Assembly: GCF_050920415.1 (NCBI RefSeq)
Contig: NZ_CP169309.1
DNA from: Escherichia coli
Lineage (GTDB): Bacteria > Pseudomonadota > Gammaproteobacteria > Enterobacterales > Enterobacteriaceae
Length of the DNA: 64,000 nucleotides
Strand: one strand, 5' to 3'
Shown: one piece after another, positions 1-64,000 of the stretch
Layout of the letters: each line of letters begins with the position of its first letter
Position numbering within the stretch: the first letter of the stretch is position 1
Notes under the pieces: generated by a model
What the model saw: only the letters and a program-made list of their open reading frames with translations
Databases searched by the model: none
Told to the model about the DNA's origin: nothing
Position numbers and translations under genes: made by a program

Positions 1-1184
1 AACGGGGCCATCAACTTGATACGTTTACTGAATAGATCGCGAATCTCTTCGGGCGCACTGGCAATCATTTCTGCCTGTGCACCGCCGTGCATTCGCATCA
101 GACTTACCCAGCGATCGAGGCGAGAAGCAAGACGACGCTGTAATTTCTCATCATCCCAGAAGTTACCTTCTGGCACTGACCACTGCATTTCTTCCGTCAG
201 CCATTGCCGCCAGCCCTTCGCCTGCGCTTTCTTTTCGCTGCATTGCTTACGCCACTCAGCAATAAAGAGTTCATGACGGGCAGCGGTATCATTTTCTAGT
301 TTGCTGACTGTCGGCACTTTTTTGCTGCCCTGCTGAATAATATGCAGCGCCAGCGCATGAAACGTGCGCGCGGTAATGTCTTCGGTATGTAGCCGTTCGC
401 GAATACGCTCATCCATCTCTTCAGCAGCTTTGCGACCAAAAGCCAGCAATAAAATTTGTTCAGGAGCGGCGTCACCTCGCGCCAGCAACCAGCCTGCACG
501 GGCCACCAGCACCGACGTTTTTCCGCTTCCTGCACCGGCCAGCACTAACAGAGAATGCTCGCCGTTAACGACTGCCCGGGCCTGCGCCGGATTCAGCGGT
601 GAAGACTCAACCTGACGGAAAAAATCCGCATACTCGGTAAGCATAGCTTCGGTATACGCCTGATTATGCTGCAACCGAGCGCCTTCAATATCTTTTAACC
701 AGGCCTGACATTTACGCCACGCCTCACGGCAGTTATCGAATTCTTCCAGTCGGTTGACCGGCAACGGCAACGCCAACAAAGCCTGGCGGATTTGTTGCTG
801 CACGCCAGAAGTTTGCTCACGCGTCAGCCATTTATTTTCTCCGGTGCGCGTGGCAATCAAATCCAGTTGCTGCTGTAAAACACCTGCCGCAATTTCGCTC
901 ATCTCCGCACTCCACCGCCGCCAGTGAGCATCAAGATGATGGTAAAAACGCTGCGTCTCGCCCCATTCGGTGCCGTGCAGACGCACCACTTTTTCGTCCG
1001 GCAGTACAAATTCCAGCTCGCCCCATACCAGACCGCGCTTACAGTGAATTGCCAGTAATTGATTGAAAGGAATAAGGTATTCGTGGCGATCGCCGGAGAC
1101 TTTAATCCCGGCATTGAGGATCACCGCCCGATCGTAAGGGTGCTGTGCCAGACGTTTTCCAAGCGTTGTCGCTTTCAGTTCCAT
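1..1184 (-). CDS. helD: DNA helicase IV, N-terminal part (3' end beyond window start)
   Basis: ATG at complement 1182-1184 opens a frame that runs off the window edge; translation begins MELKATTLGKRLAQHPYDRAV..., recognised as HelD; position next to yccF fits K-12 synteny. Confidence 0.8.
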   Translation of the reverse strand, partial: MELKATTLGKRLAQHPYDRAVILNAGIKVSGDRHEYLIPFNQLLAIHCKRGLVWGELEFVLPDEKVVRLHGTEWGETQRFYHHLDAHWRRWSAEMSEIAAGVLQQQLDLIATRTGENKWLTREQTSGVQQQIRQALLALPLPVNRLEEFDNCREAWRKCQAWLKDIEGARLQHNQAYTEAMLTEYADFFRQVESSPLNPAQARAVVNGEHSLLVLAGAGSGKTSVLVARAGWLLARGDAAPEQILLLAFGRKAAEEMDERIRERLHTEDITARTFHALALHIIQQGSKKVPTVSKLENDTAARHELFIAEWRKQCSEKKAQAKGWRQWLTEEMQWSVPEGNFWDDEKLQRRLASRLDRWVSLMRMHGGAQAEMIASAPEEIRDLFSKRIKLMAP

Positions 1185-1306
1185 GACTCTGTAGATCCAC
1201 ACGAAATGATTTCTTATCAGTGTAACCGTCAGAGAAAACGTGCTCCAGCCCAAAAAAACGTTACAATTGCCGCCCATTACTGAAAACCACAGTAAAGCGA
1301 GGTTTT

Positions 1307-1753
1307 ATGCGTACCGTTTTGAACATTCTGAACTTTGTGCTTGGCGGATTTGCCACCACTCTGGGCTGGCTGTTGGCGACTCTGGTCAGTATTGTGCTAA
1401 TTTTTACCTTACCGCTGACACGATCCTGCTGGGAGATCACTAAACTGTCTCTGGTGCCTTATGGCAATGAAGCTATTCATGTCGATGAACTGAACCCGGC
1501 TGGCAAAAATGTGCTGCTGAATACTGGCGGTACGGTATTGAATATTTTCTGGCTGATTTTCTTTGGCTGGTGGTTATGCCTGATGCACATTGCAACGGGC
1601 ATCGCACAATGTATTTCCATCATTGGCATTCCTGTCGGCATTGCGAACTTTAAAATTGCCGCTATTGCACTATGGCCGGTCGGTCGTCGCGTGGTATCGG
1701 TAGAAACAGCGCAAGCTGCGCGTGAAGCCAATGCACGTCGTCGTTTTGAATAA
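1307..1753 (+). CDS. yccF: inner membrane protein YccF (DUF307)
   Basis: 148-aa ORF, ATG at 1307, hydrophobic throughout; recognised as YccF. Confidence 0.9.
   Translation: MRTVLNILNFVLGGFATTLGWLLATLVSIVLIFTLPLTRSCWEITKLSLVPYGNEAIHVDELNPAGKNVLLNTGGTVLNIFWLIFFGWWLCLMHIATGIAQCISIIGIPVGIANFKIAAIALWPVGRRVVSVETAQAAREANARRRFE
1566..1573 (+). other. Chi octamer GCTGGTGG (RecBCD hotspot motif)
   Basis: exact 8-mer read in sequence inside yccF; activity depends on orientation relative to RecBCD entry. Confidence 0.5.
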
Positions 1754-1771
1754 TCCACTAATATGGCCTTT

Positions 1772-3925
1772 ATGCTAAGTCCTTTGCTCAAACGCTATAC
1801 CTGGAACAGCGCCTGGCTGTATTACGCGCGTATTTTTATTGCGCTTTGTGGAACCACAGCGTTTCCGTGGTGGCTGGGTGATGTAAAACTGACGATTCCG
1901 CTGACGCTGGGGATGGTGGCAGCGGCGCTGACAGATCTCGATGACCGGCTGGCGGGACGTTTGCGTAACCTCATCATTACGCTGTTCTGCTTTTTTATCG
2001 CCTCGGCCTCAGTAGAATTGCTGTTTCCCTGGCCCTGGCTATTTGCAATTGGTTTAACGCTCTCTACCAGCGGCTTCATTTTGCTCGGCGGTCTGGGTCA
2101 ACGCTATGCAACAATTGCCTTCGGTGCGTTACTGATCGCCATTTACACTATGTTGGGGACGTCACTGTATGAGCACTGGTATCAGCAGCCGATGTATCTG
2201 CTGGCCGGTGCCGTCTGGTACAACGTCCTGACACTTATTGGTCATCTACTGTTCCCGGTCCGCCCGCTGCAGGACAACCTGGCGCGTTGCTATGAACAAC
2301 TGGCGCGTTACCTTGAGCTCAAGTCACGCATGTTTGATCCTGATATTGAAGATGAAAGCCAGGCACCGCTGTACGATTTGGCTCTCGCCAACGGTCAGCT
2401 GATGGCGACATTGAATCAGACGAAACTCTCGCTGCTGACCCGCTTACGTGGCGATCGTGGTCAACGGGGAACGCGTCGCACGCTGCATTATTACTTTGTC
2501 GCGCAGGATATTCACGAGCGTGCCAGCTCTTCTCATATTCAGTATCAAACATTGCGTGAACATTTTCGCCACAGCGACGTGCTGTTCCGTTTTCAGCGAC
2601 TGATGTCGATGCAGGGCCAGGCGTGCCAGCAACTGTCACGCTGTATTTTGCTGCGTCAGCCTTATCAACATGATCCGCATTTTGAGCGCGCTTTTACGCA
2701 TATTGATGCTGCGCTAGAGCGGATGCGCGATAACGGCGCGCCTGCCGATTTACTCAAAACACTGGGATTTTTGCTGAACAATTTACGCGCTATTGATGCC
2801 CAACTGGCAACAATTGAATCAGAACAGGCCCAGGCACTGCCCCATAATAATGACGAAAATGAGCTCGCTGATGACAGCCCGCACGGATTGAGTGATATCT
2901 GGCTGCGTCTTAGCCGTCACTTCACACCGGAATCCGCCCTCTTCCGTCATGCGGTAAGAATGTCGCTGGTGTTGTGCTTCGGCTACGCCATCATTCAGAT
3001 AACCGGAATGCATCACGGGTATTGGATCTTGCTGACAAGTTTGTTTGTCTGCCAGCCAAACTATAACGCCACGCGCCACCGCCTGAAGTTAAGGATTATT
3101 GGTACGCTGGTAGGTATCGCCATTGGCATTCCTGTGCTGTGGTTTGTGCCGTCACTGGAAGGGCAGCTGGTGCTGCTGGTTATTACCGGCGTGCTCTTTT
3201 TTGCCTTCCGTAACGTGCAATATGCCCATGCAACGATGTTCATCACACTTTTGGTGCTACTTTGTTTTAACTTGCTGGGTGAAGGTTTCGAAGTGGCGTT
3301 ACCTCGCGTAATCGATACGCTGATTGGTTGTGCCATTGCGTGGGCGGCGGTGAGCTACATCTGGCCTGACTGGAAGTTTCGCAATCTGCCGCGCATGCTC
3401 GAACGTGCCACCGAGGCCAACTGTCGCTATCTCGATGCCATACTGGAGCAATACCATCAGGGGCGTGATAACCGTCTGGCGTATCGTATTGCCCGCCGCG
3501 ATGCACACAACCGTGATGCTGAACTGGCGTCGGTGGTATCAAATATGTCCAGCGAGCCGAACGTTACCCCGCAAATTCGCGAGGCCGCGTTTCGGTTGCT
3601 GTGCCTTAACCATACGTTTACCAGCTATATCTCAGCCCTCGGTGCTCACCGGGAGCAGTTAACTAATCCTGAAATTCTGGCGTTTCTTGATGACGCAGTT
3701 TGCTATGTTGATGACGCGCTACATCATCAACCTGCTGATGAAGAACGCGTCAATCAGGCATTAGCTGACCTGAAACAGCGGATGCAGCAACTTGAACCAC
3801 GGGCAGACAGCAAAGAACCTCTGGTCGTACAACAAGTCGGGTTATTGATTGCATTACTGCCAGAGATTGGTCGTCTGCAACGCCAGATTACTCAAGTTCC
3901 GCAGGAAACTCCTGTTTCGGCGTAA
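1772..3925 (+). CDS. yccS: putative transporter YccS (FUSC-like inner membrane protein)
   Basis: 720-aa ORF from 1763; second ATG at 1772 gives the 717-aa form I recall (MLSPLLKRYTW...); 18 bp downstream of yccF. Confidence 0.85.
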   Translation: MLSPLLKRYTWNSAWLYYARIFIALCGTTAFPWWLGDVKLTIPLTLGMVAAALTDLDDRLAGRLRNLIITLFCFFIASASVELLFPWPWLFAIGLTLSTSGFILLGGLGQRYATIAFGALLIAIYTMLGTSLYEHWYQQPMYLLAGAVWYNVLTLIGHLLFPVRPLQDNLARCYEQLARYLELKSRMFDPDIEDESQAPLYDLALANGQLMATLNQTKLSLLTRLRGDRGQRGTRRTLHYYFVAQDIHERASSSHIQYQTLREHFRHSDVLFRFQRLMSMQGQACQQLSRCILLRQPYQHDPHFERAFTHIDAALERMRDNGAPADLLKTLGFLLNNLRAIDAQLATIESEQAQALPHNNDENELADDSPHGLSDIWLRLSRHFTPESALFRHAVRMSLVLCFGYAIIQITGMHHGYWILLTSLFVCQPNYNATRHRLKLRIIGTLVGIAIGIPVLWFVPSLEGQLVLLVITGVLFFAFRNVQYAHATMFITLLVLLCFNLLGEGFEVALPRVIDTLIGCAIAWAAVSYIWPDWKFRNLPRMLERATEANCRYLDAILEQYHQGRDNRLAYRIARRDAHNRDAELASVVSNMSSEPNVTPQIREAAFRLLCLNHTFTSYISALGAHREQLTNPEILAFLDDAVCYVDDALHHQPADEERVNQALADLKQRMQQLEPRADSKEPLVVQQVGLLIALLPEIGRLQRQITQVPQETPVSA

Positions 3926-4517
3926 GAGAGTCAGCCCATTCTGCAAGCTCCTGGCGGCGTGCCACCGGGAGCGCAGCTTCATGAATGCCGATAATGGCCC
4001 CTTCAAGCATAAACAGAATCTTTTCTGTCACCAGACTGTTTTGCTGCCGCAGTCGCAACCAACACATTTTTGCCCCAAGTATACGTAACGCCCGTACATC
4101 CTTAATCCCCACCTCCCCGAGTATCGCTTCCAGATGAAAAGACATATTGGGCAAATCTTTCAGTCTTTCCCGGGTATTGCGCGTGCTTTTCTCTTTCAGC
4201 GCTGCATCGAGAGAATATTTCGACAGACGCACCAGCTTCAGTTGATTTCGCCATAGACTTTCATCAACCCGATAGTAATTGAGGGTAACGGATCGGCCAC
4301 ACTTTTTATATGTCAGCCAGACAGGCGGATGTTTTACACAGTACTGTGCACTTTGCTCACAAGCCCGAAGATACAACTCACCATCAGAAACCATCGCAAA
4401 CACCGTGTCGTCAACGGTCAGGCTGTAACTACCAAACAATGATCGGTATTCAATTGTGCCCAACGTTGCCAGGTATTCTTGTGATTTATAGATCCGCTTA
4501 TAGGAGAGGCTTTTCAT
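3888..4517 (-). CDS. sxy: competence regulator Sxy/TfoX
   Basis: 209-aa ORF (MKSLSYKRIYKSQEYLATLGTIEYRSLFG...) recognised as Sxy; 3' end overlaps 3' end of yccS. Confidence 0.9.
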   Translation of the reverse strand: MKSLSYKRIYKSQEYLATLGTIEYRSLFGSYSLTVDDTVFAMVSDGELYLRACEQSAQYCVKHPPVWLTYKKCGRSVTLNYYRVDESLWRNQLKLVRLSKYSLDAALKEKSTRNTRERLKDLPNMSFHLEAILGEVGIKDVRALRILGAKMCWLRLRQQNSLVTEKILFMLEGAIIGIHEAALPVARRQELAEWADSLTPKQEFPAELE

Positions 4518-4693
4518 AAAATTCCTTTTAAAATCATAACATAAAAGAATGATTCACATTAACGGATCCGTTAACTACGAAAATAGGCAACTTATTCTTA
4601 AGGGGCAAGATTAATTTATGTTTTCCCGTCACTAACGACAAAATTTGCGAGGCTCTTTCCGAAAATAGGGTTGATCTTTGTCGTCACTGGATG

Positions 4694-4713
4694 TACTGTA
4701 CATCCATACAGTA
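4694..4713 (+). promoter_or_regulatory. LexA operator (SOS box) of sulA
   Basis: tactgtacatccatacagta: CTGT-N8-ACAG palindrome 23 bp upstream of the sulA ATG. Confidence 0.85.
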
Positions 4714-4735
4714 ACTCACAGGGGCTGGATTGATT

Positions 4736-5245
4736 ATGTACACTTCAGGCTATGCACATCGTTCTTCGTCGTTCTCATCCGCAGCAAGTAAAATTGCGCG
4801 TGTCTCTACGGAAAACACTACAGCCGGGCTTATCAGTGAAGTTGTCTATCGCGAAGATCAGCCCATGATGACGCAACTTCTACTGTTGCCATTGTTACAG
4901 CAACTCGGTCAGCAATCGCGCTGGCAACTCTGGTTAACACCGCAACAAAAACTGAGTCGGGAATGGGTACAGGCATCTGGGCTACCCTTAACGAAAGTGA
5001 TGCAGATTAGCCAGCTCTCCCCTTGCCACACTGTGGAGTCAATGGTTCGCGCTTTACGCACGGGCAATTACAGTGTGGTGATCGGTTGGTTGGCAGATGA
5101 TTTGACTGAAGAAGAGCATGCTGAACTTGTTGATGCGGCAAATGAAGGTAACGCTATGGGGTTTATTATGCGTCCGGTAAGCGCATCCTCTCACGCAACG
5201 AGACAACTTTCCGGGCTAAAAATTCACTCTAATTTGTATCATTAA
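4736..5245 (+). CDS. sulA: SOS cell-division inhibitor SulA
   Basis: ORF track starts at a TTG (4730); ATG at 4736 gives 169-aa [13 protein letters not shown]..., recognised as SulA. Confidence 0.9.
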
Positions 5246-5433
5246 GTAAATTTAGGAGTAATCCTGGAACTTTTTTTGTCGCCCAGCCAATGCTTTCAGT
5301 CGTGACTAATATTCCTTGCGAAGTCTTGTCTGAAGCGGTTTCCGCGATTTTCCTCTGTAAATTGCCGCTGACAAAAAAGATTAAACATACCTTATACAAG
5401 ACTTTTTTTTCATATGCCTGACGGAGTTCACAC

Positions 5434-5601
5434 TTGTAAGTTTTCAACTACGTTGTAGACTTTACATCGCCAGGGGTGCTCGGCATAAGCCGAAGATATC
5501 GGTAGAGTTAATATTGAGCAGATCCCCCGGTGAAGGATTTAACCGTGTTATCTCGTTGGAGATATTCATGGCGTATTTTGGATGATAACGAGGCGCAAAA
5601 A
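5434..5601 (+). promoter_or_regulatory. ompA promoter and 133-nt 5' UTR (Hfq/sRNA and RNase E target region)
   Basis: candidate -35 ttgtaa (5434-5439) and -10 tagact (5456-5461); leader beginning gccaggggtgctcggcataagccg at 5469 matches the ompA leader as I recall it. Confidence 0.65.
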
Positions 5602-6654
5602 ATGAAAAAGACAGCTATCGCGATTGCAGTGGCACTGGCTGGTTTCGCTACCGTAGCGCAGGCCGCTCCGAAAGATAACACCTGGTACACTGGTGCTAAA
5701 CTGGGCTGGTCCCAGTACCATGACACTGGTTTCATCAACAACAATGGTCCGACCCACGAAAACCAACTGGGTGCAGGTGCTTTTGGTGGTTACCAGGTTA
5801 ACCCGTATGTTGGCTTTGAAATGGGTTACGACTGGTTAGGTCGTATGCCGTACAAAGGCGACAACATCAATGGCGCATATAAAGCTCAGGGCGTTCAACT
5901 GACCGCCAAACTGGGTTACCCAATCACTGACGATCTGGACATCTACACTCGTCTGGGTGGTATGGTATGGCGTGCAGACACCAAGGCTAACGTACCTGGT
6001 GGCGCATCCTTTAAAGACCACGATACCGGTGTTTCTCCGGTCTTCGCTGGCGGTGTTGAGTACGCGATCACTCCTGAAATCGCTACCCGTCTGGAATACC
6101 AGTGGACCAACAACATCGGTGACGCACACACCATCGGTACTCGTCCGGACAACGGCCTGCTGAGCCTGGGTGTTTCCTACCGTTTCGGTCAGGGCGAAGC
6201 AGCTCCAGTAGTTGCTCCGGCACCAGCTCCGGCACCGGAAGTACAGACCAAGCACTTCACTCTGAAGTCTGACGTTCTGTTCAACTTCAACAAAGCAACC
6301 CTGAAACCGGAAGGTCAGGCTGCTCTGGATCAGCTGTACAGCCAGCTGAGCAACCTGGATCCGAAAGATGGTTCCGTAGTTGTTCTGGGTTACACTGACC
6401 GCATCGGTTCTGACGCTTACAACCAGGGTCTGTCCGAGCGTCGTGCTCAGTCCGTTGTTGATTACCTGATCTCCAAAGGTATCCCGGCAGACAAAATCTC
6501 TGCACGTGGTATGGGTGAATCCAACCCGGTTACTGGCAACACCTGTGACAACGTGAAACAGCGTGCTGCGCTGATCGACTGCCTGGCTCCGGATCGTCGC
6601 GTAGAGATCGAAGTTAAAGGCATCAAAGACGTTGTAACTCAGCCGCAGGCTTAA
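5602..6654 (+). CDS. ompA: outer membrane protein A
   Basis: [21 protein letters not shown] signal peptide, beta-barrel region, APAPAPAP hinge, C-terminal OmpA-like domain; ORF-track start at 5530 is an in-frame extension into the 5' UTR. Confidence 0.95.
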
Positions 6655-6670
6655 GTTATCGTCTGATAGA

Positions 6671-6698
6671 AAAACCCCGCAGCTGCGGGGTTTTTTTT
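6671..6698. terminator. bidirectional rho-independent terminator between convergent ompA and matP
   Basis: A-run, GC stem ccccgcagctgcgggg (6675-6690), then T8 (6691-6698). Confidence 0.8.
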
Positions 6699-6730
6699 CG
6701 CCTTGCGTAAATTGAACTGACTTTCGACAG

Positions 6731-7183
6731 TTATTCCTTACCCAGCAATGCCTGCAGATCCTGCTTTAGAGAAGACATTTTATTCGCGTATTTCTCTTTG
6801 TTTTCCGCATCTTCAATCAGCTGAACAATCGTTTCAGAAAGCGTTTTACCGCGACGCTGCGCAAGACCAGCCAGACGTTGCCAGACAATAAATTCCAGAT
6901 CGATCGATTTTTTGCGCGTATGCTGGTGTTCCGCATTAAAATGGCGCTTCCGTCTGGCCCGAATGGTTTGCTTCATGCGATTGACCAGTTCCGGATTCAT
7001 ATGCTTGTCAATCCAGCCATTTACCAGCACGGGTTCATTTTCCAGCGAGAGCAACACATCGACGGCTTCCTGGGCGGCACTGGCTTCTATGTAACGGGTG
7101 ATTAACTCCCCTTCGCGGTGCTTCTTCACCAGATACTTCCATTTCCAACCGCTTTCAAGATTTTCAAGTTGTTGATATTTCAT
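6731..7183 (-). CDS. matP: macrodomain Ter organiser MatP
   Basis: 150-aa [29 protein letters not shown]... recognised as MatP (YcbG). Confidence 0.9.
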
Positions 7184-7368
7184 AGCGATCTCAATGTTAC
7201 CGTGTAACTCTTTACAGAATATCAGCTTTTTAGGCCAGTGAAGAAAAGAATCTCCATCCTGTGAGCTTTAACGCCCATGCCAGGAGTATTGTCGGTGCTT
7301 TCTACGTGTGCTGCAGTGCCGGTTACGGTATAATCGCGGCTTTGACAACAGACTAAAAAACATCAACT

Positions 7369-9129
7369 TTGACCATTACGAAACTTGCATGGCGTGACCT
7401 GGTTCCTGATACCGATAGCTATCAGGAAATATATGCTCAGCCACATTTGATTGACGAAAACGATCCTATATTCAGTGATACTCAACCGCGACTGCAATTT
7501 GCGCTGGAGCAGTTGCTGCATACGCGAGCATCCTCCTCTTTTATGCTGGCGAAGGCCCCGGAAGAGTCTGAGTATCTGAATCTTATTGCCGATGCCGCGC
7601 GTGCGCTACAAAGCGATGCAGGCCAACTGGTGGGCGGTCACTATGAGGTTTCCGGCCACACCATCCGCTTACGTAACGCAGTGAGTGCAGATGATAATTT
7701 TGCGACTTTAACGCAAGTTGTCACTGCCGACTGGGTAGAAGCGGAACAACTCTTTGGCTGCCTGCGCCAGTTTAATGGTGACATTACCCTGCAGCCAGGT
7801 CTGGTGCATCAGGCAAATGGCGGTATTCTCATCATCTCTTTGCGTACACTGCTGGCGCAACCTCTGCTGTGGATGCGGCTGAAAAATATCGTTAACCGCG
7901 AGCGTTTTGACTGGGTTGCGTTTGACGAGTCGCGCCCTCTCCCCGTCTCTGTGCCTTCGATGCCATTGAAGCTGAAAGTCATTCTGGTAGGCGAACGCGA
8001 ATCATTAGCTGATTTCCAGGAGATGGAGCCAGAGCTTGCTGAGCAGGCTATTTATAGCGAATTTGAAGATACTCTGCAGATTGTCGATGCGGAGTCAGTA
8101 AACCAGTGGTGTCGTTGGGTGACATTTACCGCCAGACATAACCACTTACCTGCACCGGGAGCGGATGCCTGGCCGGTACTTATTCGCGAAGCCGCACGCT
8201 ACACCGGTGAACAAGAAACACTGCCGCTTAGCCCGCAGTGGATCCTCCGCCAGTGTAAAGAGGTCGCCTCACTGTGTGATGGCGACACCTTCTCCGGCGA
8301 GCAGCTAAACTTAATGTTACAGCAGCGTGAATGGCGCGAAGGTTTCCTCGCTGAACGCATGCAGGATGAGATCCTTCAGGAGCAAATCCTGATTGAAACC
8401 GAAGGCGAACGCATCGGGCAAATTAACGCCCTTTCGGTCATTGAATTTCCGGGTCATCCGCGCGCTTTTGGCGAACCTTCTCGCATTAGCTGCGTTGTAC
8501 ATATTGGCGATGGTGAATTCACTGACATCGAACGCAAAGCGGAGCTTGGCGGCAATATCCATGCGAAAGGGATGATGATCATGCAGGCGTTCCTGATGTC
8601 GGAACTTCAGCTTGAGCAACAGATCCCCTTCTCAGCATCGCTGACATTTGAGCAGTCATATAGCGAAGTGGATGGCGATAGTGCCTCAATGGCTGAACTC
8701 TGCGCCCTGATAAGCGCCCTCGCCGATGTGCCGGTGAATCAGAGTATTGCTATCACAGGTTCAGTCGATCAATTCGGTCGCGCCCAGCCAGTCGGTGGTT
8801 TAAATGAGAAAATCGAAGGCTTCTTTGCTATTTGCCAGCAACGTGAGTTAACGGGGAAACAAGGTGTCATTATCCCCACTGCTAACGTTCGCCATTTAAG
8901 TCTTCACAGTGAACTGGTGAAAGCAGTAGAGGAAGGCAAATTCACCATCTGGGCAGTAGACGATGTGACTGAAGCACTGCCGTTATTATTAAATCTGGTG
9001 TGGGATGGCGAAGGCCAAACGACGCTGATGCAAACCATCCAGGAACGTATCGCGCAAGCATCGCAACAGGAAGGACGTCACCGTTTTCCATGGCCATTAC
9101 GTTGGCTGAACTGGTTTATTCCGAACTGA
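7369..9129 (+). CDS. ycbZ: Lon-like protease homolog YcbZ
   Basis: 586-aa ORF with TTG start; C-terminal DGDSAS (Ser codon 8680-8682) resembles the Lon catalytic-Ser motif; no GxxxxGK[ST] P-loop seen by eye. Confidence 0.8.
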
Positions 9130-9140
9130 TCGGACTTGTT
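9124..9140 (+). promoter_or_regulatory. FadR operator of the fabA promoter
   Basis: aactgatcggacttgtt fits the FadR consensus ANCTGGTCNGACNTGTT; overlaps the ycbZ stop codon. Confidence 0.7.
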
Positions 9141-9141
9141 C

Positions 9142-9159
9142 AGCGTACACGTGTTAGCT
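9142..9159 (+). promoter_or_regulatory. probable FabR operator of fabA
   Basis: agcgtacacgtgttagct, palindromic around cacgtg, immediately after the FadR site as I recall for fabA. Confidence 0.5.
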
Positions 9160-9197
9160 ATCCTGCGTGCTTCAATAGAATAAGGCTTACAGAGAAC

Positions 9198-9716
9198 ATG
9201 GTAGATAAACGCGAATCCTATACAAAAGAAGACCTTCTTGCCTCTGGTCGCGGTGAACTGTTTGGCGCTAAAGGCCCGCAATTGCCAGCACCGAACATGC
9301 TGATGATGGACCGTGTCGTCAAAATGACCGAAACGGGGGGGAACTTCGACAAAGGGTATGTTGAAGCAGAACTGGATATCAATCCGGATCTGTGGTTCTT
9401 CGGATGCCACTTCATTGGCGATCCGGTTATGCCGGGATGCCTGGGTCTGGACGCAATGTGGCAGCTGGTAGGGTTCTACCTCGGCTGGCTGGGCGGCGAA
9501 GGTAAAGGCCGCGCACTGGGTGTTGGCGAAGTGAAATTCACTGGTCAGGTTCTGCCGACAGCAAAAAAAGTGACCTACCGTATTCACTTTAAACGCATTG
9601 TTAATCGTCGTCTGATTATGGGTCTGGCAGATGGCGAAGTGCTGGTTGATGGTCGTCTGATTTACACCGCCAGCGACCTGAAAGTCGGTCTGTTCCAGGA
9701 TACGTCTGCCTTCTGA
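9198..9716 (+). CDS. fabA: 3-hydroxydecanoyl-ACP dehydratase/isomerase
   Basis: 172-aa [40 protein letters not shown]...; ORF-track 9000 start is an upstream extension. Confidence 0.95.
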
Positions 9717-9743
9717 TTGAAATCAGACAGAGTATAAAAAGGC

Positions 9744-9773
9744 GAAACCTCCGCATTGCGGAGGTTTCTTTTT
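9744..9773. terminator. rho-independent terminator between convergent fabA and rmf
   Basis: stem gaaacctccgcattgcggaggtttc followed by a T-run. Confidence 0.75.
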
Positions 9774-9785
9774 AAAGAGACAGAA

Positions 9786-9953
9786 TCAGGCCATTACTAC
9801 CCTGTCCGCCATGGCTTCTCGCCAGCCTCCCAGCCATTGTGACCTTTGATTCAGCGTCTGATAGGGACACATTTCTTTTGAGCGTCCGGCGATGCCGGCC
9901 TGATAACCACGTTGATGTGCCCGTTCCAGGCGATCTCGTTTTTGTCTCTTCAT
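9786..9953 (-). CDS. rmf: ribosome modulation factor
   Basis: 55-aa MKRQKRDRLERAHQRGYQAGIAGRSKEMCPYQ... found by hand translation on the minus strand; absent from the ORF track because it is short (the 65-aa ORF 9772-9969 is a different frame). Confidence 0.85.
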   Translation of the reverse strand: MKRQKRDRLERAHQRGYQAGIAGRSKEMCPYQTLNQRSQWLGGWREAMADRVVMA

Positions 9954-10152
9954 GCCTCGTTTCCCTCATACTGGTTTCTGGTGGAAAAGAAAACAGTGAT
10001 TACTAAATGTGCAATCACAGTTAAGCAATACCGCGAATCATAACTGCCGTCAATGCGCAAAATTCACGCCACTGTCATATTTGTGAGCTACACGGGCATG
10101 TCGGTTGTACAAAAAATGTGAAGAGGAACAACTTTTTCCGCATGTTAGAAAC

Positions 10153-10186
10153 AAAAAAACCGCCTCAGGCTACATACCGGAGACGG
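10153..10186 (-). terminator. probable terminator downstream of pqiC
   Basis: minus-strand hairpin ccgtctc...gaggcgg (one G-U pair) followed by U7. Confidence 0.45.
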
Positions 10187-10208
10187 TCATATTTACAAAT
10201 CTTTATAA

Positions 10209-10772
10209 TTAAGGTAGACGCTTTATCTCTTGCGCAATAGAAGCGGCTTCCTGACTCCAGATACTGGCCAGCACCTTAACCATCTCATCGTAACCATCCT
10301 GAGTTTGCACTCCTTCCAGACGGAACGGACGTTTGATCAGTTGTCCCTGGTGGTTCAACAGCCACTCACCACTGACAATGACCTTGCCATCATAGCGCCC
10401 GTTAAACTCCGTTACGGTAACATTGAGCGTATCCTGGGCGCTTCCCAGAGGCTGGGAGGCAACCACCCAGCCAGGCAGTTGCGTGCTCAGGTTGGCAACC
10501 AGAGTGTTGCGCAACTGTTGATCCAACGGGCTGGCCCACAAGTTGTTGTTGGCAATCACATACTTCACATCACTGGTTTGATAAACCACACCATTCCCCG
10601 CCAAATAGTCAGGAACAGCGACCTGCTCTACCCATAACAGGTGATTACCCTGGCTGGCGGTACTTTGTGTACCGCTCTGCACCACAGGTAGCTGGTAATA
10701 GTTTTTATTGATCTCGCCGGAGCTGCATCCGGCCAGCCACAGTGCCGCAATCGTTACTAGCCACTTTTTCAT
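10209..10772 (-). CDS. pqiC: lipoprotein PqiC (YmbA) of the Pqi intermembrane transport system
   Basis: 187 aa with lipobox LAGC; 4-bp overlap with pqiB. Confidence 0.9.
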   Translation of the reverse strand: MKKWLVTIAALWLAGCSSGEINKNYYQLPVVQSGTQSTASQGNHLLWVEQVAVPDYLAGNGVVYQTSDVKYVIANNNLWASPLDQQLRNTLVANLSTQLPGWVVASQPLGSAQDTLNVTVTEFNGRYDGKVIVSGEWLLNHQGQLIKRPFRLEGVQTQDGYDEMVKVLASIWSQEAASIAQEIKRLP

Positions 10773-12409
10773 TGTTTCGCCCTCTTCGGCTCTGGATCTT
10801 TTTTGTCCTTCGCTTCAAATACCAGCGCGTTACTCTTCTCGTTGAGCGTTTTCAGCACCGGCTGCAGTTCACGCAACACCTGATCAAGGCGCTGCATATC
10901 CGCCACCATCTTGTTGTAGGCTGCGGAGCCAGGCTGGAAGCCCTGCATACTGCGATTCAACTCACGTAATGTAGACTGCATATCGGTCGGCAACTGCTGC
11001 ATCGACTGGCTGGCGAGGATCTTGTTCATGCTATCCAGCGTCGTTTGCAGGTTTTTCATGGTGCGCTGACTTTCAGAAAGCGTACTGGTCGCCTGCTCAA
11101 TCATCGGATTCAATGGCAGTTTGTTGATCTTATCCAACGCTTCCATCAGACGCTGCTGGATTTGCGCCAGGCCACCGCTAACGGTCGGGATAATCTGATA
11201 ACCATTAAACTCACGAATACCGGTAATAGCAGGGCTATTTGGATAGAAATCGAGATCAACATACAGTGCGCCAGTGACCAGATTTCCGGTCTTCAGCGAT
11301 CCGCGTAAACCACGTTTCAACAATTCGCCAAGGTGCTCAACAACATCCGCATTTTCACCAAGCTGCATTTTCAGCCGCTCTGGTTCGATACGAATCAGTA
11401 CCGGAATACGGTAATCATCGTTAAATGTCTGACGCATATTCGGCGCAAAGAATGGCACTTTGCTTACGGTACCCAGGCGAATACCCCGGAATTCTACCGG
11501 AGCTCCCGGTTGCAGACCGCGTACCGAATCTTTAAAGAACATCAGATAATCAATGTGATCGGTGTACAACGAATCCTGAATGCTCTTCTGATCATCATAC
11601 AAAACGAAAGCTGTTTTCGGTGCCACTGGCTGCCCTAAATCCAGACCTTCCGGCACATCAAAGCTGACACCGCCACTAAGCAGCGTTGTCAATGAGCCCA
11701 TCTCCACACGCATTCCCGCTGACGTCAAATCAACCGCAATGCCACTATCTTTCCAGAAGCGAACATTGCTGGTCACCAGTCGGTCATAAGGTGCATTGAT
11801 GAACAGTTGATAGCTGATATTGCGTTTTTGCGTATCGAAGGTGCTGGTTTCAACCGAACCTACCCGATAGCCACGGAACAGCACGGGATCTCCTGGCGAG
11901 AGCTGCCCGGCTTTTTTGCTATCGAGAATCACACGGATACCTTTCGCATCAGGCGGGGCCAACGGTGGCGAGTCCAGCAAATCGTATTTATCCATTTTGC
12001 TGCCTTTCGCGCCTGGCTGCAGTTCGATATAAACCCCAGACAGCAGCGTTCCCAGGCCGCTAATCCCTTCTCGACCAATCTGCGGTTTCACCACCCAAAA
12101 GACGGTATCTTTATGCAGCAATTTTTCCATACCGGAATTCAGCCGCGCTTTGATTTCAACGTGCGTCAAATCATCAGCCAGTGTGGCGCTTTCAACCACG
12201 CCGACGTCAACGCTACGGCTTTTAATGGTGGTTTTACCACCTTCTATTCCTTCCGCATTCGCGGTGATCAGGGTCACTTCCGGCCCCTGATGGCTGTAAT
12301 GATAAAAAAGAACCCAGGCCCCAATGAGCGCCGTGACGATAGGAAATATCCACACGGGAGACCAGTTCTTCACTTTCTGGATTTTGGCTTCCCCATTATT
12401 AGATTCCAT
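10769..12409 (-). CDS. pqiB: MCE-domain protein PqiB
   Basis: 546 aa from MESNNGEAKIQKV...; ORF-track start at 12469 is an upstream extension overlapping pqiA. Confidence 0.9.
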   Translation of the reverse strand: MESNNGEAKIQKVKNWSPVWIFPIVTALIGAWVLFYHYSHQGPEVTLITANAEGIEGGKTTIKSRSVDVGVVESATLADDLTHVEIKARLNSGMEKLLHKDTVFWVVKPQIGREGISGLGTLLSGVYIELQPGAKGSKMDKYDLLDSPPLAPPDAKGIRVILDSKKAGQLSPGDPVLFRGYRVGSVETSTFDTQKRNISYQLFINAPYDRLVTSNVRFWKDSGIAVDLTSAGMRVEMGSLTTLLSGGVSFDVPEGLDLGQPVAPKTAFVLYDDQKSIQDSLYTDHIDYLMFFKDSVRGLQPGAPVEFRGIRLGTVSKVPFFAPNMRQTFNDDYRIPVLIRIEPERLKMQLGENADVVEHLGELLKRGLRGSLKTGNLVTGALYVDLDFYPNSPAITGIREFNGYQIIPTVSGGLAQIQQRLMEALDKINKLPLNPMIEQATSTLSESQRTMKNLQTTLDSMNKILASQSMQQLPTDMQSTLRELNRSMQGFQPGSAAYNKMVADMQRLDQVLRELQPVLKTLNEKSNALVFEAKDKKDPEPKRAKQ

Positions 12410-12413
12410 ACTG

Positions 12414-13667
12414 TCAGGACTCCTCATGCTCTGATTCAGGTTGACGATCCCACGACAAACGCGGGTCAAACGTCATCGCAGAAAACATTGTCATTATGAC
12501 GACTAAAGCAAACATTAATGCACCCATTGCTGGATAAATACTCATTAAACCTCCCATACGCACCAGCGCCGAGAGCACCGCGATGACGAAAACGTCAATC
12601 ATTGACCAGCGGCCTACAAACTCTACAACTTCGTAAATCAAATGCATTCTTTCACTGTCGCGCTTGCCATGCCCTTTGGCATCCCAGCACAGCCAGCCAA
12701 TCGCAATCATCTTTAACGTTGGCACCATAATACTGGCCAGGAAGATAACCGCAGCGACGGGATAAGAGCCTTCACTCCATAATAAGATGACACCAGCAAG
12801 AATCGTCGACGGCATTTTCGAGCCTAATAAATCCGTCACCATGATGGGCAAAATATTCGCCGGGAGATACAGCATGATGGACGTAACAAGCAGTGCGAGT
12901 GTCCATTGCAGGCTGTTTCTACGTCGAACGTATCCTTTCGTGCCACAGCGTGGGCACACTGGATCACCAGCTGGAAGAATTGCCGTGCAACAGGAGCACG
13001 AACGCAGCCCCTGACGTATCCCCGTGACGCCCGGTTTTAGCGGCTGACGCAATTCTGGCATTGGGGCGATATCGTCCCATAACCAGCGACGATCAACGCA
13101 CTGAAAGGCGCGCAGTTGCAGGACACAAAATAAACACCATGGGAGAAAGCTGCTGCCTACACCAATGCTGCCGTAGGCCATCAGTTTAACGAAACTCACC
13201 AGCACACCGGCGAGGAAAATCTCCGCCATTCCCCATGTTTTGAGTTGAAAAAGCACCCGTGCCAGTTGCTCTTTTAAACGGACCGGTAATTGTGCGCGAT
13301 TAACCAGTAACAGAATAGTTATCAGGCAAAAAGCGGGAACCAGTTGCACAAACAACAGGAAAAAGGTGCCGAGGCTGGCGTAGTCCTCAGAAAAAAGCAC
13401 GCTGGGAATTTCCAGTAATGTAATTTCACTGGTGACTCCTGCAACGTTCATTTTCACAAAAGGAAACAAGTTGGACAGCAACAGCATGAACAGTGCAGCC
13501 AACGCATAGGCGGTGGGACGCTGCCGAGGGGCATCCCACGCCACGGTTAACGTTGTGCCACACCGGGGACATGCCGCTTTCTGACCATGCTCAAGGCGCG
13601 GTAACGCCACCAGCATGTCACACTGCGAGCACAGGATGTGCTTCGCGGCATGATGATGTTCGCACAT
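12414..13667 (-). CDS. pqiA: paraquat-inducible inner membrane protein PqiA
   Basis: 417 aa with paired CxxC zinc-ribbon-like motifs and hydrophobic segments. Confidence 0.9.
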   Translation of the reverse strand: MCEHHHAAKHILCSQCDMLVALPRLEHGQKAACPRCGTTLTVAWDAPRQRPTAYALAALFMLLLSNLFPFVKMNVAGVTSEITLLEIPSVLFSEDYASLGTFFLLFVQLVPAFCLITILLLVNRAQLPVRLKEQLARVLFQLKTWGMAEIFLAGVLVSFVKLMAYGSIGVGSSFLPWCLFCVLQLRAFQCVDRRWLWDDIAPMPELRQPLKPGVTGIRQGLRSCSCCTAILPAGDPVCPRCGTKGYVRRRNSLQWTLALLVTSIMLYLPANILPIMVTDLLGSKMPSTILAGVILLWSEGSYPVAAVIFLASIMVPTLKMIAIGWLCWDAKGHGKRDSERMHLIYEVVEFVGRWSMIDVFVIAVLSALVRMGGLMSIYPAMGALMFALVVIMTMFSAMTFDPRLSWDRQPESEHEES

Positions 13668-13796
13668 TGGTACTCCTTAATGATGCGCTATTATACAGAT
13701 TGCTAACAAAGCGCTGGTTTTCGTGCCAGATAAACGTTACACATCTGGCAATTTTACCGTTGTCAGCAGCCTCTGTTTAAATCGACTATTTTGCGA

Positions 13797-15704
13797 TCAG
13801 CCACCATTTTTTAACGCTTCAAGATACTCCCAGCGTTCAAAGGCTTGCTCCAGCTCCTGCTCCGCAGCAGCCATATCAGCGAGCACTTTTTGCGTCTGCT
13901 CATGCGGCTGACTAAAGAAGGCAGCATCCGCCACCTGCGTCTGTAGGGCTTCCAGCTTCGCCTCCAGCTCTTCGAGCAATTGCGGCAGTTGCTCCAATTC
14001 GCGCTGCAATTTATAGCTTAGTTTGCTACTGCTGCGTTTTACAGTTTCTGCTTTTGGCGCGGCGGCTTCTTCGGTTTTTTTCACCGCAGGCTGTTTAAGC
14101 GCCACATACTGTTCTTGCTGACCACGGGCATCATGATAACCGCCGACATAACGACCAATTTTACCGCCGCCTTCGAAGATCCAGCATTCTGTAACCGTGT
14201 TATCGACAAACTGACGATCGTGGCTCACCAGCAATACCGTGCCCTGGTAGCTGTCGATCAGTTCTTCCAGCAATTCCAGCGTTTCGACATCAAGGTCGTT
14301 GGTCGGTTCGTCAAGAATCAATAAGTTGCTTGGTTTGAGGAACAAACGCGCCAACAACAAGCGGTTACGCTCACCGCCAGATAGCGCACGTACCGGCGTC
14401 ATCGCCCGTTTCGGATGGAACAGGAAGTCCTGCAAATAACCCAGTACATGGCGTGGTTTGCCATTTACCATCACCTCTTGTTTGCCTTCGGCCAGGTTAT
14501 CCATCACCGTTTTATCGGGATCCAGTTCCGCGCGGTGCTGATCGAAATAAGCCACTTCCAGTTTGGTACCGACGTGAATACGTCCGCTATCTGGTTGAAG
14601 TTGATCTAGCATCAGTTTCAGCAGCGTGGTTTTGCCGCAGCCGTTCGGACCAATCAAGGCAATTTTGTCGCCACGTTGAACCTGGGCAGAAAAATCTTTC
14701 ACCAGTTGCTTACCGTCAACCTGGTAGCAAACGTCTTCCATTTCGAAAACGATCTTACCGGAGCGGCTGGCCTCTTCCACCTGCATCTTCGCCGTCCCCA
14801 TGACCTCACGGCGCTGGCTACGTTCACGGCGCATTGCTTTCAGGGCGCGTACGCGGCCTTCATTACGGGTACGGCGCGCTTTGATCCCCTGGCGGATCCA
14901 CACCTCTTCCTGCGCCAGTTTGCGATCGAACTCGGCATTTTGTAGTTCTTCCACGCGCAGGGCTTCTTCTTTTTCCAGCAGGTACTGGTCGTAATTGCCA
15001 GGATAGGTCACCAGCTTGCCGCGATCGAGATCGACAATGCGCGTCGCCATATTGCGGATAAACGAACGGTCGTGGGAGATGAAAATAATCGTCCCATTGA
15101 AGGTTTTGAGGAACCCTTCCAGCCAGTCGATGGTTTCGATATCCAGGTGGTTGGTGGGTTCATCAAGCAACAGCACGCGCGGATTACTCACCAGCGCACG
15201 TCCCAACGCCGCTTTACGCAGCCAGCCGCCGGAAAGCGATGACAGCGCAACGTTAGGATCTAACCCCAGCTGTGCCAGCACTTCGTTAATGCGGTTTTCC
15301 AGCTGCCACAGGTTGTGGTGATCCAACTGTTCCTGAACCTTCGCCAGTTCGTTGAGATTTTTCTCGCTCGGGTCGTTCATCACCAGGCGCGAAATATCGT
15401 GATAGCGTTTCAGGTATTCCGCTTGTTCTTCAATGCCTTCGGCAACGAAATCATAAACGCTACCCTCAACGTTACGCGGCGGATCCTGTTGCAGACGAGC
15501 GACAATCAAATCTTGCTCGTAAATAATGCGACCGTCATCCAGCCCTTGTTCACGGTTGAGGATTTTCATTAACGTCGATTTGCCTGCGCCGTTACGGCCT
15601 ACCAGACAAACACGTTCGTTATCTTCGATATGCAGTTCTGCGTTATCGAGAAGCGGCGCGTCGCTGAACGACAGCCATGCGCCATGCATACTGATTAATG
15701 ACAT
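13797..15704 (-). CDS. uup: ABC-F family ATPase Uup
   Basis: 635 aa with two Walker A motifs (GRNGAGKST, GPNGCGKTT) and two LSGG signatures, no transmembrane segments. Confidence 0.95.
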   Translation of the reverse strand: MSLISMHGAWLSFSDAPLLDNAELHIEDNERVCLVGRNGAGKSTLMKILNREQGLDDGRIIYEQDLIVARLQQDPPRNVEGSVYDFVAEGIEEQAEYLKRYHDISRLVMNDPSEKNLNELAKVQEQLDHHNLWQLENRINEVLAQLGLDPNVALSSLSGGWLRKAALGRALVSNPRVLLLDEPTNHLDIETIDWLEGFLKTFNGTIIFISHDRSFIRNMATRIVDLDRGKLVTYPGNYDQYLLEKEEALRVEELQNAEFDRKLAQEEVWIRQGIKARRTRNEGRVRALKAMRRERSQRREVMGTAKMQVEEASRSGKIVFEMEDVCYQVDGKQLVKDFSAQVQRGDKIALIGPNGCGKTTLLKLMLDQLQPDSGRIHVGTKLEVAYFDQHRAELDPDKTVMDNLAEGKQEVMVNGKPRHVLGYLQDFLFHPKRAMTPVRALSGGERNRLLLARLFLKPSNLLILDEPTNDLDVETLELLEELIDSYQGTVLLVSHDRQFVDNTVTECWIFEGGGKIGRYVGGYHDARGQQEQYVALKQPAVKKTEEAAAPKAETVKRSSSKLSYKLQRELEQLPQLLEELEAKLEALQTQVADAAFFSQPHEQTQKVLADMAAAEQELEQAFERWEYLEALKNGG

Positions 15705-15715
15705 TACTATTCCTT

Positions 15716-17824
15716 TCAGGCTGCGGTAATCAGCCAGCAGTTGTGGATCTGGCGGTTACGGGCGAAATCCTGGGAGAGCGTTTTTTGCGTAATTTCTTGT
15801 GCTTTCAGCCCCAGTTTTGCCAGTCCGTCAAGATCCATTCGGAAGCCACGTTTGTTGTTCGAGAACATGATCGTCCCACCAGCACGCAGCAGACGTTTCA
15901 AATCTTTCATCAGCGCCAGATGATCGCGCTGAACATCAAACGCATCTTCCATTCGTTTTGAGTTAGAGAAGGTTGGCGGATCGATAAAGATCAGATCGAA
16001 CTGTTCATTTGCCTCACGCAGCCACGCCAGGCAATCGGCCTGAATCAGGCGATGCGCACGCCCGGTTAGGCCATTCAGACGCAGGTTGCGTTCTGCCCAC
16101 TCCAGATAAGTACGCGACATATCCACGGTGGTAGTGCTGCGTGCACCGCCTAATCCCGCGTGCACGGTGGCGCTCCCGGTATAAGAGAACAGGTTGAGGA
16201 AATCTTTGCCTTTGCTCATCTGACCGAGCATACGACGGGCGATACGGTGATCGAGGAACAGACCGGTATCGAGGTAATCCGTCAGGTTCACCCACAAGTG
16301 AGCGTTATATTCGGTGACTTCGAGAAACTCGCCCTTCTCGCCCAGTTTCTGGTACTGATTTTTGCCCTTCTGGCGTTCACGGGTTTTCAGCACCAGTTTG
16401 TTTGGCGCAATCCCCAGTACAGAAATGGTTGCAGCGATAATATCGAACAGACGCTGACGCGCTTTGTGCGCATCAATCGTTTTTGGCGGTGCATACTCCT
16501 GCACCACCACCCAGTCGGCATAACGGTCAACGGCAACGTTATACTCCGGCAGATCGGCATCATACAGGCGATAACATTCAATCCCTTCCTGACGTGCCCA
16601 CTTCTCGAATTTTTTGAGGTTCTTACGCAGGCGGTTGGCGTAGTCTTCCGCTACCATTGCCGGTTTGCTGTCTGGTGTGCTTTCGGCAACGTGATAATTT
16701 TTCTGTACGCAGTCCAGCGGGCCGTTTTTCGCCTTGTACTGTTTGTCTGCACGCAGCTGCAGGCAGCTTAGCAGATCCGGCGAGGCACTAAACAAAGAGA
16801 GATTCCAGCCACCGAACTGGTTTTTCATGATTCGGCCCAGCAGGCTATGCAGTGCAATCAGCGCCGGTTCGCTGTCCAGACGTTCACCGTATGGCGGGTT
16901 GCTCAACACTGTACCGTACGGCCCTTTCGGCAGCGGATTGGTCAGTTGCGCAACATCTTTCACCTCAAAGGTAATCAGTTCACCAATCCCCGCAAGACGT
17001 GCGTTAGTGCGCGCACGTTGAATCACCCGGGCGTCGCTGTCCGAACCGTAAAAATGAGAGCTATACTCTGCCAGTCCTTTACGGGCGCGAGCTTGCGCTT
17101 CCGCTTTCACTTCCTGCCAGATAGCTTCATCATGCTGCGCCCAGCCGCTAAAGCCCCAACGCCCACGGTGCAAGCCTGGTGCGCGATCGGTCGCCAGCAT
17201 CGCCGCTTCAATCAGCAACGTACCAGAACCACACATTGGATCGAGCAGCGGTGTTCCCGGCTGCCAGCCGGATCGCATCACAATCGCGGCTGCCAGTGTT
17301 TCTTTGATCGGCGCAATACCAGCACGATCGCGATAGCCACGCAGATGTAAACCATCACCACTGAGATCAAGGGCGATACTGGCAGTTTCTTTATGCAGCC
17401 AGACGTTAACGCGGATATCCGGCGCATCGCGATCAACATTTGGACGCGGCAAATTTTTCCGCGTGAAAGCATCGACGATCGCGTCTTTCACTTTCATCGC
17501 GCCGTACTGGCTGTTGCGAATGGTGTCATTTAAACCACTGAAATGGACAGCGAAGGTCGCGCCAGGATTAAACATCTCTGTCCAGTTGATCGCCTGAACG
17601 CCGAGATAGAGGTCTAAATCACTGTAAACCTTACACTCGCCCAGCGGCAACATAATACGCGAGGCCAGGCGGCTCCACATCAGGCTCTGGTAAACAAGCC
17701 GTGTGTCGCCCTTAAAATGGACCCCACCCTGAACCACCTGGCATTCAACGGCCCCCAGGTTTTCCAGTTCAGTTTTTAACAGCTCTTCCAGCCCACGGGC
17801 CGTACTGGCAAACAGAGAATTCAT
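15716..17824 (-). CDS. rlmL: bifunctional 23S rRNA methyltransferase RlmKL (m2G2445/m7G2069)
   Basis: 702-aa ORF recognised as RlmL (YcbY); stop lies 11 bp upstream of the uup start. Confidence 0.9.
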
Positions 17825-17921
17825 ATCGTCACTTTTACTCTAAGAAAATTGTTGCGCATTATAGCTAATAAGCGCGTCATGTCATAAAGTTGAGGGCTTA
17901 TTTTCATTTGAGGACCGCACC

Positions 17922-19031
17922 GTGGCGACATTAACCCGGCTTTTTATTCATCCTGTTAAATCGATGCGCGGCATTGGTCTTACACATGCTCTGGCAGATG
18001 TCAGTGGTCTGGCCTTCGATCGCATCTTTATGATCACGGAACTTGACGGTACGTTTATTACCGCTCGCCAGTTTCCCCAGATGGTACGGTTTACTCCTTC
18101 ACCTGTGCATGATGGCTTGCATCTCACCGCACCAGATGGCAGTAGCGCATATGTTCGTTTTGCTGATTTCGCCACACAAGACGCACCAACCGAAGTTTGG
18201 GGCACACATTTTACCGCGCGAATTGCGCCAGACTCGATCAACAAATGGTTAAGTGGATTTTTCTCCCGCGAAGTGCAATTGCGCTGGGTGGGGCCACAAA
18301 TGACCCGGCGCGTGAAACGCCACAACACTGTACCTCTGTCATTTGCTGATGGCTATCCTTACCTTCTTGCTAACGAAGCCTCGTTACGTGATCTCCAACA
18401 ACGTTGTCCGGCCAGTGTAAAAATGGAGCAATTCCGCCCCAATCTGGTGGTTTCCGGCGCGTCAGCCTGGGAAGAAGATAGCTGGAAAGTGATTCGTATT
18501 GGTGATGTGGTGTTTGATGTGGTTAAACCTTGTAGCCGCTGTATTTTCACCACCGTCAGTCCAGAAAAAGGGCAAAAACATCCGGCAGGCGAACCATTAA
18601 AAACATTGCAATCTTTCCGTACTGCCCAGGATAACGGCGATGTCGATTTTGGTCAGAATTTAATTGCCCGTAATAGCGGCGTGATTCGCGTTGGCGATGA
18701 GGTGGAAATTCTGGCAACGGCTCCGGCTAAAATTTACGGCGCAGCTGCCGCTGATGATACCGTCAACATCACGCAACAACCGGACGCAAATGTAGATATT
18801 GACTGGCAGGGACTGGCATTTCGTGGAAATAACCAACAGGTGCTGCTGGAGCAATTAGAAAATCAGGGAATTCGTATCCCTTATTCTTGCCGCGCGGGCA
18901 TTTGTGGAAGCTGCCGTGTTCAGCTTTTAGAAGGCGAAGTCACACCGCTCAAAAAATCAGCAATCAGCAATGATGGCACCATTCTTTGCTGTAGTTGTGT
19001 GCCGAAGACTGCGCTTAAACTAGCGCGTTAA
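17922..19031 (+). CDS. ycbX: MOSC-domain 2Fe-2S protein YcbX
   Basis: 369 aa with GTG start; C-terminal CRAGICGSC...C ferredoxin-like cysteine motif. Confidence 0.9.
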
Positions 19032-19570
19032 ACTGCCTGTTCGAGGCTGAAACTGTCAACATTAACCTGCGGTTTCAGCCTGTCATTCATGATTTTGATG
19101 GCGTCCCCCAACTGCATCGCGCGACCCGCAATAACAACGCAGGGTTGCGCCAACAGGCACAGTGCAGCATTTTCGCCAGATTCAACGACCAGCAAATTGA
19201 CTTGCTCGTGAGTGTCGCTCAACCAAACGCAGGCCGCATCGCCCGGCATGGGCACCCACATTTCACCATGGGAAACAAAATGCCAGCTTTTCGGCATTTG
19301 CGGTTTGAGATAACGAATTGCTACCAGCGCATTAAGCACCAGTTCGGCTTTTTGTTCTTTAGATAAATTAAAATCGCGGCATTTTTCTTCAAATGAGAAA
19401 TAGAGCGCGGCGTCGTCAACGCAAAAGCCTGCGGGAGAAAAGGCATCTGGAGTCAACATTTTGCGCGCAAAACGTGAGCGAAATAGCATACCATTGGCTA
19501 AATCGAGCATCATTCGATCGTGCTCTTCATCGTAATACCAACGCCAGTTATCGTCTGGTTTAATTCGCAT
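19028..19570 (-). CDS. zapC: Z-ring associated protein ZapC
   Basis: 180 aa from [24 protein letters not shown]...; ORF-track start at 19606 is an extension. Confidence 0.9.
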
Positions 19571-19743
19571 TTGCCTCTCCCCTACCCTATAAAACCGCAG
19601 CAACACAATCCATTGTCGCTTCGCTTAATAACCTCAACAATAAAAGTACAAAATGTCTAAATAAGCAACAGCGATGAATATAAAACAACCAGGGCTTAAA
19701 ATAAAGCCCTGATTATCTTATAAAGAGAAATTCAAAGAAATAA

Positions 19744-20754
19744 TTAGATATGGTTAACGATTTCTTTAATCAGCGGCGGTCCTTTAAAAATAAAACCAGA
19801 ATAAATTTGCACCAGTGAGGCCCCCGCAGCAATCTTTTCACGCGCAGCGATAACCGAGTCAATGCCGCCAACACCGATGATCGGTAAGCGACCGTTTAAT
19901 TCCTGAGACAAACGGCGAATAATTTCGGTGCTTTTTAACTGTAGCGGACGACCACTTAAGCCCCCAGTTTGATCGCAATTTTTCATACCCTGTACCAAAG
20001 AACGATCGAGCGTGGTATTGGTTGCAATAACGCCATCAATATTATGGCGAACTAAACTATCGGCAACCTGGATCAATTCTTCTTCAGAAAGATCCGGCGC
20101 GATCTTCACTGCGATCGGCACATATTTATGGTGCATCGCTTGCAAATCATTTTGCTTATTTTTAATCGCGGTTAAGAGATCATCCAGCGCTTCGCCATAT
20201 TGCAGTGTGCGTAGTCCTGGGGTATTCGGCGATGAAATATTGATGGCGATATATCCCGCATAAGCATAGATTTTTTCCATACAAATCAGATAGTCATCTT
20301 TACCCTGCTCCACCGGCGTATCTTTATTTTTGCCGATGTTAATACCCAGGACGCCATCATAATGGGCTTTTTTTACGTTCTCTACGAGGTTATCAACGCC
20401 AAGATTATTAAAGCCCATACGGTTGATCAAACCTTCGGCATCTACCAGACGAAAGAGACGCGGCTTGTCATTACCTGGCTGTGGACGTGGCGTGACGGTA
20501 CCGATCTCGATAGATCCAAACCCCATCGCGCCTAACGCGTCAATGCACTCCCCGTCTTTATCAAGACCGGCTGCCAGACCAAGCGGATTTTTAAACGTCA
20601 GGCCCATGCAGTTAACAGGTTTCGCAGGCACTTTCTGCCGCACCAGTGCTTCAAACGGCGTTCCTGTAATACGGCGTAATTGCTGAAAAGTAAACTCATG
20701 AGCGCGCTCTGGATCGAGCTGGAAAAGGGCTTTACGAACGAAGGGGTAGTACAT
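19744..20754 (-). CDS. pyrD: dihydroorotate dehydrogenase (quinone)
   Basis: 336 aa from [21 protein letters not shown]... Confidence 0.95.
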
Positions 20755-20839
20755 GAACTCTCCTGGATTCCCGGTGTGCAAACCGGGGGCGTATTATGTG
20801 CGAGTTCGGACCAAAAGGGAATTGACCTGCGGCAAAAAA

Positions 20840-20855
20840 AACGCAAACGTTTTCA
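20840..20855 (-). promoter_or_regulatory. PurR box upstream of pyrD
   Basis: aacgcaaacgttttca matches the PurR operator core ACGCAAACGTTTTC; lies about 90 bp upstream of the pyrD ATG. Confidence 0.6.
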
Positions 20856-20864
20856 GAACCTGTT

Positions 20865-21575
20865 TCAGGGCAGATCTTGCTCCTTCTTTGCACTCAAACC
20901 GCCGTAATCATTTATCGCCCGCCAGGCGACATGACACGGTGCTATTGCCTGACACCAGCTTGTCTGACGCTGGCTTTTAGGCGGTACAACTCCCGCATTA
21001 CTTAACGCTTTACCATTTACGCTCACCTGAATCAGGTTAATATAGTACGGCGTTGGGTTAGTGAGTTGCAAACCCTGCGAATTCCGTGACCAGCGTAATT
21101 GTTGATAAGCTTCCAGCGGGTCGCCCGGCAAACCTTCGGGTCGCCAGAACAGTTTAAATACCGAGCGCATCGCTACTTTTACGTTCTGATTTTCTACTTT
21201 GCCGGATGGCACGCTGGCAATGTTTAGTTCAAATAGCGTTTCGCGATCCACAGGCAACATGTCACTTTCCGTTCTCAGTAAGCGCAATGTGCCTGTAGTA
21301 CTTGGCTTCAGAAAAACAAGCGGCGGAGCGGCCAGTAATGGTACTGGCACTGTCGACGCTTCACCCCCGGCCCAACGAGTTGAGCGATTGATTTTACTGT
21401 TAATAAGCCAGGATTCCTGACTGGTATTAGTCAGTGAGATAGATATCGATTCTCTGTGTGCCGGGAAGATAAATCGCGTTCCTCCAACCACCACGCCAGC
21501 CTGCAGTTCACCCGCCACCAGCAGCGATAAAACGGCAAAAATAGAGAGCGTCAATCTGTTCCACGGATTAGTCAT
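20865..21575 (-). CDS. ycbF: putative periplasmic pilus chaperone YcbF
   Basis: PapD-like chaperone sequence; start uncertain (ATG at 21575 gives 236 aa, alternative ATG at 21602). Confidence 0.8.
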   Translation of the reverse strand: MTNPWNRLTLSIFAVLSLLVAGELQAGVVVGGTRFIFPAHRESISISLTNTSQESWLINSKINRSTRWAGGEASTVPVPLLAAPPLVFLKPSTTGTLRLLRTESDMLPVDRETLFELNIASVPSGKVENQNVKVAMRSVFKLFWRPEGLPGDPLEAYQQLRWSRNSQGLQLTNPTPYYINLIQVSVNGKALSNAGVVPPKSQRQTSWCQAIAPCHVAWRAINDYGGLSAKKEQDLP

Positions 21576-22086
21576 AATGAAGTACAAATGTCGCGCTGGC
21601 ATTTACTTTACCCGACTGCACATCGCTATTGACAGGTCGCAATTGCGCATAAAAAGTTAATGGCACCTTACCACTGTGTAAGATGTAGTCTTTACTCGCC
21701 TGGTTAAGCGGAATCAATATCTTCGCATCATCCAGAATCGCAATCGCTAACCCACTGGCGGTATCCGTACCACTTTCAATGGACAACATTTCGCTCTTCA
21801 TTCCGTCGGGTGTTCCTGAAAAAGTGACGTCAACGGTGCTGACATCTGTTCCGCAATCCTGCAAATTAATGATGAAAGATTTCTCCGGGCCATAATTCCC
21901 ATGAGAAAAACGTGTCAGTGAGACATCGCCTAACTGCACATTGCTTTGCTTGCTATCCTGTGCAAGCACGCATGTATTACGGCGAAACGATCCGCTGATG
22001 TTAACCGTGCCATCATGGGCAAACACCTCACAGCTCCCCATCCATCCCACCAGGCACAGAATCCAGATTATTCGTTTCAACGTCAC
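21568..22086 (-). CDS. ycbV: fimbrial-like protein YcbV
   Basis: about 172 aa with GTG start and signal peptide; fimbrial subunit-like. Confidence 0.8.
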   Translation of the reverse strand: MTLKRIIWILCLVGWMGSCEVFAHDGTVNISGSFRRNTCVLAQDSKQSNVQLGDVSLTRFSHGNYGPEKSFIINLQDCGTDVSTVDVTFSGTPDGMKSEMLSIESGTDTASGLAIAILDDAKILIPLNQASKDYILHSGKVPLTFYAQLRPVNSDVQSGKVNASATFVLHYD

Positions 22087-22089
22087 TCC

Positions 22090-22632
22090 TTACTGATAAA
22101 CCAGATCAAAATAGAGAACCGCCGTCGCATTACCGCCCGTTGCTCCCGCCTTAGTGGACTTATAACGAAGTTGATATTTGAGTGTGTTATCCCCCGCTTT
22201 TAAAGGTGTAAGAGGTTGGACCTGATTGAGCGGGATTTCTTGTTGACTTTGCGCATCAAGAATTTGCACAGCAATCCCCGTTGCCATACCACCACTTCCG
22301 TCTGTGTCAGTTAGTTTGAGTAGTGTCGGCGCAAGGGGGTCAGCCTCGCCGCTAAAAAGGACGTCCGCGCCAGCAATACCAGCGGCACAACCGGTGATAT
22401 CGATACTCAAATCAGCAGCAGTGCTTACGGTATTCGCGGTCTGAAAATCACTGATATTAAAATCACCAATATGAATATTTTGTAATGCGCTTTTGGTGGC
22501 GACATCACAGCCCTGATCGACCACATTACCATAAATATGCATACTGACTTGTTCAGGCCCAGCCATCCCTACATGGGTGTTAAGAAGGCTAAAGAACAAG
22601 ATAACGCACTGAGATATAGTTTTTTTCTTCAT
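22090..22632 (-). CDS. ycbU: fimbrial-like protein YcbU
   Basis: 180 aa with signal peptide; fimbrial subunit-like. Confidence 0.85.
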   Translation of the reverse strand: MKKKTISQCVILFFSLLNTHVGMAGPEQVSMHIYGNVVDQGCDVATKSALQNIHIGDFNISDFQTANTVSTAADLSIDITGCAAGIAGADVLFSGEADPLAPTLLKLTDTDGSGGMATGIAVQILDAQSQQEIPLNQVQPLTPLKAGDNTLKYQLRYKSTKAGATGGNATAVLYFDLVYQ

Positions 22633-22643
22633 ACGTTCACGCG

Positions 22644-26305
<3,662 letters not shown>

Positions 26306-26329
26306 CTCGCTCTCTTAACTGAAGACGGC

Positions 26330-27031
26330 TTACGATTTACAGTTGAGTTGCGGCGTTTCCGCCCCGTAGTCATTGATGGTTCGGTACGTTACGCGACTGT
26401 TTTGAGCACCCTTTGGCAGAGGGAATTGGTATTTATCAAATGGGGAGATCATTTGATTTTTAACTACTTTTCCACCTATTTTCAGGTCTGTCAGGGTAAT
26501 GAAATAAGGTGTTGGGTTACTGACCGTAACTATGTCAGCTGACGAAGTGCAACGCAGTTTCGCCGGAGCCTCGGCTAAGGGATACGCTAAACCTTTTGGT
26601 CGCCAGAAAAGTTTGATGACGCTTTGTGTGGCAATCTTCAGGGTATTGCCTTCTTCCCGCTTCGTTGTTGAAGGGACTGCCCGTACGCTGGTGAAGAAAA
26701 GAGTTTCTCTGTCTTTCGCCAATGGCGCACCAATGTACATAATGCGTAACAGATTCTCATTTGCCGGATTCAAGACAAATAGCGGTGGTGTTATAATAAA
26801 ATCCGCTGATTTTTTATTAACTGGTGTCATCACCCAAGACTGAATAAGATAAGAAACATCCGGACTGGTGTTACGTACACCAAGTGAAATTTGCTCTTCA
26901 CCTTCTGAATAAACAAGACGTGTTGCTGCAAGTCCAATCCCGCCTTTACCTGCCGCCCATGCGGATGAACAGCTAAGTAATATTGCTGTTAAACTTACGG
27001 TCACAATTCCCTTTGTTATGCAAGTTTTCAT
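26330..27031 (-). CDS. elfD: periplasmic fimbrial chaperone ElfD
   Basis: 233-aa PapD-like chaperone. Confidence 0.9.
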   Translation of the reverse strand: MKTCITKGIVTVSLTAILLSCSSAWAAGKGGIGLAATRLVYSEGEEQISLGVRNTSPDVSYLIQSWVMTPVNKKSADFIITPPLFVLNPANENLLRIMYIGAPLAKDRETLFFTSVRAVPSTTKREEGNTLKIATQSVIKLFWRPKGLAYPLAEAPAKLRCTSSADIVTVSNPTPYFITLTDLKIGGKVVKNQMISPFDKYQFPLPKGAQNSRVTYRTINDYGAETPQLNCKS

Positions 27032-27113
27032 ATATAGTCACTCTTAAAAAATATGAATGTCCCCTCCAGAACACTGGAGGGGGACTAATTAATAAAACAA
27101 TTAATGTTTTATA

Positions 27114-27653
27114 TTAATAATAGTTAATATGGAAGTTTGTTACCGCATTAACATTACCTGAAGTGGCTTTACCCGTAGCGATATAATCAACTTTAAAGGT
27201 CAACGTCTGATCTCCATTCTGCAACAAAATGTTCCCGGTTTCTGTGTCTGGCTTGATGGTCGTTGTGCCATCATTCATGTACATTTGCAGGGCCACGTTT
27301 GTAGCAGCATCAGAAGAGGCCTGATTAGCAAACGCTGTAATCTGCGTAGTATCCGCAGTGCCATTAAAGGTGAACGTTGCATTTTTTGTTACGGTAATAT
27401 CACAATCTGTTAATTCGATTGGCACATCAGTTTGTACCCCAGATACCTGGCCATTGCTTTGCAACTTCGTAGCACTAACATCTGGCAAAGTCACCACGGA
27501 ATCTTTCATCGCAGCTACCAGCGTACACGCTGGGGCAATGACTTTACCATTAAATGTTACTGAGCCATCCGTGATAGCATTATCATCAGCAGCCATAACA
27601 CTGGACGTTGCACATACCACAGTTATAAACGCCGTCAATACACTTTTTTTCAT
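27114..27653 (-). CDS. elfA: major fimbrial subunit ElfA
   Basis: 179 aa from MKKSVLTAFITVVCATSSVMA...; ends in a Tyr-rich C-terminus (HINYY). Confidence 0.85.
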   Translation of the reverse strand: MKKSVLTAFITVVCATSSVMAADDNAITDGSVTFNGKVIAPACTLVAAMKDSVVTLPDVSATKLQSNGQVSGVQTDVPIELTDCDITVTKNATFTFNGTADTTQITAFANQASSDAATNVALQMYMNDGTTTIKPDTETGNILLQNGDQTLTFKVDYIATGKATSGNVNAVTNFHINYY

Positions 27654-28008
27654 CGTTATCATCCTGATCTTTTCGTAAATATGATAATGCCTTTAAATGA
27701 CATTAGACTTAATAATAACAATAACTGTCCGCCATTTAAATCAAGCATACTTAATCCAATAAGTGACAAATCGTTAATTTATAGATTTCATGAATATATT
27801 CTTATTGCCTGAACGAGTAATTCATTGATTCAACATCGAATGAACATCCAATAAATAAATACACGTGATATATATCCCTCAATCCTTAGTTTATTTTTAG
27901 AAAAAGATACACAAATTTTATATTTGGCATTTTCTTGTCTTTCCGACAAACTGACAGAATTGTTATCAAAGTAAAGAATAAAAGAACAGTTGGTTATAAG
28001 GAGGGAGT
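27654..28008. promoter_or_regulatory. AT-rich divergent control region between elfA and ssuE
   Basis: about 355 bp that is visibly AT-rich with A/T tracts. Confidence 0.5.
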
Positions 28009-28584
28009 ATGCGTGTCATCACCCTGGCGGGGAGTCCTCGTTTTCCTTCTCGCTCCAGTTCTTTGCTGGAATATGCGCGGGAAAAACTGAATAACCTGGA
28101 TGTCGAGGTTTATCACTGGAATCTGCAAAACTTCGCCCCGGAGGATCTGCTCTATGCCCGTTTCGATAGTCCGGCCCTGAAAACTTTTACCGAACAGCTG
28201 CAACAGGCCGATGGGTTAATTGTCGCCACACCTGTGTATAAGGCCGCCTATTCCGGAGCGCTGAAAACCCTGCTCGATCTGCTGCCAGAACGTGCGTTGC
28301 AAGACAAAGTGGTACTGCCGCTGGCAACGGGCGGTACAGTGGCTCACCTTCTGGCGGTCGATTACGCGCTTAAACCGGTATTAAGCGCGCTGAAAGCCCA
28401 GGAGATCCTGCACGGCGTGTATGCCGATGACTCACAGGTGATTGATTACCAACATAAACCACAGTTCACGCCGAATCTACAAACCCGACTTGATGCCGCG
28501 CTCGACACCTTCTGGCAGGCGCTGCACCGCCGCGATGTCCAGGTTCCTGACCTTCTGTCTCTGCGAGGTAACGCCCATGCGTAA
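28009..28584 (+). CDS. ssuE: NAD(P)H-dependent FMN reductase SsuE
   Basis: 191 aa MRVITLAGSPRFPSRSSSLLEYAR...; SD aaggaggga upstream. Confidence 0.95.
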   Translation: MRVITLAGSPRFPSRSSSLLEYAREKLNNLDVEVYHWNLQNFAPEDLLYARFDSPALKTFTEQLQQADGLIVATPVYKAAYSGALKTLLDLLPERALQDKVVLPLATGGTVAHLLAVDYALKPVLSALKAQEILHGVYADDSQVIDYQHKPQFTPNLQTRLDAALDTFWQALHRRDVQVPDLLSLRGNAHA

Positions 28585-29536
28585 GATCATTAAACTGGCG
28601 CTGGCGGGATTGCTTAGCGTCTCTACACTCGCGATTGCCGCAGAGTCGTCTCCAGATGCGTTACGTATTGGCTATCAGAAAGGCAGTATTGGTATGGTGC
28701 TGGCAAAAAGCCACCAATTATTGGAAAAACGCTATCCGAAAACCCAAATCTCGTGGGTGGAGTTCCCCGCTGGGCCGCAAATGTTGGAAGCGTTAAACGT
28801 TGGCAGTATTGATCTCGGCAGTACGGGGGATATTCCGCCAATCTTTGCTCAGGCTGCCGGAGCTGATTTGCTGTACGTGGGCGTCGAACCGCCGAAGCCA
28901 AAAGCCGAAGTGATTCTGGTGGCAGAAAACAGTCCGATCAAAACCGTAGCCGATCTTAAAGGTCACAAAGTTGCCTTTCAGAAAGGTTCCAGCTCGCACA
29001 ATCTTTTACTACGCGCACTACGCCAGGCCGGGCTTAATTTCACGGATATCCAGCCCACTTACCTGACGCCTGCCGATGCCCGCGCCGCGTTCCAGCAAGG
29101 TAACGTCGACGCATGGGCTATCTGGGATCCCTACTACTCCGCTGCGTTATTACAGGGCGGCGTGCGGGTGCTGAAAGACGGCACCGATCTCAATCAAACT
29201 GGCTCGTTTTATCTGGCTGCCCATCCGTATGCAGAAAAAAACGGCGCATTTATTCAGGGTGTACTGGCAACCTTTAGTGAGGCCGATGCGTTAACCCGCA
29301 GCCAGCGCGAGCAAAGCATCGCTTTACTGGCAAAAACGATGGGCTTACCAACGCCGGTGATTGCCTCTTATTTAGATCATCGCCCCCCTACCACCATCAA
29401 ACCGGTTAACGCCGAGGTTGCCGCCTTACAGCAGCAAACGGCAGATCTGTTTTATGAAAACCGTCTGGTGCCGGAAAAAGTCGATATTCGCCAACGTATC
29501 TGGCAGCCCACTCAACTGGAAGGAAAACAATTATGA
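28577..29536 (+). CDS. ssuA: aliphatic sulfonate periplasmic binding protein SsuA
   Basis: 319 aa from [21 protein letters not shown]; ORF-track start at 28442 is an extension inside ssuE. Confidence 0.9.
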
Positions 29537-30678
29537 GTCTGAATATGTTCTGGTTTTTACCGACCCACGGTGACGGGCATTATCTGGGAACGGAAGAAGG
29601 TTCACGCCCGGTTGATCACGGTTATCTGCAACAAATTGCACAAGCAGCGGATCGTCTGGGCTATACCGGTGTGCTGATCCCAACGGGGCGCTCCTGCGAA
29701 GATGCGTGGCTGGTTGCCGCGTCGATGATCCCGGTGACGCAACGGCTGAAGTTTCTTGTCGCCCTGCGTCCCAGCGTAAACTCTCCTACCGTTGCCGCCC
29801 GCCAGGCCGCCACGCTGGATCGTCTCTCTAACGGACGCGCGTTGTTTAATCTGGTCACAGGCAGCGATCCGCAAGAGCTGGCAGGCGACGGCGTATTCCT
29901 CGATCATTGCGAGCGTTACGAAGCCTCGTCTGAATTTACACAGGTCTGGCGGCGCTTATTGCAGGGCGAAACCGTCGATTTTAACGGTAAACATATTCAT
30001 GTACGCGGAGCAAAACTGCTCTTCCCGCCGATTCAACAGCCCTATCCTCCGCTTTACTTTGGCGGCTCGTCAGACGTCGCCCAGGATCTGGCCGCTGAAC
30101 AGGTTGATCTCTACCTCACCTGGGGCGAACCACCGGCGCTGGTAAAAGAGAAGATCGCGCAAGTGCGGGCGAAAGCTGCCGCACATGGACGCAAAATTCG
30201 TTTCGGTATTCGCCTGCACGTGATTGTCCGCGAAACTAACGACGAAGCGTGGCAGGCCGCTAAGCGCTTAATCTCCCATCTTGATGATGAGACCATCGCT
30301 AAAGCACAAGCCGCGTTTGCCCGCACCGATTCCGTGGGGCAACAGCGAATGGCGGCGCTACATAACGGCAAGCGCGACAATCTGGAGATCAGCCCCAATT
30401 TATGGGCAGGCGTTGGCTTAGTGCGCGGCGGTGCCGGGACGGCGTTGGTGGGCGATGGTCCGACGGTCGCCGCGCGAATCAACGAATACGCTGCGCTTGG
30501 CATCGACAGCTTTCTGCTTTCTGGTTATCCGCATCTGGAAGAAGCGTATCGGGTCGGCGAGTTGTTGTTCCCACATCTGGATATTGCCATTCCGGAAATT
30601 CCCCAGCCACAACCGCTGAATCCGCAAGGCGAAGCGGTGGCGAATGATTTTATCCCCCGTAAAGTCGCGCAAAGCTAA
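29533..30678 (+). CDS. ssuD: FMNH2-dependent alkanesulfonate monooxygenase SsuD
   Basis: 381 aa; 4-bp overlap with ssuA. Confidence 0.95.
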
Positions 30679-30689
30679 GGAACAAAATG

Positions 30690-31481
30690 ATGGCAACGCC
30701 AGTGAAAAAGTGGTTATTGCGCGTTGCCCCCTGGTTTTTACCGGTGGGCATCGTGGCGGTGTGGCAACTGGCCTCCTCAGTTGGCTGGCTGTCGACGCGT
30801 ATTTTGCCCTCTCCGGAAGGAGTGATGACGGCGTTCTGGACGCTCTCCGCCAGTGGCGAATTGTGGCAACATCTGGCGATCAGCTCCTGGCGGGCGTTGA
30901 TTGGATTTTCAATTGGCGGATCGCTGGGGTTGATTCTGGGACTGATAAGCGGACTGTCGCGCTGGGGAGAAAGGCTGCTGGATACCTCAATTCAGATGTT
31001 GCGCAACGTGCCGCATCTGGCGCTGATCCCGCTGGTGATTTTGTGGTTTGGCATTGATGAATCCGCAAAAATCTTTCTGGTGGCGCTCGGCACGCTATTC
31101 CCCATTTATATCAACACCTGGCACGGCATCCGTAATATCGATCGCGGTCTGGTGGAAATGGCGCGTAGCTATGGATTATCCGGCATACCGCTGTTTATCC
31201 ATGTGATCCTGCCTGGTGCCCTGCCCTCAATTATGGTCGGCGTACGTTTTGCGTTGGGCCTGATGTGGCTGACGCTGATTGTTGCCGAAACTATTTCTGC
31301 CAATTCCGGCATTGGTTATCTGGCGATGAATGCGCGGGAGTTTTTGCAAACGGATGTGGTGGTAGTCGCCATTATTCTCTACGCCCTGCTCGGCAAACTT
31401 GCTGACGTCAGCGCGCAGCTGTTAGAGCGCCTCTGGCTGCGCTGGAACCCGGCTTATCATTTGAAGGAGGCCACGGTATGA
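30690..31481 (+). CDS. ssuC: aliphatic sulfonate ABC permease SsuC
   Basis: 263 aa from [10 protein letters not shown]...; multiple transmembrane segments. Confidence 0.9.
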
Positions 31482-32245
31482 ATACTGCTCGTCTGAACCA
31501 GGGCACACCCTTGTTACTCAATGCAGTAAGCAAACATTACGCGGAAAATATCGTCCTGAATCAACTGGATTTACATATTCCGGCAGGTCAGTTTGTGGCG
31601 GTGGTTGGCCGCAGCGGTGGTGGCAAAAGTACCCTGCTGCGCCTGCTGGCAGGTCTGGAAACGCCAACCGCAGGCGATGTGTTAGCGGGTACCACACCGC
31701 TGGCTGAGATTCAGGAAGACACGCGAATGATGTTTCAGGATGCGCGTCTGCTACCGTGGAAATCGGTGATTGATAACGTTGGGTTAGGCCTTAAAGGCCA
31801 GTGGCGCGATGCGGCGCGTCGGGTGCTGGCTGCAGTAGGGCTGGAGAATCGCGCGGAGGAATGGCCTGCCGCACTTTCTGGCGGGCAGAAACAGCGTGTG
31901 GCGCTGGCAAGAGCGTTGATTCATCGACCGGGTTTATTATTGCTTGATGAACCGCTCGGGGCGCTGGACGCCCTGACTCGGCTCGAGATGCAGGATTTGA
32001 TTGTGTCACTTTGGCAGGAGCACGGCTTTACCGTACTGTTGGTGACGCATGATGTGAGCGAAGCGGTAGCAATGGCGGACCGGGTGTTGTTAATTGAAGA
32101 GGGAAAAATTGGTCTGGATTTGACGGTGGATATCCCCCGTCCGCGCCGATTAGGGTCGGTGCGATTAGCGGAGCTGGAAGCGGAAGTGTTGCAGCGGGTA
32201 ATGCAGCGTGGGCATTCTGAACAACCGATTCGACGTCATGGTTAA
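31478..32245 (+). CDS. ssuB: aliphatic sulfonate ABC ATP-binding protein SsuB
   Basis: 255 aa with Walker [10 protein letters not shown] and LSGGQKQR signature; 4-bp overlap with ssuC. Confidence 0.95.
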
Positions 32246-32248
32246 TAT

Positions 32249-32445
32249 GCCGGATGTGGCGCACAAAACCAGCGGTTTCAACGGATTGTAGGCCTGATAA
32301 GACGCGTCAAGCGTCGCATCAGGCATTTGGGCACGGCTGCCGGATGCGGCGTGAACGCCTTATCCAGCCTACAAAACCAGCATTTTCAACGGACTTGTAG
32401 GCCTGATAAGACGCGTCAAGCGTCGCATCCGGCATTTGGGCTCAA
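32249..32445. repeat. REP/BIME cluster between convergent ssuB and pepN
   Basis: two near-identical ~68-bp units (32265-32332 and 32372-32441) separated by the REP-type sequence gccggatgcggcgtgaacgccttatccagcctac. Confidence 0.85.
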
Positions 32446-32450
32446 AAGTA

Positions 32451-35063
32451 TCAAGCCAGTGCTTTAGTTATCTTCTCGTACAGATCTCCAGAGAGATTTT
32501 CCAGCCCTTTCAACTGCTCCAGCGCCGCGCGCATTTTCTCCTGACGTTTGGCATCGTAACGCTTCAGGCGAATCAGCGGTTCAATCAGACGTGAAGCCAC
32601 CTGCGGGTTACGGCTGTTGAGGTCGGTAAGCATTTCCACCAGGAACTGGTAACCGCTGCCATCTTCGGCATGGAACGCTGCCGGGTTGCTGCCCGCAAAT
32701 GCCCCAATCAACGAACGAATGCGGTTCGGGTTGCTCATGGTAAATGAGCGATGCTGCAACAGACCACGCACCGTCTCCAGCACATTTGCCGCCGGACTCG
32801 TGGCTTGCAGGATAAACCATTTATCCATCACCAGACCGTCCTGATGCCACTTGTCGTCGTACTCCTGCATCAGCGCGTCACGGCATGGCAGCTGTGCGGC
32901 AACCGCCGCAGAAAGCGCCGCCAGCGCATCGGTCATATTGTTTGCTTCATGGTACTGCTTGCTTACCAGCACGTCAGCCAGATGCGTTTCACCAAAAGCG
33001 AGGAAGCGCAGGCAGGCATTACGCAGAGTGCGTTTTGCAATATCTTCATGCTCAACGCGGTACTCGCTCTGATAATTTGCGTTATAAATAGCCAGCAGCT
33101 CATCCGCCAGTTCAGTCGCCAGAGTACGGGTAAGTGCTTCGCGTACTTCGGCAATAGCAATCGGGTCGATGATATCGAACAGTTCCGCCATTTCATTGAC
33201 GGATGGCAGCGTCAGAATTTCTGCCGCCAGTGCCGGGTCAATCTTCTCATCCAGCAGCACCGCGCGGAAAGCATCGGCAACGTGTGCGGGTAAAGACAAT
33301 GGTTGACCTTGCTGATGACGGGCGACGTTCAGTTTGATGTAGGTTGCCAGCAGGCTTTGTGCCGCATCCCAGCGGGAGAAATCATTACGCGCATGACGCA
33401 TCAGGAAGGTCAGTTGCTGATCGCTCCACTTATATTCCAGTTTCACTGGCGCAGAGAATTCACACAGCAGTGCGGGCACCGGCTGGAAGTAGACATTATC
33501 AAAGACAAAGGTCTGTTCCGCCTGGGTGACGTTCAGTACCGAATTCACCGGGTGACCGCCTTTCTGCAACGGGATCACTTTGCCTTCGTTGTCATACAGT
33601 TCAATGGCAAACGGAATATGCAGCGGCTGTTTTTCTGCCTGATCCGGCGTAGCAGGCGTGCGCTGGCTGATGGTCAGGGTGTACTGCTCGGTTTCCGGAT
33701 TATAGTCGTCTTTGACGGTCACAACCGGCGTACCGGACTGGCTGTACCAACGGCGGAAATGGGAGAGATCGACATTTGACGCATCTTCCATCGCCTGAAC
33801 AAAGTCGTCGCAGGTTGCCGCACTGCCATCATGGCGCTCGAAATAGAGCTGCATCCCTTTCTGGAAGTTTTCTTCGCCCAGCAGAGTGTGGATCATGCGA
33901 ATCACTTCCGCGCCCTTCTCATAAACGGTCAGGGTGTAGAAGTTGTTCATTTCAATAACCATATCCGGGCGGATCGGGTGCGCCATCGGGCTGGCGTCTT
34001 CCGCAAACTGCAATCCGCGCATGGTGCGCACGTTGTTGATACGGTTTACTGCGCGGGAACCAAGATCAGAGCTGAATTCCTGATCGCGGAAGACGGTTAA
34101 GCCTTCTTTCAGGCTGAGCTGGAACCAGTCGCGGCAGGTCACACGGTTACCGGTCCAGTTATGGAAATATTCATGACCAATAACGCGCTCAATATCGAGA
34201 TAATCTTTATCGGTCGCGGTATCGATGCGCGCCAGTACATACTTAGAGTTAAAGATGTTAAGACCTTTATTCTCCATTGCGCCCATATTGAAGAAATCCA
34301 CCGCGACTATCATATAGATGTCGAGGTCATACTCCAGACCGAAGCGTTCTTCATCCCACTTCATGGAATTTTTCAGCGAGGTCATCGCCCACGGTGCACG
34401 GTCGAGATTACCACGATCAACATACAGCTCTAGCGCCACTTCGCGACCAGAACGCGTGGTGAAGGTGTCGCGCAGTACATCAAAGTCACCTGCCACCAGC
34501 GCAAACAGGTAGCACGGTTTCGGGAACGGGTCCTGCCATTGTACCCAGTGGCGTCCGTTTTCCAGTTCGCCTTGCGCAACGCGGTTACCGTTGGAAAGCA
34601 GGAACGGGTATTTGGTTTTATCGGCAATAATTTTGGTGGTAAAACGCGCCAGCACGTCCGGGCGGTCGAGATAATACGTAATATGGCGGAAACCTTCGGC
34701 TTCACACTGGGTGCAAAGCGCATCGCCTGACTGATAAAGCCCTTCCAGCGCAGTATTCGCCGCTGGGCTAATTTCATTAACGATCTTGAGCGTAAAACGC
34801 TCCGGCAAATTACTGATGACCAGTGCGCCCTCTTCTTCTTTCCAGGCGGTCCACGGCTCATCATTAATATGAACAGAAACCAGTTTAAGATCTTCGCCAT
34901 CAAGACGAAGCGGAGCATCTGATGCACCATGACGGACAGCCTGGCTGACCGCGGTAACGACCGTCTTTTGCGCGTCCAGGTCAAAGGTCAAGTCAATATC
35001 AGTAATCTGGTAATCCGGCGCACGATAATCGTGACGGTATTTGGCTTGTGGCTGTTGAGTCAT
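32451..35063 (-). CDS. pepN: aminopeptidase N
   Basis: 870 aa with GAMEN and HEYFH zinc-binding motifs. Confidence 0.95.
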   Translation of the reverse strand: MTQQPQAKYRHDYRAPDYQITDIDLTFDLDAQKTVVTAVSQAVRHGASDAPLRLDGEDLKLVSVHINDEPWTAWKEEEGALVISNLPERFTLKIVNEISPAANTALEGLYQSGDALCTQCEAEGFRHITYYLDRPDVLARFTTKIIADKTKYPFLLSNGNRVAQGELENGRHWVQWQDPFPKPCYLFALVAGDFDVLRDTFTTRSGREVALELYVDRGNLDRAPWAMTSLKNSMKWDEERFGLEYDLDIYMIVAVDFFNMGAMENKGLNIFNSKYVLARIDTATDKDYLDIERVIGHEYFHNWTGNRVTCRDWFQLSLKEGLTVFRDQEFSSDLGSRAVNRINNVRTMRGLQFAEDASPMAHPIRPDMVIEMNNFYTLTVYEKGAEVIRMIHTLLGEENFQKGMQLYFERHDGSAATCDDFVQAMEDASNVDLSHFRRWYSQSGTPVVTVKDDYNPETEQYTLTISQRTPATPDQAEKQPLHIPFAIELYDNEGKVIPLQKGGHPVNSVLNVTQAEQTFVFDNVYFQPVPALLCEFSAPVKLEYKWSDQQLTFLMRHARNDFSRWDAAQSLLATYIKLNVARHQQGQPLSLPAHVADAFRAVLLDEKIDPALAAEILTLPSVNEMAELFDIIDPIAIAEVREALTRTLATELADELLAIYNANYQSEYRVEHEDIAKRTLRNACLRFLAFGETHLADVLVSKQYHEANNMTDALAALSAAVAAQLPCRDALMQEYDDKWHQDGLVMDKWFILQATSPAANVLETVRGLLQHRSFTMSNPNRIRSLIGAFAGSNPAAFHAEDGSGYQFLVEMLTDLNSRNPQVASRLIEPLIRLKRYDAKRQEKMRAALEQLKGLENLSGDLYEKITKALA

Positions 35064-35282
35064 AAATAACCTTTAGCATCTTTTATAGAGTCTGGTGTTC
35101 AGTCTATTCCTGTTGCGTAAATCGCGCTATGCAGAATCTTCATCTTTTCAGGTACAAACGCCTTTATTGCTACATTTTTATAACATACGCAGCGCAATAC
35201 CATCGACCAGAAAGGTGACATATGGTGTGATCGGGGTTCAATAAATTACGAAACAAGGTATACTCCAGCAGTTCCTGAAGAT

Positions 35283-35299
35283 GTTTATTGTACTAAACG
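35283..35299 (+). promoter_or_regulatory. NadR operator upstream of pncB
   Basis: tgtttattgtactaaac: TGTTTA-N6-TAAAC palindrome 30 bp upstream of the pncB ATG. Confidence 0.6.
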
Positions 35300-35328
35300 C
35301 TCCTGTACGAGGACGCTACTGCGCACCT

Positions 35329-36531
35329 ATGACACAATTCGCTTCTCCTGTTCTGCACTCGTTGCTGGATACAGATGCTTATAAGTTGCATATGCAGCAA
35401 GCCGTGTTTCATCACTATTACGATGTGCATGTCGCGGCGGAGTTTCGTTGCCGAGGTGACGATCTGCTGGGTATTTATGCCGATGCTATTCGTGAACAGG
35501 TTCAGGCGATGCAGCATCTGCGCCTGCAGGATGATGAATATCAATGGCTCTCAGCCCTGCCTTTCTTTAAAGCCGACTATCTTAACTGGCTACGCGAGTT
35601 CCGCTTTAACCCGGAACAAGTCACCGTGTCCAACGATAATGGCAAGCTGGATATTCGTTTAAGCGGCCCGTGGCGTGAAGTCATCCTCTGGGAAGTTCCT
35701 TTGCTGGCGGTTATCAGTGAAATGGTACATCGCTATCGCTCACCGCAGGCCGACGTTGCGCAAGCCCTCGACACGCTGGAAAGCAAATTAGTCGACTTCT
35801 CGGCATTAACCGCCGATCTTGATATGTCGCGCTTCCATCTGATGGATTTTGGCACCCGCCGCCGTTTTTCTCGCGAAGTACAAGAAACCATCGTTAAGCG
35901 TCTACAACAAGAATCCTGGTTCGTAGGCACCAGTAATTACGATCTGGCGCGTCGGCTTTCCCTCACGCCAATGGGAACACAAGCACACGAATGGTTCCAG
36001 GCACATCAGCAAATCAGCCCGGACCTTGCCAACAGCCAGCGAGCTGCACTTGCTGCCTGGCTGGAAGAATATCCTGACCAACTTGGCATTGCGTTAACCG
36101 ACTGTATTACCATGGATGCGTTCCTGCGAGATTTCGGCGTAGAATTTGCCAGCCGCTATCAGGGCCTGCGTCATGACTCTGGCGACCCGGTTGAATGGGG
36201 CGAAAAAGCCATTGCACATTATGAGAAGCTGGGAATTGATCCGCAGAGTAAAACGCTGGTTTTCTCTGACAATCTGGATTTACGCAAAGCGGTTGAGCTA
36301 TACCGGCACTTCTCCTCCCGTGTGCAATTAAGTTTTGGTATTGGGACTCGCCTGACCTGCGATATCCCCCAGGTAAAACCCCTGAATATTGTCATTAAGC
36401 TGGTGGAGTGTAACGGTAAACCGGTGGCGAAACTTTCTGACAGCCCTGGCAAAACTATCTGCCACGATAAAGCGTTTGTTCGGGCGCTGCGCAAAGCGTT
36501 CGACCTTCCGCATATTAAAAAAGCCAGTTAA
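35329..36531 (+). CDS. pncB: nicotinate phosphoribosyltransferase
   Basis: 400 aa from [24 protein letters not shown]...; ORF-track start at 35281 is an extension. Confidence 0.95.
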
Positions 36532-36699
36532 TATCATCAGGGAGCTAATCGGCTCCCTTTTTTTACCTTTAATTCCGAAATCTTTCGCTGCATTTGCGAA
36601 TTCTGCTTGTCTGATTGCAGATGCCAGGTAACATAGGTATCCCCCCATTTACGGGTGGACAAGTGTTTATTTTTTCCGACTATTAACAGAGAGAATATT

Positions 36700-38100
36700 A
36701 TGAGCGTTGTGCCTGTAGCCGACGTACTCCAGGGCCGCGTAGCCGTTGACAGCGAAGTCACCGTGCGCGGATGGGTACGTACCCGCCGAGATTCAAAAGC
36801 TGGCATCTCCTTCCTCGCCGTTTATGACGGTTCCTGCTTTGATCCTGTACAGGCTGTCATCAATAATTCTCTGCCCAATTACAATGAAGACGTTCTGCGT
36901 CTGACCACCGGTTGCTCGGTCATTGTGACGGGTAAAGTCGTGGCATCGCCAGGCCAGGGGCAACAATTTGAAATTCAGGCCAGCAAGGTTGAAGTTGCTG
37001 GTTGGGTTGAAGATCCAGACACTTACCCGATGGCGGCAAAACGCCACAGCATTGAGTATCTGCGTGAAGTCGCTCACCTGCGTCCGCGCACAAACCTGAT
37101 TGGTGCCGTCGCGCGCGTTCGCCATACGCTGGCGCAGGCGCTGCATCGCTTCTTTAACGAGCAGGGATTCTTCTGGGTTTCAACGCCACTGATTACTGCG
37201 TCTGATACCGAAGGGGCTGGCGAAATGTTCCGCGTTTCTACGCTGGATCTGGAAAACCTGCCGCGTAACGATCAGGGCAAAGTGGATTTCGACAAAGACT
37301 TCTTTGGTAAAGAGTCTTTCCTGACCGTATCTGGCCAGTTGAACGGTGAAACCTACGCTTGCGCATTGTCCAAAATTTATACCTTCGGCCCGACTTTCCG
37401 TGCTGAAAACTCCAACACCAGCCGTCACCTGGCGGAATTCTGGATGCTGGAGCCGGAAGTGGCGTTTGCTAACCTGAACGATATCGCGGGTCTGGCTGAA
37501 GCCATGCTGAAATATGTCTTCAAAGCGGTTCTCGAAGAACGCGCTGACGACATGAAATTCTTCGCTGAACGCGTAGATAAAGATGCCGTTTCACGTCTGG
37601 AACGCTTTATTGAGGCCGATTTCGCGCAGGTGGATTACACCGACGCAGTGACCATTCTCGAAAACTGCGGCAGGAAGTTTGAAAACCCGGTTTACTGGGG
37701 CGTCGATCTCTCTTCTGAGCATGAGCGTTATCTGGCAGAAGAACACTTTAAAGCACCGGTAGTGGTTAAAAACTATCCGAAAGATATTAAAGCGTTCTAT
37801 ATGCGCCTTAACGAAGACGGTAAAACCGTTGCGGCTATGGATGTTCTGGCTCCGGGCATCGGTGAAATCATTGGTGGTTCTCAGCGTGAAGAGCGTCTGG
37901 ACGTGCTGGACGAGCGTATGCTGGAAATGGGCCTGAATAAAGAAGATTACTGGTGGTATCGCGATCTGCGTCGCTACGGTACTGTTCCGCATTCCGGTTT
38001 CGGTCTTGGTTTTGAACGCCTGATTGCTTACGTAACTGGCGTGCAAAACGTGCGTGATGTGATTCCGTTCCCACGTACTCCGCGTAACGCCAGCTTCTAA
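36700..38100 (+). CDS. asnS: asparagine--tRNA ligase
   Basis: 466 aa from [14 protein letters not shown]...; class II aaRS features (FRAE, GGSQRE). Confidence 0.95.
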
Positions 38101-38113
38101 TTTAGCGTCTTCA

Positions 38114-38142
38114 AGAGCCAGCACCCGCTGGCTCTTTTTTTA
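38114..38142 (+). terminator. rho-independent terminator of asnS
   Basis: stem agagccagcacccgctggctct followed by T7. Confidence 0.8.
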
Positions 38143-38479
38143 TCCTTTCTGTCAAGTTATCTGTTTGTTAAGTCAAGCAATCTATTTGCAACCCCGCCAT
38201 AACGATCATCCTGTTACGGAATATTACACTGCAACATTTGCGCACAAAAACTAATCCGCATTCTTATTGCGGATTAGTTTTTTCTTAGCTGATAGCACAA
38301 TTTTCATACTATTTTTTGGCGTTCTGGATGTCTGAACGAGGATTTAGTGTCAGGTCGATAAAGTTTCTATCAGAAACAAAATTTCCTTTTAGTTAATTTA
38401 AATATAAGGAAATCATATAAATAGATAAAAATTGCTGTAAATATCATCTCGCTTCTAAGGAAATATGACGGTGTTCACA

Positions 38480-38701
38480 AAGTTCCTTAAATTTTACTTT
38501 TAGTTACATATTTTTTCTTTTTGAAACCAAATCTTTATCTTTGTAGCACTTTCACGGTAGCGAAACGTTAGTTTGAATGGAAAGATGCCTGCAGACACAT
38601 AAAGACACCAAACTCTCATCAATAGTTCCGTAAATTTTTATTGACAGAACTTATTGACGGCAGTGGCAGGTGTCATAAAAAAACCATGAGGGTAATAAAT
38701 A
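38480..38701 (+). promoter_or_regulatory. ompF promoter with OmpR-binding region and about 110-nt 5' UTR (micF target)
   Basis: AT-rich tttacttttagttacatattttttctttttgaaaccaaatctttatctttgtagcactttcacgg resembles the OmpR F1-F3 boxes as I recall them; exact boundaries not verified. Confidence 0.55.
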
Positions 38702-39790
38702 ATGATGAAGCGCAATATTCTGGCAGTGATCGTCCCTGCTCTGTTAGTAGCAGGTACTGCAAACGCTGCAGAAATTTATAACAAAGATGGCAACAAAGTA
38801 GATCTGTACGGTAAAGCTGTCGGTCTGCATTATTTCTCCAAGGGTAACGGTGAAAACAGTTACGGTGGCAATGGCGACATGACCTATGCCCGTCTTGGTT
38901 TTAAAGGGGAAACTCAAATCAATTCCGATCTGACCGGTTATGGTCAGTGGGAATATAACTTCCAGGGTAACAACTCTGAAGGCGCTGACGCTCAAACTGG
39001 TAACAAAACGCGTCTGGCATTCGCGGGTCTTAAATACGCTGACGTTGGTTCTTTCGATTACGGCCGTAACTACGGTGTGGTTTATGATGCACTGGGTTAC
39101 ACCGATATGCTGCCAGAATTTGGTGGTGATACTGCATACAGCGATGACTTCTTCGTTGGTCGTGTTGGCGGCGTTGCTACCTATCGTAACTCCAACTTCT
39201 TTGGTCTGGTTGATGGCCTGAACTTCGCTGTTCAGTACCTGGGTAAAAACGAGCGTGACACTGCACGCCGCTCTAACGGCGACGGTGTTGGCGGTTCTAT
39301 CAGCTACGAATACGAAGGCTTTGGTATCGTTGGTGCTTATGGCGCCGCTGACCGTACCAACCTGCAAGAAGCTCAACCTCTTGGCAACGGTAAAAAAGCT
39401 GAACAGTGGGCTACTGGTCTGAAGTATGACGCGAACAACATCTACCTGGCAGCGAACTACGGTGAAACCCGTAACGCTACGCCGATCACTAATAAATTTA
39501 CAAACATCAGCGGCTTCGCCAACAAAACGCAAGATGTTCTGTTAGTTGCGCAATACCAGTTCGATTTCGGTCTGCGTCCGTCCATCGCTTACACCAAATC
39601 TAAAGCGAAAGACGTAGAAGATATCGGTGATGTTGATCTGGTGAACTACTTTGAAGTGGGCGCAACCTACTACTTCAACAAAAACATGTCCACCTATGTT
39701 GACTACATCATCAACCAGATCGATTCTGACAACAAACTGGGCGTAGGTTCAGACGACACCGTTGCTGTGGGTATCGTTTACCAGTTCTAA
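38702..39790 (+). CDS. ompF: outer membrane porin F
   Basis: 362 aa [22 protein letters not shown]...; C-terminal Phe. Confidence 0.95.
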
Positions 39791-39815
39791 TAGCACACCT
39801 CTTTGTTAAATGCCG

Positions 39816-39846
39816 AAAAAACAGGACTTTGGTCCTGTTTTTTTTA
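39816..39846 (+). terminator. rho-independent terminator of ompF
   Basis: stem acaggactttggtcctgt followed by T-run. Confidence 0.8.
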
Positions 39847-39974
39847 TGCCTTCCAGAGCAATCTCACGTCTTGCAAAAACAGCCTGCGTTTTCATCAGTA
39901 ATAGTTGGAATTTTGTAAATCTCCCGTTACCCTGATAGCGGACTTCCCTTCTGTAACCATAATGGAACCTCGTC

Positions 39975-41165
39975 ATGTTTGAGAACATTACCGCCGCTCC
40001 TGCCGACCCGATTCTGGGCCTGGCCGATCTGTTTCGTGCCGATGAACGTCCCGGCAAAATTAACCTCGGGATTGGTGTCTATAAAGATGAGACGGGCAAA
40101 ACCCCGGTACTGACCAGCGTGAAAAAGGCTGAACAGTATCTGCTCGAAAATGAAACCACCAAAAATTACCTCGGCATTGACGGCATCCCTGAATTTGGTC
40201 GCTGCACTCAGGAACTGCTGTTTGGTAAAGGTAGCGCCCTGATCAATGACAAACGTGCTCGCACGGCACAGACTCCGGGTGGCACTGGCGCACTACGCGT
40301 GGCTGCCGATTTCCTGGCAAAAAATACCAGCGTTAAGCGTGTGTGGGTGAGCAACCCAAGCTGGCCGAACCATAAGAGCGTCTTTAACTCTGCAGGTCTG
40401 GAAGTTCGTGAATACGCTTATTATGATGCGGAAAATCACACCCTTGACTTCGATGCACTGATTAACAGCCTGAACGAAGCTCAGGCTGGCGACGTAGTGC
40501 TGTTCCATGGCTGCTGCCATAACCCAACCGGTATCGACCCTACGCTGGAACAATGGCAGACACTGGCACAACTTTCCGTTGAGAAAGGCTGGTTACCGCT
40601 GTTTGACTTCGCTTACCAGGGGTTTGCCCGTGGTCTGGAAGAAGATGCTGAAGGACTGCGCGCTTTCGCGGCTATGCATAAAGAGCTGATTGTTGCCAGT
40701 TCCTACTCTAAAAACTTTGGCCTGTACAACGAGCGTGTTGGCGCTTGTACTCTGGTTGCTGCTGACAGTGAGACCGTTGATCGCGCATTCAGCCAAATGA
40801 AAGCGGCGATTCGCGCTAACTACTCTAACCCTCCAGCACACGGCGCTTCTGTTGTTGCCACCATCCTGAGCAACGATGCGTTACGTGCGATTTGGGAACA
40901 AGAGCTGACTGATATGCGCCAGCGTATTCAGCGTATGCGTCAGTTGTTCGTCAATACGCTGCAGGAAAAAGGCGCAAACCGCGACTTCAGCTTTATCATC
41001 AAACAGAACGGCATGTTCTCCTTCAGTGGCCTGACAAAAGAACAAGTGCTGCGTCTGCGCGAAGAGTTTGGCGTGTATGCTGTTGCTTCTGGTCGCGTAA
41101 ACGTGGCCGGGATGACACCAGATAATATGGCTCCGCTGTGCGAAGCGATTGTGGCAGTGCTGTAA
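39975..41165 (+). CDS. aspC: aspartate aminotransferase
   Basis: 396 aa [36 protein letters not shown]... Confidence 0.95.
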
Positions 41166-41182
41166 GCGTTAAAAACAATGAA

Positions 41183-41207
41183 GCCCGCTGAAAAGCGGGC
41201 TTTTTTA
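41183..41207. terminator. bidirectional terminator between convergent aspC and gloC
   Basis: stem gcccgctgaaaagcgggc flanked by an A-run and T6. Confidence 0.8.
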
Positions 41208-41214
41208 TGCGCCT

Positions 41215-41862
41215 TTACCAGACGGGCATTTCGTCTTGCAGGAAGGGATTATGCAGGCGCTCATAACCAAGTGTGGATAATGGTCCGTGACCCGGAATAA
41301 ATGTCACATCATCCCCCAGTGGCAGCAATTTATCTTTGATTGAAGAAATCAGTTGATTATGATCGCCACGCGGGAAGTCACTGCGCCCTACTCCACCTTT
41401 GAAAATAACGTCGCCAGAAATCAGCAGCCTTGCCCGCTCATCAAAAAACACGACATGACCCGGCGTATGCCCAGGGCAATGTAACACCTGTAAAGTCACA
41501 TTCCCTATGCTGATGGTATCGCCTTCGTTCAGCCAACGATCTGGCGTCAGCGGCTGGCACTCTTCCAGACCAAACATACGACTTTGCGCAGGCAAGCCTT
41601 GCAGCCAGAACTCATCTTCTTTTTCCGGGCCAAAAACCGGCACGCCGTAATGTTGCACCAGTTCCGCCGCTGCGCCAACGTGGTCCAGATGACCATGAGT
41701 CAGCAGGATCTGCATCAGTGTCAGGCCGCTGGCATCAACTTCCTGTTTGATTTTTTCCGCATCGCCGCCAGGATCGACCAGTGCGGCCAGACGGGTTTGT
41801 TCACACCAGATCAATGAACAGTTCTGGGAGAATGCGGTGACCGGAATAATACGATAGTTCAT
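41215..41862 (-). CDS. gloC: hydroxyacylglutathione hydrolase GloC (metallo-beta-lactamase fold)
   Basis: 215 aa with THGHLDH motif. Confidence 0.9.
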
Positions 41863-41888
41863 ACTGCCCCTGTTTCGTTAAGCGATTA

Positions 41889-42437
41889 CTACCAGTGCCG
41901 TGCTGGCCCGGTATCAATATGCACAAAGTTACTACGTGGGTAATATCCTACACCACCTGCGCGCATAGATAACGCGGCTTTGCGAATATTGCTTAACGCG
42001 ATACCTTCAATGTGGAAATCCATCGCCTGGCCTTTAGTGTGATAGCTTTTCTTCGCTACTCCACGGCTGCGGGCGCGTAGTTCATTGTTGGTATCAATGG
42101 AACGATAACCGGAAATGAGTTGCACCGGTTTGCGGGTGCCTAACAACCCTTGCAGGCGATACAACTGGTCGAATAATCCTGGGTCGATGGACTTTATTTT
42201 GTTCGCGCGGTAATCGCGGAAAAAATGGTTAAGTTTTGCCAATTCTTCCTGAATATAGCCTCTGCCATCGAAAAACTCCGCTTTGATTGACTCTCCGGTA
42301 TGAAGATTATTGAGTGTCAAAATGCGCGGGCGTGGGGTCGAGAGTGTTGCAAACGCCGGGGTCGGCAGGATGGCGGCACCGAGTGCAACGCCACCAAGCG
42401 CCAGCAGTTTGCGGCGATTAGCGTCGAATTTGTCCAT
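41889..42437 (-). CDS. mepK: peptidoglycan L,D-endopeptidase MepK (YcbK)
   Basis: 182 aa from MDKFDANRRKLLALGGVALGAAILPTPAFA (twin-arginine-like signal); ORF-track TTG start at 42446 is an extension. Confidence 0.85.
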   Translation of the reverse strand: MDKFDANRRKLLALGGVALGAAILPTPAFATLSTPRPRILTLNNLHTGESIKAEFFDGRGYIQEELAKLNHFFRDYRANKIKSIDPGLFDQLYRLQGLLGTRKPVQLISGYRSIDTNNELRARSRGVAKKSYHTKGQAMDFHIEGIALSNIRKAALSMRAGGVGYYPRSNFVHIDTGPARHW

Positions 42438-42617
42438 GATAATCAAGTCTACAGGTCAATGTTATCGTTTATATGCACTTCTGGCGCACAAGAGGCACCT
42501 TAACCGCCCGTAAAGCAGACGTCAAGATGACTCAACCCCAGCAGTGACGGGGGCTGCAGAGAAGCGCCCCCGATCATGCTAATTATTACGACAACTGATT
42601 TCCCCGAACTGCTTCAT

Positions 42618-44465
42618 TTACCTGATTAATTGTTCCGCTTTCGATACGATTTGCGAGCTGGATCGCGCAGGCAGATCATAATTGTAAATATCTGTACGAT
42701 ACTGGGTACGACCATCTGCACCAACAAAGGCCGTCAGATAGAAGAGATTCACCGGAATCGACTGCCGAATATTGACGTAACGCGTATCGCCCTGCTTCAG
42801 CGCATCAGAAATACGTTTGTCATTCCAGCCTGCATCCTGCAACAGCATATTCGCCAGATCGGAAGCTTTATTCACTCGTACACAGCCTGAGCTCAATGCG
42901 CGTGTATCACGCTTGAACAGATTGTGGTTCGGCGTGTCATGCAAATAAATGGCCTCTGAACTCGGCATATTGAATTTATAGCGCCCCAGCGAGTTCCGTG
43001 GGCCTGGAGCCTGCTGGAAGCGGAACGGTAAATTCGAGGCCGTGATTGTAGACCAGTCAACCTGCCACGGATCAATCGCCTCCCTGCTGTTCCAACCGCG
43101 CATCACCGTATAGCCATGGCTTTCGAGATATCCCGGATCGTTGCGCACTTTCGGCAGAATATCTTTGCGTGCCAGAGTTGGTGGTACATTCCACGGCGGG
43201 TTTACCACCACGTTGTTAAGGGCACTGCTCATCATTGGCGTTTTGCGATCGGGGCGACCGACAATGACTCGCGAATCCAGCACCTGATTGCCGTTCTGAT
43301 AGTAGACCAGCGAATAGGCCGGAATGTTAACCATGATCCCGGTAGAAAGCTCTGTTGGCAGCAAGCGCAATCGCTGGATGTTGAGTGCCAACACGCCAGC
43401 ACGCTGGGCGGGCGTTACGTTTAACCAGTCACGCGTTGCCGGGCCAATAGCACCATCTGCCCCCAATCCTTGCCATGCCTGAAAACGTTTAACGGCTTCC
43501 ACCAGTTCATTATCGTAGGCGGCACGAACGACAGGCGCAGGTTTACTACGAGACGTAGTTTGCTTGTCCATCGGCTTAGTTTCTGCTGTTTCAACAGTAA
43601 CAGCGGATGGGCTGACTACCGCGTCAGTTGGCGTGTCATCGCCAGGTAGCGTAATTTTCGGCCCCCCGTCCAGCATGCCTGTACGCTGCAATATTTCGCG
43701 CAACGCCGGTACGTCGTTACTCCACTGCCCTGGGCGCAACGTTGCTTTGCCGGTCAGTTGGGGCCACGGTTTGGTGTCACTGAGTAAGGCCAGTAAAGAT
43801 TCATGCATCGCCGCATATTGCGGATGCTGCGGTGCCAGTCCTGCAACAAACGTCGGCAATTGACCTTTATCCAGCGCCAGCTGCCATTGGTTAATCACCG
43901 AGAGCGGCGGCGTGGAAAGCGCATAAGGTTTACTGCTGTATAACCAGCGAGTGCCTTTGACTGGAATATTTGCGATGAAATGGAGATAGCCCATCATCGC
44001 ATCAGAGAGCACCACATCGCGTGCCATCCCGTTAATACCAGGATCGGTCAGCAACTCTACCCATTTATTAAACTGCGGCTGGAAACCGGCAATCGCCACT
44101 TCTGCCAGCTGTTGCTGGAAGGCTTTAACAGCATCACGGTTTTCCCACATGGGTTGCATATCGCGTGCGGCATACAACAGTTGAAGCTGGTTAAGATAAA
44201 CCGGCTTATAGCCTGCAGGTAATTGAGATTCGATTTGCGTGCGGGCTTTTTCTGCCGCACCTTCAGGCAATGGCTGGATCCCCGCCATTATTGCCGTGGC
44301 CTGCGCCTGCGGCAGTGCCTCGCCCTGTTCGCTGACAGCCACCGGGCTGTCGCCAGGGATTACTTCAGGCTCATCGGCCTGAGCATTGAACAGTGGAGCG
44401 AATGTTACGGCCACGCACAAACTGATTGCCGACAGCCGACGACCACACATCATATTAAGCAACAT
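42618..44465 (-). CDS. ldtD: L,D-transpeptidase LdtD (YcbB)
   Basis: 615 aa with signal peptide; C-terminal YkuD-like region with catalytic-type Cys in SSGCVRV. Confidence 0.9.
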
Positions 44466-44687
44466 CCCTTGCCCCCTGTTTTTATCATACTCTGAATAGC
44501 CAGGCTGTTATTTTACGACTTGCCTGTACAACGCCAATACTCACGAAAGTATGACGAGCAAGCCTGTTACTCATCAGGCTTATCTTCAGTATATAAACGC
44601 CGATACGTTTTTACATAACCTAATGTAAAGAAGTTTAAAGAAAAGCGCGCCAGAATGTGGCACTTTTTTAGTGCAGAAACGGAGTTT

Positions 44688-44720
44688 TCAGAAACAGGAA
44701 AGGCGGCATCGCTGCCGCCT
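44688..44720 (-). terminator. probable terminator downstream of mukB
   Basis: hairpin aggcggcatcgctgccgcct immediately after the mukB stop, then a U-rich tract on the minus strand. Confidence 0.45.
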
Positions 44721-44725
44721 CAATC

Positions 44726-47700
44726 TTAACTCGCCTGGGAAGGCGCTTCGTCAGTTCCTGGAAGCGTTTCAGGGAGTTGCGGTGCAAAACCACGCAGACC
44801 GACTACGTGAACGTGTTCGGTATTCTGGAAGACTTTACGCACCAGTTTATAGGTGGTGCCTTTTTCCGGGCTGATATTTTCCGGCGCTGCGATGATGAGC
44901 TGCATTTGCAAACGCTCACACAATTCAAACAGCGTGGCGATGGAACGGGCATCCAGTCGCGCTGCTTCATCAAGGAACAGCAGACGGCAAGGAGAGATAT
45001 CTTTACCGCGCAAGCGGCGAGATTCATCTTCCCAACTCTGTACCACCATCACCAGAATCGACATACCGGTACCAATAGCCTCACCGGTCGACAATGCACC
45101 AGACTCCGCGCGCAACCAGCCATCGGAACCACGGTTAACCTCAACTTCCATTTCAAGATAGTTACGGTAATCCAGCAGTTCTTCACCGATGGTCTGCGGC
45201 GTGCGCTGCCCCATATCAATCTGCGGATTAAGGCGCTGATACAGTTTCGCCAGCGCTTCCGAGAAGGTCAGACGGTTGCTGTTAAACAGATCCTGATGTT
45301 GTTCGTGCTGTTCAGAGAGCACATCCAGCAGCATGGCGTGCGTTTCACGCACGTTCACGTTGAGGCGCACGCTGTTCACCTGACCGAACGATACGTTCTG
45401 CAAGCCCTGGTTGAGCATACGGATACGGTTCTGCTCGCGCTGAATAGTTTTACGGATGATGTTCGCCACGCTGCGGGAACTGATCGCCAGTTTCTGTTCG
45501 CGGGACGTTAACTCTTCAGTCAGACGGCTAAGTTCGATCTCCATCTGCTCGATAGCTTCAACCGGATCATCGGTACGAATAATATCCTGACGAATACGCT
45601 CGCGCAGATGCTGATAAACCGCCACGAAGAACTGAATTTTACGTTCCGGACGTTTTGGATCTTCCGACATACGCAGCACGTCGCGCAGATGTTCGTTATC
45701 CGCTACCGCGAGACGCAACGCACCCAACGCCTTATCCGACATGGAACGCAAATCATCAGCGGAGAGATAAGCCAGCTCACGACGGTGTAAGCGGCGCTCA
45801 ACACCGTTATCTTTCACCATGCGCATCACTGCACACCAGCCCGCTTTCGCGGTCACTACCTGCTCGCGCATCTCAAAGTAATCACGCTCCAGCTTGCGCA
45901 GTTTGCGGGTCAGGTTGTCCATCTCCGCTTCGCAGAAGGTAAGCGCTTTTTCCAGTTGGTTGCGACGTGAACGGTTATTGCTCAGCTGCGCATGTAACTC
46001 ATCACGGCGAATACGCGCCCGCTCTTCTGCCCCGCTATCAGCACGCACGCCGATATCCTGCAATTCACGTTGCAGATCGTTGAGTAGCTCTTTTTTGGTG
46101 TCATACGAACTTTTCAGCGAAGCCAGTACCTGATTGTACTGACTTAACTGCGCGGCGTGTCCGCGCAACGCTTCACGAGCGCGGGTACGCTCCGCTTCCG
46201 CCTGTTCCAGACGTTCACGCAGTTTTTCGTTGAGATCGCTGTTACCGCTAAGCATTTCTGCCGAGTCAGAGTAGCTAAAGTGCGCACGACGCTGCACCAC
46301 TTCCGTCAGGGCAAACGCCTGCTGACGGGCATCGCGCTGCATCTGCTGAGAGTACGCGTAATCTTCTTTTAACTGTTCGAACTGTTCCGGGTCACTCTGC
46401 AATACCGAAACGATCGGTTCCAGTTTCGCCAGTTGATTACCGAACTGCTGAACAAAACGCGCGGCTTCCTGGGCTTCATCCAGACGTTCGCGGATTTCAT
46501 CGACGCGATCCGCCAGGCTGTCATCAGCCAACAGGTTGAGACGCGGCAGAATGCGGTTCAGCGCCGTAACGCCTTCTTTCGCCTGCTCAAACTGAATACG
46601 CTGCTGCTGGTTATCATTTTCATGATTACTCAACGCCCGCTCCAGTTCGACGCGACGGCTGTTCAGTTGACGGATTTCGGCTTCCGGATCAGACTCAAAC
46701 GCCACCGCCAGATGGCTGCCGATAAAGCGGCTGAACGCCTGATGCAGACGCTGGGTTTTCTGTACATCAAAGGAGAGCGTGGCGAAGCGTTCGGAAAGCA
46801 CTTCACGCTCGGCATGGAGGCTTTCGATGCGGCTTTCGCGCGCCGCGCGTCCAAACAGCGGCACTTCCGGGAAACGTGAATAACGCCACTGACGATCGGC
46901 GATTTTCACCACTACCGCTTTTTCCAGCTCATCAACGCTGAACACGCTGTCATCGAATGACTGCGGATCCCCTTCGATCAGATAGAGATCTTCCGGGCAA
47001 TCGGTCAAGCCTTCCAGGTGTTCGGTTACCTGTGACAGATCTGGCACCACGATGGCGTGGCGTGACGGGCCATACAGCGCCGAGAAGTACGGCGCATCTT
47101 CCAGGCTAACATCGTCATAAATTTCTGACAGCAACACGCCGCCAAAACGCTCCGCCAGCGCATTCAGACGCTGGTCTTCAGAACCACCTGGCTGGCTTAA
47201 ACGTTCGATCTCTTCATCGACGGCGTTTTTGCGCGCGCCTACTTCATCGCGTTCAACAATCGCCTCGCGCTCACGCTCCAGCAACTGTTGCAGAAATTCG
47301 GTGACATCCTGGCTTGAGGAGAATTCTTCGCCGCACTGTTCGCTCAACTGGTTGAGACTGTTTTGCGCTGCCAGCCAAACCGGCGCACGCTGCATCAAAC
47401 TCTGAATGCGAGACTGCAGCTGTTCCTGCTCCTGGCGCAGTGCCATACGCTCTTCGCGGGCGTTAGACACGCTATTGGAAAGAGAGGCAATGCGCGCTTC
47501 CAGCTCCTGATGCAGAGCTTCCAGTTCATCAATATCAAAATTCTTGCCCTGACGTTTGCAGAAATCTGCCAGCAGACGCTCAGCTTCTTGCTGTTCGCGC
47601 AGACGCTGTTCCAGTTCGCTTAAGCGCATTCGCAACGGCTGAACCTGCTCTGCCAGGTGACGCTGATCGACCCCTTCGCGCAGCAGTTCGCGAGCGACAT

Positions 47701-49186
47701 CCCACGCCTCGTTACGCGCCAGCGGGCCGTTGATTGCCACCACCAGCTGATAAGCCTGCTCAAACTGGCTGTGCGCGGTTTGCGCCATGCTCATTTTCTG
47801 CTCAAGAGAGAGCATTTTTTCAGTCGCTTCCAGCTCTTTCGCCTGGAAGGTTTCCAGCCATTCGGCGGCGCTGTCGGCGGTTAAGTCCGGCAGATGGCAC
47901 AGTTCTTTGGCACGATTAAGCGCAGCAATCGCCTGGTTATACTGGATCGCGCGCGTTTGCTGGACGTCCAGCGCCTGCTGGTAGTCAGCAAGCTGGCTTT
48001 TCAGCTCGTCCACTTCCAGTTCGGCAGCTTCCGCACGAGCCTCATTCTCTTCCTGGCGTTCGATGGCTTCTGCCACCACTTCGTTTTGCTCTTCCAGACG
48101 GATCTGCAGCTCATCGAGATCCGCTTCGTAGCGTTCGATCTTCTCCTGCTGACGCAGTGCGGTTTGCACCAGGTTCAGGTGATCGCTGGCCGCCTGATAA
48201 TCCGCTTCCAGATCGCCTTCGGCACCGTTGTGCTCTGCCAGTTCACGCGCCATATCGACGTGTTTGTACTGCTCAGCCGCCAGTTGCTGACGCGAAGTGT
48301 GAAGCTCACGACGAAACTCCAGCGCTTTATCCAGGTGAACACGGCGCTCGTTGGCGTGGCGCATGTAGTCCGCCGCCACGTAGTTAGTCGCTTCGCTGAT
48401 CAGATGCTTGAACAAGTCACGGTCAGACTGGGTAACACGAATCGCTTCCAGCGTCATACGGTTTTCACGCAGCGCCGCTTCCATGTCCTGAAACGCTTTG
48501 CGCACGCCGCTATTTTCTGGCAACAGGTAGTCGCGCAGAGAACGGGTGATGGCGCTGGAAATCCCGCCGTACAGCGAAGCTTCAATCAGACGATAGAATT
48601 TACTACGATCAGACGCTGAGCGCAGACGACGTGCGATGATGCCCAGATCGAACATCAGCGAGTGGTAATCGGTAATGGAGTTGAACTGCTTAAACTGCAC
48701 GCCTTCCATCGCTTCGAGCTTGTCTTTCAGCTCGTTAAGCGGGAGCACGCGCGCCTGACGTTCATTCAGAGTTTCGGTCACCAGTTGTGTCGGCTGCACC
48801 GACATCGGCAAGCCCTGAATGGCAAATGGTTTGATATCAACTTTACGATCGCGCCCGGCAACCTGTTGCAGACGCACGCCGACCACCACGCGCTGATGGC
48901 GCGAGTTAATGGTGTCGAGCATCGAATAGCAGACACCCGCTTTCAGCTTACCGTGCAGACCTTTATCGCGCGAACCGCTGGTGGCCCCGGCTTCCGTGGT
49001 GTTACGGAAATGCAGCAGGGTCAGGTCGGGGATCAGCGCCGTAACGAACGCCGCCATGGTAGTAGATTTACCCGCACCGTTACCACCGGAGAGCGTCGTA
49101 ACCAGCTCATCGAGGTCAAAAGTTCGGGCAAAAAAGCCGTTCCAGTTAATCAGCGTCAGTGAGCGAAATTTACCGCGTTCAATCAT
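44726..49186 (-). CDS. mukB: chromosome partition protein MukB (SMC-like condensin)
   Basis: 1486 aa with N-terminal Walker [10 protein letters not shown] and long coiled-coil-type sequence. Confidence 0.95.
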
Positions 49187-49890
49187 TATTCTTCCTCTCC
49201 GCTATCTGGCTGATTCTCTTCGGTTTCATCGTTGAGTTGCAGATGATTTTCAATCGGCATTGCTTCGCCATCACGAATCAGGCGACGCTGTGCTTCACGG
49301 GGATCGTCGCCAGCACGCACATCGGCTCCGAAGCGGAACACCGATTCGGTAATGCGGAACTTGCTGCTGTCGTGGCCCATAAACCACACCATGCCTAAAC
49401 GACGCAGACGGTTGAGCGAAGAACGTACTTTCTCCTGCAACTTCTGCCGGTCAACGTCTGAACCGGTTGAACGGTTGTTCACCAGTTTCAGCAGTTTCGC
49501 TTCATCGGCCAGGGTGAGCAGTTCATCGTACAGTTCCTGCTGGGTGAAAATCCCCTCATTCGCCAGCCGTTCCGGGCTGAGATAAAGATAACAGAGGATT
49601 TTCCCGACCATCATATCCAGTTCCGACAAGACGGAACGAGGGATAATAGTGGTGGAACGTGGGCGTAAATAGAAGAACCCCTCCGGTGCGCGAATAAGCT
49701 CAACGTTATAACGCGCGTAAAATTCTTCCAGATATTCCTGAAAATCCATCAGGAATGCATGATTATCCAGTTCGTCAAGGCCAATATGGCGGCCTGAACG
49801 TAAGGCGCTATCCAGCGCCGGAAATAACGGATTCGCCAGCGCCTGCGCCAGCTTAACCGGCATCACTTGTTCAATATTTGTCGATGACAT
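49186..49890 (-). CDS. mukE: chromosome partition protein MukE
   Basis: 234 aa from [16 protein letters not shown]...; 1-bp overlap with mukB (TAATG) and 20-bp overlap with mukF; start choice moderately certain. Confidence 0.85.
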
Positions 49891-51193
49891 GCGCCTGTAC
49901 CTTGGCTCCGTAATCATTAATCGGCTGCCATTTCGCTGGCAGTCCGGTGAAATCTGCTTGCGCTACGCCAAGACGTACCGCCTGATCAATAACAATGCGC
50001 GCAACGTCAAAGTGACGTGCACGCGGATACTGTGACAGATATTCGCGTACCACCAGACCAAGATCCAACGGCACTTGTCTGGTTTTGTACACGGCAAGTT
50101 GTTCTTCGATGATCGCCGCCAGCTGTTCGCGGATCTCGTTAAACTCTTCGTACTCCAGATCCTCAGGAAGTTCCCCAGTCACCTCTTCATCGCGCAGTGC
50201 CATCTCTTCGTCACGCATATCCAGCAGACGATCGGCATTGGCATAAGTTAGCGCCCACGGTTCATCAAAATAGGTTTGTACCGACTGACGTAACCGCTGA
50301 GCAAAGACGCGGTTTTTATCCATATCGATAGCGGTACGAATAAATTTGTGTACGTGGCGGTCGTAGCCAATCCATAAGTCGATGGATTGCTGGCCCCAGC
50401 TGATAATACGGTCAAGTTTGCTTTGCAGATCGAACACCAGACGATCGACGAAATGCAGATCATCATGAGTCATCGTCGCATCCTGAATGCGTAACAGATT
50501 AGCCTGCAATTTATCACCTGCCGCTTCCAGCGTATCCTGCAATTCACGCAGCGTTCCGGAAGTTTCCGAAAGCAACAATTCGCAGCTGGAAATCGCCGCC
50601 CGCCAGTCTTTGTTCAGCAACTGGGCGATATCATCTTTCACCTGCTGCTGCTGTTCGTCCATCAGACGTTGCGTCAGGTCGATGCTGTCGAAAATTTCTG
50701 CTACCGAATATTTCAGTGGCGCATAGACATTACGGTGCCAGTGAAACTCATCACCGCCCTCTTCGGCGGCATCTGCCGCGCGTTTCAGTTCGCCCGCCAC
50801 AATCGACAACTGCATAGAAAGGCGCAGCGTCGAAAACTCGCGCTGACGGATGTAGTAATCGGTAATACCGATGCCAAGCGGCGTCAGACGGTAAATTGCG
50901 TTCCCTTCAGCCTGCTCGCTGGTAAAGCGGTTCAGCAGACGTTGACGCACCATGTCGTTGATCGCGTTGTTGGCGCGCACGCCGATGGTTTCGCTGGTTT
51001 GCTCAAACGCATCACTCACATGGCGGAATGCATCCACCAGCTCGCCTTCACTCATCTCACCATCCAGACGCTCGCCGTTCAGCGTGGCAACTGCCAGCAG
51101 AAAAGAGAGTCGGTCTACCGGCAGCGAGATGGAGAAGTCATTTTTTCTGGCCCAGGCAACCAGTTCGGGGACTGTCTGGGAAAATTCACTCAT
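49871..51193 (-). CDS. mukF: chromosome partition protein MukF (kleisin)
   Basis: 440 aa [22 protein letters not shown]... Confidence 0.95.
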
Positions 51194-51975
51194 ACTTTAT
51201 CCTTGCTCTGCGGTTTGCGCGCGGTGACATGAATATAACGCCCCAGGGTAATATACGGTTCCTGACGGCAATAACGCGTTTCTAATTCAAGTAATGCTTC
51301 ATAGCAGTCGCGCTGCTGGTGCTTCTCGCGCAGGTAATCATGAAACACGCGAACGCCGGTCTTACCCATAATTTGCCAACCAGCTTCTTCCAGCCACAGA
51401 TAAACCTGCGCCGGGTCGCGTGGATAATCTGGCGAAAGCGTCCGTTTTTTCTTTTTCGGCATTCCCGCCTGCACGTAATCAAAATTCCCGGCGACCATGT
51501 TATGCATCAGCAAGCCGTGCGCATTGTAGAACATTAACGACAACACACCGCCTGGACGTAACACTGACCACAGGGTCTGCAATACGCTGCGGGGATCGGC
51601 CACCCACTCGAGCACCGCATGGAACAATATCAGATCAACGGGCGTTTCCAAATGCGAAGCAACATCCTGAGCGGCGCAATGTATAAATTGCATGTTGTCG
51701 CTCACACCTTTTGCTTCTGCCGCCTGTTTTGCGCGGTCGATCATCTGCGCTGAAAGATCGCATAAAATGACCTGATGCCCACGCTCGGCCATTTTGATTG
51801 CGGTCTGCCCTTCTCCACCGCCAGCATCCAGCACACGCAGTTTTTGCGAGCCCATTTCCGCCAGCACGCGATCGAGATCCTGCCACAGAATAGCCTGTCG
51901 AAGCTGCCCTTTGGTGGTGCCGTAAATGTTACGGGAAAACTTTTCCGCAATATCATCAAAATTGCGATCCTGCAT
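51190..51975 (-). CDS. cmoM: SAM-dependent tRNA methyltransferase CmoM (SmtA)
   Basis: 261 aa from [13 protein letters not shown]...; LDAGGGEG methyltransferase motif; 4-bp overlap with mukF. Confidence 0.9.
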
Positions 51976-52110
51976 TGCTTTCTCCACCGGTTGGCTAAGA
52001 CGTTTTCTGATAAAGACGCTATTTTGTCACAGCCACGGCGAGAATGAACCCGTCTGGTGTAATATCGCTGGCGATCCCTTGCTATATGGTCAAAAAAGGA
52101 ACCAGAAAGG

Positions 52111-52890
52111 ATGCTTTTTACACTGAAAAAAGTGATTGGCAATATGTTGCTGCCACTTCCGCTGATGTTGCTGATTATTGGCGCTGGCCTGGCGCTGCTG
52201 TGGTTTAGCCGTTTTCAAAAAACCGGGAAGATTTTTATTAGCATTGGGTGGCTGGCGCTCTTGTTATTGAGTTTGCAACCGATAGCCGACCGCCTGCTGC
52301 GTCCCATCGAAAGCACCTATCCGACATGGAATAATTCGCAAAAAGTGGACTATATCGTGGTGCTCGGAGGTGGTTATACCTGGAACCCGCAGTGGGCACC
52401 GAGCTCTAATTTAATCAATAACAGTCTGCCACGCCTGAATGAAGGTATCCGCTTATGGCGCGAAAATCCGGGATCAAAACTGATCTTCACGGGAGGCGTA
52501 GCAAAAACCAATACGGTGAGTACAGCCGAAGTAGGTGCCCGAGTTGCGCAATCGCTGGGCGTGCCGCGCGAGCAAATTATCACTCTGGATTTGCCAAAAG
52601 ATACCGAAGAAGAAGCTGCGGCAGTGAAACAGGCAATTGGTGACGCACCTTTCCTGCTGGTGACCTCCGCATCACATCTGCCGCGGGCGATGATCTTTTT
52701 TCAGCAGGAAGGGTTAAATCCGCTACCAGCCCCGGCGAATCAGTTGGCCATCGACTCGCCGCTTAATCCGTGGGAACGAGCTATCCCTTCTCCAGTCTGG
52801 TTAATGCATAGCGATCGTGTTGGATATGAAACGCTTGGCCGCATCTGGCAGTGGCTGAAAGGTTCGTCAGGCGAGCCACGGCAAGAGTGA
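52111..52890 (+). CDS. elyC: envelope biogenesis factor ElyC (DUF218)
   Basis: 259-aa ORF with N-terminal transmembrane segments. Confidence 0.9.
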   Translation: MLFTLKKVIGNMLLPLPLMLLIIGAGLALLWFSRFQKTGKIFISIGWLALLLLSLQPIADRLLRPIESTYPTWNNSQKVDYIVVLGGGYTWNPQWAPSSNLINNSLPRLNEGIRLWRENPGSKLIFTGGVAKTNTVSTAEVGARVAQSLGVPREQIITLDLPKDTEEEAAAVKQAIGDAPFLLVTSASHLPRAMIFFQQEGLNPLPAPANQLAIDSPLNPWERAIPSPVWLMHSDRVGYETLGRIWQWLKGSSGEPRQE

Positions 52891-53760
52891 TTTTGATGCC
52901 AGATCGAAGTTGCGCCGACTAAATCGTCCGGTATTAACCAGTTGCGCAACTTCATCCCATAACACATACAACCAACGCCGCCAGATGAACGACTCCGCCA
53001 CTGGCGCGCGTTGCAGATAACTCCAGAGCAAATCTTCCGCCAGAGAATTATCCATTAGTCGGAACAGTTCGTATTCTCGCGGTGCCCAAAGCATTAGTCC
53101 CGGTCCGACCATCGCCAGTAACTGATCGCTGCGCGAATCTTTCAGCATGCTGCCTAAACAGAAGTTACCGTGAATCAGCACACAATTGTCGTTAAAGCCT
53201 TCAAATAATGCCGGGAGACATTCACGGGTGCGAAACAGGATCCGCTTATCTTGCATCGTTAGACCGGTGTTATTGAACTGATTGAGCGTAGTCCATAGCA
53301 CTTCAACATGTTGCCGGTACCATGAGGGCCAGAAATTTTCCTGAGTATTGTCGACCGCGCCGACGCAACCACGACTGTCCTGACGGTGCCAGGCCAGTAA
53401 GGCTTCAACGATTTGGTCTTTGAGTTGTTCCCAGCGTTCTGGTGTTCGGGCTGGTGCCTCCACCGAAACACCACGCATTCGCTCCAGTAGCAGGACATCG
53501 GGGCCGGGGTGTTCTTCATGCGTCATCACACCATAAATAGTCGGCATACGGACAGTCCCACTTCTTGCCAGCATGGTGGTTTTCCATGCCAGTTGTCGGG
53601 CTCTTCCGGGCGCACTAAAGCTTCTTGCCATTAACGGCATTGGGTTTCCCTGGCTGTCATACAAAGCCCACAACGCCGTATCCGCTTTTTCATTGACGCA
53701 CTCAATACGACTGAGTTTTTCGCCCAGTAAATGGCTTAATTCGGCACGCAGCTGTTCCAT
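52867..53760 (-). CDS. ycbJ: uncharacterised kinase-like protein YcbJ (aminoglycoside phosphotransferase-like fold, tentative)
   Basis: 297-aa ORF MEQLRAELSHLLGEKLSRIE...; family assignment from memory. Confidence 0.8.
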   Translation of the reverse strand: MEQLRAELSHLLGEKLSRIECVNEKADTALWALYDSQGNPMPLMARSFSAPGRARQLAWKTTMLARSGTVRMPTIYGVMTHEEHPGPDVLLLERMRGVSVEAPARTPERWEQLKDQIVEALLAWHRQDSRGCVGAVDNTQENFWPSWYRQHVEVLWTTLNQFNNTGLTMQDKRILFRTRECLPALFEGFNDNCVLIHGNFCLGSMLKDSRSDQLLAMVGPGLMLWAPREYELFRLMDNSLAEDLLWSYLQRAPVAESFIWRRWLYVLWDEVAQLVNTGRFSRRNFDLASKSLLPWLA

Positions 53761-53913
53761 TCAGATTACCCTCATAAAAGCTACTGCTTTCATAATGAGC
53801 GCCAATATAAAAGATGTCACCTGAATGAGATCAATTGTTGAAAAGAAAAATTGAGGAAAATCGTAACGGTACGACACTCCTCCCAAAATTGGCTGGAGTG
53901 TCGTGAAGTGAAA

Positions 53914-54839
<926 letters not shown>

Positions 54840-54890
54840 AGTTCCTCCAGATGGATCGGGTTATGAATGCATAAATCTTATCATAATCAT

Positions 54891-56123
54891 TTATGCGACG
54901 GGGTCTATTTCCCAGCCGGCGCGGCAATCAGTAAAGAGGCCTTGCGGGCAGCGTCCTAATGTCACCCGCGTTGCCTGCTGCCAGTTAGCGAAATCAGTAA
55001 TCGCCTGACGTAACCCTTTTTGCAGCGTTGTCGTTGGTTTAATGCCTTCCTGTAACCACAGAGAGATAACTTCAAGGATGCCTGTCTGGCGATGCATTTT
55101 GGCATCCATTCGCCCAACTAATTGCCCACGATGTAATAACGGCAGAACAAAATAGCCATACTGGCGTTTCGGCGCTGGGGTATAGCACTCCAGCCGGTAG
55201 CTAAAATCAAAAAGCTGCTCCGCGCGTTTGCGATCCCAGACAACAGGATCAAAAGGCGAAAGTACCGCGCTGTGCGTTGCAGTGAGCTTTCCGGCGAGCG
55301 CGCGTTCGAGTAGCGGCAGCAAATCAGCATGCAGCCAAAGATTGCCCAATTTTTCAACATGCACAGCAATGATTTGCTGCTGTTCAGCCCTCGCTTCGCG
55401 CCAAGCCGCCAGTGCCGGACGTTTCAGCCGATAGTAATCTGCCAGCCACTGTTCGCGGAATATGCCCAGGCTACGCGCACTGTTATCCAGCATGATGATT
55501 TCTGCTTCTGTTTGCGAAACGAGATCGCGCTCATCATCCCAGTCAGGCATGACACGGTGGGTTAAATCATAAACGCGCTGGAAGTTGCGCCGTTCAATCA
55601 CCATCACCTTTCCGGCAGTAAATAAACCTTCCAGATGCCGTTTATGCGGCTTCCATTCCCACCAACCGCTTGCACCTTTACGAGAATGCTCGAAATCGGC
55701 TGAACGTACCGGCCCCTTATCATGAATATGTTGAATTAACTGTGCAATTTCTGCCGCATGTTCCTGCATCCAGGCGTCTTTGTATTTCCAGCCCATTTTT
55801 TCAGGTGCCAGCATGCGGTGGCGAATAAGACGAAAATCGCTACGTGGCATAAAGCAGGCTTCATGCGCCCAGTATTCCATTAATTCGCCACGCGCCAGAG
55901 ACTCATCCAACCACTGCGCAGGATAATTTCCCAGACGACTGAAAAGCACCAGATATGGACTACGGGCAACAATATTGATGGTATCGATTCGCAGCAAGGA
56001 CATGCGGGAGATCGTTGCCGGAATATCCTCCAACGACGCTCGACGGCGGGGTTTGTTTAACAGGCCTTGCGCGGCAAGGTGAAGATTACGCGCATCAGCA
56101 AGGGAGAGGTGCGGCAGCGACAT
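54891..56123 (-). CDS. ycaQ: winged-helix DNA glycosylase YcaQ
   Basis: 410-aa ORF recognised as YcaQ. Confidence 0.85.
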   Translation of the reverse strand: MSLPHLSLADARNLHLAAQGLLNKPRRRASLEDIPATISRMSLLRIDTINIVARSPYLVLFSRLGNYPAQWLDESLARGELMEYWAHEACFMPRSDFRLIRHRMLAPEKMGWKYKDAWMQEHAAEIAQLIQHIHDKGPVRSADFEHSRKGASGWWEWKPHKRHLEGLFTAGKVMVIERRNFQRVYDLTHRVMPDWDDERDLVSQTEAEIIMLDNSARSLGIFREQWLADYYRLKRPALAAWREARAEQQQIIAVHVEKLGNLWLHADLLPLLERALAGKLTATHSAVLSPFDPVVWDRKRAEQLFDFSYRLECYTPAPKRQYGYFVLPLLHRGQLVGRMDAKMHRQTGILEVISLWLQEGIKPTTTLQKGLRQAITDFANWQQATRVTLGRCPQGLFTDCRAGWEIDPVA

Positions 56124-56159
56124 TCATGACTCCGTCAATCGAACGCTGCCGCGGCGTAA

Positions 56160-57146
56160 CTAGTTGCCAGAAGCCAGCGAGGTTAGTTGCGCAAGCAGTT
56201 TCGCTGGTTCATCGCCTGAAAGCTGTGCGTCAACAGGCAAATACCACCAATTATCATCTGCAAAGGCCCGGCATTTCACCGCATCTTTTTCAGTCATAAC
56301 TAGCGTTTGCCCGTCGCTTACCAACGCGCTGACATCCGTATAATTCAAAGACTGATGATCGGCCAGTGGTACACATTTTTCCGGTTGTACGCCGCACATC
56401 TTCAGCGTGGCAAAAAAGCGCGGCGGATGCCCAATCCCCGCCATCGCCACCACATGTTCAAGTTGAGCAACGTCACAACGCGTACCGGTACGTAAATTCA
56501 CCGCCTGCCCCGGCAGCAGATGCATGGGGATTTCACCGCTGCGGGGGACACCGCCGTTGACGATTACCGCATCAACCGACTTTAAGCGCCCCGCTCGCTC
56601 ACGCATTGGCCCCGCCGGCAACCACCAGCCATTGCCAAAGCGACGCACGCCATCAATAACGACGATTTCAACATCACGCGCCAGACGATAATGCTGTAAA
56701 CCGTCGTCGGTTACGATGATCTGCACATCAGGGTGTTGCGCCAGAATGGCTTTTACCGCATCAGAACGCACGGGAGAAACCGCAACAGGCGCGCCAGTGC
56801 GTTGATAAATCAACACAGGTTCATCACCCGCCTGTGCTGTGGTGGTATCTACCGACAATAACAGCGGATACGATTCAGCCTTACCGCCATATCCCCGGGA
56901 CACGACTCCCACGCGAATACCGCGCTGTTGCAACTGTTCCACCAGCCAGACAACGACCGGAGTTTTTCCGTTGCCGCCAGCGGTGAGATTACCAACCACG
57001 ACAACCGGTACGGGGGCACGCCAGGCGCGCTTCAGTTTTAGTTTATAGCAAAGACGGATCGCGCCACTCACCAGACCATACAACCAGGAGAGTGGCAGCA
57101 ATAGCCGCCACAAAGGGGATTCACCAGACCAGATTTTTTCGATCAT
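56160..57146 (-). CDS. lpxK: tetraacyldisaccharide 4'-kinase
   Basis: 328 aa with P-loop-like [11 protein letters not shown]; 4-bp overlap with msbA. Confidence 0.95.
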
Positions 57147-58891
57147 TGGCCAAACTGCATTTTGTGAAGTTGCGCGTAAACGCCACGGTGCTCAAGCAAA
57201 TCGTTATGCGTACCGCGTTCCACAATGACACCATCCTCGACGACCACGATTTCGTCTGCCTTTTCAATGGTAGACAAGCGGTGGGCAATCACCAGAGAGG
57301 TACGGTTTTTCTGCAACTCATCCAGTGCCGCCTGAATCGCACGTTCAGATTCGGTATCCAGCGCCGAGGTAGCTTCGTCCAGAATCAGAATCGGGCTATC
57401 ACGCAACAAGGCTCGAGCGATGGCAATACGCTGACGCTGACCGCCAGAGAGCAGCACGCCGTTTTCACCAATCACTGTATCGAGACCGTTATCCATCTTA
57501 TTGATGAAGTCCATGGCGTAGGCCATACGCGCCGCTTCTTCAATTTGCTCACGGCTGTACTGTTCTGTCCGTGCGTAAGCAATGTTGTTGGCAACCGTAT
57601 CGTTAAACAGATGGACATTCTGCGACACCAGAGCAACCTGGTTACGTAAAGACGCCAGGGTATACTCGCGCAGATCGTGACCATCCATCAGGATTTCGCC
57701 TTCATCAATATCGTAAAAACGTGTGATTAGGCTGGCGATGGTTGATTTACCTGAACCAGAGCGTCCAACCAGAGCAACCGTCTTCCCTGCCGGAATTTTC
57801 AGGTTGATGTTACGCAATGCGGGTACATCACGTCCCGGATAAGTAAAGGTGACATTGCGGAATTCTACGTCGCCAGTCGCACGCTCGATCACGCGCTTAC
57901 CTTCGTCTTTCTCCTGCTCACTGTCCAGAATGGTAAACAGCGTCTGACAAGCCGCCATACCGCGCTGGAACTGGGCGTTAACGTTGGTCAGCGATTTCAG
58001 CGGACGCATCAGTGCAATCATTGAAGAGAAAACAACGGTAATCGTACCGGCAGTCAGGCTATCCATGACGCTAGGGAAGCTCGCCGCATACAGAACAAAC
58101 GCCAGCGCTAAAGAGGCGATCAACTGAATGATCGGATCAGAGATGGAAGAGGCTGAAACCATTTTCATCCCCTGAAGACGCATTCGGTTACTGACTTTAT
58201 CGAAGCGTTTCGTTTCCACCTCCTGACCACCAAAAATCAATACTTCTTTGTGGCCCTTCAGCATTTGTTCTGCGCTGGTGGTCACCTGCCCCATGGTGTT
58301 CTGCATGTTTTTACTGATGTTGCGAAAACGCTTCGATACAACGCGAATCGCAATCGAAACAATCGGTGCCAGCACAATCAAAATGATCGACAGTTGCCAA
58401 CTGTAATAGAACATCATGATGAACAGGCCGATGATCGACGCACCTTCACGCACAACAGTAATCAGTGCGCCGGAAGAAGAAGAAGCAACCTGTTCGGAAT
58501 CGTAGGTGATACGTGACAACAGCGTACCCGTTGACTGTTTGTCAAAGAATGAAACTGGCATTCCCATCATGTGACCAAACAGGCGGCGACGCATGGTCAT
58601 TACCACCTTTCCTGATACCCAGGAGATACAGTAGCTGGAGACATAGCTGGTGATACCACGTAAAATCATCAGCCCGATCACCACCAGCGGCATCCACACC
58701 AGCACGGAGCGATCTGTTTTACCAAAGCCATCATCAAGAAGTGGCTTAAGGAGCGATAACATGAAGGTATCGCTGGCTGCGTTGAGGATTAACGCTACGC
58801 CCGCCACGATCAGACCCGCTTTAAAAGGCGCAATGGTTGGCCACAGTCGGCGGAACGTCTGCCACGTAGAGAGATCTTTGTCGTTATGCAT
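57143..58891 (-). CDS. msbA: lipid A / lipopolysaccharide flippase MsbA (ABC exporter)
   Basis: 582 aa with N-terminal transmembrane domain, Walker [10 protein letters not shown] and LSGGQRQR signature. Confidence 0.95.
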
Positions 58892-58927
58892 TCAAAAAAC
58901 CAGCATTTGTTGAAATAGCCGCATATT

Positions 58928-61192
58928 CTACCCGTTATCCACTGGCACGCCAAACCACTGATGATACCAACGAGGTAAAATTTGCTCCCTGAGGCTGCTA
59001 ATCCGCCAGCCTTGCGCTGAAAAATCGACCGTTACTTGCCCCTGATGAGGAGTATCAAGCCACGTATAACCCTGTTGTTGATAGCGATGCTTAACTTTGT
59101 TAGAGGGCAGTCGCCATGCGTTATAGCGCGATGCCGATGCGAGTGCCACTTTTCCATTCACTCGCTGAATTAATGGCAACGATGATGAGGTATTACTGCC
59201 ATGGTGAGGTACCTGAAGTAATGTTGCCTGCATTTGCTGCCAGTAACGGCTTAGCATCTTTTGTTCAGCGGGGGCTTCAATATCACCGGTTAGAAGAATG
59301 CTATTCGTCCCGTCATCAATCTTAACCACACAGGAATGGTTATTTCCTTTATCGTTGCTACCTTGTAAAGGCCAGTGCGCGCTGAAACGCAATCCTTGCC
59401 ATTGCCACGCTTCGCCACGCACACAGGGCTGATGATGTTCCCAGCTTAAAGGGCTTCTGACCCATAACGTCGGCCAGGCTCGTAATATCGAGTCCAGCCC
59501 TCCCCGATGATCCAGATGTTCATGACTCAAAATGACGCCTTCTGGTTCAAGATTATGCCAGCGTAGCCAGGGGATAATCAGTTGTTGCCCACTATCCCCC
59601 TCCGGCCAGGCCAGTCCGGTGTCATAGAGAATCGCTTTACCGTTTCGCGCAATGACCATTGCCAGCCCTTGCCCGACATCAAGCATGTACACCTGCCACG
59701 CGTCAGGCCGAGGTTTTTGCCACAGCGGCCAGCACATCAGCAAGCCTCCAGCCACACACATTGCCGGCAACGCTCGCCAGGCGTTTAATCGCCATACCAC
59801 CAGTAAGAACCATGGGGAAAATGTTAGCCATTGCCAACGTTCAGCAATGTTGATCCACCCTTCCGGCAAACTCTTTAACCCCCAGAAAAGTAAAGCCAAA
59901 GACCGGTCGGCAAGAAACCATACTCCTTGTTCTACGATTAACGGCCCGCTTAAATGCATAACCATCGCTGCGAGGATCAACGGAACCGTGATAAATGTCA
60001 CCAGGGGAATTGCAAATAGGTTTGCAATAAACGAGGTCAGACTAATGCCATGAAATATGACGATTTGCACGGGCATAAGCAGGAGGGTGATTCCCAGTTG
60101 CAGATGGATGAGGGAAACAACCGCGCGCAATACCGGCGGCAGCTGCCACTCCGGACAGGGAAACCACTGATACCAAAAAATCAGTGCCGCGACCGCAGCG
60201 GCAGAGAGCCATAAACTTTGCGAGAGAATGGCAACAGGATCCATCAGCAAAATTGCCGCCAGACAACATATCCATACATCCCAGCCACTCCATTGTCGTC
60301 CACTTAACTTAAGCATTCCCCAAATGGCAAGCGCCACCACGGTACGCAATGCAGGAGGTTGCATTCCCGTTAGCCAGGCGTAAAAAGCAGCACAGCAGAT
60401 TCCACCAATTAATGGCATTTGCCAGTGGATCCAGCACCCAGGCAGAAAAACTTGCCCACCGCGAATGAGTCCTGCAGCCAGCAACGCCGCAAAAGCGATG
60501 TGCAATCCTGATATCGCCATTAAATGCGCCGTTCCAGTATCACGCATGATATTTTTGATTTCTTTGGGGACGGATAACCGTTCCCCCATACCTAATCCAA
60601 GAATAACCGCGTTCCACATATAGGGTTGCAGCGTTGTTTGTAGTGACGCCAGATACTGTGCACGCAGGCTACAATTCGGTTCAATGACACTTGCCTGCAG
60701 AAAACGCCCGGTGAGCGGTTGATGCTGGGCAATGGCATAACGCTGGCTATCAAAGCCGCCATCATTAAGTTGGCCATGAACTGCACGAACTTTGAGTTTC
60801 ATTGACCATACTTGTCCGGCACAAACCGCTTGCGGAAGATATTCGCCATACAGTACGAGGCCTGGCGCAGGGAATATACGTCGACCTTGTAGATGAGTAA
60901 TTTGACCGTAATGAGTGGTCATGCCGTCAGTAGCAATGATCTCAACAATTGCATCCTGCGTCGAGCCAGTTAAGGTTTCTCCTGCCCACAAAATTTGCTT
61001 TGCCGCTGATATGCCCCAAAGAAAAAACAGCAACGTCAGCGCGATATAACGGACGGCTTTAACACGAATAAATGCCAGTACGCAGGCGAAGATAGTCAGA
61101 AGCACAAGGGTTACTGTCCCTGGCAATTGGGGCAAAATCAGCAACGGAAAAATTCCGCAAATTATGCATACTCCGACTGTCGTTATTTTCAT
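58928..61192 (-). CDS. ycaI: ComEC/Rec2-like inner membrane protein YcaI
   Basis: 754 aa from MKITTVGVCIICGIF...; polytopic N-terminal region and C-terminal metallo-beta-lactamase motif SHEHLDHRGG. Confidence 0.9.
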   Translation of the reverse strand: MKITTVGVCIICGIFPLLILPQLPGTVTLVLLTIFACVLAFIRVKAVRYIALTLLFFLWGISAAKQILWAGETLTGSTQDAIVEIIATDGMTTHYGQITHLQGRRIFPAPGLVLYGEYLPQAVCAGQVWSMKLKVRAVHGQLNDGGFDSQRYAIAQHQPLTGRFLQASVIEPNCSLRAQYLASLQTTLQPYMWNAVILGLGMGERLSVPKEIKNIMRDTGTAHLMAISGLHIAFAALLAAGLIRGGQVFLPGCWIHWQMPLIGGICCAAFYAWLTGMQPPALRTVVALAIWGMLKLSGRQWSGWDVWICCLAAILLMDPVAILSQSLWLSAAAVAALIFWYQWFPCPEWQLPPVLRAVVSLIHLQLGITLLLMPVQIVIFHGISLTSFIANLFAIPLVTFITVPLILAAMVMHLSGPLIVEQGVWFLADRSLALLFWGLKSLPEGWINIAERWQWLTFSPWFLLVVWRLNAWRALPAMCVAGGLLMCWPLWQKPRPDAWQVYMLDVGQGLAMVIARNGKAILYDTGLAWPEGDSGQQLIIPWLRWHNLEPEGVILSHEHLDHRGGLDSILRAWPTLWVRSPLSWEHHQPCVRGEAWQWQGLRFSAHWPLQGSNDKGNNHSCVVKIDDGTNSILLTGDIEAPAEQKMLSRYWQQMQATLLQVPHHGSNTSSSLPLIQRVNGKVALASASRYNAWRLPSNKVKHRYQQQGYTWLDTPHQGQVTVDFSAQGWRISSLREQILPRWYHQWFGVPVDNG

Positions 61193-61345
61193 GCACCCTC
61201 CCTGTTTATAGAAAGTGTGCAACTTTGTTGAATGGTTGTCTGGTGGAAGTTTTGCGTTCCCCGAGGCACGTTCAGAAGAATTTAACGACAGGGTGAAAAC
61301 TGCTCAAAACTCTGCGAGGCAGCTTCCAGTTCCAGATTAGAGAAA

Positions 61346-61370
61346 TGAAAAAAGCACCCGACAGGTGCTT
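61346..61370 (-). terminator. rho-independent terminator of ihfB
   Basis: stem agcacccgacaggtgct with a U-run on the minus strand (A7 at 61346-61352 on plus). Confidence 0.75.
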
Positions 61371-61397
61371 TTCTCGCGTTCAAGTTTGAGTAAAAAC

Positions 61398-61682
61398 TTA
61401 ACCGTAAATATTGGCGCGATCGCGCAGTTCTTTACCTGGTTTAAAGTGAGGAACGTATTTTCCTTCCAGTTCTACTTTATCGCCAGTCTTCGGATTACGT
61501 CCGGTACGTGGTGCGCGGTAGTGCAAAGAGAAACTGCCGAAACCGCGGATTTCAATACGCTCGCCCTGCGCAAGAGTCGAGGCCATATGCTCCAGCATCT
61601 CTTTTACTGCATCTTCAACCGTCTTGGCGGGAATGTGCGATTGCTGGGTGGCAAGTCTTTCTATCAATTCTGACTTGGTCAT
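61398..61682 (-). CDS. ihfB: integration host factor beta subunit
   Basis: 94 aa [35 protein letters not shown]... Confidence 0.95.
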
Positions 61683-61736
61683 GATTCCTCCGGTTCCTTA
61701 AAGGCAAATTTAGCGGCTGCTGTTGCTGCATTGATT

Positions 61737-61758
61737 AAGGGCGGCCGTAGCCGCCCTT
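61737..61758 (-). terminator. hairpin between rpsA and ihfB (partial terminator or attenuator)
   Basis: GC-rich inverted repeat aagggcggccgtagccgccctt 84 bp after the rpsA stop; weak U-tract. Confidence 0.45.
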
Positions 61759-61841
61759 AGTGCTTGATTACAGGACGAAACCTGCAATCTGTCAAGTAAA
61801 CTCAACAAACTTCGGAATAAAAATCCCGAAGAGTCAGAGAA

Positions 61842-63515
61842 TTACTCGCCTTTAGCTGCTTTGAAAGCTTCAGCCATTGCGTTGTTGGAGAAGTTTGCAT
61901 CTTCCTGTTTGTTAACAGTTGCGATTGCATCTTTCTCGTCAGCTTCGTCTTTCGCACGAACAGACAGGCTGATTGCGCGGTTTTTACGATCAACGCCGGT
62001 GAATTTAGCTTCAACTTCGTCGCCAACGCTCAGAACCAGGGTAGCGTCTTCAACGCGGTCACGGGATGCTTCAGAAGCACGCAGGTAACCTTCTACGCCG
62101 TCAGCCAGTTCTACGGTTGCGCCTTTAGCGTCAACTGCAGTTACTTTACCGGTTACGATAGCGCCTTTCTTGTTCAGAGCAACCCAGTTGTTGAACGGAT
62201 CTTCTGCGAGCTGTTTAACGCCCAGGGAGATACGTTCACGTTCTGCGTCAACCTGCAGAACAACTGCAGCGATTTCGTCGCCTTTTTTGTATTCACGAAC
62301 TGCTTCTTCGCCTGCAACGTTCCAGGAGATGTCAGACAGGTGAACCAGGCCGTCGATGCCGCCGTCCAGGCCGATGAAGATACCGAAGTCAGTGATAGAC
62401 TTGATTTTACCTTCAACACGGTCACCCTTGTTGTGGGTTTCCGCGAACTGCTGCCACGGGTTAGCTTTGCACTGTTTCAGACCCAGGGAGATACGACGAC
62501 GTTCTTCGTCGATATCCAGAACCATAACTTCCACTACATCGCCAACGTTAACAACTTTGGACGGGTGGATGTTTTTGTTGGTCCAATCCATTTCGGAAAC
62601 GTGTACCAGGCCTTCAACGCCTTCTTCGATTTCAACGAAGCAGCCGTAGTCGGTCAGGTTGGTCACGCGACCAGTCAGTTTGGTACCTTCCGGATAACGT
62701 TTAGCGATAGCTACCCACGGATCTTCGCCCAGCTGTTTCAGGCCCAGGGATACACGGGTACGTTCGCGGTCGAACTTCAGCACTTTAACAGTGATTTCGT
62801 CGCCCACGTTGACGATTTCGCTCGGATGCTTAACACGTTTCCAGGCCATATCAGTGATGTGCAGCAGGCCGTCAACGCCGCCCAGATCAACGAATGCACC
62901 GTAGTCAGTGAGGTTCTTAACGATACCTTTAACTTCCATGCCTTCCTGCAGGTTTTCCAGCAGCTGATCGCGCTCTGCGCTGTTTTCGGATTCGATAACG
63001 GCACGACGAGAAACAACAACGTTGTTGCGCTTCTGATCCAGCTTGATTACTTTGAATTCAAGCTCTTTGCCTTCCAGGTGCAGAGTGTCACGCACCGGAC
63101 GAACGTCTACCAGAGAACCTGGCAGGAACGCACGAATACCGTTCAGCTCAACAGTGAAGCCGCCCTTAACTTTGCCGTTGATAACACCGGTAACAGTTTC
63201 AGCATCTTCGTAAGCTTTTTCCAGCGTGATCCAGGCTTCGTGACGTTTAGCTTTCTCACGGGACAGCAGAGTTTCACCGAAGCCGTCTTCTACTGCGTCC
63301 AGAGCAACGTCAACTTCGTCACCTACCTGGATTTCCAGCTCGCCCTGGGCGTTTTTGAACTGCTCAGCCGGGATGGCGGACTCAGATTTCAGACCAGCGT
63401 CAACCAGTACTACGTCTTTGTCGATAGCAACAACAACGCCACGAACGATAGAACCCGGGCGGGTTTCGATTTCTTTTAAGGACTCTTCAAAGAGTTGAGC
63501 AAAAGATTCAGTCAT
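61842..63515 (-). CDS. rpsA: 30S ribosomal protein S1
   Basis: 557 aa [34 protein letters not shown]...; repeated S1 domains. Confidence 0.95.
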
Positions 63516-63625
63516 GTTTAATCTTCAGGTTTATATTTAACGTCCACCTGGCTCCATGCCGGATGGGGTTGTTTAACATACCCGCTGTCATTCCATTGCA
63601 ACGGGGGTACTGCAAATTCGGTCGC

Positions 63626-64000
63626 TTATGCGAGAGCCAATTTCTGGCGCGCGTATTGTAGCGCTTTTTCAATCACTTGCTCAATGCTTAAGGTGGTGGA
63701 ATCCAACACTAAAGCATCGGCTGCCGGAACCAGTGGCGCTACCGCTCGGTTACGATCGCGGTCGTCGCGTTCTTTGATCTCGGCCAAAAGGCGCTCAAAG
63801 TTAACACTAAAGCCCTTCTCCTGCAACTGTAGCATGCGGCGATGCGCACGTTCTTCCGAGGAGGCGTCAAGGAAAATTTTCACTGGCGCATCAGGGAATA
63901 CCACCGTTCCCATATCGCGGCCATCGGCAATCAAGCCTGGTAATTCGCGAAACGCGCGTTGGCGACGCAATAATGCTTCACGAACGCGTGGGAATGCCGC
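63626..64000 (-). CDS. cmk: cytidylate kinase, C-terminal part (5' end beyond window end)
   Basis: frame ends ...[19 protein letters not shown] at 63626 and is open to the window edge. Confidence 0.8.

Follow-up and report, generated by a model that had tools for sequence, protein, structure and literature searches.

The ssuB-pepN junction

The stretch of Escherichia coli DNA dealt with here, below termed the window, is 64,000 nucleotides long, and what is of interest in it is a junction of convergent genes, where the order is ssuC, ssuB (31478-32245, + strand) and pepN (32451-35063, - strand). The identity of ssuB comes from an NCBIfam model, NF008420 (SsuB), which scores 497 bits against a cut-off of 395, and that of pepN from TIGR02414 (PepN), an NCBIfam equivalog model, which scores 1257 bits and so is well above its cut-off. 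Between the two stop codons is a spacer of 205 bp, 32246-32450, which is filled by REPs: three complete REP hairpins (Z2, Y, Z2) and one half-REP. Among the RefSeq records examined no feature is annotated in the spacer. Its components and boundaries are as follows.

32210-32245, + strand: last ~11 codons of ssuB, the left part of an allelic cassette, which co-vary with the type of spacer
32243-32245, + strand: stop codon TAA of ssuB (open reading frame 31478-32245), left boundary of the spacer
32248-32264, + strand: truncated Y-type REP, head arm TGCCGGATGTGGCGC followed by 'AC', a remnant of CTAC (repeat family D3)
32265-32287, unstranded: tail-to-tail linker 1, AAAACCAGCGGTTTCAACGGATT, 23 nt (repeat family D2)
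32288-32324, + strand: Z2 REP 'a', GTAG at 32288-32291 and a 33-nt imperfect palindrome at 32292-32324 (inverted repeat I6)
32291-32369, - strand: Y-l-Z2 core, match to Rfam naRNA4 (RF02564)
32325-32338, unstranded: head-to-head linker, ATTTGGGCACGGCT, 14 nt, which aligns with the linker of the naRNA4/REP325 model
32339-32372, - strand: Y-type REP, palindrome at 32339-32368 and CTAC at 32369-32372 (GTAG on the - strand)
32373-32396, unstranded: tail-to-tail linker 2, AAAACCAGCATTTTCAACGGACTT, 24 nt
32397-32433, + strand: Z2 REP 'b', GTAG at 32397-32400 and palindrome at 32401-32433 (Z2 pattern match)
32434-32450, unstranded: right flank, ATTTGGGCTCAAAAGTA, 17 nt between Z2 REP 'b' and the pepN stop codon; repeat family D1 reaches 32441
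32451-32453, - strand: stop codon TGA of pepN (open reading frame 32451-35063), right boundary of the spacer

Are these REPs in the accepted sense? A REP (or PU) was taken to be a 30-40-nt imperfect palindrome matching GCC(G/T)GATG...CTTATC(A/C)GGC. The spacer has three such consensus palindromes, with GTAG feet at 32288-32291 and 32397-32400 and CTAC at 32369-32372 (the half-Y retains 'AC' only), they are extragenic, and there are dispersed copies: a query of 505 bp spanning the junction matches at a median of at least 35 places per E. coli genome, with 2458 records giving lower bounds. The Z2 consensus is matched twice with 0 mismatches, where 0.00 matches were expected, and the REP head and tail motifs occur five and four times against expectations of 0.9 and 0.45; outside the spacer these motifs have only two matches (31175 and 33637), each with 1-2 mismatches, and the cluster is the sole one of its kind within the 64 kb. 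Individually, Z2 REP 'a' is an exact match to the Z2 consensus and its hairpin has a predicted energy of -21.8 kcal/mol; the Y REP at 32339-32372 has an exact head motif and a tail motif with 1 mismatch (-17.7 kcal/mol on the + strand, -18.7 on the - strand); Z2 REP 'b' comes to -17.1 kcal/mol; and the half-Y, the head motif of which has 1 mismatch, folds weakly at -5.1 kcal/mol. On its own each complete REP folds, as expected, into an imperfect hairpin (-16.6 to -21.8 kcal/mol), and for the 216-nt region as a whole the folding z-scores are -8.1 (+ strand) and -7.2 (- strand). An earlier note on this DNA had proposed that a composite REP/BIME element fills the junction where ssuB and pepN converge, with units flanking a classic REP and open to refutation should the expected stem-loops fail to form. 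The repeats, consensus matches and folds bear it out: the classic REP is the Y-type one at 32339-32368, and all complete REPs fold as expected.

Two single positions deserve mention. The A at 32366, in the Y tail, breaks one stem pair; the examined sequences from E. coli proper share it, and G takes its place in L007, L008 and L014, which are divergent genomes. The C at 32430 breaks one outer-stem pair of Z2 REP 'b', giving a Y-like head, and is common to strains MLI121 and VE-T9.

The repeat unit

Three families of direct repeats run co-linearly through the spacer, with spacings of 109, 108 and 90 bp. D1 pairs 32286-32332 with 32395-32441 (47 nt, 98% identical), D2 pairs 32263-32285 with 32371-32393 (23 nt, 91% identical), and D3, overlooked in the earlier note, pairs 32248-32261 with 32338-32351 (14 nt, 93% identical). 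Joined, D1 and D2 make units of 70 bp (32263-32332) and 71 bp (32371-32441), and their alignment, proposed earlier as a check, shows 3 substitutions and 1 one-base indel between the two. The two near-identical units that had been put at ~68 bp are thus real, but they are not the whole period. With D3 included, the true unit is a tandem of 108/109 bp with the order Y REP, tail-to-tail linker, Z2 REP and head-to-head linker, and the half-REP at the start of the array is a first Y REP without its 3′ arm. Compared with the full Y at 32339-32372, the half-Y at 32248-32264 has some 20 bp deleted, comprising the loop, the 3′ arm and 'CT'. At the other end, the first 8 nt of the right flank (32434-32450) are a copy of the start of the head-to-head linker.

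What kind of BIME?

In the usual scheme BIME-1 elements consist of Z1 and Y REPs, have a conserved long L linker which often binds IHF, and are single, BIME-2 elements consist of Z2 and Y REPs with short linkers and are in tandem copies, and 'atypical BIMEs' are chimeras of the two (Ton-Hoang et al., PMC3333891). At ssuB-pepN the order is (half Y)-Z2-Y-Z2 with alternating orientation and in tandem, which is the composition of BIME-2, and the number of units varies between strains, as with BIME-2 tandem copies. Of its linkers, the head-to-head one can be aligned with the l linker in the naRNA4 model, and the tail-to-tail one is locus-specific and does not resemble its counterpart in REP325. The element is, judged by its letters, BIME-2-like or an 'atypical BIME', an assignment by REP types and layout only; the label 'atypical' is considered because the tail-to-tail linker is non-canonical. 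Binding and cleavage by TnpA_REP need GTAG and a mismatch in the stem (PMC3333891), and here GTAG is present and the predicted stems have internal mismatches.

The nearest well-known relative is REP325, the BIME-2 cluster between yjdM and yjdN of K-12 that is the source of naRNA1-6. In common are inverted alternating Y and Z2 REPs with GTAG/CTAC feet, an l-like head-to-head linker of 13-14 nt (AACGGTGCCGACT in REP325) and tandem units of ~100 bp. However, REP325 has six units in contrast to the two here, where also the first Y is half deleted; its tail-to-tail linker is 17 nt, AAATTCCCGCACCCTCC, and the ones here are unrelated and of 23-24 nt; and the ssuB-pepN BIME is not in K-12.

The relationship to REP325 surfaces in Rfam. 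naRNA4 is the 77-nt Y-l-Z2 unit of that cluster (PMC4550694), and its model, RF02564, matches 32291-32369 on the - strand over the full model (1-77), with 82.2 bits against a gathering threshold of 59.5 (E = 6e-15 in a scan of 901 bases and 4e-13 when the whole window is scanned); there is no second such match in the 64 kb. Might the Y-l-Z2 core then give a small RNA of naRNA4 type, one which would bind HU and contribute to condensation of the nucleoid? The score is above threshold and the match is on the sense strand of pepN. However, the Rfam model in effect fits any Y-l-Z2 BIME unit and so conveys family resemblance rather than function, there is no promoter-like site in the spacer, between the core and the stop codon of pepN are 82 nt and a further REP hairpin, and the locus is missing from 58% of genomes. 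Such a small RNA is quite unlikely here.

The tail-to-tail linker and IHF

The earlier note had also mentioned IHF binding among the potential properties of the element. That property belongs to BIME-1, known also as RIB or RIP, with which there are similarities in that an inverted REP pair has a longish tail-to-tail linker and is at the 3′ end of transcription units. A BIME-1 recruiting IHF through the long linker would also fit with an IHF-like core in linker 1, at 32276-32288, where TTTCAACGGATTG is one mismatch from WATCAANNNNTTR. Yet by the definitions in PMC3333891 the REPs here with a GCCTGAT head are of the long Z2 form, not Z1, and the unit is repeated in tandem where a BIME-1 would be single. 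Furthermore, a scan of the window with the consensus gives 57 cores with 1 mismatch against 55.3 expected, i.e., chance level, and the one-base insertion in linker 2 spoils even the one match in question.

Nor is the linker the conserved L motif. With a 36-nt linker query (blastn, E-value limit 0.01) matches were found in 2249 of 5426 complete E. coli genomes, at 1-4 places in each with a median of 2, and judging from these matches the linker is specific to the ssuB-pepN locus, to which all places per genome are attributable. The idea that it is a dispersed motif, L or S, was consequently rejected, as at that E-value limit it occurs only at this locus, and with the consensus scan at chance level so was the reading of the element as an IHF site of RIB/RIP type, which we would regard as extremely improbable. 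Six of the 4442 linker-matching places are on plasmid records.

Two alleles

The 505-bp junction query was the first indication that the junction is dimorphic, and queries specific for each allele provided the counts. The allele with the BIME linker is present in 2249 of 5426 complete E. coli genomes (41%), and a K-12-type junction, that of K-12 included, is present in 3173 (58%); the two counts sum to 5422. In the K-12 allele the counterpart of window 32210-32450 is 215-292 of locus L001, and the spacer is a non-homologous one of 42 bp. On its + strand it has a terminator-like hairpin, CCGAATGGCGGC...GCCGCCATTCGG then TTATTTAT, and on its - strand there is another terminator-like site, for which the final codons of ssuB supply the stem and the T-run. 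As those codons partly encode the - strand terminator, the K-12 allele has a different SsuB C-terminal tail, GESETRLRKQG*, from the ~11-codon tail of the window allele. The difference is abrupt: K-12 and strain W ssuB differ at 17 of the last 35 nt but at only 8 of the 115 before them. There is diversity within the K-12 allele too, with identity down to ~95% over 96 nt, so that this allele is not recent either. One K-12-type locus, L019 (strain 23GD11002), has an IS4-like element, IS421, between ssuB and pepN at 218-1330.

A scan for terminators found two sites in the K-12 allele, one per strand, and in the window spacer the corresponding scan for terminators and promoters found 0 terminator-like and 0 promoter-like sites. 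Could the REP hairpins themselves be factor-independent bidirectional terminators? They are strong, GC-rich, directly after both genes, and occupy the place taken in the other allele by the terminator hairpins; against this, none of them is followed by a T/U run on either strand, and the scan result just given also counts against it. On balance, termination by the hairpins unaided is unlikely.

That the two non-homologous 3′-end cassettes constitute an old two-allele system, both being at intermediate frequency, is a further proposition, and we consider it very unlikely. If the split between the alleles is kept by selection and not by population structure, the junction would be a natural experiment on the equivalence of a BIME and intrinsic terminators.

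The strain from which the window comes is unusually far removed from K-12 and W in this region. Across 28245-36450, ssuD-ssuB and pepN have 88-97% identity to K-12 and W per 200-bp bin, with ssuB and the 3′ end of pepN at 95-97%, and the 505-bp junction query has matches of at least 99% identity in only 10 of 5468 records. This suggests either recombination in the region or a lineage of E. coli that is itself divergent.

Variation in unit number and insertion of IS1397

Variability in copy number and arrangement between strains had been anticipated, and there is plenty: one, two and three units, a truncated last REP, interruption by IS1397, and absence in 3173 of the 5426 genomes. VE-T9 has a single unit in a spacer of 96 bp, and in this unit the linker of unit 1 is joined to the tail of unit 2, a chimera which implies unequal crossover. 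The window and strain W have two units (spacers of 205 and 206 bp), as do BEN2908 and SCU-176, where the spacer is 194 bp and the last Z2 is without its 3′ arm following an 11-bp loss. MLI121 (locus L004) has an extra REP, and L007 has three units in a spacer of 307 bp. At one position in the linker T in unit 1 and A in unit 2 is common to W, BEN2908 and E. whittamii, and this suggests that the duplication of the unit predates the split between these lineages, though in weighing concerted evolution against orthology of the units it is relevant that the differences are few and that other lineages look homogenised.

IS1397 (1432 bp) is found inside the loop of the last Z2 REP, at the equivalent of window ~32415-32418, in locus L003 (2824-4255) and in L004 (2868-4299). 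The two copies are 99.2% identical. They are in opposite orientations and have different target duplications, GTCA (4 bp) and TCA (3 bp), and so are independent insertions. Locus-specific IS1397 junctions are present in ~200 genomes, ~153 with one orientation and ~50 with the other. Bachellier et al. (Genetics, 1997) reportedly dealt with polymorphic BIME loci as IS1397 targets. The present locus is like such loci in its presence/absence and copy-number polymorphism between E. coli strains, and in insertion into a REP loop, in both orientations, with a duplication of 3-4 bp. It is unlike them in that the alternative here is not an empty site but a terminator cassette which reaches ~35 nt into ssuB. 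That IS1397 targets REPs is known, as cited in passages of PMC1525189 and PMC3333891.

Which cassette came first?

Outgroup loci, ten of them, were obtained from a collection of species-representative genomes with a degenerate pattern on the PepN C-terminus. E. whittamii has the half-Y - Z2 - Y - Z2 arrangement of the window together with an SsuB tail ending ...EQPIRRHG. L007 and L008, which are labelled E. coli yet divergent (their flanking genes are 88-93% identical to those of the window), have three and two units. The half-REP, too, recurs in E. whittamii and in a pair of divergent Escherichia genomes. What E. albertii has is a single degenerate unit, whose Y is degenerate and full-length, beside a 3′ remnant of ssuB; that full-length Y could be ancestral, or could derive from recombination between half and full Y. 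In E. albertii NBRC 107761 (L005, ~2450-2675, reverse complement) the ssu operon has apparently been deleted with the exception of a ssuB remnant of ~100 bp. Further out, Citrobacter amalonaticus has a tail that is EQPIRRHG-like at the nucleotide level, and one Y REP together with a terminator hairpin; in Enterobacter the spacers are unrelated. For EQPIRRHG* to be read in the C. amalonaticus locus (L010) the frame has to shift at a run of G, for which a frameshift or an assembly error could be responsible.

The K-12-type cassette was seen in E. coli proper alone, the outgroup loci examined having either the BIME type or unrelated spacers. As the BIME form is in E. whittamii, E. albertii and two divergent Escherichia genomes, it is probably the ancestral one within Escherichia, and the terminator cassette would have replaced it later.

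Origin and function

The reading that we favour, with a probability of roughly 85%, is of a BIME-2-like or atypical REP cluster of two ~108-bp units that would have arisen by local duplication, and would serve as a 3′-end block and probably as a gyrase site. The REPs themselves would have come from the E. coli REP family, the spread of which is attributed to the REP-associated tyrosine transposase, RayT. Subsequently there would have been local duplication, and then gain and loss of units by unequal recombination between the copies. Local amplification is proposed because the linker is only at this locus, because of the chimeric unit in VE-T9 and because of the three-unit array of L007. No rayT is present in the part of the window that was examined. 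By megablast, 3575 of 5426 complete E. coli genomes have a close copy of rayT of K-12 (L023, 2138-2635), so about a third of these REP-rich genomes are without one.

What might such a cluster do for its host? At the RNA level it would lie in the 3′ untranslated region of both convergent units, ssuEADCB and pepN, and in this allele the REP hairpins are predicted to be the sole stable 3′ structures. They most likely stop 3′-5′ exonucleases after diffuse Rho-dependent termination, and in so doing would fix where the mRNAs end and keep those 3′ ends from degradation. According to PMC6061677, many transcripts terminated by Rho have their steady-state 3′ ends at REP hairpins, which are resistant to 3′-5′ exonucleases; on this the paper refers to Newbury 1987, Khemici & Carpousis 2004 and Espeli 2001. 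At the DNA level a Y/Z2 pair is the kind of site that would be bound and cleaved by gyrase, and BIME-2 elements, Y REPs especially, are preferred gyrase cleavage sites independently of transcription (PMC6379681). A gyrase site would suit a junction at which convergent transcription may be expected to build up positive supercoils. By family resemblance, then, both gyrase binding and mRNA stabilisation, which had been ascribed to elements of this type in the earlier note, are plausible for this one.

The nearest complete hairpins are 46 nt past the ssuB stop codon and 17 nt past that of pepN. An effect on translation of REPs near stop codons, said to have been reported by Liang, Rudd and Deutscher in 2015 with a limit of ~15 nt, was considered and set aside, both distances being beyond that limit.

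Whatever the function, the exact structure is dispensable, given the 3173 genomes with the terminator allele, the splitting of the element by IS1397 and the loss of 11 bp of an arm. Support for the structure at the level of the locus was also sought from covariation in the Z2 stems, and none was obtained: nine distinct copies from the locus have 0 compensatory changes and 7 unpaired cells, and their pairing is no better than that of shuffles. By this measure the stems at this locus look nearer to neutral decay than to selection on hairpins. Is the cluster then selfish or neutral repeat DNA, REPIN-like and mobilised by RayT, which has no host function here and persists as it is harmless? That half of the species does without the BIME is in keeping with this, as are units being gained, lost, truncated and split by IS1397, the state of the Z2 stems, and the degenerate copy retained by E. 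albertii despite deletion of the adjacent ssu operon. However, the BIME allele is without any other terminator-like structure where the alternative allele has two, so that a 3′-end role is to be expected by default, and the arrangement, half-REP included, has been kept in E. whittamii and the two divergent Escherichia genomes. A harmless selfish repeat is thus a tentative alternative to the functional cluster favoured above, and one that keeps substantial weight because compensatory changes are absent and both truncation and IS insertion are tolerated.

Broader relevance

Few bacterial repeats have been known for longer than REP/BIME clusters, and that at ssuB-pepN is an ordinary E. coli cluster of this well-known kind, the one notable feature of which is its replacement by a terminator cassette in ~58% of genomes. 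As it behaves in the way that the literature predicts, it matters little for biology at large. A search of the literature found no paper describing a BIME at ssuB-pepN, and there is an annotation gap in that REP lists based on K-12 miss the locus. As strains vary in the number of units, in insertion of IS1397 and in the SsuB tail linked to the spacer, it is convenient as a marker. Also, the one convergent junction allows a clean natural comparison of a BIME with intrinsic terminators, with thousands of genomes on each side. The terminator/BIME dimorphism and its linkage to the SsuB tail make a tidy natural experiment, albeit one that would not surprise a specialist.

Elsewhere in the window, 20749-20822 on the - strand matches the Rfam model of the PyrD leader (RF02373) with 97.9 bits against a gathering threshold of 47.

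Follow-up and report, generated by a model that had tools for sequence, protein, structure and literature searches.

NadR is a trifunctional protein whose operators are the closest described systems. In Salmonella and E. coli it represses nadB, nadA, pnuC, and pncB (PMC12421817). The operator consensus is the 18 bp sequence TGTTTA-N6-TAAACA, with NAD as co-repressor (PMC2330246, PMC2330245). DNA binding is favored by NAD and release by ATP (PMC12421817). NAD-dependent operator binding is credited to Penfound & Foster 1999 (PMC2330246), and EMSA has been shown for Salmonella nadB and nadA-pnuC (PMC12421817). For the repression of pncB by nadR, PMC12421817 cites Penfound & Foster 1999, Tritz & Chandler 1973, and Foster et al. 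1987. Control of pncB by NadR extends to several enterobacteria: The regulog includes pncB in 6 of 11 Enterobacteriales genomes (PMC5343134 and its supplement).

The K-12 NadR protein has an HTH_3 domain at residues 7–59, followed by adenylyltransferase and kinase domains (CTP_transf_like, AAA_28). Its gene lies near 4.63 Mb in K-12, while pncB is found at 0.99 Mb. At the species level, nadR is present in 5424 of the 5426 complete E. coli genomes. The operator motif precedes both nadA and nadB in K-12. In nadA, the site is TGTTTAGCATATAAAACA, with one mismatch, 72 nt before the ATG (about 70–90 nt upstream). In nadB, a site without mismatches, TGTTTAGTAAATTAAACA, is found 6 nt before the ATG (7–24 nt upstream), and a second one with two mismatches, TGTTTAGCAACTGTAACA, 74 bp further upstream (81–98 nt before the ATG). 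Four exact TGTTTA half-sites are present in 92 bp of the nadB upstream sequence (523–614): They make up the two full sites, separated by 74 bp, and an orphan half-site at 558–563. Only 0.6 such hexamers are expected in 900 bp, and none of 200 shuffles reached four.

The pncB locus and its control region

The 64 kb stretch we have analyzed (the window) is a piece of E. coli chromosome which contains pepN, pncB, and asnS, in reversed orientation with respect to K-12. The 400 amino acid open reading frame which starts at the ATG in 35329 matches the NAPRTase family TIGR01514 in a profile search, with a score of 620 bits (cut-off 270), and matching E. coli genomes annotate the same locus as pncB and pepN. 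The name given to the gene in the original prediction is therefore right. The region between pepN and pncB which holds the operator is 265 bp long, and asnS also flanks pncB. The features of this region are collected in Table 1.

Table 1. Features of the pncB control region and neighboring genes, with positions in the window
Feature	Position	Strand	Basis
pepN, divergent from pncB	32451–35063	minus	
−35-like hexamer TTCAAT, 3/6 matches, 16 bp spacer	35237–35242	plus	Inferred: spacing to TATACT, conserved GGGGTTCAATAAA
GAAACA, possible auxiliary NadR half-site (speculative)	35250–35255	.	3 nt before the −10 box; most other genera have TAAACA
Probable −10 hexamer TATACT (−12 to −7)	35259–35264	plus	Right distance from the mapped start site; conserved
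Start of pncB transcription (G), with the ATG 58 nt downstream	35271	plus	Kim et al. 2012 (PMC3415461), mapped through the K-12 alignment
pncB 5' leader	35271–35328	plus	Mapped start site, alignment of genera
Probable NadR operator (NAD box) TGTTTATTGTACTAAACG, +12 to +29 of the pncB transcript	35282–35299	.	Sequence, uniqueness, conservation, published consensus
Left arm TGTTTA	35282–35287		Direct reading
Spacer TTGTAC	35288–35293		Direct reading
Right arm TAAACG	35294–35299		Direct reading
pncB coding sequence, nicotinate phosphoribosyltransferase, 400 aa; regulated gene	35329–36531	plus	Translation; TIGR01514; K-12 annotation of 1203 nt

The palindrome TGTTTA-N6-TAAAC, which had been proposed as a NadR-type operator, is present when the sequence is read directly. 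The interval suggested for it, 35283–35299, ends correctly for the 18-mer, but the true start is one base to the left, at 35282. The proposed distance of 30 bp to the start of pncB is correct when counted from the end of TAAAC in 35298; it is 29 nt when counted from the full 18-mer. The site agrees with the published consensus in 11 of the 12 arm positions, and the sole mismatch is the last base of the right arm, G instead of A.

We have searched both strands of the window for the 18 bp consensus, allowing up to one mismatch. This site is the single match, while 0.12 are expected, and at least one match appears in 11 of 100 shuffled windows. The exact 17-mer pattern would be expected 0.01 times in 64 kb. 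Five more 18-mers in the window have two mismatches. By itself, the count of matches is only modestly unusual: The case for an operator is based on its conservation and on its location in the 265 bp intergenic region before a NAD salvage gene.

The position of the promoter has been taken from a published start site and from conservation, instead of from a consensus scan. In fact, a sigma-70 consensus scan of 35000–35400 with default thresholds does not call any promoter. The start site listed for K-12 pncB in supplementary file 2 of Kim et al. 2012 (PMC3415461) is 989637(−) in NC_000913.2, with 180 reads and a 58 nt 5' untranslated region. The sequence listed upstream of it ends in ...GGTATACTCCAGCAG / ...AAACAAGGTATACTCCAGCAG (PMC3415461). 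We have transferred this site to the window through a gap-free alignment with K-12; it falls in 35271, therefore the operator spans positions +12 to +29 of the transcript, with 17 nt between it and the −10 box. The TATACT hexamer is found in 80 of 81 pncB upstream sequences, and GGTATACTCC is common to most of them. To judge by its −35-like hexamer, the pncB promoter is probably weak.

The 3' part of the leader (AAACGCTCC...GAGGA.GC...GCGCACC) is kept even in genera which do not have the operator. The stretch from 35295 to 35331 (AAACGCTCCTGTACGAGGACGCTACTGCGCACCTATG) is conserved in all 80 species compared below, including those without operator. The only run similar to a Shine-Dalgarno sequence is GAGGA (35309–35313), 15 nt from the pncB ATG, an unusually large distance. 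Small hairpins in the leader (TCCT/AGGA, CGC/GCG) could bring this run effectively closer to the ATG.

The neighborhood also contains a weak match to the Rfam family RF02779 (PepN_thermometer). It is a full-length match in 35034–35161, minus strand, which falls exactly on the 5' region of pepN, but its score is 21 bits, far under the gathering threshold of 83 (E = 0.24), so it is probably not significant.

Conservation and origin of the operator

The operator is practically invariant in E. coli. The 401 bp around the site have a match in 5425 of 5426 complete genomes, and a 36-mer which includes the operator (35276–35311) is 100% identical in 5423 of these 5425. The surrounding 401 bp have just 95–99% identity to the window in 5409 genomes.

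For a comparison between species, we have used the pncB loci from 80 species of Enterobacteriaceae. The sequence TGTTTA-N6-TAAACG, located 28–29 nt before the pncB ATG, is found in 54 of them, nearly always with the same spacer. They include species of Escherichia, Salmonella, Citrobacter, Enterobacter, Lelliottia, Kluyvera, Kosakonia, Phytobacter, Pluralibacter, and Pseudocitrobacter. The operator is absent in the other 26, among them Klebsiella, Raoultella, Trabulsiella, Atlantibacter, Franconibacter, Siccibacter, Mangrovibacter, Superficieibacter, and Pseudescherichia vulneris. This patchy distribution fits the 6 of 11 genomes in the published NadR regulog (PMC5343134). No half-decayed operator has been found before pncB among the 80 species: It is either intact or absent. 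The invariance of the arms is partly circular, as carriers were picked by the arm pattern, which does not affect the figures for the spacer and the flanks. In carriers, the identity to the window is 0.97 for the spacer, but drops to 0.56 in the 17 nt which separate the operator from the −10 box. Conservation of the right arm may be partly due to a function of the leader and not to NadR, since the adjoining leader is also highly conserved.

At the homologous stretch, species without operator read ...TTGATGGAAACGCTCC..., and the right arm TAAACG is a single substitution away from the putative ancestral GAAACG. The mismatched final G belongs to a block of the leader (GAAACGCTCC...) kept in every genus, including those which lack the operator. 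Since this G lies in a leader which is conserved without the operator, the alignment suggests that a few substitutions gave rise to the operator in situ, in an ancestor of the group formed by Escherichia, Salmonella, Citrobacter, Enterobacter, Kluyvera, and Kosakonia.

Two other sites upstream of pncB deserve a comment. Klebsiella, Raoultella, and Trabulsiella contain the sequence TGTTCAATATATTAAACT, with two mismatches to the NadR consensus, about 137 nt upstream. We have not counted it as an orthologous operator: It is homologous to the −35 region of E. coli (TTCAATAAAT...AAACA) and owes its distant position to an insertion of about 65 bp. This insertion is found between the ancestral TTCAATA...AAAC and TATACT, about 60–140 nt upstream of pncB, and supplies a new −35-like sequence, GGGACA, with a 17 bp spacer. 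No start site for Klebsiella pncB appears among the entries listed in the supplement of PMC3415461. The other case is Enterobacter sp. Ag1, whose upstream region is organized differently. The usual site at +12 to +29 is absent, and a perfect NadR consensus, TGTTTAGTACTCTAAACA, is found 179 nt upstream of the pncB ATG. This site may serve pncB from afar, or it may serve another neighboring gene.

Function of the palindrome

Very probably, the palindrome is the operator through which NadR acts on the pncB promoter of E. coli. The original prediction, which called it a NadR-type operator, is supported by the match to the consensus in 11 of 12 positions, the presence of the same motif before nadA and nadB (the comparison it had proposed as a check), a nadR gene with a helix-turn-helix domain in the species, a mapped promoter, the conservation of the site, and the literature on pncB. 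We have considered three other explanations.

Among them, the one which survives best, even if it is very unlikely, is that the site serves another regulator or the divergent pepN gene, its effect on pncB being incidental. A minor pepN start site (35279, minus strand), with 5 reads and a 216 nt untranslated region, is listed by Kim et al. (PMC3415461), and the palindrome falls within the 50 nt upstream of it, at about −4 to −21. Nevertheless, those 5 reads compare with 180 for pncB, pepN has no link to NAD metabolism, and the distance from the site to both the pncB ATG and the −10 box is fixed across genera. Furthermore, the motif is the NadR consensus, and to our knowledge it is not that of any other regulator. 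The minor pepN transcript begins within the leader of pncB, and as a side effect it could be silenced by NadR as well.

Even less probable is a role at the RNA level, as a hairpin in the 5' leader of pncB, which would act after transcription and not as a DNA operator. The site is within the mapped 5' untranslated region, at +12 to +29, and the minimum free energy fold pairs both arms. On the other hand, the stem would have only 5–6 pairs, rich in A and U, and the leader is not especially stable: Its energy is −10.7 kcal/mol, compared with a mean of −11.8 for shuffled sequences (z = +0.46), and 129 of 200 shuffles fold as well or better. No Rfam family matches the pncB leader, and invariant arms give no support from covariation. 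The motif is also found in other contexts, about 70–90 nt before the start codon in nadA and 7–24 and 81–98 nt before it in nadB.

Least probable of all is that the palindrome has no function, either as a chance match (one with up to one mismatch does appear in 11 of 100 window shuffles) or as part of a 416 amino acid pncB reading frame from the in-frame ATG at 35281 in the list of open reading frames: Chance is excluded by conservation within E. coli and between species, and the longer frame has the start site 10 nt upstream and no ribosome-binding site, disagrees with the 400 amino acids annotated in K-12, and is broken by a 1 nt indel, as the ATG lies 28 or 29 nt from the operator, depending on the genus. 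This longer frame is an artifact of open reading frame calling. The same applies to asnS, whose mechanically called frame (GTG start, 481 amino acids, 36655–38100, plus strand) has 15 codons more than the 466 amino acid protein of K-12.

Proposed mechanism and comparison with known systems

The function of the NadR operator may be outlined from the characterized NadR system. When NAD is plentiful, a NAD-loaded NadR dimer would bind both arms through its N-terminal helix-turn-helix domains. At +12 to +29, NadR would reach into the downstream end of the DNA covered by RNA polymerase, and could thus block open-complex formation or promoter escape, with less nicotinate salvage enzyme as a result. 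Repression is likely to occur by steric exclusion of the polymerase or by a block in promoter escape. When NAD falls, ATP-bound NadR would leave the DNA, and pncB would be derepressed along with nadA-pnuC and nadB.

Direct binding of NadR to the pncB site is a prediction which rests on secondary citations. The NAD-responsive repression of the salvage enzyme that was originally proposed agrees with the published NadR regulon (PMC12421817), for a site which is itself predicted, with the refinement that the effectors are NAD and ATP. Nicotinate would act indirectly, through a larger NAD pool.

The control region contains another sequence which resembles a NadR arm. TAAACA is found 2–3 nt upstream of TATACT in 50 of the 55 sequences which have the operator and in none of the 25 which lack it; Escherichia has GAAACA in this position. 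Such a distribution hints at three NadR half-sites instead of one dyad, an arrangement which we consider rather doubtful. A NadR oligomer bridging this half-site and the dyad at +12 to +29 would enclose the −10 box and the start site. If true, repression would be clamp-like or would involve looping, a mode which is not described in the NadR literature we have examined. The several half-sites of nadB would fit this picture. The joint presence of TAAACA and the operator may be due to a single ancestral event in one clade or to a constraint on the promoter spacer, and such a single inherited event may equally explain the hint of three half-sites.

In any case, the pncB operator is an ordinary textbook regulatory site, already known. 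Both the repression of pncB by NadR and the TGTTTA-N6-TAAACA operator have been familiar since the 1990s, and published reconstructions of the regulon already contain them. Vinitsky et al. are said to have pointed out, in 1991, that the promoter of Salmonella pncB contains TAAACAA as an inverted repeat, and Gerasimova & Gelfand reportedly catalogued a NadR site at pncB in a comparative genomics reconstruction in 2005. We infer that the operator described here is this catalogued site, with an identical 18-mer; a full-text search of the literature gave no occurrence of the exact 18-mer. This is a genuine regulatory site which can be recognized from the sequence alone, without new biology. Our additions are modest: its placement at +12 to +29, its distribution among species, its probable origin in place, and the candidate auxiliary half-site.

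Other operators of this kind are clearly different. Those of NiaR, NrtR, and NadQ are likewise palindromes before pncB or nadABC which repress NAD synthesis or salvage, with effectors related to pyridine nucleotides (PMC2330245, PMC2330246, PMC5343134). Nevertheless, these regulators belong to unrelated families, with other motifs, other effectors (niacin, ADP-ribose), and other taxa, so none of them applies here. The NadR operators of nadA-pnuC and nadB in E. coli and Salmonella are much closer. As in pncB, they are 18 bp inverted repeats at a gene for NAD synthesis or salvage, and the nadA, nadB, and pncB operators share the same NadR protein with its helix-turn-helix domain and NAD as co-repressor (PMC2330246). 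There are some differences: The pncB spacer starts with T, while those of the nadA, nadB, and niaP sites start with G, and the final base of the arm is G in pncB but A in operators of the nadA-pnuC and nadB type. Furthermore, pncB has one full site, downstream of the start of transcription, compared with two full sites and four TGTTTA half-sites in nadB. The pncB site of the RegPrecise NadR regulog (PMC5343134) has the same gene, the same regulator, and the same patchy distribution among Enterobacterales.

Follow-up and report, generated by a model that had tools for sequence, protein, structure and literature searches.

The AT-rich asnS-ompF spacer as the ompF control region in an Escherichia coli genome

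The DNA analysed was a single stretch of 64,000 nucleotides from Escherichia coli (assembly GCF_050920415.1, contig NZ_CP169309.1), hereafter the window; all positions are counted from its first letter. The genes asnS and ompF lie next to each other in this window, and both calls agreed with how RefSeq annotates K-12 and another strain that has a 100% identical spacer. The intergenic spacer occupies positions 38101-38701 (601 bp). An earlier note on this DNA had reported a gap of about 560 bp between the two genes: the gap is real, but the smaller figure (559 bp, when counted from 38143) was obtained because the asnS terminator at 38113-38142 had been excluded. The GC content of the spacer was 34.3%, versus 50.8% for the whole window, and was the lowest among all 601-bp tiles of the window, in keeping with the AT-rich control region that had been described. 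All features are listed in Table 1.

Table 1. Features of the asnS-ompF locus, in order of position in the window. Positions relative to transcription are counted from A38593 (+1).
Feature	Position in window	Strand	Position relative to start	Description
asnS	36700-38100	+		NCBIfam AsnS equivalog, 710.6 bits (cut-off 414)
asnS intrinsic terminator	38113-38142	+		10-bp G+C-rich stem (38113-38122 / 38127-38136), 4-nt loop, T-run
OmpR site F4, distal repressing	38213-38232	+	-380..-361	GTTACGGAATATTACACTGC; one mismatch to RegulonDB F4
Second inverted repeat	38246-38282			Perfect 15-bp repeat, 7-nt loop, A5/T6 flanks
25-codon ORF	38370-38447	-		MIFTAIFIYLYDFLIFKLTKRKFCF; at the reported location of C0240
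Distal conserved block	38398-38424		-195..-169	TTAAATATAAGGAAATCATATAAATAG; candidate binding site of a DNA-bending protein
Sigma-70-like promoter match	38412-38441	-		TTTACA, 18-nt spacer, TATGAT; 10/12
CRP-like box	38464-38479	+	centred at -121.5	TATGA-CGGTGT-TCACA
OmpR site F1, highest-affinity activating	38493-38512	+	-100..-81	TTTACTTTTAGTTACATATT; one mismatch to K-12
OmpR site F2	38513-38532	+	-80..-61	Exact match to K-12 F2
OmpR site F3	38533-38552	+	-60..-41	Adjoins the -35 region; exact match to K-12 F3
ompF core promoter	38558-38592	+		Weak -35 TAGCGA (38558-38563), -10 AAAGAT (38581-38586)
ompF 5' untranslated leader	38593-38701	+		109 nt, from K-12 start numbering
MicF pairing site	38685-38712	+		Spans the Shine-Dalgarno GAGGG (38688-38692) and the start codon (38702-38704)
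ompF	38702-39790	+		NCBIfam OmpF equivalog, 790.8 bits (cut-off 583)

The spacer was aligned end to end with the asnS-ompF spacer of K-12 MG1655 (602 bp). The resulting alignment of 642 columns, which takes in 20 bp of coding flank on either side, contained 21 substitutions and one 1-nt indel; the identity of the spacer to a K-12 derivative was 96.7%. The transcription start was inferred at A38593, because F1-F4 then fall at their published coordinates and the T6 run at 38511-38516 falls at -82 to -77. This run crosses the F1/F2 junction and is of wild-type length; deletion of one T from the -82 to -77 run renders OmpF constitutive (PMC6458713). The core promoter downstream of F3 carried no SNP in 12 E. 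coli and had a cross-genus identity of 0.81. A scan with a generic sigma-70 consensus gave no plus-strand match at the ompF promoter, as expected, since this promoter is activator-dependent.

For the OmpR sites, the RegulonDB sequences of K-12 ompF F1-F4 were used as references (PMC3945435 Table S5). All four mapped to the spacer at the expected spacing, with one mismatch each in F4 and F1 and none in F2 and F3, as the multi-site OmpR control put forward in the earlier note would predict. Sites F1, F2 and F3 form three contiguous 20-bp units (38493-38552), and the gap between F4 and F1 is 260 bp, which is also the published distance (PMC3050692). In F4, the T of K-12 is replaced by C at 38229; in F1, the G of K-12 is replaced by A at 38502, a position that is tri-allelic within E. 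coli.

The 14 characterised sites listed for other genes (PMC3945435 Table S5), with no ompF site among them, were used to make a 20-bp OmpR matrix, which was run over both strands of the whole 64 kb (~128,000 positions). F1 was the best match of the window (18.5 bits), and the best match outside the spacer had 14.1 bits. Against the local AT-rich background, F1 scored 13.1 bits (the spacer maximum) versus 8.1 ± 1.65 in dinucleotide shuffles (P ~0.0075). The F1 substitution leaves the matrix score unchanged (13.09 versus 13.04), and the F4 substitution reduces a score that was already weak. The scores of F2, F3 and F4 (1.5-4.6 bits; F4: 2.75 bits) were within chance for AT-rich DNA, so that these three putative sites were identified by orthology only and not by motif. 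The repeated tttac/gaaac-type motifs that had first drawn attention to the region are present, with nine TTTAC, GAAAC or GTTAC pentamers in the spacer, but the enrichment over dinucleotide shuffles (5.0 ± 2.0) is marginal (P ~0.05) and is weak evidence alone. As a check, the matrix scan was informative for F1, which was significant, but not for the other three sites. Such a scan is in any case a poor test for refutation, because the sequence specificity of OmpR is low: its sites are degenerate and AT-rich and have no strong consensus (PMC3945435). The real evidence for the putative OmpR sites is their orthology to footprinted K-12 sequence, and the comparison with the published ompF promoter agreed in the sites, in their spacing and in the end-to-end K-12 orthology.

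The same scores can be read in another way, namely that the OmpR-like motifs are chance occurrences in AT-rich DNA and that the spacer is passive, for example H-NS-silenced, with no multi-site architecture. This would be in line with the degeneracy of OmpR sites, with F2, F3 and F4 scoring in the range of the shuffles, with pentamer counts just marginally over expectation, and with another AT-rich spacer of the window (27000-28000) that also draws many matrix matches. Chance does not, however, account for F1 topping the window under a matrix devoid of ompF sites, for the correspondence of the sites to footprinted K-12 sites, or for a cross-genus conservation that is focused on the sites and their spacing and is not spread evenly across the AT-rich DNA. 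The orthology and the footprint pattern already contradict a passive spacer, which we regard as extremely improbable, and the multi-site OmpR control region is the reading followed below.

For the comparison across genera, relatives of AsnS were searched for (80 loci). A porin gene follows asnS in Enterobacterales. The Enterobacteriaceae spacer is usually ~600 bp long (range 544-786 bp, 13 loci measured), and spacers of ~300 bp were found in Serratia, Pectobacterium, Hafnia, Erwinia and similar genera, which belong to other Enterobacterales families. Both F4 and high-osmolarity repression are absent from Yersinia ompF (PMC3050692), and the ~300-bp spacers outside Enterobacteriaceae agree with this published absence of both.

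A phylogenetic footprint was prepared by alignment of 14 Enterobacteriaceae spacers from twelve genera. Conserved blocks were located at -195 to -169, -121 to -103, -93 to -69 (F1b/F2a) and -55 to -24 (F3b and the -35 element), and further 3' at -21 to +53 and +57 to +83 (taking in the -10 element, the start and the leader) and at +92 to +118 (MicF site). The TTTGTAGCACTTT core of F3 was invariant or nearly so across genera. The GTTAC of F4a was kept in 11/14 sequences, as an island within ~45% identical DNA, and the DNA between F4a, the distal block and F1b was likewise ~45% identical. In the sequences that keep GTTAC, the distance from F4a to F1b was 287-290 bp; the distance from the distal block to F1b was exactly 98 bp in 14/14 sequences. 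Such spacing would be needed if the OmpR complex were looped and its bend fixed; F4, the distal block and F1 keep their mutual distances to 0-3 bp despite sequence drift, which lends modest support to the looping model.

The earlier note had also attributed ompF control to OmpR together with IHF, and to micF pairing. The OmpR sites and the MicF duplex described below uphold this picture, but the IHF part was unconfirmed by motif: no exact WATCAANNNNTTR (the IHF consensus) occurs in the spacer, and one-mismatch matches to WATCARNNNNTTR were found at 38158 and 38525, a number at chance level. An involvement of IHF at ompF was reportedly described by Tsui, Helu and Freundlich in 1988; published footprint coordinates of IHF at ompF were not found in literature searches. 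One IHF footprint presumably lies near -170 to -180 of ompF. On the minus strand the distal conserved block reads TATGATTTCCTTA, which is IHF-like with two mismatches, and its mean identity over 11 other genera was 0.82, versus 0.34-0.46 in the flanks.

The CRP-like box just upstream of F1 fits the consensus (TGTGA-N6-TCACA-like) at 9/10 positions, and two such matches in 64 kb correspond to chance. Its core TCACAAAGTT was invariant over the 14 sequences, no SNP fell in the box among 12 E. coli, and DNase I footprinting of Y. pestis ompF has shown CRP at the equivalent position (-131 to -109; PMC3050693). Because of this conservation and of the Yersinia footprint, 38464-38479 is probably a CRP site.

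Downstream of the promoter, the long leader mentioned in the earlier note was borne out, its length of 109 nt being based on the K-12 transcription start. The K-12 leader is 110 nt long because its A-run is one base longer (A8, versus A7 at 38677-38683 in the window). In the predicted fold, the leader forms a long, bulged stem-loop whose closing stem pairs GACACC (38604-38609) with GGUGUC (38669-38674), a structure that has been described before (PMC1489923). The stability of the fold alone was not significant (z = -1.28 versus shuffles). Of 23 Enterobacterales sequences, 21-22 preserve the closing stem, and one compensatory change was seen in it; the cross-genus identity of the leader was 0.88. 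No Rfam model matched in a scan of positions 36500-40200 (E<=1), and the leader does not correspond to any Rfam family.

For the MicF target, nucleotides 1-33 of K-12 micF were paired with every 60-nt segment of the window (6394 segments). The best duplex of the window fell at 38685-38712, on the ribosome-binding site and start codon of ompF (-27.1 kcal/mol; background -9.3 ± 3.4), as the proposed micF pairing would predict. This duplex runs from just 5' of GAGGG through ATGATGAAGCG. The target was invariant in the 14 Enterobacteriaceae sequences and identical to K-12 over the duplex; the A that is missing from the leader sits just upstream of it. Full-length MicF had also been paired with 160-nt targets: these duplexes were loop-ridden and uninformative, with an equally strong background, and the 33-nt 5' seed was therefore used instead. 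The locus matches the known MicF-ompF antisense pairing (RF00033; Delihas and co-workers, PMC1489923) in that the target CATGAGGGTAATAAATAATGATGAAGCG is the same as in K-12 and that MicF nucleotides 1-33, including the conserved 5' GCUAUCAUCAUUA, pair with it. It differs from the known system in the A-run, one base shorter just upstream, and in holding only the target, micF being elsewhere: an Rfam scan of the 64-kb window at the gathering threshold detected neither MicF nor any other ompF-related family.

Taken with the K-12 orthology, these features identify the spacer as the E. coli ompF promoter-regulatory region and mRNA leader (probability about 0.95). The ompF control region of the window is an already known, textbook regulatory region, and its confirmation brings no new biology because it is among the best-characterised bacterial regulatory regions. 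The practical value of the present work is in annotation: the asnS terminator, F4, F1-F3, the promoter, the leader and the MicF site can all be marked to the base. What the analysis yielded is sequence features, with their positions and conservation; that proteins bind here, that a loop forms and that ompF is regulated accordingly in this strain is inferred, and the mechanism is the one established for K-12, carried over to the window by orthology.

In order from 5' to 3', the spacer holds the asnS terminator, the weak distal F4, ~260 bp of mostly unconstrained AT-rich DNA with one conserved block at a constant distance from F1, the CRP-like box, the tandem F1-F2-F3 abutting a weak -35 element, the transcription start and a structured leader of 109 nt, whose 3' end (ribosome-binding site and start codon) would be the target of the trans-encoded sRNA MicF. 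At low osmolarity, the small amount of phosphorylated OmpR would fill F1-F2(-F3), RNA polymerase would be recruited and ompF would be transcribed. At high osmolarity, with more phosphorylated OmpR, F4 would also be filled, a loop would form between F4 and F1-F3, and the promoter would be shut. MicF, made elsewhere in the genome, would pair with the ribosome-binding site and block translation.

The closest known system is K-12 ompFp with its sites F1-F4 (Huang, Schieberl & Igo 1994; Harlocker et al. 1995; Yoshida et al. 2006; cited in PMC3945435, PMC13304067). The locus is the same (601 bp in the window versus 602 bp in K-12), with F2, F3, the core promoter, the CRP-like box and the MicF site identical, and with the same 260-bp distance from F4 to F1 and the same T6 run at -82 to -77. 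The differences of the window from K-12 lie mostly in the unconstrained distal half; one is in F1, one is in F4, and one is A7 versus A8. The ompF promoter of Yersinia pestis (PMC3050692, PMC3050693) likewise has tandem F1-F2-F3 and a CRP site at about -120, just upstream of F1, where the window has its CRP-like box. Unlike the window, which has a full Enterobacteriaceae-type spacer of ~600 bp with F4, the Y. pestis promoter has no F4, no distal half of the spacer and no high-osmolarity repression.

Two terminator-like hairpins were found in the spacer. The asnS terminator was detected by a terminator scan; over the 14 Enterobacteriaceae sequences, 96.9% of its cells were paired, and two pairs showed compensatory changes, in 5 sequences each. 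The second inverted repeat (38246-38282) has a predicted folding energy of -21.9 kcal/mol and resembles an intrinsic terminator whichever strand is read. It was perfect in only 3/12 E. coli haplotypes and was degraded in E. albertii and in other genera (56% of cells paired across genera); its left arm was polymorphic in E. coli, and no compensatory changes were found among the sequences compared. As a conserved RNA structure, this repeat was consequently rejected.

The second repeat could instead be a back-up terminator, which would halt read-through from asnS before the ompF control region and would have no part in ompF regulation. Its plus strand offers a perfect 15-bp stem followed by T6; the repeat sits 110 bp 3' of the asnS terminator, ahead of F1-F3. 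The hairpin is, however, downstream of F4, so that it would not insulate the entire control region, and its imperfection in 9/12 E. coli haplotypes and its absence from other genera contrast with the strong conservation of the asnS terminator. We consider a back-up terminator unlikely.

A transcript from the opposite strand has to be weighed as well. In K-12, a tiling-array study (PMC3082872) listed C0240, so named by Tjaden et al., as a transcript or putative small ORF on the opposite strand between ompF and asnS, and this was the single mention found when the literature was searched for small ORFs or sRNAs in the asnS-ompF spacer. The spacer might accordingly hold an opposite-strand gene, either an sRNA or a hydrophobic peptide of 25 residues (C0240), that is transcribed in the direction leading away from ompF and ends at the 38246-38282 hairpin. 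Apart from the tiling-array entry, such a gene could draw on the 10/12 sigma-70-like match on the minus strand (38441-38412), on the 25-codon ORF on the same strand (38447-38370), which was intact in 12/12 E. coli and in E. albertii, and on the strong hairpin downstream, which has a T5 tail on the minus strand.

The details are less favourable to such a gene. The total of sigma-70-like matches was no higher than in shuffles, and the minus-strand -35 element (TTTACA) was kept only in Escherichia. The ORF starts upstream of this sole promoter-like match, and the promoter could therefore not express it; the Shine-Dalgarno of the ORF is also poor. In the 11 other genera, the start codon was absent or stops interrupted the frame. 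Three of the changes within E. coli were nonsynonymous and one was synonymous; in E. albertii, 11/25 residues differed. The stretch 'YLYDFLIF', which is common to other genera, is the distal DNA-level block in that frame. In addition, the left arm of the hairpin is polymorphic with no compensatory changes, and outside E. coli there is no such hairpin; neither the Rfam scan of 36500-40200 nor the K-12 RefSeq annotation holds an entry for the proposed gene. The 25-codon ORF is probably not a conserved gene, and as a conserved small protein it was rejected by the cross-genus and within-species comparisons.

On balance, an opposite-strand gene seems rather unlikely, and we give the same low credence to the further proposal that expression of C0240 would disturb, or serve as a readout of, the looped ompF control region. 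A lineage-specific opposite-strand transcript is possible; a conserved coding function is unsupported. More doubtful still, and quite speculative, is the idea that the distal half in Escherichia has gained a small divergent or antisense unit (C0240, with or without the peptide) ending at a new bidirectional hairpin that lies between F4 and the distal conserved block. Were this true, C0240 transcription through loop-forming DNA could modulate the OmpR-mediated repression of ompF. The ompF control region with its K-12-like architecture remains our reading of the spacer.

Variation within E. coli was assessed in 12 E. coli sequences and in complete genomes. Neither the core promoter nor the CRP-like box held any SNP; the density per 100 bp was 3.7 in the leader, 8 in F1-F3 and 16-25 in unconstrained stretches. 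Searched as exact 60-mers, the window alleles were present in 222 complete genomes for F1, 33 for the F4 neighbourhood and 755 for the A7 leader; the F1, F4 and A-run variants are common natural alleles. Since F1, F4 and the leader A-run are each one base off K-12, quantitative regulation could differ, and we saw no reason in the sequences to expect that these alleles would change regulation.

Across the features examined in the window, nothing was found against the assignment of the spacer to the ompF control region. The spacer was found in 5424/5426 complete E. coli genomes and was at least 99% identical in only 16 of them, and the window therefore carries a rare haplotype of a universal region. 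Host-specific SNP markers have previously been drawn from the asnS-ompF spacer (PMC5007776); together with this use as a host-source marker, the rare haplotype may matter for strain typing, not for mechanism.

Within the ompF control region, conservation of spacing far exceeds that of sequence. In all 14 Enterobacteriaceae sequences compared (the window and loci among L003-L017), the distal block, a conserved stretch upstream of the highest-affinity OmpR site F1, lies precisely 98 bp from the F1b half-site of F1 (window positions 38405 and 38503). Between F4a, the core of the distal OmpR site F4, and F1b, 287-290 bp were counted in those sequences that retain GTTAC at F4a (window positions 38213 and 38503). 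The DNA over which these distances hold is ~45% identical.

The length of the asnS-porin spacer was compared between loci L012, L016, L018-L026 and L029-L033 and loci L003-L017. In Enterobacteriaceae the spacer is usually ~600 bp (range 544-786 bp, with 786 bp in Superficieibacter), versus ~300 bp in Hafnia, Serratia, Pectobacterium, Rahnella, Erwinia and similar genera; because of this difference, the distal half of the spacer, which bears F4, looks Enterobacteriaceae-specific. Downstream, the apical ~21 nt of the leader stem-loop (TTTTTATTGACA...; window 38623-38645) were missing from Enterobacter sp. Ag1 (L008) and likewise from the non-Enterobacteriaceae loci (L018-L025), and the closing stem of the leader and the target site of the sRNA MicF were retained.

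The spacer haplotype of the window is rare within E. coli: just 16 of 5426 complete genomes matched the asnS-ompF spacer (38101-38701) at ≥99% identity, most being at 95-99%. This spacer has served as a host-source SNP marker (PMC5007776). Position 10 of F1 (38502) has three alleles within the species (A, G or T) and the F1b core reads GTCAC instead of GTTAC in E2348/69-like strains (38505), so natural variation exists within the highest-affinity OmpR site itself. In E. coli STEC299 (L090), an intact control region precedes an ompF that is annotated as a pseudogene carrying an internal stop.

A BcfA/ElfA-like fimbrial subunit gene and ssuE are separated by a second spacer of very high AT content (see table). 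When the window was scanned with the OmpR position weight matrix (20 bp, from 14 characterised sites of genes other than ompF), ~10 of the 30 best matches fell at this region, across 27010-27972. The OmpR ChIP-chip targets common to E. coli and Salmonella include elfA (PMC3945435 Table S3). An Rfam scan of the entire window at the gathering threshold returned two matches only, the PyrD leader and naRNA4/CssrE.

Coordinates of additional features in the window
Feature	Position	Strand	Details
PyrD leader	20749-20822	-	Rfam, 97.9 bits
BcfA/ElfA-like fimbrial subunit gene	27114-27662	-	
Second very AT-rich spacer	27663-28008		GC ~30%
ssuE	28009-28584	+	
naRNA4/CssrE	32291-32369	-	Rfam, 82.2 bits

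Upstream of the ompF control region, two gene starts in the mechanical ORF list differ from those annotated in a strain carrying an identical asnS-ompF spacer. For asnS the list gives GTG 36655, versus the equivalent of ATG 36700 in the annotation, and for pncB it gives 35281, versus ~35329.

Follow-up and report, generated by a model that had tools for sequence, protein, structure and literature searches.

The genes for an L,D-transpeptidase that makes 3-3 cross-links in peptidoglycan (ldtD) and for an endopeptidase that cleaves them (mepK) lie next to each other and in the same orientation in Escherichia coli, with gloC following, which raises the question of whether the maker and the breaker are expressed together or controlled separately, and whether their adjacency carries any meaning. 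We have addressed this question in a 64,000-nt stretch of E. coli DNA, hereafter the window. Gene identities, geometry, conservation and synteny were computed, and enzyme activities, synthetic lethality and induction by Cpx and sigmaE are taken from papers. The genes and their functional link have already been published, so that the locus as annotated is correct but ordinary; what our analysis adds beyond the published biology is the position of a hairpin and a promoter footprint in the spacer between ldtD and mepK, together with the recurrence of this gene pair in distant contexts.

Gene identities and conservation of the locus

The initial annotation named the three genes ldtD, mepK and gloC and placed them in a common orientation. 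Open reading frames, Pfam and NCBIfam models and RefSeq names confirm these identities, and all three genes lie on the minus strand (Table 1). The 180 bp given for the ldtD-mepK spacer are exact (42438-42617), and the gap between mepK and gloC is 26 bp. The locus is flanked by mukB on one side and by the convergent aspC on the other. One E. coli chromosome matches the stretch at 100% identity, and in the 100% identical record NZ_CP169399 the RefSeq annotation reads ldtD, mepK and gloC. In a mechanical list of reading frames mepK starts further upstream, with a TTG at 42446; this codon is unconserved, whereas the ATG at 42437 is invariant across 22 genera, and the annotated start and the spacer length therefore hold. 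Strain K-12 has the same gene order, orientation and spacer length (ldtD, b0925; mepK, b0926; gloC, b0927), with a nucleotide identity of about 97-98% that represents normal strain divergence. A search for repeats in the region returned short chance matches only.

Table 1. Positions in the window of the genes and sequence features of the ldtD-mepK-gloC region
Feature	Position	Strand	Description
Terminator after gloC	41181-41202	minus	intrinsic; 9-bp stem with 6 GC pairs, then CATTGTTTTT
gloC	41215-41862	minus	215-aa ORF
mepK	41889-42437	minus	182 aa, counted from the annotated ATG
Small leader hairpin	42473-42489	minus	conserved; GTGCGCCAGAAGTGCAT, in the predicted mepK 5' leader
Candidate mepK-gloC promoter	42525-42497	minus	-35 TTGACG (42525-42520), 17-nt spacer, -10 TAAGGT (42502-42497)
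GC-rich hairpin	42572-42548	minus	CGGGGGC-N11-GCCCCCG, ldtD 3' region
ldtD	42618-44465	minus	615-aa ORF
Two overlapping sigma70-like candidates	44484-44537	minus	TTGGCG-16-TAAAAT and ATAACA-16-TATGAT
CpxR-box-like candidate	44625-44639	plus	GTAAAGAAGTTTAAA, 1 mismatch to GTAAA-N5-GTAAA

Of the 5426 complete E. coli genomes, all but two (5424) have this locus. Among the best 80 related loci obtained with an 8-sequence alignment as the query, all of which are from Enterobacterales, the order mukB-ldtD-mepK-gloC/aspC is retained in every locus with sufficient flank.

The two cell-wall enzymes

LdtD (YcbB) is an L,D-transpeptidase that scores 1196.7 bits against the NCBIfam equivalog NF007891 (cut-off 425) and contains a YkuD domain (PF03734, 92.6 bits, cut-off 23.4) together with Scaffold (PF20142, 64.2 bits) and PG_binding_1 (PF01471, 39.3 bits) domains. 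The catalytic Cys528 is present within SSGCVRV, and the protein matches the YcbB structure 6NTW in the PDB with E=0. Comparison with K-12 LdtD shows 7 substitutions among the 615 residues (608 identical). Papers report that LdtD makes 3-3 cross-links, and together with this near-identity they suggest that the LdtD of the window forms 3-3 (mDAP-mDAP) cross-links as well.

MepK (YcbK) is 100% identical to K-12 MepK, the K-12 proteins being those used in the published biochemistry, matches Peptidase_M15_2 (DUF882, PF05951) with 206.1 bits (cut-off 27) and passes the NCBIfam equivalog NF053624 (274.9 bits, cut-off 185); a comparison with solved structures found no relative. The zinc-ligand/catalytic residues H133, D140 and H173 are invariant among 40 homologues down to 41% identity and are found in the MepK of the window, and an H133A protein has been reported inactive. 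At its N-terminus the protein has MDKFDANRRKLLALGGVALGAAILPTPAFA, the same sequence as the listed Tat signal, with the twin-arginine signal MDKFDANRRKLL...AFA, of which R9 is invariant and R8 is found in at least 90% of the sequences in the homologue alignment. Thus, the MepK of the window is predicted to be a Tat-exported zinc L,D-endopeptidase, and papers likewise cite MepK as a zinc-dependent Tat substrate and 3-3 DAP endopeptidase. Homologues of 600-730 aa, considered as MepK-LDT fusions, were rejected as such, having only the M15 domain of Pfam and low-complexity tails.

That MepK acts on 3-3 cross-links, a point on which the initial annotation depended, is borne out by open-access papers, which describe cleavage of mDAP-mDAP (3-3) cross-links with marked preference. 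A dual activity, on 4-3 as well as 3-3 links, has also been described for MepK. The original report, Chodisetti and Reddy 2019 (PNAS), is represented here through papers that cite it, and this literature states that production of YcbB/LdtD is lethal in a mepK deletion. Most of the muropeptide analysis of ldtD, mepK and double mutants that the initial annotation suggested is likewise in print. The description of LdtD and MepK as antagonistic is apt for their chemistry, which is opposite, but not for their physiology, in which they cooperate, because cells with abundant 3-3 links need 3-3 cleavage in order to grow. A similar relation is found between MepS, MepM or MepH and the PBPs, where new material can be inserted only if cross-links are cleaved, and MepK has the same role for the 3-3 links of LdtD. 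The genes of the 4-3 endopeptidases have not been reported beside those of their PBP partners, whereas mepK directly adjoins the gene of its matching transpeptidase, an arrangement that recurs in distant relatives.

A hairpin and a promoter footprint in the spacer

Downstream of ldtD the spacer contains a GC-rich hairpin, the extended stem of which covers 42581-42539. We found a hairpin in all 79 Enterobacterales spacers, which range from Escherichia to Serratia, Pectobacterium and Erwinia. The segment from the ldtD stop to the -35 box measures 81-114 nt (mostly 90-93 nt), the hairpin starts 34-45 nt past the stop in most of the spacers, its dG runs from -10.6 to -31.1 with a median of -21, and the segment has a median z-score of -2.38 against shuffled controls. 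The stem sequences diverge between spacers, and it is the hairpin structure that is conserved. RNAalifold returned no consensus structure from the 22-genus spacer alignment because the hairpins are out of register in it, and per-sequence hairpin searches and shuffles were used in its place. No RNA family was detected in the spacer by Rfam scans of the region (E<=1) or of the whole window (gathering score). In several genera the hairpin is bordered by A and U tracts and has the full form of a terminator. The E. coli hairpin is terminator-like but without a U tract (tail TCACTGCT), and for this reason it may terminate poorly and let ldtD transcripts read through. On balance, the hairpin probably limits read-through from ldtD.

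The spacer also carries a promoter-like footprint, TTGAC[G/T]-N17-TA[A/T][G/T]GT, which we found in every spacer (79 of 79) with a spacing of exactly 17 nt, although the surrounding alignment has a mean column identity of only 60%. The predicted transcription start lies near 42490, which by way of the 180-nt spacer corresponds to about 983,021-983,024 in K-12. The -10 hexamer is a weak match, with 3 of 6 consensus bases, which is why a generic promoter scan missed the footprint. The small hairpin of the predicted leader falls in a conserved alignment block and is paired in the MFE fold. Between K-12 and the window 3 of the 180 spacer bases differ; one of these changes (C to T) falls at the base of the hairpin stem, and the promoter footprint is unchanged. 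We infer from these sequence data that the footprint is probably an active mepK promoter.

Control of ldtD and mepK

Papers describe ldtD as Cpx-induced, and the Cpx studies list ldtD without mepK; the primary paper on CpxR and ldtD, Bernal-Cabas 2015 (J Bacteriol), enters here by way of papers that cite it. About 160 nt 5' of the ldtD ATG we found a CpxR-box-like sequence, overlapped by a 2-mismatch match. In a pattern search GTAAA-N5-GTAAA with at most one mismatch has only 9 matches in the 64 kb, and matches with up to two mismatches are barely above chance over the whole window. This putative CpxR box is consistent with the published Cpx control of ldtD. The number of sigma70-like matches in the region does not exceed that in shuffled sequence, so the matches upstream of ldtD are candidates only.

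For mepK and gloC the literature points to sigmaE. A table of sigmaE-induced genes lists ycbK-ycbL as a single unit, induced 9.7- and 6.6-fold, without ldtD, and a Salmonella sigmaE ChIP-seq peak has been reported at ycbK. The sigmaE consensus GGAACTT-N16-TCAAA has no exact match in the window and no good match in the spacer, and a search of 41100-44800 gave nothing above background. The best sigmaE-like match (10/12) is located inside ldtD at 42997-42969, at background frequency and in conserved coding sequence. Judged by its sequence, the invariant spacer promoter is unlike a sigmaE promoter. Since the spacer has no sigmaE consensus, the reported sigmaE dependence is unexplained by the footprinted promoter; it could be indirect, or could act through a promoter of unrecognised form.

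The suggestion in the initial annotation that ldtD and mepK may be separately regulated is therefore supported by the units described in the literature and, in the spacer, by the hairpin and the invariant promoter-like footprint. The region is a core chromosomal ldtD / mepK-gloC locus that in Enterobacterales very probably comprises two transcription units. The first, ldtD, would be driven from the mukB-ldtD intergenic region, which is Cpx-inducible according to the literature, and would end at the conserved hairpin. The second, mepK-gloC, would be driven by the invariant sigma70-like spacer promoter, reported to be sigmaE-inducible, and would end at the terminator shared with aspC. LdtD would make mDAP-mDAP (3-3) cross-links, and MepK, exported folded with zinc via Tat, would hydrolyse them and thereby keep a 3-3-rich sacculus able to expand.

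An alternative is that ldtD, mepK and gloC form a single operon, in which the spacer serves only for internal processing or attenuation and the maker and the breaker are always co-expressed. The common orientation of the genes, the missing U tract of the E. coli hairpin, distant LDT-MepK spacers of only 35-66 nt without a promoter motif and a distant locus in which mepK and gloC overlap in an operon-like manner all agree with it. We nevertheless consider it unlikely, given that a promoter-like footprint with a fixed 17-nt spacing occurs in every one of the Enterobacterales spacers, that the hairpin takes the full A-tract/U-tract terminator form in several genera, and that the sigmaE table and the Cpx studies each name one side of the spacer without the other.

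gloC and the end of the probable second unit

The metallo-beta-lactamase fold attributed to GloC (YcbL) is correct, with 141 bits to Pfam Lactamase_B (PF00753) and the HxHxDH motif present as THGHLDH. GloC differs from its K-12 counterpart at 5 of 215 residues (210 identical). It falls below the cut-off of the GloB equivalog TIGR03413 (111.2 vs 200.8 bits) and is a shorter paralogue distinct from GloB. Between mepK and gloC there is no terminator-like site, and a strong one follows gloC. The convergent aspC shares this terminator back-to-back, and after aspC the plus strand reads GCGGGCTTTTTTATG; a sub-threshold Rfam match to Trp_leader at 41131-41208 corresponds to the same gloC/aspC terminator. 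K-12 carries a 172-nt REP/BIME insert inside the terminator, whereas the window has none.

It could be argued that gloC works within the cell-wall module, acting for example on a peptidoglycan-derived or beta-lactam-like substrate, rather than a glyoxalase passenger. The MBL fold, the sigmaE co-induction with mepK, the short distance of 15-110 nt between mepK and gloC in all Enterobacterales loci, and distant loci in which a GloC homologue directly follows MepK (L086 and L091, the two genes overlapping in the latter) or lies nearby (L082) are in line with this idea. Yet the GloC translation has no signal peptide, so GloC is expected to be cytoplasmic and MepK periplasmic, RefSeq and the literature class GloC as a glyoxalase II, and GloC is absent from most distant MepK contexts, all of which makes such a role very unlikely.

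Distant relatives and a possible origin of the spacer

Among MepK homologues with 42-56% identity, a small sample with 10 informative contexts, five have a YcbB-type LDT immediately 5' of MepK, and the other five have no LDT upstream. Loci L091, L083, L092 and L093 resemble E. coli in that a same-strand YcbB-type LDT (Scaffold, PG_binding_1, YkuD) is immediately 5' of the Peptidase_M15_2 gene. The other neighbours of distant LDT-MepK loci vary and include imelysin/DUF1513, spermidine synthase/TANGO2 and mukB. The distant spacers are often 35-117 nt long and lack the TTGAC-N17-TAAGGT motif, and the Enterobacterales differ from these four loci in having a cassette, about 180 nt long, that includes a hairpin and a promoter. 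The ldtD-mepK gene pair is thus far older than the Enterobacterales, and its adjacency is not a matter of chance, since it is near-universal in E. coli, present in all Enterobacterales loci with sufficient flank and found again in half of the informative distant contexts. That the cell-wall genes are neighbours by happenstance of inherited synteny, without functional meaning, is a very unlikely explanation: the whole mukB-aspC block is syntenic in Enterobacterales, so that order alone does not prove selection on the pair, and half of the informative distant homologues have no upstream LDT, but the pair recurs next to differing neighbours and the lethality of LdtD without MepK is a direct genetic interaction.

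With regard to the two-unit arrangement in Enterobacterales, we speculate that an ancestral, tight ldtD-mepK(-gloC) operon, of which the distant loci with spacers of 35-117 nt would be survivors, was split there by a cassette of fixed geometry, which would let Cpx raise cross-linking alone. The proposed cassette would consist of about 92 nt with the terminator hairpin, then the TTGAC-N17-TAAGGT promoter and lastly a leader some 57 nt long. This proposal is tentative, and we hold it to be possible rather than probable. With a split of this kind Cpx could increase 3-3 cross-linking but not 3-3 cleavage and, if true, such uncoupling would explain the LdtD-dependent toxicity of Cpx over-activation.

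As already published, the LdtD/MepK pair underlies PBP-bypass broad beta-lactam resistance and envelope-stress wall remodelling. To this our study makes a small addition, namely sequence evidence suggesting that a conserved hairpin and promoter insulate ldtD from mepK across Enterobacterales. The -10 box and the GC-rich hairpin (Table 1) offer precise targets for work on the balance between the making and breaking of 3-3 cross-links.

The ldtD, mepK and gloC locus

The initial annotation described ldtD and mepK as neighbours in the same orientation, separated by 180 bp (42438-42617) and followed by gloC, and the ORFs and the RefSeq annotation of an identical record confirm that this description is exact. 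This 3.7-kb stretch shows 100% identity to E. coli NZ_CP169399, in which the RefSeq gene names ldtD, mepK, gloC and aspC fall at matching positions; the gap between mepK and gloC is 26 bp. Of 5426 complete E. coli genomes, 5424 carry the region, with one lacking it and another holding just part of it, and five matches to it lie on plasmid-labelled records. The DNA of the window and that of K-12 diverge by about 2-3%, as is usual between strains. Unlike K-12, which carries a 172-nt REP/BIME-type insert flanked by duplicated AGCCCGCTTTT within the gloC/aspC bidirectional terminator (4799-5019 of the K-12 locus, L095), the window has the bare terminator (41166-41214). Two Rfam matches above the gathering score, a PyrD leader (20749-20822, minus strand, 97.9 bits) and naRNA4/CssrE (32291-32369, minus strand, 82.2 bits), lie outside the locus and are usual in E. 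coli.

Features of the locus and its flanks
Feature	Coordinates	Strand	Remark or basis
mukB	44726-49186	minus	upstream neighbour of ldtD
Candidate CpxR-box-like sequence	44625-44639		about 160 nt ahead of ldtD ATG; one mismatch to consensus
ldtD	42618-44465	minus	615-aa ORF
ldtD-downstream hairpin	42572-42548	minus	tail TCACTGCT
Candidate mepK-gloC promoter	boxes 42525-42520 and 42502-42497	minus	pattern conserved in spacers
Short conserved hairpin, predicted mepK leader	42489-42473	minus	conservation in alignment
mepK	ORF 41889-42446; annotated ATG at 42437	minus	ORF list; 182 aa from ATG
gloC	41215-41862	minus	215-aa ORF
Strong terminator after gloC	41202-41181	minus	same scan as for mepK-gloC gap
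aspC	39975-41165	convergent	downstream of gloC; ompF, then asnS beyond

LdtD (YcbB), the L,D-transpeptidase that forms 3-3 cross-links, carries Scaffold, PG_binding_1 and YkuD domains, passes its equivalog model (1196.7 bits; cut-off 425), matches the solved YcbB structure 6NTW and retains Cys528. MepK (YcbK), the L,D-endopeptidase that cleaves these links, shows Peptidase_M15_2/DUF882 at 206 bits, passes its equivalog model (274.9 bits; cut-off 185) and is 100% identical to K-12 MepK. It has H133, D140 and H173, all invariant among 40 homologues, and its N-terminus has the twin-arginine signal that the literature gives for YcbK; a sequence search found no solved structure of any MepK relative. 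In GloC the MBL fold scores 141 bits and the THGHLDH motif is present; its score against the GloB equivalog model falls short of the cut-off, in keeping with a shorter paralogue. Many MepK-family proteins are 540-730 aa long (P0028, P0038, P0042, P0045 and others), with an N-terminal M15 domain followed by a tail of 400-500 aa, which in P0028 is rich in Ala, Ser, Pro, Thr, Gln and Gly. These tails have no Pfam match, and the proteins are not L,D-transpeptidase fusions.

The ldtD-mepK spacer in Enterobacterales

We fetched 80 MepK-encoding loci, one genome per species; these best 80 were all from Enterobacterales, with genera from Escherichia to Yersinia, Serratia, Pectobacterium, Brenneria and Erwinia. 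All loci with sufficient flank retain the order mukB-ldtD-mepK-gloC, with aspC convergent. Identity to the window protein is 54-94% for LdtD versus 77-98% for MepK, 82-99% for AspC and 79-99% for MukB, so that LdtD diverges much faster than these neighbours.

The spacer is 167-188 nt long in 65 of 78 loci, and its alignment across 22 genera shows a mean column identity of only 60%, with an invariant TTGAC followed 17 nt on by TAAGGT or TATGGT. Each of the 79 spacers (78 loci and the window) contains the pattern TTGAC[GT]-N17-TA[AT][GT]GT, always with 17-nt spacing and usually 54-66 nt ahead of the mepK ATG; in the longer spacers of Salmonella, Klebsiella and others, the additional DNA sits between this motif and the ATG. 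A generic promoter scan missed the site because TAAGGT fits only three of six consensus positions.

The ldtD stop and the -35 box are separated by 81-114 nt (90-93 nt in most), and this segment contains a stable hairpin in every species (dG -10.6 to -31.1, median -21 kcal/mol). The hairpin begins 34-45 nt past the stop in most species; its stem sequences differ, and in several genera it is built like an intrinsic terminator, with an A-tract, a stem and a U-tract. For most species the segment forms a more stable fold than its dinucleotide shuffles (median z -2.38), and the whole E. coli spacer gives z = -4.16. Since the tail of the E. coli hairpin is TCACTGCT, termination there may be leaky. 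Our scan of the region revealed no terminator-like site between mepK and gloC.

There is no recognisable Shine-Dalgarno sequence just upstream of the mepK ATG (42438-42460, minus strand). A block, CTGTAGACCTGATTATC, upstream of this ATG is conserved in most Enterobacteriaceae aligned, and the window reads ...GACTTGATTATC. Unlike mepK, gloC has GGGG 7 nt ahead of its ATG.

Published sigmaE and Cpx control and candidate sites

[quoted passage not shown] In a published list, ycbK-ycbL (mepK-gloC) form a single putative operon whose induction upon sigmaE overproduction was 9.7- and 6.6-fold; that entry is marked as seen in two earlier studies too and does not include ldtD. A sigmaE ChIP-seq peak has been reported at ycbK in Salmonella. 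The literature thus bears out the suggestion of the initial annotation that the two genes may be separately regulated. The CpxR-box-like sequence ahead of ldtD, identified by consensus match, fits the published Cpx control. A search for the sigmaE-type motif GGAACTT-N16-TCAAA found no such promoter in the spacer. The best match in 41100-44800, GGAACTC-N17-TCAAT (10/12; 42997-42969, minus strand), lies inside ldtD, in conserved sequence that encodes YkuD and about 530 nt ahead of mepK, and 10/12 matches occur at chance frequency (35 in the window, both strands). The TC of the sigmaE -10 element is also missing from the footprinted promoter, so the features recognised here do not explain the published induction; it may be indirect, or may act through a promoter departing from consensus.

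The gene pair beyond Enterobacterales

We examined the contigs of eleven MepK homologues with 42-56% identity to the query, and the upstream neighbour was visible in ten contexts. In five of these (L082, L083, L091, L092 and L093) a YcbB-type L,D-transpeptidase gene, called by Scaffold, PG_binding_1 and YkuD domains or by a tblastn match to LdtD, lies directly upstream on the same strand. Simple block synteny does not account for this, since the other neighbours vary among the five. Four have spacers of 35-117 nt without the promoter motif, including L091, where the order is mukB-ldtD-mepK-gloC, the spacer measures 35 nt and mepK overlaps gloC; L082 has a 240-nt spacer with its own hairpin and a TTGACC-N17-TAAAGT motif. 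The gene directly after MepK encodes a GloC homologue in L086 and L091, and in L082 a GloC homologue is 3 kb off. In one distant lineage (L089/L090, 2778-4543) the MepK homologue directly follows a class I/II aminotransferase gene and precedes rpsU, with bactofilin genes near and no L,D-transpeptidase gene nearby. This small sample of ten contexts indicates a recurrent maker-breaker pair that resembles an operon in some lineages, whereas in Enterobacterales a terminator-promoter cassette splits it.

Discussion

From the conservation of the hairpin and the promoter footprint, we infer that the locus most likely comprises two transcription units, one for ldtD that ends at the hairpin and one for mepK-gloC that starts at the predicted promoter. 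The functional pairing of LdtD and MepK, their separate regulons, locus, activities and genetic interaction are already published; this study adds only the conservation of a hairpin and a promoter footprint and the finding that the gene pair is more widely distributed. The idea that MepK does not act on 3-3 links is contradicted by published papers, which report, repeatedly, that this cleavage is essential when such links are abundant. The two enzymes had been called antagonistic, which holds for the opposite reactions they catalyse but not for their physiology, where they cooperate, since cleavage of 3-3 links lets the LdtD-cross-linked sacculus grow. Over-activation of Cpx is reported to cause growth and shape defects that depend on LdtD, and we suggest that this toxicity fits an imbalance between making and breaking links. 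Separate control of the two units would enable the cell to tip this balance in favour of cross-linking during Cpx stress.

Follow-up and report, generated by a model that had tools for sequence, protein, structure and literature searches.

The condensin MukBEF of Escherichia coli is encoded together with a tRNA-modifying methyltransferase in the cmoM(smtA)–mukF–mukE–mukB operon, which was described in 1996 by Yamanaka et al., according to the text citing that work in PMC4255302. The operon status of the four genes is documented in the literature (PMC4255302, PMC3871593), CmoM functions as a tRNA cmo5U34 methyltransferase (PMC4737166), and MukBEF levels have been controlled by swapping the promoter upstream of smtA (PMC7163298). 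In E. coli K-12 (b0921–b0924), the four products are 261, 440, 234, and 1486 aa long, and the genes overlap by 4, 20, and 1 nt. Beyond E. coli, an smtA–mukFEB operon is predicted in Vibrio fischeri (PMC3948606), and a methyltransferase gene lies upstream of mukFEB in many other gammaproteobacterial clusters. The order mukF–mukE–mukB is also kept in the distant loci L082, L085, and L089; L082 and L085, both from low-GC lineages, have no cmoM upstream, and their mukF and mukE are set apart by a spacer of 34–85 nt that has its own Shine–Dalgarno (SD) element. The mukE/mukB overlap measures 1 nt in L082 and L085 and 7 nt in L089.

A second point of comparison is provided by termination–reinitiation gene pairs, in which the downstream start codon overlaps the upstream stop codon as ATGA or TGATG (Huber et al. 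2019, 2023; PMC6728339, PMC10666635). Experiments in E. coli have demonstrated translational coupling at overlaps of 4 and 1 nt, which are also enriched among genes for the subunits of heteromeric complexes (PMC6728339, PMC10666635), a class to which MukF, MukE, and MukB, as subunits of one complex, belong. CmoM is not a subunit of MukBEF.

The locus analyzed here lies at positions 44726–51975 of a 64,000-nt stretch of E. coli DNA (the window), all four genes being carried on the minus strand, co-directional and in the order cmoM, mukF, mukE, mukB (Table 1). It is the chromosomal cmoM(smtA)–mukFEB operon of E. coli, and its overlaps are real and already present in the reference annotation; no structural difference from the K-12 operon was found, and the mukF/mukE junction sequence is identical to that of K-12. 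The original prediction of the gene identities, order, and coordinates, and of overlaps of 4, 20, and 1 nt, proved right on base-by-base reading of the junctions and on profile comparison, with the same coordinates and overlaps in the PGAP annotation of strain MFDS1022581, which is 100% identical, and in that of K-12 MG1655 (NC_000913.3). The profile scores exceed the NCBIfam equivalog cut-offs for CmoM (366 bits), MukF (407 bits), MukE (250 bits), and MukB (699 bits), and the cmoM, mukF, and mukB products match their models end to end (for MukB, residues 1–1484 against 1–1485 of 1486). One E. coli chromosome matches the operon DNA with 100% identity, other complete genomes reaching at most 99.0% among the matches listed; in all 5,425 E. 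coli records that matched (5,425 of 5,426 genomes), the best match has an identity of 95% or more, and the operon carries these same gene names there. The operon, gene order, and overlaps are thus already known, and the finding, correct but ordinary, reproduces the K-12 reference annotation; as a discovery it carries little weight, and its practical point is the start of mukE.

Table 1. Features of the cmoM–mukFEB operon, in the direction of transcription (positions in the window)
Feature	Position	Strand	Evidence or remark
GGAG Shine–Dalgarno of cmoM, 5–6 nt before ATG	51982..51985	-	anti-SD duplex -6.4 kcal/mol
cmoM (smtA), tRNA cmo5U34 methyltransferase, 261 aa	51190..51975	-	NCBIfam NF008264, 504 bits, 1-261/261; ATG start at 51975
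AAGGA Shine–Dalgarno of mukF, within cmoM 3' end	51200..51204	-	duplex -5.2 kcal/mol
ATGA, mukF start overlapping cmoM stop, 4 nt	51190..51193	-	gtATGAgt read; annotations agree
mukF, kleisin subunit of MukBEF, 440 aa	49871..51193	-	NCBIfam NF003615, 845 bits, 1-440/440
Upstream in-frame ATG of mukE, longest ORF, 243 aa	49915..49917	-	judged not to be the real start
Invariant mukE initiation region in mukF 3' end	49891..49915	-	GGAG 49906-49909, AAGGT 49899-49903; mukF third-position entropy near zero
mukE, KITE subunit of MukBEF, 234 aa	49186..49890	-	NCBIfam NF003602, 412 bits; ATG 49890
mukF/mukE overlap, 20 nt, dual-coded	49871..49890	-	mukE in +1 frame relative to mukF; conserved 81/81
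GTGATG, in-frame alternative starts of mukE	49861..49866	-	GTG 49866; ATG 49863, the old 225-aa annotation; 7 nt past mukF stop
GGAGAGGAAG, purine-rich SD region of mukB	49191..49200	-	duplex -6.6 kcal/mol; encodes the acidic C-terminal tail of MukE
TAATG, mukE stop overlapping mukB start, 1 nt (base 49186)	49184..49188	-	sequence read
mukB, SMC-like ATPase of MukBEF, 1486 aa	44726..49186	-	NCBIfam NF003422, 2646 bits
Terminator-like hairpin, 9 pairs (6 G-C), T-rich tail	44700..44721	-	consensus scan; function inferred only

The best overall explanation, to which we assign a probability of roughly 0.85, is an operon with overlapping genes in which mukE starts mainly at ATG 49890 and translation is probably coupled by the tight packing. 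A single transcript would run from upstream of cmoM to the hairpin that begins 5 nt past the mukB stop, encoding the methyltransferase, then MukF, MukE, and MukB. Each downstream gene would be initiated inside its upstream neighbor or at that gene's extreme 3' end, from an SD of its own embedded in the upstream coding sequence, with the main mukE product of 234 aa arising through the 20-nt overlap. Ribosomes translating the upstream gene would probably keep the following initiation region accessible or re-initiate at it, and such packing would help to hold the condensin subunits in fixed proportion. At the head of the operon, the alternative cmoM start GTG 51987 has no SD (duplex +0.4 kcal/mol), and a consensus promoter scan upstream of cmoM returned no sigma-70-like site. 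Conserved intergenic blocks are visible upstream of cmoM on alignment, with no promoter assigned to them.

The start of mukE was assessed by comparison with other genomes: a scan of genome contigs gave the 80 closest Enterobacteriaceae, the counts refer to 81 loci (78 for cmoM/mukF), and distant lineages were sampled through a representative search followed by look-up of the encoding contigs. ATG 49890 and the 20-nt overlap, which ends with the mukF stop TGA at 49873–49871, are found in 81 of 81 Enterobacteriaceae loci and likewise in Photorhabdus, Rahnella, Erwinia, and L089. Two SD-like elements stand at workable spacing before this codon, AAGGU at a distance of about 8 nt and GGAG at 14 nt (duplex energies of -3.9 and -5.8 kcal/mol, respectively). 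Within mukF, synonymous variation is almost lost over the stretch between about 40 nt before ATG 49890 and the mukF stop (about -40 to +20): 11 of the 15 mukF third positions in this junction block are invariant vs 2 of 277 codons elsewhere (Fisher p = 4e-15), and the mean third-position entropy is 0.14 bit vs 0.98 bit in the 277 background codons. An invariant SD followed by about 10 invariant first codons is the same signature as that seen at the undisputed start of mukF. In L089, whose MukE is 60% identical, the 20-nt overlap and AAGGT are kept and codon 10 is CCG (Pro) rather than Met, so that only the overlapped ATG can start mukE there. Homologs from distant lineages without the overlap carry an N-terminal extension of similar length, in which 10–12 residues precede the KL motif and position 10 is not Met (P0121, P0126, P0133, and P0135). 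The 234-aa chain of PDB 3EUH aligns with MukE over residues 1–234. These comparative data support ATG 49890 as the ancestral and main start of mukE, in line with the original choice of start. A literature search for the MukE N-terminal peptide string found it in no paper, and the main text of a Ribo-RET preprint does not mention muk. In a table of the MazF regulon, mukE appears with cleavage at an ACA located 7 nt from its start, the numbering being ambiguous as to which ATG is meant.

The junctions themselves differ in how far they resemble known coupled pairs. The cmoM/mukF (-4) and mukE/mukB (-1) junctions have the two commonest spacings of the termination–reinitiation class (ATGA, or TAATG/TGATG), whereas mukF/mukE, at 20 nt in 81 of 81 species, falls outside the class tested by Huber et al. 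At mukE/mukB, Enterobacteriaceae carry TAATG in 79 of 81 loci and ATGA in the other two. The cmoM/mukF spacing is more variable, with an overlap of 4 nt in 11 of 78 Enterobacteriaceae loci, one of 8 nt in 34, a 3-nt gap in 32, and a displaced mukF start in the remaining one. The distance of the cmoM stop from the mukF ATG is in all cases between -3 and +8 nt, and the AAGGA before mukF does not vary in 77 species, regardless of the frame in which cmoM terminates. Judged from this conservation (20 nt in 81/81, TAATG in 79/81, and the narrow placement of the cmoM stop), the overlaps are more than chance. Translational coupling and a role in stoichiometry are plausible from the overlaps; coupling at cmoM/mukF would have no obvious stoichiometric rationale, since CmoM is not part of the condensin. 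At mukF/mukE, coupling is no more likely than de novo initiation, given that ATG 49890 has SD-like elements of its own.

It could also be that the overlaps are by-products of genome compaction, in which case no coupling takes place, the genes are initiated independently, and their SD strengths set the amounts made. This reading is unlikely on balance, albeit with a sizeable share of the probability. In its favor, an SD-like element of reasonable duplex energy precedes every downstream gene, the cmoM/mukF junction is found in three frames, its 4-nt form not being conserved, and distant lineages have 34–85 nt between mukF and mukE. Against it, the junction distances of Enterobacterales remain between -20 and +3 nt, the 1-nt mukE/mukB overlap is retained even in the distant L082 and L085, and coupling at overlaps of 4 and 1 nt is experimentally established in E. 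coli. The RNA at the mukF/mukE junction bears on the same point: it shows no significant structure, folding no better than shuffled sequences (z = -1.0), so that no inhibitory structure is visible there and the form of coupling that works by unfolding has no visible substrate. A riboswitch-like or other structured RNA element was rejected on this z value together with the lack of an Rfam match in 44000–52600, variation at the site being too low for covariation. Since mukE lies in the +1 frame relative to mukF, a programmed +1 frameshift at UAU-UGA yielding a MukF–MukE fusion was also considered, and was rejected on inspection: a P-site UAU would be unable to pair with AUU after a +1 shift, the site lacks a slippery context of the prfB type, and mukE has a conserved ATG of its own, with an SD.

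A second possibility concerns dual initiation of mukE, with most of the protein made from ATG 49890 by way of its own SD and a fraction from ATG 49863 by re-initiation once mukF translation has terminated, giving forms of 234 and 225 aa. Both codons are invariant in 81 species, the near-invariant zone begins at about -40 and takes in the second ATG, stopping precisely at that codon, and the mukF stop falls between the two starts, with 17 nt separating it from the first and 7 nt from the second. Such an arrangement is nonetheless rather improbable: a comparable invariant zone follows the mukF start, where no second ATG exists, so that the zone after ATG 49890 needs no second start to explain it; in addition, Met-10 may be conserved for structural reasons, and L089 lacks it. 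The fuller scheme, in which the 234-aa isoform is initiated de novo and the 225-aa isoform, arising by re-initiation 7 nt past the mukF UGA, accounts for the Syn61 case described next, is more doubtful still. A hint that ATG 49863 can work comes from the recoded strain Syn61, in which TCA and TCG of mukE were left unrecoded and of which a derivative lacking the tRNAs for TCA/TCG is viable (PMC13287592). If these are codons 2 and 3, an identification that we infer, viability with unreadable codons in an essential gene would be explained most simply by a second start supplying MukE, and the 225-aa route, if real, would account for it. Codons 2–4 of the long form (UCA UCG ACA) are decoded by tRNA-Ser1 and tRNA-Thr4, both of them substrates of CmoM, whose gene is the first of this operon; more speculatively, tRNA methylation status could bias the ratio of the isoforms.

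That mukE starts only at ATG 49863, with a 7-nt spacer in place of the overlap and re-initiation after the mukF UGA, is very unlikely. This codon is conserved in all 81 Enterobacteriaceae loci, often with GTG before it, and is the start codon nearest to the mukF stop, the kind that re-initiating ribosomes prefer (review PMC12548453); the 225-aa protein is structurally competent, having been crystallized (PDB 7V8P, and 3RPU in complex), and the Syn61 case fits as well. Against this, no SD precedes ATG 49863 (-0.2 kcal/mol), the block of frozen synonymous sites has its center at ATG 49890 with synonymous variation returning directly after ATG 49863, and the equivalent codon is Pro in L089, which keeps the overlap and AAGGT. 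Distant homologs likewise retain the N-terminal extension with no Met at this position, and the current K-12 and PGAP annotations as well as the 3EUH chain place the start upstream. Annotations of 225 and 234 aa have both circulated, and both have been used in deposited structures; the older one is apparently why genome-recoding projects left in place two "forbidden" serine codons of this essential gene. The evidence for the mukE start can serve annotation, the design of constructs, and the recoding of dual-coded stretches. Finally, a start at ATG 49917 (243 aa, 47-nt overlap) is hardly credible, for although it is the first ATG of the mukE ORF and a Photorhabdus asymbiotica record (P0074) annotates an equivalent form of 249 aa, the codon is ACG in 16 of 81 species and has no SD (-1.8 kcal/mol), the MukE family profile begins about 11 residues downstream, as the PDB chains also start downstream, and the substitutions that Photorhabdus shows here are synonymous in the mukF frame and non-synonymous in that of mukE.

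The cmoM(smtA)-mukF-mukE-mukB operon is composed of four long ORFs encoded on the minus strand of the window, and the junctions between them were read base by base. With ATG 49890 taken as the mukE start, as in the original prediction, the overlaps of 4, 20, and 1 nt that it had reported are exact. Its gene identities are likewise borne out, both by NCBIfam equivalog matches for CmoM (504 bits vs. a cut-off of 366), MukF (845 vs. 407), MukE (412 vs. 250), and MukB (2646 vs. 699), and by the annotation of E. coli MFDS1022581 and K-12 MG1655. The alignments of CmoM, MukF, and MukB begin at profile position 1, confirming their starts. Two long antisense ORFs inside mukB, at 44777-45511 (plus strand, 244 aa) and 47894-48619 (plus strand, 241 aa), are probably by-products of codon composition.

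Genes, junctions, and candidate mukE starts of the operon (window coordinates)
Feature	Position	Strand	Product or overlap	Detail
mukB	44726..49186	minus	1486 aa	
mukE	ORF from 49186 up to 49917	minus		three in-frame ATGs
mukF	49871..51193	minus	440 aa	TGA stop 49873-49871
cmoM	51190..51975	minus	261 aa	longest ORF starts GTG 51987
cmoM/mukF junction	51190-51193	minus	4-nt ATGA overlap	...aaa gtATGAgt...
mukE/mukB junction	49186 shared	minus	1-base overlap	...gaa gaa TAATG att...
mukE start	ATG 49917		243 aa	47-nt overlap with mukF
mukE start	ATG 49890		234 aa	20-nt overlap with mukF
mukE start	ATG 49863		225 aa	7-nt gap after mukF

Over its 7.5 kb, the region matches that of MFDS1022581 at 100% identity, and the PGAP annotation of that strain agrees with the window in coordinates and overlaps, as does the K-12 MG1655 reference record. 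Papers citing Yamanaka et al. 1996 credit that study with the smtA-mukF-mukE-mukB operon (PMC4255302, PMC3871593), and MukBEF levels have been set experimentally by swapping the promoter upstream of smtA (PMC7163298). SmtA has been renamed CmoM, which methylates cmo5U34 to mcmo5U34 in tRNA Ala1, Ser1, Pro3, and Thr4 (PMC4737166). The observation of the operon and its overlaps is thus confirmed as correct and was already known, being present in the K-12 reference annotation. Among 5,426 complete E. coli genomes, the region is matched in 5,425, the best match per record having at least 95% identity. Over 44600-52100, full identity is found in MFDS1022581 (food, Korea) alone, the next best genome reaches 99.0%, and the remaining best matches lie at 95–99%, implying that the window belongs to an E. 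coli lineage that has been sampled only sparsely.

The lasting value of the analysis lies in comparative evidence that favors the start giving the 234-aa MukE. Two forms of MukE are current, one of 234 aa (PDB 3EUH) and one beginning at Met-10, the codon at 49863 (7V8P and 3RPU); the K-12 MukE accession stands at version 2, which suggests that the sequence was revised, the start probably being the part changed. In K-12, the ATGs of the 234-aa and 225-aa forms lie at 975622 and 975649, respectively. GTG 49866 also lies in the mukE frame. In a comparison of 80 species-level Enterobacteriaceae loci and several more distant ones (counts out of 81), the ATG that starts the 234-aa form is found in 81 of 81 loci, and so are the 20-nt overlap and an ATG at codon 10. 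Third-position entropy averages 0.98 bit over 277 background codons of mukF, 2 of which are invariant and in which low-entropy runs never exceed one codon, whereas it falls to 0.14 bit over the last 15 codons, with 11 invariant (Fisher p=4e-15). This frozen block starts ~40 nt upstream of ATG 49890, and in the mukE frame synonymous variation returns at codon 11. The undisputed start of mukF carries a like signature, an invariant AAGGA followed by ~11 invariant first codons, which argues that the pattern around ATG 49890 marks a real initiation region in this operon. Two Shine–Dalgarno (SD)-like elements precede this ATG, GGAG (-5.8 kcal/mol, 14 nt away) and AAGGU (-3.9 kcal/mol, ~8 nt); ATG 49863 has essentially no SD (pairing energy -0.2 kcal/mol). 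The junction RNA has no significant structure (z=-1.0) and no Rfam match.

Distant loci point the same way. In L089, whose MukE is only 60% identical to that of the window, a cmoM-like methyltransferase gene is retained, the three junctions overlap by 8, 20, and 7 nt, and AAGGT and ATGTCATCGA persist. Its mukE has CCG (Pro) at codon 10 with no alternative start codon nearby, leaving the overlapped ATG as the only workable start there. L082 and L085, two other distant loci, have no mukF/mukE overlap but spacers of 34 and 85 nt. Their MukE proteins and other distant homologs carry 10–12 residues before the conserved KL...FP.LD motif, an N-terminal extension similar in length to that of the 234-aa MukE from E. 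coli, and Met is absent from the Met-10 position in all of them. By these comparative criteria, ATG 49890 is very probably the ancestral and main mukE start (probability of roughly 0.85).

A second, re-initiation-driven start at Met-10, used beside ATG 49890, appears unlikely, although its geometry fits: the mukF stop follows ATG 49890 by 17 nt but precedes ATG 49863 by only 7 nt, and ribosomes that re-initiate favor the start closest to them (review PMC12548453). A further hint comes from Syn61, a recoded E. coli that retains "forbidden" codons in the essential mukE because gene coordinates changed between annotations (PMC13287592, 2026). The 234-aa mukE opens with ATG TCA TCG ACA (49879-49890, minus strand) in the window and K-12 alike; read in the frame of mukF, these bases give GTC ATC GAC, which needed no recoding. 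As Syn61 was recoded to eliminate exactly the serine codons TCA and TCG (PMC13287592), we infer that those at codons 2–3 are the forbidden ones. The derivative Syn61-delta-3 is viable without the tRNAs for TCA and TCG (PMC13287592), so that some functional MukE must arise by a route that bypasses these codons, the simplest being initiation at ATG 49863. Re-initiation at Met-10, if true, would explain why unrecoded codons are tolerated in Syn61 derivatives. Among the papers searched, none reported a MukE N-terminal peptide or a start-site profile of its gene. ATG 49917 is dismissed as a conserved start because it is ACG in 16 of 81 loci, and it has essentially no SD (-1.8 kcal/mol). Calling the longest ORF misplaces the start of mukE, as in a record of Photorhabdus asymbiotica (L086 3001-3750), where a 249-aa MukE annotated from the non-conserved upstream ATG yields a spurious 47-nt overlap.

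Two further observations concern the bases around these starts. Codons 2–4 of the 234-aa mukE (TCA TCG ACA) are all decoded by tRNA-Ser1 or Thr4, substrates of CmoM, the product of the first gene in the operon (PMC4737166). This link may be coincidental, since codon 3 is TTG (Leu) in 47 of 80 species and these bases also encode part of MukF. In addition, ACA triplets lie 7–8 nt upstream of both candidate ATGs (49864-49870 and 49896-49898, minus strand), and a study of the MazF regulon reported mukE cleavage at an ACA 7 nt from the start, for which either ATG is possible (PMC5001579).

Among co-directional genes, no other spacings are nearly as frequent as overlaps of 4 and 1 nt, which in E. 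coli have been shown to link the translation of neighboring genes through termination-reinitiation. [quoted passage not shown] In the condensin complex, MukB, MukE, and MukF are expected at a ratio of roughly 2:4:2. The mukE/mukB junction fits the coupled class well: 79 of 81 loci have TAATG and the remaining 2 ATGA, and the 1-nt overlap is also kept in distant lineages. The cmoM/mukF junction fits it less well: among 78 loci, the cmoM stop and the mukF ATG are separated by a 3-nt gap in 32 and overlap by 4 nt in 11 (Escherichia and a few others) or by 8 nt in 34, the mukF start being located elsewhere in 1. Across the 80 Enterobacteriaceae loci (L002–L081), the stretch encoding the CmoM C-terminal tail (51190-51215, minus strand) uses all three frames while the mukF AAGGA SD is invariant, so the last few CmoM residues appear unconstrained as protein. 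What is conserved at this junction is the closeness of the two genes and the SD rather than an overlap as such. At -20 nt, mukF/mukE falls outside the tested coupled class, and SD-like elements of its own precede the mukE start. The terms "overlap-coupled" and "translationally linked" in the original prediction are therefore best regarded as reasonable hypotheses.

A hairpin of 9 bp, followed by a T-rich tail, begins 5 nt after the mukB stop (44721..44700, minus strand). At the other end, a simple consensus scan of the elyC-cmoM intergenic region found no promoter upstream of cmoM, while a 77-species alignment of this region (51976-52110, minus strand) contains the conserved blocks TTTTTTGACCATA, GATATTACACCAGA, and TGTGACAAAATAGCG. 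The last of these lies ~50 nt ahead of the cmoM start codon and could represent an extended -10 promoter element for the operon.

Beyond Enterobacterales, linkage of cmoM to mukFEB is found in L089 and in Vibrio fischeri, for which an smtA-mukFEB operon has been predicted (PMC3948606), and is absent in L082 and L085. Some distant MukE homologs (P0126, P0130, P0133, and P0136; L084 798-2303) reach 450–575 aa owing to very long, extremely acidic, low-complexity C-terminal tails; the tail of E. coli MukE has only ~15 acidic residues.

Follow-up and report, generated by a model that had tools for sequence, protein, structure and literature searches.

The gene ycbJ belongs to the core genome of Escherichia coli and of the Enterobacteriaceae in general, and its product is labelled 'phosphotransferase' everywhere. 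The question raised by the locus is whether this protein catalyses phosphotransfer at all. The copy studied here lies in a stretch of 64,000 nucleotides of an E. coli genome (the window). Where kinases of this class usually carry an HGD...N catalytic loop, reading by eye had pointed to an Asn instead of the catalytic Asp, and the original prediction was that YcbJ could be catalytically inactive or could use a different mechanism.

The RefSeq label for the open reading frame is 'ycbJ: YcbJ family phosphotransferase'. Its product matches the NCBIfam equivalog model NF007890 with 565.9 bits over residues 1-297 of 297, which is above the cutoff of 319 and identifies the protein as E. coli YcbJ. 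Of 5426 complete E. coli genomes, 5425 carry the gene. The macrolide kinase gene mphK of Bacillus subtilis, also named 'ycbJ', is unrelated, and its literature was set aside. An unusually divergent ycbJ allele in this strain was ruled out as well: kdsB and elyC show the same identities as ycbJ (95-99%) to nearly all E. coli, so the whole region stems from a rare lineage. The features of the locus are listed in Table 1.

Table 1 Features of the ycbJ locus, with positions given in the numbering of the window
Feature	Position	Strand	Basis
ycbJ coding sequence, 297 aa, ATG start	52867..53760	-	Open reading frame list; product with FN3K/APH fold
Overlap of 24 bp between the convergent 3' coding ends of ycbJ (-) and elyC (+)	52867..52890		Open reading frame list
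Gly219 codon gga, replaces the DFG-type Mg-binding Asp (HsFN3K D234)	53104..53106	-	Alignments
Catalytic-loop remnant VLIHGNFCLGSML, residues 194-206	53143..53181	-	Gap-free against the LIHGDynxxNiL consensus of canonical relatives and LLHGDLWSGN of human FN3K
Ser204 codon agc, replaces the Mg-binding Asn of the catalytic loop	53149..53151	-	Alignments; Asn invariant in 33 canonical relatives
Asn199 codon aac, replaces the catalytic Asp (HsFN3K D217)	53164..53166	-	Alignments
Leu57 codon ctg, replaces the alphaC Glu that pairs with the beta3 Lys	53590..53592	-	Alignments
Arg46 codon aga, replaces the beta3 ATP-binding Lys (HsFN3K K41)	53623..53625	-	Alignments
Degenerate Gly-rich loop CVNEKADTAL, residues 21-30 (lGxGfYGxVy in canonical relatives)	53671..53700	-	Alignments
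Putative ycbJ promoter: TTGATCTCATTCAG (FNR-like, good left half-site), -35 GTGACA, -10 CATTAT	53792..53834	-	Consensus scan, FNR pattern with 2 mismatches, phylogenetic footprint

The AlphaFold2 (AF2) model of YcbJ has a pLDDT of 93.8 and a pTM of 0.89. When compared to the PDB with Foldseek, the model matched human fructosamine-3-kinase (FN3K) with an E-value of 2.8e-13 and a TM score of 0.72, while the other best matches were the putative FN3Ks of T. fusca and H. somnus and APH(2'')-Ia, with TM scores of about 0.7. All of the top 50 matches shown are FN3K, putative FN3K or APH(2'') structures (TM 0.64-0.73). Based on sequence, profile-profile and structure comparison, YcbJ has the bilobal kinase-like fold of FN3K and APH, which is the type of fold that had been named for it.

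The nearest family of YcbJ is FN3K, rather than APH or choline kinase as such. The protein scores 28.8 bits against Pfam APH (PF01636), which is above the gathering cutoff of 23.2, whereas the score with the NCBIfam APH(3') model stayed at 12.4 bits, below its cutoff of 205. The APH(2'') and APH(3') enzymes share the fold and the Pfam APH match with YcbJ but are farther from it in sequence than FN3K, and their catalytic residues are missing from YcbJ. Searched alone, the YcbJ sequence of the window did not match Pfam PF03881 (Fructosamin_kin) and found human FN3K by phmmer with an E-value of 0.008. A profile of 67 members of the YcbJ family matched human FN3K with an E-value of 4.4e-15, and 51 of these 67 sequences match Fructosamin_kin (61 match APH). 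By way of the family profile, YcbJ is thus similar enough in sequence to be placed in the FN3K family, which comprises human FN3K and FN3KRP as well as plant and bacterial ribulosamine/erythrulosamine 3-kinases. Besides the bilobal fold, the two have several C-lobe motifs in common: the W..W of the substrate loop, the H of HGD, the xDP-to-xGP strand, the E.[DE]L segment and LY..[FW]. The FN3K-specific Trp219 corresponds to Cys201 in YcbJ and the substrate-contacting His288 to Gln273.

The closest non-orthologues of YcbJ were found in metagenomes (P0200, P0217, P0222 and others, designated fructosamine-3-kinase or APT-family kinase at JGI) and are 19-23% identical to it. These canonical relatives resemble YcbJ in length and in the order of secondary structure elements, but unlike in YcbJ, the GxGxxG motif and the K, E, HGD, N and D residues are invariant. 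Their genes lie in surroundings unrelated to the kdsB-mukFEB region, and the surroundings of P0217 and P0222 gave no clue to the ancestral substrate.

Comparison with human FN3K revealed that K41 (the beta3 Lys), the alphaC Glu, D217 (the Asp of HGD), the loop Asn and D234 (the Asp after beta8) are all replaced in YcbJ, and that the Gly-rich loop is absent. Three independent alignments (phmmer, the 67-member profile and hhalign) place Asn199 at the position of the catalytic Asp, in agreement with what had been read by eye. In the phmmer alignment of YcbJ and human FN3K, HGNfclGS sits below HGDlwsGN. Profile alignment of 34 YcbJ orthologues with 33 canonical relatives (mutual identity 23-42%) by hhalign yielded a probability of 100% and an E-value of 3.3e-47 over 291 columns; the catalytic loop was aligned without a gap, and residues 160-238 are gap-free at high confidence. 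In this alignment, R46, L57, N199, S204 and G219 of YcbJ stand opposite the catalytic residues K61, E72, D217, N222 and D237, which are invariant in the canonical relatives, as are P88, G112 and H215. The codons of H197 (cac), G198 (ggt), N199 (aac) and S204 (agc) were checked by hand. The reading by eye had caught one replaced position; four more catalytic residues and the Gly-rich loop are changed too. Neither an Asp at the catalytic position nor a different fold, the two outcomes named beforehand as contradicting the prediction, was seen.

Despite these replacements, purifying selection on YcbJ has remained strong, and conservation within the protein is highest in the former active-site cleft. 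The dN/dS value according to Nei-Gojobori is about 0.03 for ycbJ, compared to 0.016 for kdsB, 0.06 for elyC and 0.055 for cmoM. A value of about 0.03 over 297 codons indicates that selection acts on the protein sequence. Among 58 orthologues, conservation peaks in the catalytic-loop remnant, in the beta8-'DFG' segment and in the LWAPREYDLFRL segment that comes after it in the sequence. No interruption of the 297-codon frame occurs in 80 species-level genomes, which are the best 80 of 289 relatives; all 80 show more than 80% identity and belong to the Enterobacteriaceae, with no Yersinia, Hafnia or Morganellaceae among them.

E. coli, Plesiomonas and two further lineages, L081 and L083, share the gene order lpxK-ycaR-kdsB-ycbJ-(elyC)-cmoM-mukFEB. 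The MukF proteins of L081 and L083 are 75-79% identical to that of E. coli, which characterises both as deep Enterobacterales-like lineages. In Plesiomonas shigelloides, the gene between kdsB and elyC (P0286, WP_219257119.1; order lpxK-ycaR-kdsB-X-elyC as in E. coli) encodes an orthologue with 41% identity. K, E, HGD, N and D are all present in this protein, and its match to Pfam Fructosamin_kin is not marked as weak, so it is probably an active kinase.

Residue states at positions 46, 57, 199, 204 and 219 (given in this order) were compared with a neighbour-joining tree. The outgroup has KEDND and so does Plesiomonas, in which all five residues are kept. L081 has KENTD (two lost), and Erwiniaceae, Pectobacteriaceae, Serratia and Sodalis have KENSN or KENSQ (three lost; Yersiniaceae are grouped here). 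Deep Enterobacteriaceae show K[I/Q/L]NS[N/G] and RVNSN, while crown Enterobacteriaceae, including the strain of the window, show RLNSG (five lost). L083 has HIKAA, and across lineages N, H, Q and K were seen at position 199. The replacements are phylogenetically nested. Their distribution suggests that YcbJ arose inside the Enterobacterales from an active enzyme like that at the same locus in Plesiomonas. The loss would have been stepwise, with the catalytic base and the loop Asn going first and the DFG Asp next, while the Lys-Glu pair would have been lost last and within the Enterobacteriaceae only; this order is taken from an unbootstrapped tree of the YcbJ protein itself, with L081 and L083 as the key intermediates.

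Since all five catalytic residues are replaced, yet the protein is strongly conserved, we conclude that YcbJ is most likely a conserved bacterial pseudokinase that descends from an FN3K-like small-molecule kinase and has a non-catalytic role, probably one of binding. Following an operational definition, by which a pseudokinase has a kinase fold without at least one of the beta3 Lys, the catalytic Asp and the DFG Asp, YcbJ has the fold, lacks all three residues and is maintained by selection. In human FN3K, the single exchanges D217N and D234N each abolished activity, both with DMF and with glycated lysozyme (PMC11754801). Together with the five replacements, this strengthens the original prediction that YcbJ could be inactive, and we infer that it has no phosphotransfer activity. 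The additional loss of the Lys and of both metal ligands makes the other prediction, a different mechanism, less probable. The protein would have kept the bilobal fold and lost the residues for productive Mg-ATP binding and for deprotonation of a substrate hydroxyl, and its remodelled cleft probably holds a small ligand or a partner protein. Judged by their residues, crown-group YcbJ proteins, that of the window included, would not be expected to bind Mg-ATP, while those of Erwiniaceae and Pectobacteriaceae, which retain the Lys-Glu pair, may still bind a nucleotide without metal.

The best of the other explanations, which we nevertheless consider improbable, is that YcbJ is still an enzyme and performs phosphotransfer or another transfer (e.g. 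AMPylation, or a metal-independent reaction) by non-canonical residues. Candidate stand-ins would be Arg46, Asn199 and Ser204, or the clade-specific invariant residues R18, E20, R94, D137, D212 and R261; Y34 and Q140 are invariant within the clade as well. Such an enzyme would fit the retained Lys-Glu pair of the Erwiniaceae and Pectobacteriaceae forms, the many polar residues that are invariant in YcbJ orthologues and missing from the canonical relatives, and the persistence of the new states Asn199 and Ser204 across families. A highly conserved cleft would be equally expected of a non-canonical enzyme, and the conservation of Asn199 and Ser204 themselves could reflect new chemistry. There are also precedents, as proteins without canonical kinase residues have repeatedly been found to be active unexpectedly (WNK, CASK, HER3 and SelO), and HER3 likewise carries an Asn for the catalytic Asp. 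Against this stands the replacement of five out of five canonical residues, both metal ligands included, together with the loss of the Gly-rich loop, while in the closest solved relative, human FN3K, either Asp exchange alone is sufficient to abolish detectable activity. The range of residues tolerated at position 199 is easier to reconcile with a structural or binding role than with precise catalysis, and the His288 that contacts the substrate in FN3K is Gln in YcbJ.

Compared to known pseudokinases, YcbJ resembles HER3 (HRN), STRAD and bacterial Ser/Thr pseudokinases (PMC12599244) in that a kinase fold is under selection while catalytic residues are missing. These proteins derive from protein kinases and have lost rather one or two motifs, whereas YcbJ would derive from a small-molecule kinase and is without all of them. 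YcbJ is absent from the cited review of bacterial pseudokinases, and no published description of it as a pseudokinase was found; nor did the searchable literature yield biochemical or clean genetic data on the protein. As a statement about catalysis, the label 'phosphotransferase' is almost certainly wrong, and on this evidence hunting for a kinase substrate of YcbJ is the wrong strategy. Bacterial pseudokinases from small-molecule kinases have hardly been described, and YcbJ stands out as a clean example, in which an apparently active orthologue and forms in intermediate states occupy the same locus. If the fuller version of the pseudokinase reading given below is true, these forms would provide a natural and experimentally tractable series for the evolution of pseudoenzymes, and a core E. 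coli y-gene would be assigned a mode of action.

The neighbourhood of ycbJ is as originally described, with elyC (DUF218) convergent to it and kdsB upstream. A possible link to envelope biogenesis is a weak hint from these neighbours, given by synteny within one bacterial order. The overlap with elyC is identical in 66 of 84 loci, and the pair is among the convergent excludons detected via RNA-seq (PMC12288877). Both observations would suit a role at the RNA level, in which transcription of ycbJ into elyC tunes the latter and the protein is secondary. We regard this as very improbable given the selection on the protein (dN/dS of about 0.03 over 297 codons) and its detection by mass spectrometry with four peptides (PMC6857472). 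Moreover, Plesiomonas and L083 lack the overlap, and in L081 ycbJ is retained without an elyC at this position. The Keio deletion of ycbJ also inactivates the overlapping elyC (bioRxiv 10.1101/2025.02.11.637708), so the published high-throughput phenotypes of this mutant are confounded and not attributable to YcbJ.

That ycbJ is a decaying kinase relic on its way to a pseudogene would be in line with the progressive loss of catalytic residues, but this reading is effectively refuted by the intact frames in the best 80 of 289 relatives, the near-universal presence in E. coli, a dN/dS value below those of elyC and cmoM, the conserved promoter and the detected protein. An alignment artefact with the real catalytic Asp close by, for which the weak single-sequence Pfam APH match could be cited, has next to no probability and is refuted by the hhalign comparison, as the three alignments agree, residues 160-238 are aligned without gaps, residues 193-206 contain neither Asp nor Glu, and the Plesiomonas orthologue carries its Asp in exactly that column.

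Under the pseudokinase reading, YcbJ probably acts within the response to oxygen limitation. The gene was listed as FNR-activated and monocistronic (PMC2634741), and its induction by oxygen limitation was 6.1-fold in Dickeya, 4.9-fold in Pectobacterium and 3.3-fold in E. coli (PMC3349551). A fuller version, in which a pseudokinase born within the Enterobacterales, with its stages of decay alive today, took on a new role as ligand sensor or partner regulator in an FNR-controlled low-oxygen response, is proposed tentatively and has somewhat less than an even chance of being correct. The FNR-like site upstream of ycbJ is a lead in this direction; in the window, the FNR pattern at two mismatches is common (54 matches). 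The putative promoter is kept in 11 genera of Enterobacteriaceae according to the phylogenetic footprint. A full FNR palindrome was rejected, as conservation between genera is limited to the left half-site TTGAT at 53830..53834.

YcbJ of the window matches its NCBIfam equivalog from end to end (565.9 bits, cutoff 319). Of 5426 complete E. coli genomes, 5425 contain the ycbJ DNA, which RefSeq labels there as 'ycbJ: YcbJ family phosphotransferase'. Its neighbours were confirmed from the window ORFs to be kdsB and elyC, as named in the original prediction. The former lies upstream on the same strand, followed by ycaR, ycaQ (AlkZ-like) and lpxK, while elyC (DUF218) is convergent with ycbJ and followed by cmoM and mukF.

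Coordinates of ycbJ and of features in its surroundings
Feature	Position	Strand	Basis
ycbJ ORF, 297 codons	52867..53760	-	ORF scan
Catalytic-loop motif VLIHGNFCLGSML, residues 194-206	53143..53181	-	translated ORF
Codon 203	53152..53154		
ycbJ/elyC overlap, 24 bp	52867..52890		
Phylogenetic footprint, 11 genera	53785..53840	-	
cmoM (smtA) ORF	51190..51987	-	
ycaQ	54891..56123		

The fold and family of YcbJ are those of fructosamine-3-kinase (FN3K). Human FN3K was the top match in a phmmer search of all PDB sequences, with LIHGNFCLGSML of YcbJ opposite LLHGDLWSGNVA and aMVGPg opposite iiYDPa. A 67-member family profile matched the same protein (E 4.4e-15) and kept this register in the FN3K-type structures of H. 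somnus, T. fusca and Arabidopsis. Comparison by hhalign of 34 YcbJ orthologues with 33 canonical relatives (metagenomic FN3K-like/APT-family proteins with intact catalytic residues, mutual identity only 23-42%) yielded a probability of 100% and an E-value of 3.3e-47 over 291 aligned columns, gap-free across residues 160-238. The top PDB structures for the AlphaFold2 model (pLDDT 93.8, pTM 0.89) were human FN3K (E 2.8e-13, TM 0.72), two bacterial putative FN3Ks and APH(2'')-Ia.

The 33 canonical relatives show no variation at their five catalytic residues (beta3 Lys, alphaC Glu, HGD Asp, loop Asn and DFG-type Asp), nor at three further columns, occupied by the HGD His, a Pro and a Gly. Where the catalytic residues would stand, YcbJ of the window carries Arg46, Leu57, Asn199, Ser204 and Gly219, with the codons of these residues, H197 and G198 read directly from the window sequence. 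His197, the His of HGD, is the sole residue kept. The Gly-rich loop reads CVNEKADTAL compared to the canonical lGxGfYGxVy, the FN3K-specific Trp219 is replaced by Cys201 and the substrate-contacting His288 by Gln273. The loss is far wider than the one position first noticed. A single D217N or D234N change (catalytic and DFG-type Asp) leaves human FN3K inactive towards a small substrate and towards glycated lysozyme alike (PMC11754801), which, with five catalytic residues replaced, supports the earlier suggestion that YcbJ could be catalytically inactive. As the protein agrees with FN3K in fold and profile but fails at every catalytic residue, we file it in the known class of pseudokinases and pseudoenzymes, as one derived from FN3K, and not as a phosphotransferase. 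From the demonstrated fold, family, nested residue replacements and selective constraint, we infer that YcbJ is probably a pseudokinase without phosphotransfer; when oxygen is low, its remodelled cleft would serve to bind a partner protein or a small ligand. That it works as a non-canonical enzyme appears unlikely.

The family is small, with just 201 matches, many of them fragments, at E <= 0.001 among 1.84 billion representatives. Orthologues show identities of at least 32%, canonical relatives of at most 28%, with a gap in between. In E. coli, Plesiomonas shigelloides and the lineages L081 and L083, ycbJ lies between kdsB and (elyC) cmoM-mukFEB, and this chromosomal position supports orthology. 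On a neighbour-joining tree of the YcbJ protein itself, unbootstrapped and rooted with the canonical relatives, the states at the five positions form a nested series.

Residues at YcbJ positions 46, 57, 199, 204 and 219
Group	State	Basis
Outgroup (canonical relatives)	KEDND	
Plesiomonas	KEDND	
Lineage L081	KENTD	
Erwinia, Pantoea, Dickeya, Musicola, Serratia, Nissabacter, Sodalis and relatives	KENSN or KENSQ	
Tenebrionibacter	KINSN	
Dryocola/Cedecea	KQNSN	
Enterobacteriaceae ESL0689	KLNSG	
Siccibacter	RVNSN	
Escherichia, Salmonella, Enterobacter	RLNSG	state table
Citrobacter, Kosakonia etc.	RLNSG	>80% identity

Among 58 tabulated orthologues, only that of Plesiomonas has Asp at position 199. 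His (HGHLTLRS) or Gln occurs there in some Enterobacteriaceae clusters (P0306, P0318, P0320, P0335; 76-78% identity with YcbJ of the window). The singleton orthologue of L083 (L083:294-1190, Logan SRR29828246, 44% GC) reads HIKAA (His, Ile, Lys, Ala, Ala) and keeps the synteny ycbJ, elyC, cmoM, mukFEB; its complete site loss is apparently independent of the other lineages. The former catalytic position thus tolerates Asn, His, Gln and Lys. Most parsimoniously, the catalytic base and the loop Asn were the first to be lost from an active FN3K-like kinase, followed by the second metal ligand and, last, by the Lys-Glu pair, an order that we infer, because the tree is unbootstrapped and built from the protein itself.

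Selection on ycbJ acts at the protein level. By the Nei-Gojobori method, comparison of the window with 15 other species gives a median dN/dS of 0.03, and the least saturated pairs, those within Escherichia, give this value too; for the neighbours, the same comparisons yielded 0.016 (kdsB, an essential gene), 0.06 (elyC) and 0.055 (cmoM). The coding overlap with elyC is exactly 24 bp in 66 of 84 loci, and absent in Plesiomonas (30-bp gap) and L083 (107-bp gap). The pair is catalogued as an excludon in the literature, according to which the Keio ycbJ deletion inactivates elyC, so that published ycbJ-deletion phenotypes are confounded. A role of the locus mainly at the RNA level, as an excludon towards elyC, is nevertheless very unlikely given the protein-level selection.

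The frame is intact in all 80 species-level loci recovered (best 80 of 289 relatives). In the 58 orthologues, conservation is highest at residues 193-207 (remnant of the catalytic loop), 212-222 (beta8-'DFG' segment) and 223-235 (LWAPREYDLFRL), as well as in the hinge and the N-terminal helix, indicating that the old cleft is still the focus of constraint. The gene is not decaying: a relic is contradicted by the low dN/dS, the intact frames and the cleft conservation, and can hardly be entertained. Weakest is the proposal that Asn-for-Asp is an alignment artefact, which we consider practically dismissed, since phmmer, family profile, hhalign and structure comparison agree: the profile alignments keep Asn199, as originally read, where a catalytic Asp might have been expected, and YcbJ lies within the kinase fold, its model retrieving FN3K and APH(2'')-Ia structures.

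Identity between E. coli and Plesiomonas is 40% for YcbJ, 74% for KdsB and 82% for MukF. Across deep lineages, YcbJ has thus changed far more than the proteins encoded next to it, and within Enterobacteriaceae it is about as slow as KdsB, a pattern that fits a phase of faster change near the functional shift. Between Escherichia species (window against loci L004 and L076), ycbJ dS is 0.89-0.96, about twice that of kdsB, elyC and cmoM in the same genome pairs (0.31-0.59), which could result from low codon bias or past recombination.

The 150-bp kdsB-ycbJ spacer contains a sigma-70-like promoter (-35 GTGACA, -10 CATTAT). The footprint reads TTGATCTCAT..GGTGACATC, about 10 variable bases, then CGCTCATTAT.AAAGCAGTAG; its TTGATCTCAT element adjoins the promoter, and both are sharply conserved in the 11 genera. 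The E. coli version, TTGATCTCATTCAG, is FNR-like with 2 mismatches. Counting on the sequence puts the centre of this candidate site some 41.5-42.5 bp before the likely start, with the TTGAT element at class-II distance from the -10. Only the left half-site of the palindrome is conserved across genera. Published data list ycbJ, a monocistronic gene, among those activated by FNR (PMC2634741), and oxygen limitation induces it 6.1-fold in Dickeya, 4.9-fold in Pectobacterium and 3.3-fold in E. coli (PMC3349551). The protein was observed by mass spectrometry (PMC6857472), and a library screen linked its overexpression to glycogen excess (PMC2853380).

Pseudoenzymes are common. In its proposed mode of working, YcbJ would resemble eukaryotic and bacterial pseudokinases, but it differs from them in its descent from an FN3K-type small-molecule kinase. 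It does not feature among the bacterial pseudokinase families reviewed in 2025 (PMC12599244). The papers examined mention enterobacterial ycbJ, including that of E. coli, only briefly or as a table entry, and no statement was found there that YcbJ lacks catalytic residues; B. subtilis ycbJ (mphK) is a different gene of the same name. The reading as a pseudokinase corrects the universal 'phosphotransferase' annotation of a core E. coli gene, and the locus provides a natural series for pseudoenzyme evolution.

Within window 51000..55000, some 5420 of the 5426 complete E. coli genomes match each of ycbJ, kdsB and elyC at only 95-99% identity, and just 2-7 (e.g. strains MFDS1022581 and N96) reach 99% or more, indicating that the window stems from a rare, divergent lineage. 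Relative to P0001, which represents the main E. coli cluster, YcbJ of the window has 6 amino-acid differences. One is at codon 203, within the catalytic-loop remnant, which encodes Gly in the window strain (NFCLGS) and Arg in the main E. coli cluster, E. fergusonii and Salmonella (NFCLRS) as well as Enterobacter (NFTLRS). The GTG start of the cmoM ORF lies 4 codons upstream of an in-frame ATG, which is probably the true start. The AlkZ-like DNA glycosylase gene ycaQ, located between ycaR and lpxK in the window, is missing from that position in Plesiomonas (L086) and L081, where lpxK is directly followed by ycaR-kdsB.
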